From assembly GCA_042217545.1 (NCBI GenBank), contig JBDGSM010000040.1, forward strand, positions 1 to 8,483: a stretch of 8,483 nucleotides of DNA, in the 5' to 3' direction. The notes beneath the pieces were generated by a model that was not told the origin of the DNA, did not search any database, and saw only the letters and a program-made list of their open reading frames with translations. Of this stretch, positions 1 to 8,483 are shown piece after piece (position 1 is the first letter of the stretch; the number at the start of each line of letters is the position of its first letter). Position numbers and translations under genes: made by a program. Source of the DNA: Candidatus Nanohalobium sp. (GTDB lineage: Archaea > Nanohalarchaeota > Nanosalinia > Nanosalinales > Nanosalinaceae).

Positions 1-532
1 TTCTGCAGTGCCAGAGCCCTTTCAGCTGGTTCTGTGCTTTCTGCTCTGCTTCCAGGAATTTCTGTTTTTTGGTGAAGTCCGAGTCGTAGACGCGTGCGAG
101 GCCTTTTTTGACGAGCTGGTAGTTGAAGTTTTTCCCGTCTTTCATGATGTAGCCGAGCAGTCTTCCGTAGGCGCCTCTTACGTCGCTCCTGGGGTCGGTG
201 GTGAAGTTTATCCTGGCGTTTGACAGTTTTTTCTTGGCGAAGTTTGAGGCTCTGTGACCCCATTTTCTGAGGCAGTTTTTTCCCTCCTGGTTGTCCGGGA
301 TTTTTTCGAATTCTCCGGGCGTGTTTTTCCCGTATACTTCAGGTGTGTCGACGCCGAGAAGTCTGACGGTGTCGGTACCTTTTCCTGTTTTGATGTCTAC
401 TGTGTCGCCGTCGGTTACATGCGTAATTTTTGTCTGCGTGGTCTGTCCGGTGTGTTTTCTCTGGATTCCTGTTGTGGTGCATGCCGAGGCAAGGAGTGTT
501 AGCAGGAGTAGCGGTGTAAGGCCTTTTCCCAT
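1..532 (-). CDS. Thermonuclease (staphylococcal nuclease/SNase family), predicted lipoprotein; 3' end runs off the window
   Basis: Manual translation from ATG at 532: MGKGLTPLLLLTLLASAC-TTTG...ITHVTDGDTVDI...VRLLGVDTPE...DVRGAYGRLLGYI...NYQLVKKGLARVY...AQNQLKGLWHCR. This has the SNase motifs DGDT, RLxGVDTPE, YGRxL and GLW, plus a hydrophobic signal with a lipobox-like LASAC. There is no stop in the window, which likely explains its absence from the ORF track. Confidence 0.93.
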   Translation of the reverse strand, partial: MGKGLTPLLLLTLLASACTTTGIQRKHTGQTTQTKITHVTDGDTVDIKTGKGTDTVRLLGVDTPEVYGKNTPGEFEKIPDNQEGKNCLRKWGHRASNFAKKKLSNARINFTTDPRSDVRGAYGRLLGYIMKDGKNFNYQLVKKGLARVYDSDFTKKQKFLEAEQKAQNQLKGLWHCR

Positions 533-602
533 ATTTGTTTTTCTGTGCTCTGACCGTTTTTAGGGGTTAGAGTTAAGTTTCTCTCCGGGGAATTTTCTGT
601 GT

Positions 603-815
603 ATGGTTTACGAGGTAAAGTGTTCGAACTGTGGTGAGGTCTTGAATTTTGGAGGTAAGGATCCGGATGAGAAGTTCGGTGAGGAGGAGAAGATCCCTGA
701 GAATGCTATCGAGTTTGATGGTAGTGTTTACTGCCGGAGCTGTGTAAGTGAGCTTATCGAGTTCGGTGCCCAGGAAGTCCTGGAGCGTCTTGAAAGTCTT
801 GAAGAAGATTATTGA
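603..815 (+). CDS. Small acidic zinc-finger protein (two CxxC motifs), function unknown
   Basis: 70 aa with CSNC and YCRSC motifs and an acidic composition like the host proteome. It fills the gap between the divergent nuclease and the convergent sepF. A TTAAG TATA-like motif lies about 30 nt upstream. Confidence 0.75.
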   Translation: MVYEVKCSNCGEVLNFGGKDPDEKFGEEEKIPENAIEFDGSVYCRSCVSELIEFGAQEVLERLESLEEDY

Positions 816-851
816 TATGTAGGCCTCTTGAAGGGGTCTTGGAAGGTTTTT

Positions 852-1223
852 TTACTTGCTGTTGACTTTGTCGCTGGTTCTCTCGATTCTTGCGTATTCC
901 GGTGTGACGACTACCCAGTCTTCGTCGACGCCTGCGATATCTCCGTCGACTGCTTTGACTGTTTTCTTCAGTCTTTTGACCGCTCTCTTGAGTTTGGACA
1001 TGTCCCTGTTCTTCAGGGGTTTGATGTTCACCCAGACGATGTGGTCGTTTCGGAGATGGTTCTGTACGTTTTCTACGTCGTCGAATTCTTTCAGCGTTTC
1101 TGCTCTGACCACTACTTTTCTTTCTCGTTCGGATACTTCCGCGTCAAGTTCCACTAATTCGTCTTCTATTACTTCGCCGTCATCAGAATCTTCGCCTTCT
1201 TTCTTGAGAAACCCCAGTGCCAT
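852..1223 (-). CDS. sepF: Archaeal cell division protein SepF
   Basis: Amphipathic N-terminus (MALGFLKK), acidic linker and SepF core (L..F.DV..V...LR...IV.VNI.PL......L...V..LK......GDIAG...D.VVVTP...RI). SD GAGGTAA lies upstream. Confidence 0.9.
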   Translation of the reverse strand: MALGFLKKEGEDSDDGEVIEDELVELDAEVSERERKVVVRAETLKEFDDVENVQNHLRNDHIVWVNIKPLKNRDMSKLKRAVKRLKKTVKAVDGDIAGVDEDWVVVTPEYARIERTSDKVNSK

Positions 1224-1347
1224 AGATTTGATTACCTCTTAGTTAATAAGCACCAACTGATTTTTTTATAGCTTACCGCAGGGCAGGTCGGGAAAGGAGT
1301 AAGATAGGGGGATGTAGAAATGAACGGGAGGGAAAATGTTGAGGTGA

Positions 1348-1593
1348 TCAGTCCAGGCTTTCAACTTTGGACGCCAGGTTCCAGATCTCTGTCCTGGTGT
1401 GCTGCCTGATGTTAGGATCGTTGCTTATCTTGTCCAGGATGGAGGAAGCCGAGTTAACACGGATAGAAAGATCCTTGTCATCGTCTTCAAGTTCCTGAGC
1501 TGCTTCCTCAAGCATCTCGGAGACGTTGGACGGCACTGCGTCTTTCTCTGCCTGATCACGCATTCTCTGAACTACTGAAGGTACTGAACTCAT
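1348..1593 (-). CDS. UPF0147 family protein
   Basis: D..VP.NV near the N-terminus and the C-terminal signature ISNDPNI.QHTRTEIWN. SD AGGTGA lies upstream. Confidence 0.88.
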   Translation of the reverse strand: MSSVPSVVQRMRDQAEKDAVPSNVSEMLEEAAQELEDDDKDLSIRVNSASSILDKISNDPNIRQHTRTEIWNLASKVESLD

Positions 1594-1607
1594 GGAGCAT
1601 TCACCTT

Positions 1608-1946
1608 TTACTCCATGCTCTGGGAGAACTGGCTCTGGCTTTCTTTTATCTTGTCTTCAAGCTGTCCTTCCTTCTTCTCAAGGCCTTCCATTCTTACATT
1701 CAGGTCTTCCTTTCTCTCCTCAAGTTCGTCCTCGAGTTCTTCTCTTTCACGTGCAACCATGATCTCGCCTACCTGCCTGAAGACTTCGTCGCCCTCAGTC
1801 TTATCCAGCTCATTCAATGCTTTCTTGATGCCCTGGAGCTCTGTCTCTGTCTGCTCCTTCTGCTGGGCGATCTCCTGCATCTGCTGCTGGTTTTGCTGCA
1901 TCTGCATCATAAGCTGCTGCGCATCCTGCTGCTCTTCTTCTGACAT
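1608..1946 (-). CDS. pfdB: Prefoldin subunit beta
   Basis: Coiled coil - beta hairpin (EVFRQVGEIMV) - coiled coil architecture, in its usual superoperon position after pcc1. SD GAGGTGA at 1954-1960. Confidence 0.92.
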   Translation of the reverse strand: MSEEEQQDAQQLMMQMQQNQQQMQEIAQQKEQTETELQGIKKALNELDKTEGDEVFRQVGEIMVAREREELEDELEERKEDLNVRMEGLEKKEGQLEDKIKESQSQFSQSME

Positions 1947-1959
1947 AAATTATTCACCT

Positions 1960-2172
1960 CTAGTATAGTTTACGTGCCAAAGTCGTCAACCTGAAGACTG
2001 TATCCGTACACCCTCTCAATGGGCCAAGGCCTTCAGTAACGACCTCGATCCTGACTTTGTCCTTCATGGCCTCGAATTCGTACTGAACTGTGTCGTCCGA
2101 ACTCAGTGAAGGCCTCAAAATTTCGATCAGTTCTTGAGACCTTTCAGCTTCTATCTCTACCGCCGTGTTCAT
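1960..2172 (-). CDS. pcc1: KEOPS complex subunit Pcc1
   Basis: 70 aa with a beta-alpha-beta-beta-alpha pattern and an LR...T.FRL C-terminal helix. It lies between rpoP and pfdB as expected, with an ATGA overlap to rpoP. The sequence is divergent, so the call relies partly on synteny. Confidence 0.75.
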   Translation of the reverse strand: MNTAVEIEAERSQELIEILRPSLSSDDTVQYEFEAMKDKVRIEVVTEGLGPLRGCTDTVFRLTTLARKLY

Positions 2173-2306
2173 ACTGCTTCTACGGTGTCGGGGTCGTCAG
2201 GCCTCGTCTTGAGGAGGACTCTGTGACTGCATTTAGGACAGATAACTTTCTCCTCTACAGGGTCGATCTCCACTACTTCCTCGCAGTTGACGCATACGTA
2301 ACTCAT
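2169..2306 (-). CDS. rpoP: DNA-directed RNA polymerase subunit P (Rpo12)
   Basis: Manual translation: MSYVCVNCEEVVEIDPVEEKVICPKCSHRVLLKTRPDDPDTVEAV (45 aa). YxCxxC...CPxC..RVLxKxR zinc ribbon, directly after rpl37ae. Absent from the ORF track, probably because it is short. Confidence 0.95.
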   Translation of the reverse strand: MSYVCVNCEEVVEIDPVEEKVICPKCSHRVLLKTRPDDPDTVEAV

Positions 2307-2311
2307 GTTTT

Positions 2312-2605
2312 CTAGGCCTCGATCTCTTCTTTGGCTTCTTCAAGCTCTTCGAGCTCTTCCTCGCCGAGTTCAAGGGCTTTTTTCATCTGTTCCTTTGCGC
2401 CTGTGTCCATGTCGTAGGCTCCGCCTGCGGTCTTCTGTCCGCATTTTCTGCATTCCCAGATTCCTGCTGCGTTTCTCTCTACTTTTCCTGATCCGCATTC
2501 CGGGCATTCTACATCTTCAGTGTCTTCTGCTTCGTCTACGTTCTTTCTGATCCTGCTTCCGTACCTGGAGCCGAATCTTTTCGCTGACTTGTTGCTACGT
2601 GGCAT
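2312..2605 (-). CDS. rpl37ae: 50S ribosomal protein L37ae (eL43) with acidic C-terminal tail
   Basis: RFGSRYG, CPECG...V.R.AAGIWECRKCG...AGGAY motifs. Confidence 0.96.
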   Translation of the reverse strand: MPRSNKSAKRFGSRYGSRIRKNVDEAEDTEDVECPECGSGKVERNAAGIWECRKCGQKTAGGAYDMDTGAKEQMKKALELGEEELEELEEAKEEIEA

Positions 2606-2659
2606 TTTTTATTCACCTGTTTAGATTGTTTGTAAGAGGAATATGGAGGGGAAGATTTT

Positions 2660-3451
2660 TTATTCCCCTACCTCCTCTTCGACGATTTCACGGAGTTTTT
2701 CGATCTTCTCGTCCGCTTCCGTCATGATCTGGGAAAGCTCGTCGCTTGTGAAAGGCTCAGATTCTCCCTTCTGCATCGCGACAACGTTTCCATCCTTCTT
2801 CTTGGAAACTGTCAGGCGTGCGTCGAGAGCTTTCTCCTCTTCACCGGTTGTGTCCCAGAGAAGAGTGCTACCGATCTTCCGTCCTGTGACAGTGATCGGT
2901 TCGCACTGGAGTTCGATGTCCTTCCACTTCTCATCCCTGTTCAGTTCTCCTGCTTCCTCATCGTAGGCAGGCAGGTAACCGGACTTCAGTGCTGCCATAG
3001 CGGCAAGACTTGAAGCATCGATCAGGTTACCGTCGTCGTTGAGAACGTGGATGTCGATGAAGACAGTGTAAACCTTCTCTCCCGGTTCCATACAGAGATC
3101 GTTCAGGTCGATAGCTTCCGCTTCCCTGATGCCTCTGTCAACAACTCTTGCAAGCTCTACGCCTGCTTCCTGTGGAGGGCCTGACTCGTACTCACGCTTT
3201 GCCATAGGTGCGAGCTCTGCGTTCGTAACGATCGTTCCCTTCTCAGGCCTGTCGCTGTAAGGCTCCTCGATCTCGATGGAGAGGCCTACAAGGACCTTTG
3301 TATCTCCAATCTGGACGAGTGCGGAACCTTCAGATGTTTCATGGATGTAACCGGTCTCGACTTCGATATCTCTGAAACTGTCAAAGTCTCTGCCGTCTAG
3401 TCTTTCTCCTCCTTCCGCCATTTCGCGGATTGTTTTCTGGTTGAGTTTCAT
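2660..3451 (-). CDS. rrp42: Exosome complex component Rrp42
   Basis: RNase PH fold motifs: RLDGR...FR, EGSALV.IG.T.V, PYSDRP..G, E.GPP...VELARVVDRGIRE, DGNLIDA, VAMQKG. Confidence 0.96.
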   Translation of the reverse strand: MKLNQKTIREMAEGGERLDGRDFDSFRDIEVETGYIHETSEGSALVQIGDTKVLVGLSIEIEEPYSDRPEKGTIVTNAELAPMAKREYESGPPQEAGVELARVVDRGIREAEAIDLNDLCMEPGEKVYTVFIDIHVLNDDGNLIDASSLAAMAALKSGYLPAYDEEAGELNRDEKWKDIELQCEPITVTGRKIGSTLLWDTTGEEEKALDARLTVSKKKDGNVVAMQKGESEPFTSDELSQIMTEADEKIEKLREIVEEEVGE

Positions 3452-3507
3452 TCGAAATCACCTCCGGTGATTTCTGCATGTCCAGAAAATCTTTGATTTT
3501 CGAACAT
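3448..3507 (-). other. 19-codon mini-ORF (MFENQRFSGHAEITGGDFE) bridging the rrp41 stop and the rrp42 start
   Basis: ATG overlaps the rrp41 TAA (TAATG) and is preceded by a perfect GGAGGTGA. Its TGA overlaps the rrp42 ATG (ATGA). Translation is not demonstrated. Confidence 0.5.
3451..3504. repeat. Bipartite palindromic intergenic element, copy 1
   Basis: TTC-GAAATCACC-TCC-GGTGATTTC-TG CATGTC CA-GAAAATC-TTT-GATTTTC-GAA. Two perfect inverted repeats (9 bp and 7 bp), bounded by the outer inverted repeat TTCGAAA/TTTCGAA. Confidence 0.85.
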
Positions 3508-4268
3508 TATTCGTCACCTCCTCTGAGTGCTTCGTATTTTTCAAGCATTGCTTCCTGCTGCATCTCGTGGAGCTGCATACATCCGTCCTTTGCGAGTTCG
3601 ACGCAGTCCTCTACCTGTTCCTGGGTTAGGTCTCCGTCCATCTGGAGAAGGGTGATCTCGTCTCCCCTGCTTTCTCCATCCTCGCTGTAGTTGATCAAAG
3701 CGATCGGGATGTCTGCATTTCCTTCCTTGTCCTCTTTACCGTTGACGTCGAGGACAGGCGTATCATCGACAACTCCTGCTGCACAGGCTGAAACCATTCC
3801 CTTCATAGGGATGCCGGCGTCAGCAAGTGCGAGAGCAGCTGCCGTGATGCCTGTAACTCTTGTTCCTCCGTCGGATTCGACTACCTCCATTGAGATGTCG
3901 ATTCCAGCGGTAGGAAAACGCTCCAGCTCGATAGCTGGTTCAAGAGCCTTCTTTGCTACAAGGCCTATCTCCTTCGCCCTCCTGTTAGGGCCTGGACTCA
4001 TGCGGTCGTCCACGGAGAAAGGCGCCATGTTGTAACGCATCTTGATAACTGCTCTGTCGGATTCCTGAAGGTGCTTAGGGTGTAGCTCCTGAGGTCCGAA
4101 GACTGAAGCAACAACCCTCGTGTTGCCGCATTCGACCATCGCGGAACCATCCGCTTCATTCAGCACGTCAACTTCCATGCTGATCTCTCTCAGTTCGTTC
4201 TTCTCTCTTCCGTCTACACGTTTTCCTTCGTCGTCAAACCATTCGATATCTTTATCTGAACTTGTCAT
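3507..4268 (-). CDS. rrp41: Exosome complex exonuclease Rrp41
   Basis: RVDGR...ELR, ADGSA.VE.G.T.V.A.V.GP.E.HP.H, YNMAPFSV.DR..PGP.RR..E, SDGGTR and LD....ED motifs. The phosphate-binding arginines and catalytic acidic residues appear intact. Confidence 0.97.
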   Translation of the reverse strand: MTSSDKDIEWFDDEGKRVDGREKNELREISMEVDVLNEADGSAMVECGNTRVVASVFGPQELHPKHLQESDRAVIKMRYNMAPFSVDDRMSPGPNRRAKEIGLVAKKALEPAIELERFPTAGIDISMEVVESDGGTRVTGITAAALALADAGIPMKGMVSACAAGVVDDTPVLDVNGKEDKEGNADIPIALINYSEDGESRGDEITLLQMDGDLTQEQVEDCVELAKDGCMQLHEMQQEAMLEKYEALRGGDE

Positions 4269-4967
4269 TTATTCATCACCCTCGATCTTTTCGAGTTCTG
4301 CGTCAAGCCATTCAGCCATCTTCTCGGTAAGGCCTTCTGTATGGGCCTCGCGCTCGACTTTCTTGACAGCTCTCGCTGCAAGATTGGCTTTATCGCCTGA
4401 AATCCAGGCCTGTCCGTTCTGTCCAACGATGATGTTGCAGCTGGTCTTCTCGTTGATCTGCTTGACCATTGTTCCCTTCTTACCGATTACACGGGGAACC
4501 TTCGAAGGCGCGATCTCGATAATCCTTCCGCCTTCAAGCTTCCTGCATCTCTTGTCGGTCATCGTAAGATCGACATCCATACCTTCTGTGACTGACTTGA
4601 CCTTGATGACGACAGCATCTCCAACTTCGTAGAAATCAGTTAGATCGTCCTCGTCAAGATCGACGTACTCGTCCGTAGCGTCGGCGATGTTCAAACTTCC
4701 CTCGTAAGCGGAGTTGAACTCGACGCTCCAGCGAGAGTAACTGACCCTCGTGATCTCGCCGATAATCGTATCGCCCTCGCTAGGCATGTAACGGCCGGAC
4801 ATAGGCCTTACCTCGACTTCCTGTCCATGGTAATGGACAGTGCCCAGGTACTCTGAATAGATTTTATTATTTTCTTCGTAAGCACCAGAAGTCGCAGACA
4901 AAGCATCTGCATCGCTTATTACATCTCCTGGAGTTACAAGGTCATCTTCTTCTTTCACACGTGACAT
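4269..4967 (-). CDS. rrp4: Exosome RNA-binding subunit Rrp4 (S1 + KH domains)
   Basis: LVTPGD, GRY.P..GD.IIG, KVPRVIGKKG.M and IIVGQNG..WI motifs. SD GAGGTAA lies upstream. Confidence 0.96.
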   Translation of the reverse strand: MSRVKEEDDLVTPGDVISDADALSATSGAYEENNKIYSEYLGTVHYHGQEVEVRPMSGRYMPSEGDTIIGEITRVSYSRWSVEFNSAYEGSLNIADATDEYVDLDEDDLTDFYEVGDAVVIKVKSVTEGMDVDLTMTDKRCRKLEGGRIIEIAPSKVPRVIGKKGTMVKQINEKTSCNIIVGQNGQAWISGDKANLAARAVKKVEREAHTEGLTEKMAEWLDAELEKIEGDE

Positions 4968-5030
4968 AAATTGTATTACCTCAAACTTCGTTCAAACTAG
5001 AAAATAGTTCTTTGTATACAGTAAACCGGA

Positions 5031-5047
5031 CGAAAACTTTTTATATT
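5031..5047. promoter_or_regulatory. Archaeal BRE/TATA-like element in the SBDS-rrp4 spacer, orientation ambiguous
   Basis: Reads CGAAAAC-TTTTTATAT on + (BRE plus TATA) and ATATAAAAAG on - (could drive rrp4). Confidence 0.45.
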
Positions 5048-5076
5048 CGCCTCAACGCCCACTGCAGATACAGCAC

Positions 5077-5118
5077 TCGAAAATCTGAGATTTTCTTTGT
5101 TCCCAGAAAAAATCTTCT
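5077..5118. repeat. Bipartite palindromic intergenic element, degenerate copy 3
   Basis: TC-GAAAATCT-G-AGATTTTC-T...CCAGAAAAAATCTTCT. The first inverted repeat is perfect (8 bp) and nearly identical to arm 2 of copy 1. The second half is decayed. Confidence 0.6.
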
Positions 5119-5794
5119 AGGCCTCGGTAACCTCTGACTCGCCGCCGGTTATCTCCTGGATCTTCTCCATCAGTTCTGTAAGGACTCCAGCGGGGACCTT
5201 GATCTTCGCGAAGAAGTACTCGTTGCCCCACTGCTCCTCCAGGACTTCAGCGGTCTGCTGTATAGTATCATAGGCCTTCCCCGCCTTGTCGTTCGGTATC
5301 TTTATAGCGACCTGCTTCTCGTCAAGTGAGACAGGGATTATAGGCCTTATCGCGTCGATGGCCTCGTCGAACTGCTCCTCAACGTCCTTCATGGCGTCGG
5401 CGTTGAAGCCTGCTTCCTCAAGAGCGTTCTCAACTCTCTGTGGTGGGTGTGGGTTCCCTGTCTTCGGGTCCTGTGCTCTTCTGGCGATCATGCTTACGAT
5501 CTGCTTATGCTTCTCCTCGCGCATCTGCTTCTTCTGCTCGGTGGTCAACTGCATGTCTCCTTTCTCGAAGATCTCCTCTGCGGCCTTCATGATCTGCCGT
5601 GTACCGAAATCCTCTTCAAGATCCTCCGCAGAAGCACGTTTTCCCTCTCCGGCGTCTTCAAACACTTCCTGGACGAAGAGAAGTCTCTGAATATCATGAT
5701 CCTTGGCTTCAAGCTTCGCCTCCTTGGCCAACTCCGGCTCTACAAGTATCTCGTATCCCTGGTACCGGACCTTGATCGCATCAGAAGTATCCAT
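5117..5794 (-). CDS. sdo1: Ribosome maturation protein SBDS/Sdo1 (start corrected to ATG at 5794)
   Basis: YEILVEP, VF.DA..G.RAS...L...FGT, I..KG..QLT.EQ, DPKT..PHPP.R.ENALEEA and IRPIIP motifs. The 41-aa extension in the ORF track overlaps the upstream gene and does not resemble the family. Confidence 0.95.
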   Translation of the reverse strand: MDTSDAIKVRYQGYEILVEPELAKEAKLEAKDHDIQRLLFVQEVFEDAGEGKRASAEDLEEDFGTRQIMKAAEEIFEKGDMQLTTEQKKQMREEKHKQIVSMIARRAQDPKTGNPHPPQRVENALEEAGFNADAMKDVEEQFDEAIDAIRPIIPVSLDEKQVAIKIPNDKAGKAYDTIQQTAEVLEEQWGNEYFFAKIKVPAGVLTELMEKIQEITGGESEVTEA

Positions 5795-5816
5795 AACCAA
5801 ATAGGAGGCCTTTTTC

Positions 5817-5832
5817 TTTAAACCTGTTTTCC
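5817..5832 (-). promoter_or_regulatory. Putative BRE/TATA for a leaderless SBDS transcript
   Basis: The minus strand reads GGAAAACAGG-TTTAAA, with the TATA-like hexamer 23-28 nt upstream of ATG 5794 and no SD. Confidence 0.55.
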
Positions 5833-6203
5833 TAGTCCCGATGTATATACCTGTCCTCGCCACCGAAGTAATTGCTCGGCAACCGGTAATAAAGCGGGTT
5901 CTCCGGTCCGTAGACAACAGCGTCCAGTATCAGGAATGCACCTGTCATCAGGACTGTGGCCGTGATTCCCGCGGCCAGAGAGACCAGGTAGTTCAGATGC
6001 GGAAGCCCCAGGAAATCCGGCACCCTGGAAAAAGCAAGGACTACGAAGCCTAGCATTATCATCTGGAAAGAAACCCGGACATCAAGGGCCTTGAAGCTGA
6101 GACGTGCGTAACTCTTCTGCTTCTCCCGCACTATCTGAAGTATGAAAAGACCTGAAAGCAGGATAAGAGGGAGGGTCATGTACGCCCCGATCATCGTCGC
6201 CAA
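5832..6203 (-). CDS. Small membrane protein, about 3 TM helices, unknown function (start TTG 6203 or ATG 6194)
   Basis: Three hydrophobic segments. GGAGGTG lies 7 nt before TTG 6203; alternatively ATG 6194 overlaps the upstream TGA (ATGA). Confidence 0.7.
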   Translation of the reverse strand: MATMIGAYMTLPLILLSGLFILQIVREKQKSYARLSFKALDVRVSFQMIMLGFVVLAFSRVPDFLGLPHLNYLVSLAAGITATVLMTGAFLILDAVVYGPENPLYYRLPSNYFGGEDRYIHRD

Positions 6204-6499
6204 GGCCTTCCACCTCCGGCCAGCCCGTTCAACAGGAAGAAAAACAGCATGTAAAGCAGCAACGCAGTGTCAAAGGCGTAACCTCTCAAAACCTGTTTTC
6301 CAAGGCCTGTCAGGACTGTTCCCGTGAAGACCGCTAGCGAGCCCAGGAATGCAAGGCCGAAGACCAGCGTGGTCTTCTCCTTGTTCAGCTTCAGGAAAGT
6401 AGTGGACCGGTACTCGTTCCCGACCCAACCCTCCTGGAACTCCCAGACAAGGTAGGCCGTGAACAAAAGGCCTAGAGTCACGAAAGCGTCTTCAATCAT
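6191..6499 (-). CDS. Small membrane protein, about 3 TM helices, unknown function
   Basis: Three hydrophobic segments and a basic C-terminus (GRPWRR). Co-oriented and overlapping with the next gene, with an AT-rich upstream spacer. Confidence 0.7.
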   Translation of the reverse strand: MIEDAFVTLGLLFTAYLVWEFQEGWVGNEYRSTTFLKLNKEKTTLVFGLAFLGSLAVFTGTVLTGLGKQVLRGYAFDTALLLYMLFFFLLNGLAGGGRPWRR

Positions 6500-6556
6500 T
6501 AATTAATGAAATAAAAGTAGAGAAATATGAAAGCTTTGGAAAGAAAAAGGCCTTTC

Positions 6557-7267
6557 CTATAGGTCGACGTCAAGCTCTTCCAGTTCCTCGGGAGTTACAC
6601 GCTGGAAAAGCGATTCCTCGTCGACGGTCGACATCTCAACGTTCTCCGTCTCGATATCGTCCTCACCTTCCTTCAAAGCCCTCACAGCAAGCTCCATGGC
6701 CTCTTCCACGGAAAGATCCTCGCTCCAGTTCTCCTCAAGGTACTCATCCGCGTCTTCACCGCCCTTACCGATCGCGATAGCGTTCCACTCGGAAAGCGTA
6801 CCGGAAGGATCAGTATGGTAAACCTTGGTCTCACCGTCCTTCACACCGCCGGAGATCGTGGAAAGACCGTAAGGCCTTACACCTCCGTACTGCGTGAACT
6901 GCTGGCAACGGTCGGCGATAAATTTCGCAAGCACAGAAGTCGGGATGTCCTCATCGTAAGTCATCACATGCTTCTGCGCCTCGTTCCTCGCCTCTTCCAC
7001 GAGCGTTCTTCCGTCGGCTACGAGGCCTGAGGTCGCGACCCCGATATGCTCGTCGATCTTGAACACTTTCTCAGGATTCCTGACCTGAAGATCAGGGATA
7101 TTCCTCGTCGCCGCTAACACGACACCGTCCTCGTAGACAATGCCGAGAGCTGTAGCACCTTTTTTAACTGCTTCTTTAGCGTACTCGACCTGGAACAGAC
7201 GTCCATCAGGAGAGAAAATCGTCGCTCCACGGTCGTACTGCTGCTGTTGCTGATTAGTCATCTGCAT
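6557..7267 (-). CDS. psmA: Proteasome subunit alpha
   Basis: Signature YDR..TIFSPDGRLFQVEYA, plus KGAT.LG, SGLVADGR.LV, QYGGVRPYG, TDPSG and AIG.G motifs. Confidence 0.98.
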   Translation of the reverse strand: MQMTNQQQQQYDRGATIFSPDGRLFQVEYAKEAVKKGATALGIVYEDGVVLAATRNIPDLQVRNPEKVFKIDEHIGVATSGLVADGRTLVEEARNEAQKHVMTYDEDIPTSVLAKFIADRCQQFTQYGGVRPYGLSTISGGVKDGETKVYHTDPSGTLSEWNAIAIGKGGEDADEYLEENWSEDLSVEEAMELAVRALKEGEDDIETENVEMSTVDEESLFQRVTPEELEELDVDL

Positions 7268-7279
7268 AATTTAATTGAG

Positions 7280-7325
7280 CCTCCGTTCGTTTATACAAAA
7301 GAAAGGCCTTGGAAAGCTTAAAAGG
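7280..7325. promoter_or_regulatory. Divergent promoter region between psmA and the PHP gene
   Basis: On +, GAAAG-CTTAAAAG lies about 25-30 nt before ATG 7348. On -, TATAAA (7290-7295) and GGAGG (7280-7284) lie before the psmA ATG. Confidence 0.5.
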
Positions 7326-7347
7326 GTTACAGAACTTACCTAACATA

Positions 7348-8130
7348 ATGCGGTTCGATCTCCACACCCACACAACATACAGCGACGGCAGCCTCATGTA
7401 CCTGATGACCCGCGCTGCACAACAGCAAGGCCTCAACGAAATAGGTTTTGCAGACCACTGCAACGTATCAAACCGCGAAACGATGAAACAGACCAAGTAC
7501 AGGAATGGATTCAACCTCGACCAGACATACAAACGCAGAAGAAAAGCAATCCAGAAAATCAGGGAAGAATACGACATCAAAATTTATGACGCGGTGGAAA
7601 TGGACTACGAACCGCAAGACGGAAAACGAATAAAGGCCTTCCTGGAAAAAGCAGAGTTCGACTACTCCCTCGGAAGCATACACTACCTCGACAACGTCAA
7701 CGTCCACGTAAAAAGCCACTTCAAAAACAAGACGAAGAAAACAAAACGAAAACTCGTCCAGAAATACTTCAAAAAACTGGAGAAAATGATACGCACCGAA
7801 CAGTTCGACATAGTCTCCCACATCGACGTATACAAAAGAAACCCCGCACTACAGGGCTACGCAGACACTGAAAACTACGAAAAAATAGCAGAGGCCTTCA
7901 AAGACTCCAGAACAATCCCCGAAATCAACGCAGGAAGAGCACTCAGAGGCCTAGAAGAACTACACCCAACAAAAGAATTCCGGGAAATCCTAATCGAAAA
8001 AGGAGTCGAATTCACAGTCGGAACAGACAGCCACAAACCCCAGGACATACAAAAACTAAACAAGCACCTCAACCAGAAACTCCAGGAACTCGACATAACA
8101 CCAGTAAAGCCTCACAACCTCCGCAACTGA
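7348..8130 (+). CDS. PHP-domain metallophosphatase, histidinol-phosphatase HisJ/HisK-like (start corrected to ATG 7348)
   Basis: DLHTHT.YSDG, IGFADH, AVEMD, DY.LGSIH, IVSH.D, EINAG and GTDSH.P motifs give the full PHP metal-ligand set. The substrate cannot be determined from the sequence. Confidence 0.9.
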   Translation: MRFDLHTHTTYSDGSLMYLMTRAAQQQGLNEIGFADHCNVSNRETMKQTKYRNGFNLDQTYKRRRKAIQKIREEYDIKIYDAVEMDYEPQDGKRIKAFLEKAEFDYSLGSIHYLDNVNVHVKSHFKNKTKKTKRKLVQKYFKKLEKMIRTEQFDIVSHIDVYKRNPALQGYADTENYEKIAEAFKDSRTIPEINAGRALRGLEELHPTKEFREILIEKGVEFTVGTDSHKPQDIQKLNKHLNQKLQELDITPVKPHNLRN

Positions 8131-8231
8131 AAAGAAAGCCTTTTTCAAAATACACCTTCAAACCCAATTAACGTAGGATGAAAAGGCCTAGCGCCTTAGA
8201 CCAACTGGTTACGCTCAGGTCGGCACGCAAG

Positions 8232-8253
8232 GCATGGTTCAACTGAACCATGC
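8232..8253. repeat. Perfect 10-bp inverted repeat GCATGGTTCA-AC-TGAACCATGC
   Basis: Read directly from the sequence. Confidence 0.8.
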
Positions 8254-8269
8254 ATTCAGATGATCAAGC

Positions 8270-8318
8270 TCGAAACTCCTCAGGAGTTTCTGGCAATCAG
8301 AAACTCCAAAGAATTTCG
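8270..8318. repeat. Bipartite palindromic intergenic element, copy 2
   Basis: TC-GAAACTCCT-C-AGGAGTTTC-TG GCAAT CA-GAAACTC-CAAA-GAATTTC-G. Same CGAAA/TTTCTG/CAGAAA/TTTCG scaffold as copy 1, with different but self-complementary stems. Confidence 0.8.
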
Positions 8319-8338
8319 GGCTCTCTACGTGAGTTTGT

Positions 8339-8483
8339 GGTCCACTAGCTCAGGGGTTAGAGCGCCGTCCTTATACGGACACCAGCACAGAAAAGCACTT
8401 GCCTGAAAAAAGGCCTGTGCCGGTCGCCTACTACTTCATCCGAAGATAGGCGGTGGTCCCGGGTTCGAATCCCGGGTGGACCA
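8339..8483 (+). tRNA. tRNA-Ile (anticodon UAU) with a 72-nt intron at 37/38 (8376-8447)
   Basis: Acceptor GGTCCAC/GTGGACC with discriminator A8483. D-arm GCTC..GAGC. Anticodon stem CCGTC/GGCGG with loop CT-TAT-A^A. T-arm CCGGG-TTCGAAT-CCCGG. C4-G69 and A73 fit Ile identity. Relaxed bulge-helix-bulge at the exon-intron junctions. Confidence 0.9.

Follow-up and report, generated by a model that had tools for sequence, protein, structure and literature searches.

The window analysed here, 8,483 nucleotides of a Candidatus Nanohalobium sp. contig, contains three short palindromic sequences, and the question it raises is whether these are copies of one dispersed element and, if so, how such an element is accommodated among the genes. 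The initial annotation described a bipartite element of about 50 bp (CGAAA-stem-TTTCTG N CAGAAA-stem-TTTCG) dispersed over intergenic spacers, and all three sequences were indeed found where it had placed them. We lean, with modest confidence, to the view that the three sites belong to a phylum-wide, non-autonomous palindromic repeat family that is rapidly gained and lost and is tolerated at gene junctions in the form of bridging open reading frames (ORFs).

The full pattern as proposed has 10 matches on both strands of the 1.03-Mb genome, that is, five loci (window 3453-3502, window 8271-8318, C41:14973, C64:2272 and C78:16363), against none in any of 20 dinucleotide shuffles of the genome taken as background; the half pattern matches 37 times, compared with 12.6 on average (maximum 18) in the shuffles. 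Genomic copies in excess of the shuffled background thus exist, as the idea of a dispersed family implies. Copies were counted by exhaustive hairpin enumeration and exact-word scans. An unbiased list of the perfect hairpins of the genome (stem of at least 7, loop of 3–8) has 695 entries, 85 of which start with GAAA and 51 with GAAG. A relaxed definition admitting stems of at least 6 was abandoned, its genome-wide count of 231 being barely above the 160–204 found in Markov shuffles, and the informative hairpin sets are only those with stems of at least 7 and the intergenic fraction. The repeat unit is a single hairpin of 17–25 nt, C-GAAR-stem-loop-stem-YTTC-TG, usually present as an inverted pair of about 45–55 nt. 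The bipartite structure originally proposed therefore describes a common arrangement (31 adjacent hairpin pairs in this genome, mostly ‘A then B’, i.e. inverted) and not the unit itself; likewise, the ends are conserved but the closing motif is broader than CGAAA/TTTCTG, namely GAAR/YTTC, and the loops are short but mostly of 3–5 nt rather than 1–4 nt. The stems differ between copies yet remain complementary, just as first noted, and the GAAR-to-YTTC distance is also variable.

Double hairpins in unrelated contexts are, to judge from their sequences, homologous: among the 28 of this genome, 86 of 378 pairs are at least 70% identical (70–87%), whereas shuffled sequences reach at most 58%. Non-orthologous copies have the first hairpin (hp1) and the inter-hairpin spacer in common, and the interior of the second hairpin (hp2) varies from site to site. 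There are roughly 100 hairpins per nanohaloarchaeal genome. Of the 70 genomes of the phylum, 49 contain one exact 17-nt hairpin word of the hp1 type (control count 0), as does one of five outgroup archaea. With genes called by a crude in-house caller, the copies are located at gene junctions with putative translational coupling, in the introns and flanks of tRNA genes and at a few in-frame sites within genes; the host operons are those for ribosomal proteins, the exosome, RNA polymerase and ATPase, with an enrichment of ribosomal-protein operons. An Rfam 15 scan of the window (E ≤ 1) matched only tRNA and no curated covariance model for the hairpins, and a search of viral contigs with hp1 plus spacer gave no matches. 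Full-text searching retrieved no published description of these nanohaloarchaeal hairpins, the ‘palindromic’ matches being judged on listed titles and abstracts.

Copy 1 makes up the whole of the junction between the exosome genes Rrp41 and Rrp42:

3452 to 3506, minus strand: copy 1, the entire Rrp41–Rrp42 intercistronic module of 55 nt, without counterpart in the congener SG9 and most relatives
3485 to 3501, minus strand: hp1, a 7-bp stem GAAAATC/GATTTTC with loop AAA (sense strand), 5 nt past the Rrp41 stop
3475 to 3484, minus strand: inter-hairpin spacer, sense TGGACATGCA, which recurs in non-orthologous copies and is identical in locus L006
3454 to 3474, minus strand: hp2, a 9-bp stem with the Shine-Dalgarno sequence in its loop and 3' arm
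3458 to 3465: the Shine-Dalgarno sequence GGAGGTGA, within hp2
3448 to 3507, minus strand: bridging mini-ORF of 19 codons (MFENQRFSGHAEITGGDFE)

Copy 1 had been assigned to an intergenic spacer; instead, it lies inside the 19-codon open frame, which begins with an ATG overlapping the Rrp41 stop (TAATG) and ends with a TGA overlapping the Rrp42 start (ATGA). Two nucleotides separate the end of its hp2 from the Rrp42 ATG; the 3' end of the 16S rRNA, ...GGATCACCTCC, is located on C58. The RNA fold of copy 1 consists of two hairpins (z −4.3). Its nearest copy, 87% identical, lies at the L11–L1 junction (C26:27377), and other contigs of the source metagenomes match window 3471-3507 only, diverging on both sides.

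The same geometry recurs elsewhere: a bridging ORF begins on the upstream stop, spans both hairpins and ends on the downstream start, and hp2 bears the Shine-Dalgarno sequence. Bridging ORFs are present in 12 of 13 hairpin spacers of this genome versus 7 of 191 hairpin-free spacers (p 8e-14), and in SG9 in 11 of 18 versus 13 of 222; filled junctions in other genomes likewise have them. hp2 lies 2–5 nt before the start codon, with AGGT(G) inside it in 10 of 11 cases here and in 9 of 9 in SG9, and in these two genomes hp1 lies 28–38 nt before start codons. The copies are read through hp1 in three different frames, which indicates that the DNA, not a peptide, is conserved; as the in-frame peptides differ by frame, no conserved peptide is expected. 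The bridging frames with their Shine-Dalgarno sequences, which we infer to be translated, and a strong link to tRNA genes go beyond the palindromes originally observed.

That link is seen at copy 2, which together with copy 3 completes the inventory of the window:

5079 to 5095, minus strand: copy 3, a single perfect hairpin GAAAATC/GATTTTC, 21 nt past the SBDS stop
5100 to 5119, minus strand: decayed partner hairpin of copy 3, a weak G-U-rich stem that overlaps the SBDS stop codon
8200 to 8270, plus strand: a second repeat, ‘X’ (ACTGGTTACGCTCAG...GCACGCAAG, a 10-bp hairpin and ...GATGATCAAGCT), immediately upstream of copy 2
8271 to 8318, no strand assigned: copy 2, a double hairpin whose best fold is one long hairpin, ending 20 nt upstream of the tRNA
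8339 to 8483, plus strand: tRNA with a 72–73-nt intron, the downstream neighbour of copy 2, anticodon read as TAT (ARAGORN -i)

Copy 3 is degenerate, as the initial annotation stated, consisting of one perfect hairpin and a decayed partner; its fold (z −0.8) is not significant alone, and at the matching place SG9 has a degenerate double hairpin before the Rrp4 promoter. The alternative pairing of inner arms suggested for copy 2 agrees with the RNA fold, which prefers the single long hairpin so formed (z −6.3 and −7.6). Copy 2 is missing from the orthologous SG9 leader. The adjacent tRNA is missed by ARAGORN without the intron option.

Copies of repeat X were identified by BLAST, a motif search with two mismatches returning mostly noise. 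One further full copy exists (C67:18760-18827, 77%), the 5' part stands at the start of the introns in tRNA-Trp, Ala, Glu and Thr, and the L1–L10 junction of another genus (L186) is occupied by a near copy. At four tRNAs (the window tRNA, His, Gly-GCC and Asp), 20–22 nt separate the last hairpin from the mature 5' end. At least nine tRNAs are followed on their 3' side by their own 3' end, imperfectly copied in inverted orientation, then by one or more hairpins and then by an exact direct copy of 13–24 nt. A casposase or CRISPR integrase was considered as the source of these long tRNA-end duplications and rejected, Cas1 being found in SG9 only. The tRNA-Ala intron of SG9 exists without the double hairpin; the hairpin pair in tRNA introns is optional, a passenger.

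Empty orthologous sites, anticipated in the initial annotation for a mobile repeat, are found in relatives at several levels. When 57 hairpin clusters were mapped onto SG9, 17 (about 30%) were absent, 29 present and 11 partial; in the reverse direction, 34 SG9 clusters gave 8 absent, 20 present and 6 partial. The Rrp operon carries a module at the Rrp4–Rrp41 junction in L003, L004 and L026 and at the Rrp41–Rrp42 junction in L006, L018, L025 and the window, and lacks one in 18 of 28 loci. The L1–L10 junction is filled in 9 of 30 loci and compact in 21, both states occurring within each of four genera (g1, g7, g15 and g17). Some of the ‘empty’ alleles may be deletions; at the end of SG9 Rrp41, a stretch between two GGAGGTGA repeats looks to have been deleted. 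In the metagenomic contigs from the same source, which drop rare variants, no joint skips a module and no empty allele was seen in the population. As to decay, 25 of 39 hairpins with an SG9 counterpart are decayed or gone there, and some orthologous hairpins (e.g. C24:13758, C17:17086 and C42:1095) still pair despite changed stems.

In-frame hairpin inserts were found in MazG-like, helicase-like and OGG-like genes (insert lengths of 51, 51 and 27 nt). The 51-nt insert of the MazG-like gene is seen in this genome only; among the 40 further genomes in which a match exists, 24 show its absence directly, the remaining 16 being uninformative. This insert and the intergenic copy C51:1146 show 84% identity. 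The MazG-like in-frame copy is a derived state.

These distributions suggest a scenario in which the family would persist only at sites of low harm, namely coupled junctions, tRNA introns and flanks and, occasionally, in-frame positions within genes. At a junction, a module would split an ancestral stop/start overlap, yet it would be tolerated as part of the operon transcript, where ribosomes would translate it as a short bridging frame. Initiation would use the original ATG at the upstream stop codon; the ribosome would melt hp1 and hp2 and terminate on the new start codon, and hp2 would provide a Shine-Dalgarno sequence, whereby coupling to the downstream gene would be kept.

The stereotyped geometry, the enrichment of ribosomal-protein operons and the phylum-wide presence would also fit a host function. 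Here, hp2 could mask the Shine-Dalgarno sequence and start codon, enforcing coupling via the mini-ORF, or the hairpin pair could mark places, between cistrons and around tRNAs, where mRNA is processed or stabilised. Such a host-selected RNA device is possible, though we do not hold it probable: the distances of hp1 and hp2 to the start codon, fixed in two genomes, the Shine-Dalgarno sequence within hp2, the overlap of stops with starts, the identity of the host operons and the pairing retained by some orthologous hairpins through stem changes all speak for it, but most relatives do without the module at the same L1–L10 and Rrp junctions, most hairpins with an SG9 counterpart are decayed or gone, and the device has no task for copies within the MazG-like, helicase-like and OGG-like genes or tRNA introns. 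The spacing also bears on a reading at the DNA level, as a promoter (with CGAAA as a BRE-like element and an A/T-rich core), a terminator or a site for a dimeric or cruciform-binding protein. The 20–22 nt before tRNAs and the distance of about 40 nt from hp1 to start codons would suit a promoter, and CGAAA presumably resembles the haloarchaeal BRE; however, ordinary TTTAAAA-type TATA boxes lie about 30–45 nt before other tRNAs and leaderless genes, copies occur within ORFs and introns, 2 nt lie between hp2 and an ATG, and a rigid dimer site needs neither complementary varying stems nor a variable GAAR-YTTC distance. On these grounds the promoter was rejected as main explanation, and a DNA-level site of any kind seems very improbable.

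It is also conceivable, if improbable, that the palindromes have no identity as an element and are by-products of repair or replication (fold-back priming, template switching) making hairpins from local sequence. The succession of inverted copy, hairpin and exact direct copy after tRNAs agrees with this, as does the site-specific interior of hp2 beside a shared hp1 and spacer. Yet unrelated sites and different genera have conserved hp1, spacer and GAAR/YTTC ends in common, for which template copying or a common constraint is needed. A bolder form of the repeat-family reading, which we consider doubtful, would have a self-spreading, transposase-free ‘coupling cassette’ that copies its target in inverted and direct orientation by a hairpin-primed or template-switch reaction and feeds new sequence into tRNA introns and gene junctions of archaea across DPANN; such copying would explain why the 5' arm of hp2 is site-specific and how the arrangement at tRNA 3' ends arose.

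Returning to the favoured reading of a non-autonomous repeat family, the hairpin repeat works like REP/BIME sequences, Rickettsia palindromic elements (RPEs) or mitochondrial double-hairpin elements and belongs to none of them. REP/BIME/REPIN sequences are outlined (PMC2817692; PMC3733652) as short imperfect palindromes, often regularly spaced pairs in alternating orientation, that lie between operon genes, have species-specific dynamics and are associated with RAYT transposases. The nanohaloarchaeal hairpins are likewise short palindromes in inverted pairs between operon genes, but they have C-GAAR...YTTC-T(G) ends instead of the GTAG/CGTC tetranucleotide tag, number about 100 per genome, with diverse stems, rather than hundreds, and include in-frame and mini-ORF copies, whereas REPs are extragenic. 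Moreover, a RAYT/Y1 transposase is flanked by REPs there, whereas PF01797 (Y1_Tnp; HUH/RAYT) has no match in five nanohaloarchaeal genomes including the complete SG9 (the control search was positive in 6 of 14 genomes). The analogy with REP/BIME and RPEs drawn in the initial annotation is thus apt for the paired palindromes and, as in RPEs, the in-frame copies, and without the HUH/RAYT transposase it is one of analogue, not member. For a MITE, a related autonomous IS would be expected, but DDE_Tnp_1 likewise has no match above the cut-off in the five genomes, and a TnpB-type match above it, not linked to the hairpin family, occurs in this genome only; tyrosine recombinases are found in all five, as expected for Xer-type enzymes, with no link to the hairpins. 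A MITE would also be expected to have a target-site duplication of fixed length; direct repeats at 22 plus 10 indel borders measure 0–12 nt without a common length, the borders being imprecise because the flanks are 70–90% identical; no transposon-like target duplication is defined by such inconsistent repeats.

RPEs are portrayed (PMC10969869) as elements of about 100–150 bp inserted in frame into unrelated protein genes of a reduced genome, with a conserved peptide and no dedicated transposase known. The nanohaloarchaeal repeat shares the in-frame insertion into unrelated ORFs, but its unit spans 17–55 nt, is read in different frames and lies mainly at junctions and tRNA genes, and its host is an archaeon, whereas RPEs are confined to Rickettsia. 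Mitochondrial double-hairpin elements are summarised (PMC7218506; PMC4478555) as tiny two-hairpin or palindromic repeats, optional between relatives, from which mobility is inferred, that merge and shuffle by a transposition mechanism not yet established. The present repeats are also tiny double hairpins optional between relatives; the organelle elements, however, are of unrelated sequence, and the parts of their descriptions drawn on here contain no arrangement of Shine-Dalgarno hairpin and bridging ORF. Finally, transposed BHB tRNA introns of Thermoproteales are reported to carry similar sequences in different tRNAs (Fujishima et al. 2010, as cited in PMC4033280), much as the 5' part of repeat X and the hairpins recur here in introns of different tRNAs, except that the nanohaloarchaeal hairpin pair is a passenger within the intron and also occurs outside tRNAs.

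Nanohaloarchaeal genomes of about 1 Mb have almost no spare DNA and still carry about a hundred hairpins, many of them within the most essential operons. If the favoured reading is true, a selfish repeat survives in a streamlined genome by bringing a ribosome-binding site and staying open in all frames, so that the translational coupling it interrupts would be restored. The 45–70-nt ‘spacers’ annotated in these operons would then be putative translated frames, a warning for annotation, and the repeats offer a handle on sequence gain in archaeal tRNA introns and leaders. They also raise the mechanistic question of how a repeat spreads without a recognisable transposase, for which cultivated nanohaloarchaeon-haloarchaeon co-cultures exist as test systems.

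The genome to which the window belongs was assembled into 82 contigs (1.03 Mb, completeness 92%), the window being the entire 8,483-nt contig C35. Its Rrp41 protein shares 91% identity with the counterpart in Nanohaloarchaea archaeon SG9 (hereafter SG9), a congener with a complete genome, and the orthologous locus is present in about 40 further nanohaloarchaeal genomes. The three palindromic sequences described in the initial annotation indeed occur at their positions (copies 1–3), among these features:

Minus strand: genes for SNase, SepF, UPF0147, prefoldin, L37ae, Rrp42, Rrp41, Rrp4 and SBDS
Minus strand: two unnamed membrane-like ORFs and the proteasome alpha gene
Plus strand: PHP-domain gene and an intron-bearing tRNA gene
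3452..3506, minus strand: copy 1, at the Rrp41/Rrp42 junction
8271..8318: copy 2
5079..5119, minus strand: copy 3

Introns of 32–221 nt occur in 19 of the 35 tRNA genes found by ARAGORN in this genome; run without the intron option, the program reports zero tRNAs in the window. The palindromic hexamer AGGCCT has 3,699 sites in the 1.03 Mb (mean hexamer count 252; next palindromic hexamer 603), with 3,142 within genes as called by our own caller and 31 in the window (e.g. 5809, 6548, 7305, 8183), and it frequently sits within AAAGGCCTTT downstream of gene ends.

The palindromes are real, but the repeat unit is a single hairpin rather than the bipartite element of about 50 bp initially proposed, as shown by hairpin counts, the half pattern and one exact word. 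The full bipartite pattern (CGAAA-N5-15-TTTCTG-N4-8-CAGAAA-N5-15-TTTCG) lies at 5 loci of the genome, copies 1 and 2 included, against 0 in 20 dinucleotide shuffles; one half of it has 37 matches (shuffle mean 12.6), and the word GAAAATC-N3-GATTTTC has 30 on both strands (0 in shuffles). GAAA or GAAG starts 136 of the 695 entries in a motif-free list of perfect hairpins (stem at least 7, loop 3–8), and 77 of 97 perfect GAAR...YTTC hairpins lie outside our own gene calls, i.e. in 12% of the genome. Orientation is set by the flanks, C-GAAR...YTTC-T(G) or its reverse complement (C)A-GAAR...YTTC-G, and 31 adjacent pairs occur, most of them head to head. Copy 1 RNA is predicted to fold into two hairpins (hp1, which carries the exact word, and hp2), and copy 2 into a single long one, in keeping with the alternative pairing suggested for it; copy 3 is a single hairpin with a decayed partner, the corresponding place in SG9 being occupied by a degenerate double hairpin. 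Two extra GAAR...YTTC hairpins in the window, at 6359-6377 within an unnamed membrane-protein ORF (6191-6499; imperfect in SG9) and at 8129-8146 (6-bp stem, overlapping the PHP-domain gene stop), may be chance or old copies.

Among the 28 double hairpins of this genome, 86 of 378 pairs share 70–87% identity, and the sequences are thus members of a repeat family, shuffled ones reaching at most 58%. Copy 1 shares 87% identity with the copy that separates the L11 gene from L1, and a copy in a MazG-like gene matches, in reverse orientation, an intergenic one at 84% identity. In the source metagenomes, further contigs match window positions 3471-3507 only (the old ATG, hp1, spacer and beginning of hp2) and diverge on either side, with loose ends at 3471 (4, 6 and 3 contigs in the three runs) and at 3507-3509 (4, 3 and 2). 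Of the phylum's 70 species genomes, 49 contain the exact hp1 word (at most 15 loci per genome; control 0 throughout); they represent four of its five families, the remaining one comprising one genome. In five outgroup archaea (two Halobacteriales, a Woesearchaeote, a Pacearchaeote and a saline Nanoarchaeote) the word was found once, and the half pattern showed no excess over the control level. Elements also nest in one another: compared with SG9 854500-854548, the double hairpin at C71:11181-11300 carries between its halves a 47-nt insertion, itself a hairpin.

Empty orthologous sites exist in relatives, copies 1 and 2, for instance, being both absent from SG9. Of 73 hairpin clusters in this genome, 57 could be mapped to SG9 (17 absent, 29 present, 11 partial), and conversely 34 of 56 SG9 clusters (8 absent, 20 present, 6 partial); the SG9 tRNA-Ala has the intron but lacks its double hairpin. 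The Rrp41/Rrp42 junction is a compact overlap in most relatives, with the module in three loci (L006, whose hp2 carries paired changes relative to the window, L018 and L025) and a decayed one in L024. In L003, L004 and L026 the module is instead at Rrp4/Rrp41; L010 and L018 have one downstream of Rrp42. Perfect GAAR hairpins are lacking throughout some 6.7 kb in 18 of 28 loci. L1/L10 is filled in 9 and compact in 21 of 30 loci, four genera (g1, g7, g15, g17) each showing both states. The SG9 Rrp41 end (...GGAGGTGATTTCTAATG) is the remnant expected of a deletion between two GGAGGTGA repeats of the filled allele, which argues that some empty sites are losses, against simple insertion. Comparison of 39 hairpins with their SG9 counterparts finds 4 unchanged, 10 altered with a stem of at least 6 bp kept, and 25 decayed or gone.

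Copies also reside in coding sequence, as in-frame inserts relative to SG9 of 51, 51 and 27 nt, plus one of 30 nt, in MazG-like, helicase-like and OGG-like genes. For the MazG-like insert, 40 other genomes have a match: 13 align as a single HSP across the site, 16–19 codons short, 11 as a pair of HSPs that abut (residues 1-34 and 52-121), and 16 are uninformative (C-terminal HSP only). For this insert the direction of change is clear.

In co-directional spacers of this genome and SG9, hairpins fall into two position classes. hp1 lies 28–38 nt upstream of the next start, a few nucleotides past the preceding stop; hp2 lies 2–5 nt ahead of the start, and its loop together with the 3' arm contains AGGT(G) (10/11 here, 9/9 in SG9), which is the Shine–Dalgarno (SD) sequence because the 16S rRNA ends in ...GGATCACCTCC. 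The host junctions are:

With ribosomal-protein genes: L3/L4/L23, L29/SUI1, L14/L24, unnamed gene/L5, L11/L1/L10, L18e/L13/S9
Other: Rpb7/Spt4, ATPase F/A, Rrp41/Rrp42

Although the palindromes lie between genes, as initially described, copy 1 is within an open frame: the ancestral overlap TAATG is retained on the Rrp41 stop, and 19 codons run from its ATG across hp1, spacer and hp2 to a TGA overlapping the Rrp42 ATG. Among spacers of 40–120 nt, such bridging frames occur in 12 of 13 with a hairpin versus 7 of 191 hairpin-free ones (Fisher p 8e-14), and in SG9 in 11/18 versus 13/222 (p 2e-8). In other genera, an open frame ends 2–3 nt ahead of the start at 9/9 filled L1/L10 junctions (first start codon at most 5 nt from the L1 stop in 6/9), and filled Rrp4/Rrp41 junctions have a bridging frame in 3/3. 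hp1 is read in three frames among copies (...ENQRFS..., ...KIKDF..., ...KSKIF...), so conservation applies to the DNA and to an open frame rather than to a peptide. Its sense-strand loop is purine-rich in this genome, perhaps through avoidance of TGA, which a T-ending loop would form with the stem's next GA.

Hairpins or tRNA-end copies are associated with 17 of 35 tRNAs here (15 of 40 in SG9):

Within the intron: 5 tRNAs
At most 80 nt upstream: 5 tRNAs
At most 160 nt downstream: 4 tRNAs
Downstream copy (at least 13 nt) of the tRNA's own 3' end: 7 tRNAs

At least nine trailers comprise, in order, an imperfect inverted copy of the tRNA 3' end, 1–3 GAAR hairpins and an exact direct copy of 13–24 nt, together folding into one long palindrome whose tip is formed by the hairpin (among others C14:140-225, C23:34100-34195, C17:20400-20484, C71:5592-5677, C58:3063-3138, C20:3700-3780 and C59:55-180).

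A second repeat, X (ACTGGTTACGCTCAG ... GCACGCAAG, an 8–10-bp hairpin, ... GATGATCAA; zero Rfam matches), is found at:

Window 8200-8270; C67:18760-18827
Opening of tRNA introns: Trp C37:824-1117, Ala C58:2856-3063, Glu C17:16968-17168, Thr C29:7267-7480
Upstream of tRNA-Ile and, in reverse, of tRNA-His
L1/L10 junction of another genus (L186), with a 30-codon bridging frame

As to a mobilizing enzyme, the linked HUH/TnpA(REP)-type transposase considered initially did not emerge: Y1 transposases, and DDE_Tnp_1 over the cut-off, were found in 0/5 nanohaloarchaeal genomes. This genome alone among the five has a TnpB-type match over the cut-off, a 348-aa open frame (Cas12f1-like_TNB; C21:22385-22570, minus strand), for which no Y1 TnpA partner was found. 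Cas1 occurs in SG9 only; tyrosine recombinases are in 5/5, as expected.

A full-text literature search found no published description of this family in nanohaloarchaea. Its working resembles REP/BIME and Rickettsia palindromic elements (RPE), as initially suggested, and also mitochondrial double-hairpin elements; it differs from REP/BIME proper in having neither RAYT nor GTAG tag and in not being extragenic, and from MITEs in that no parent IS was found and a target duplication of fixed length is not apparent, the direct repeats that flank indels ranging from 0 to 12 nt.

The tRNA trailers, together with junction copies that share hp1 and spacer but have a site-specific hp2 interior, hint at a process copying target sequence, and would suit hairpins that are a by-product of repair, an origin we nevertheless hold improbable; that they are DNA-level sites seems less probable still. 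A host-selected coupling or processing device is a rather unlikely explanation, yet a more credible one than these two, and it is compatible with the reading towards which we lean, namely that the family is a selfish repeat, often gained and lost, which would persist at gene junctions by serving as a translated bridge bearing an SD sequence.
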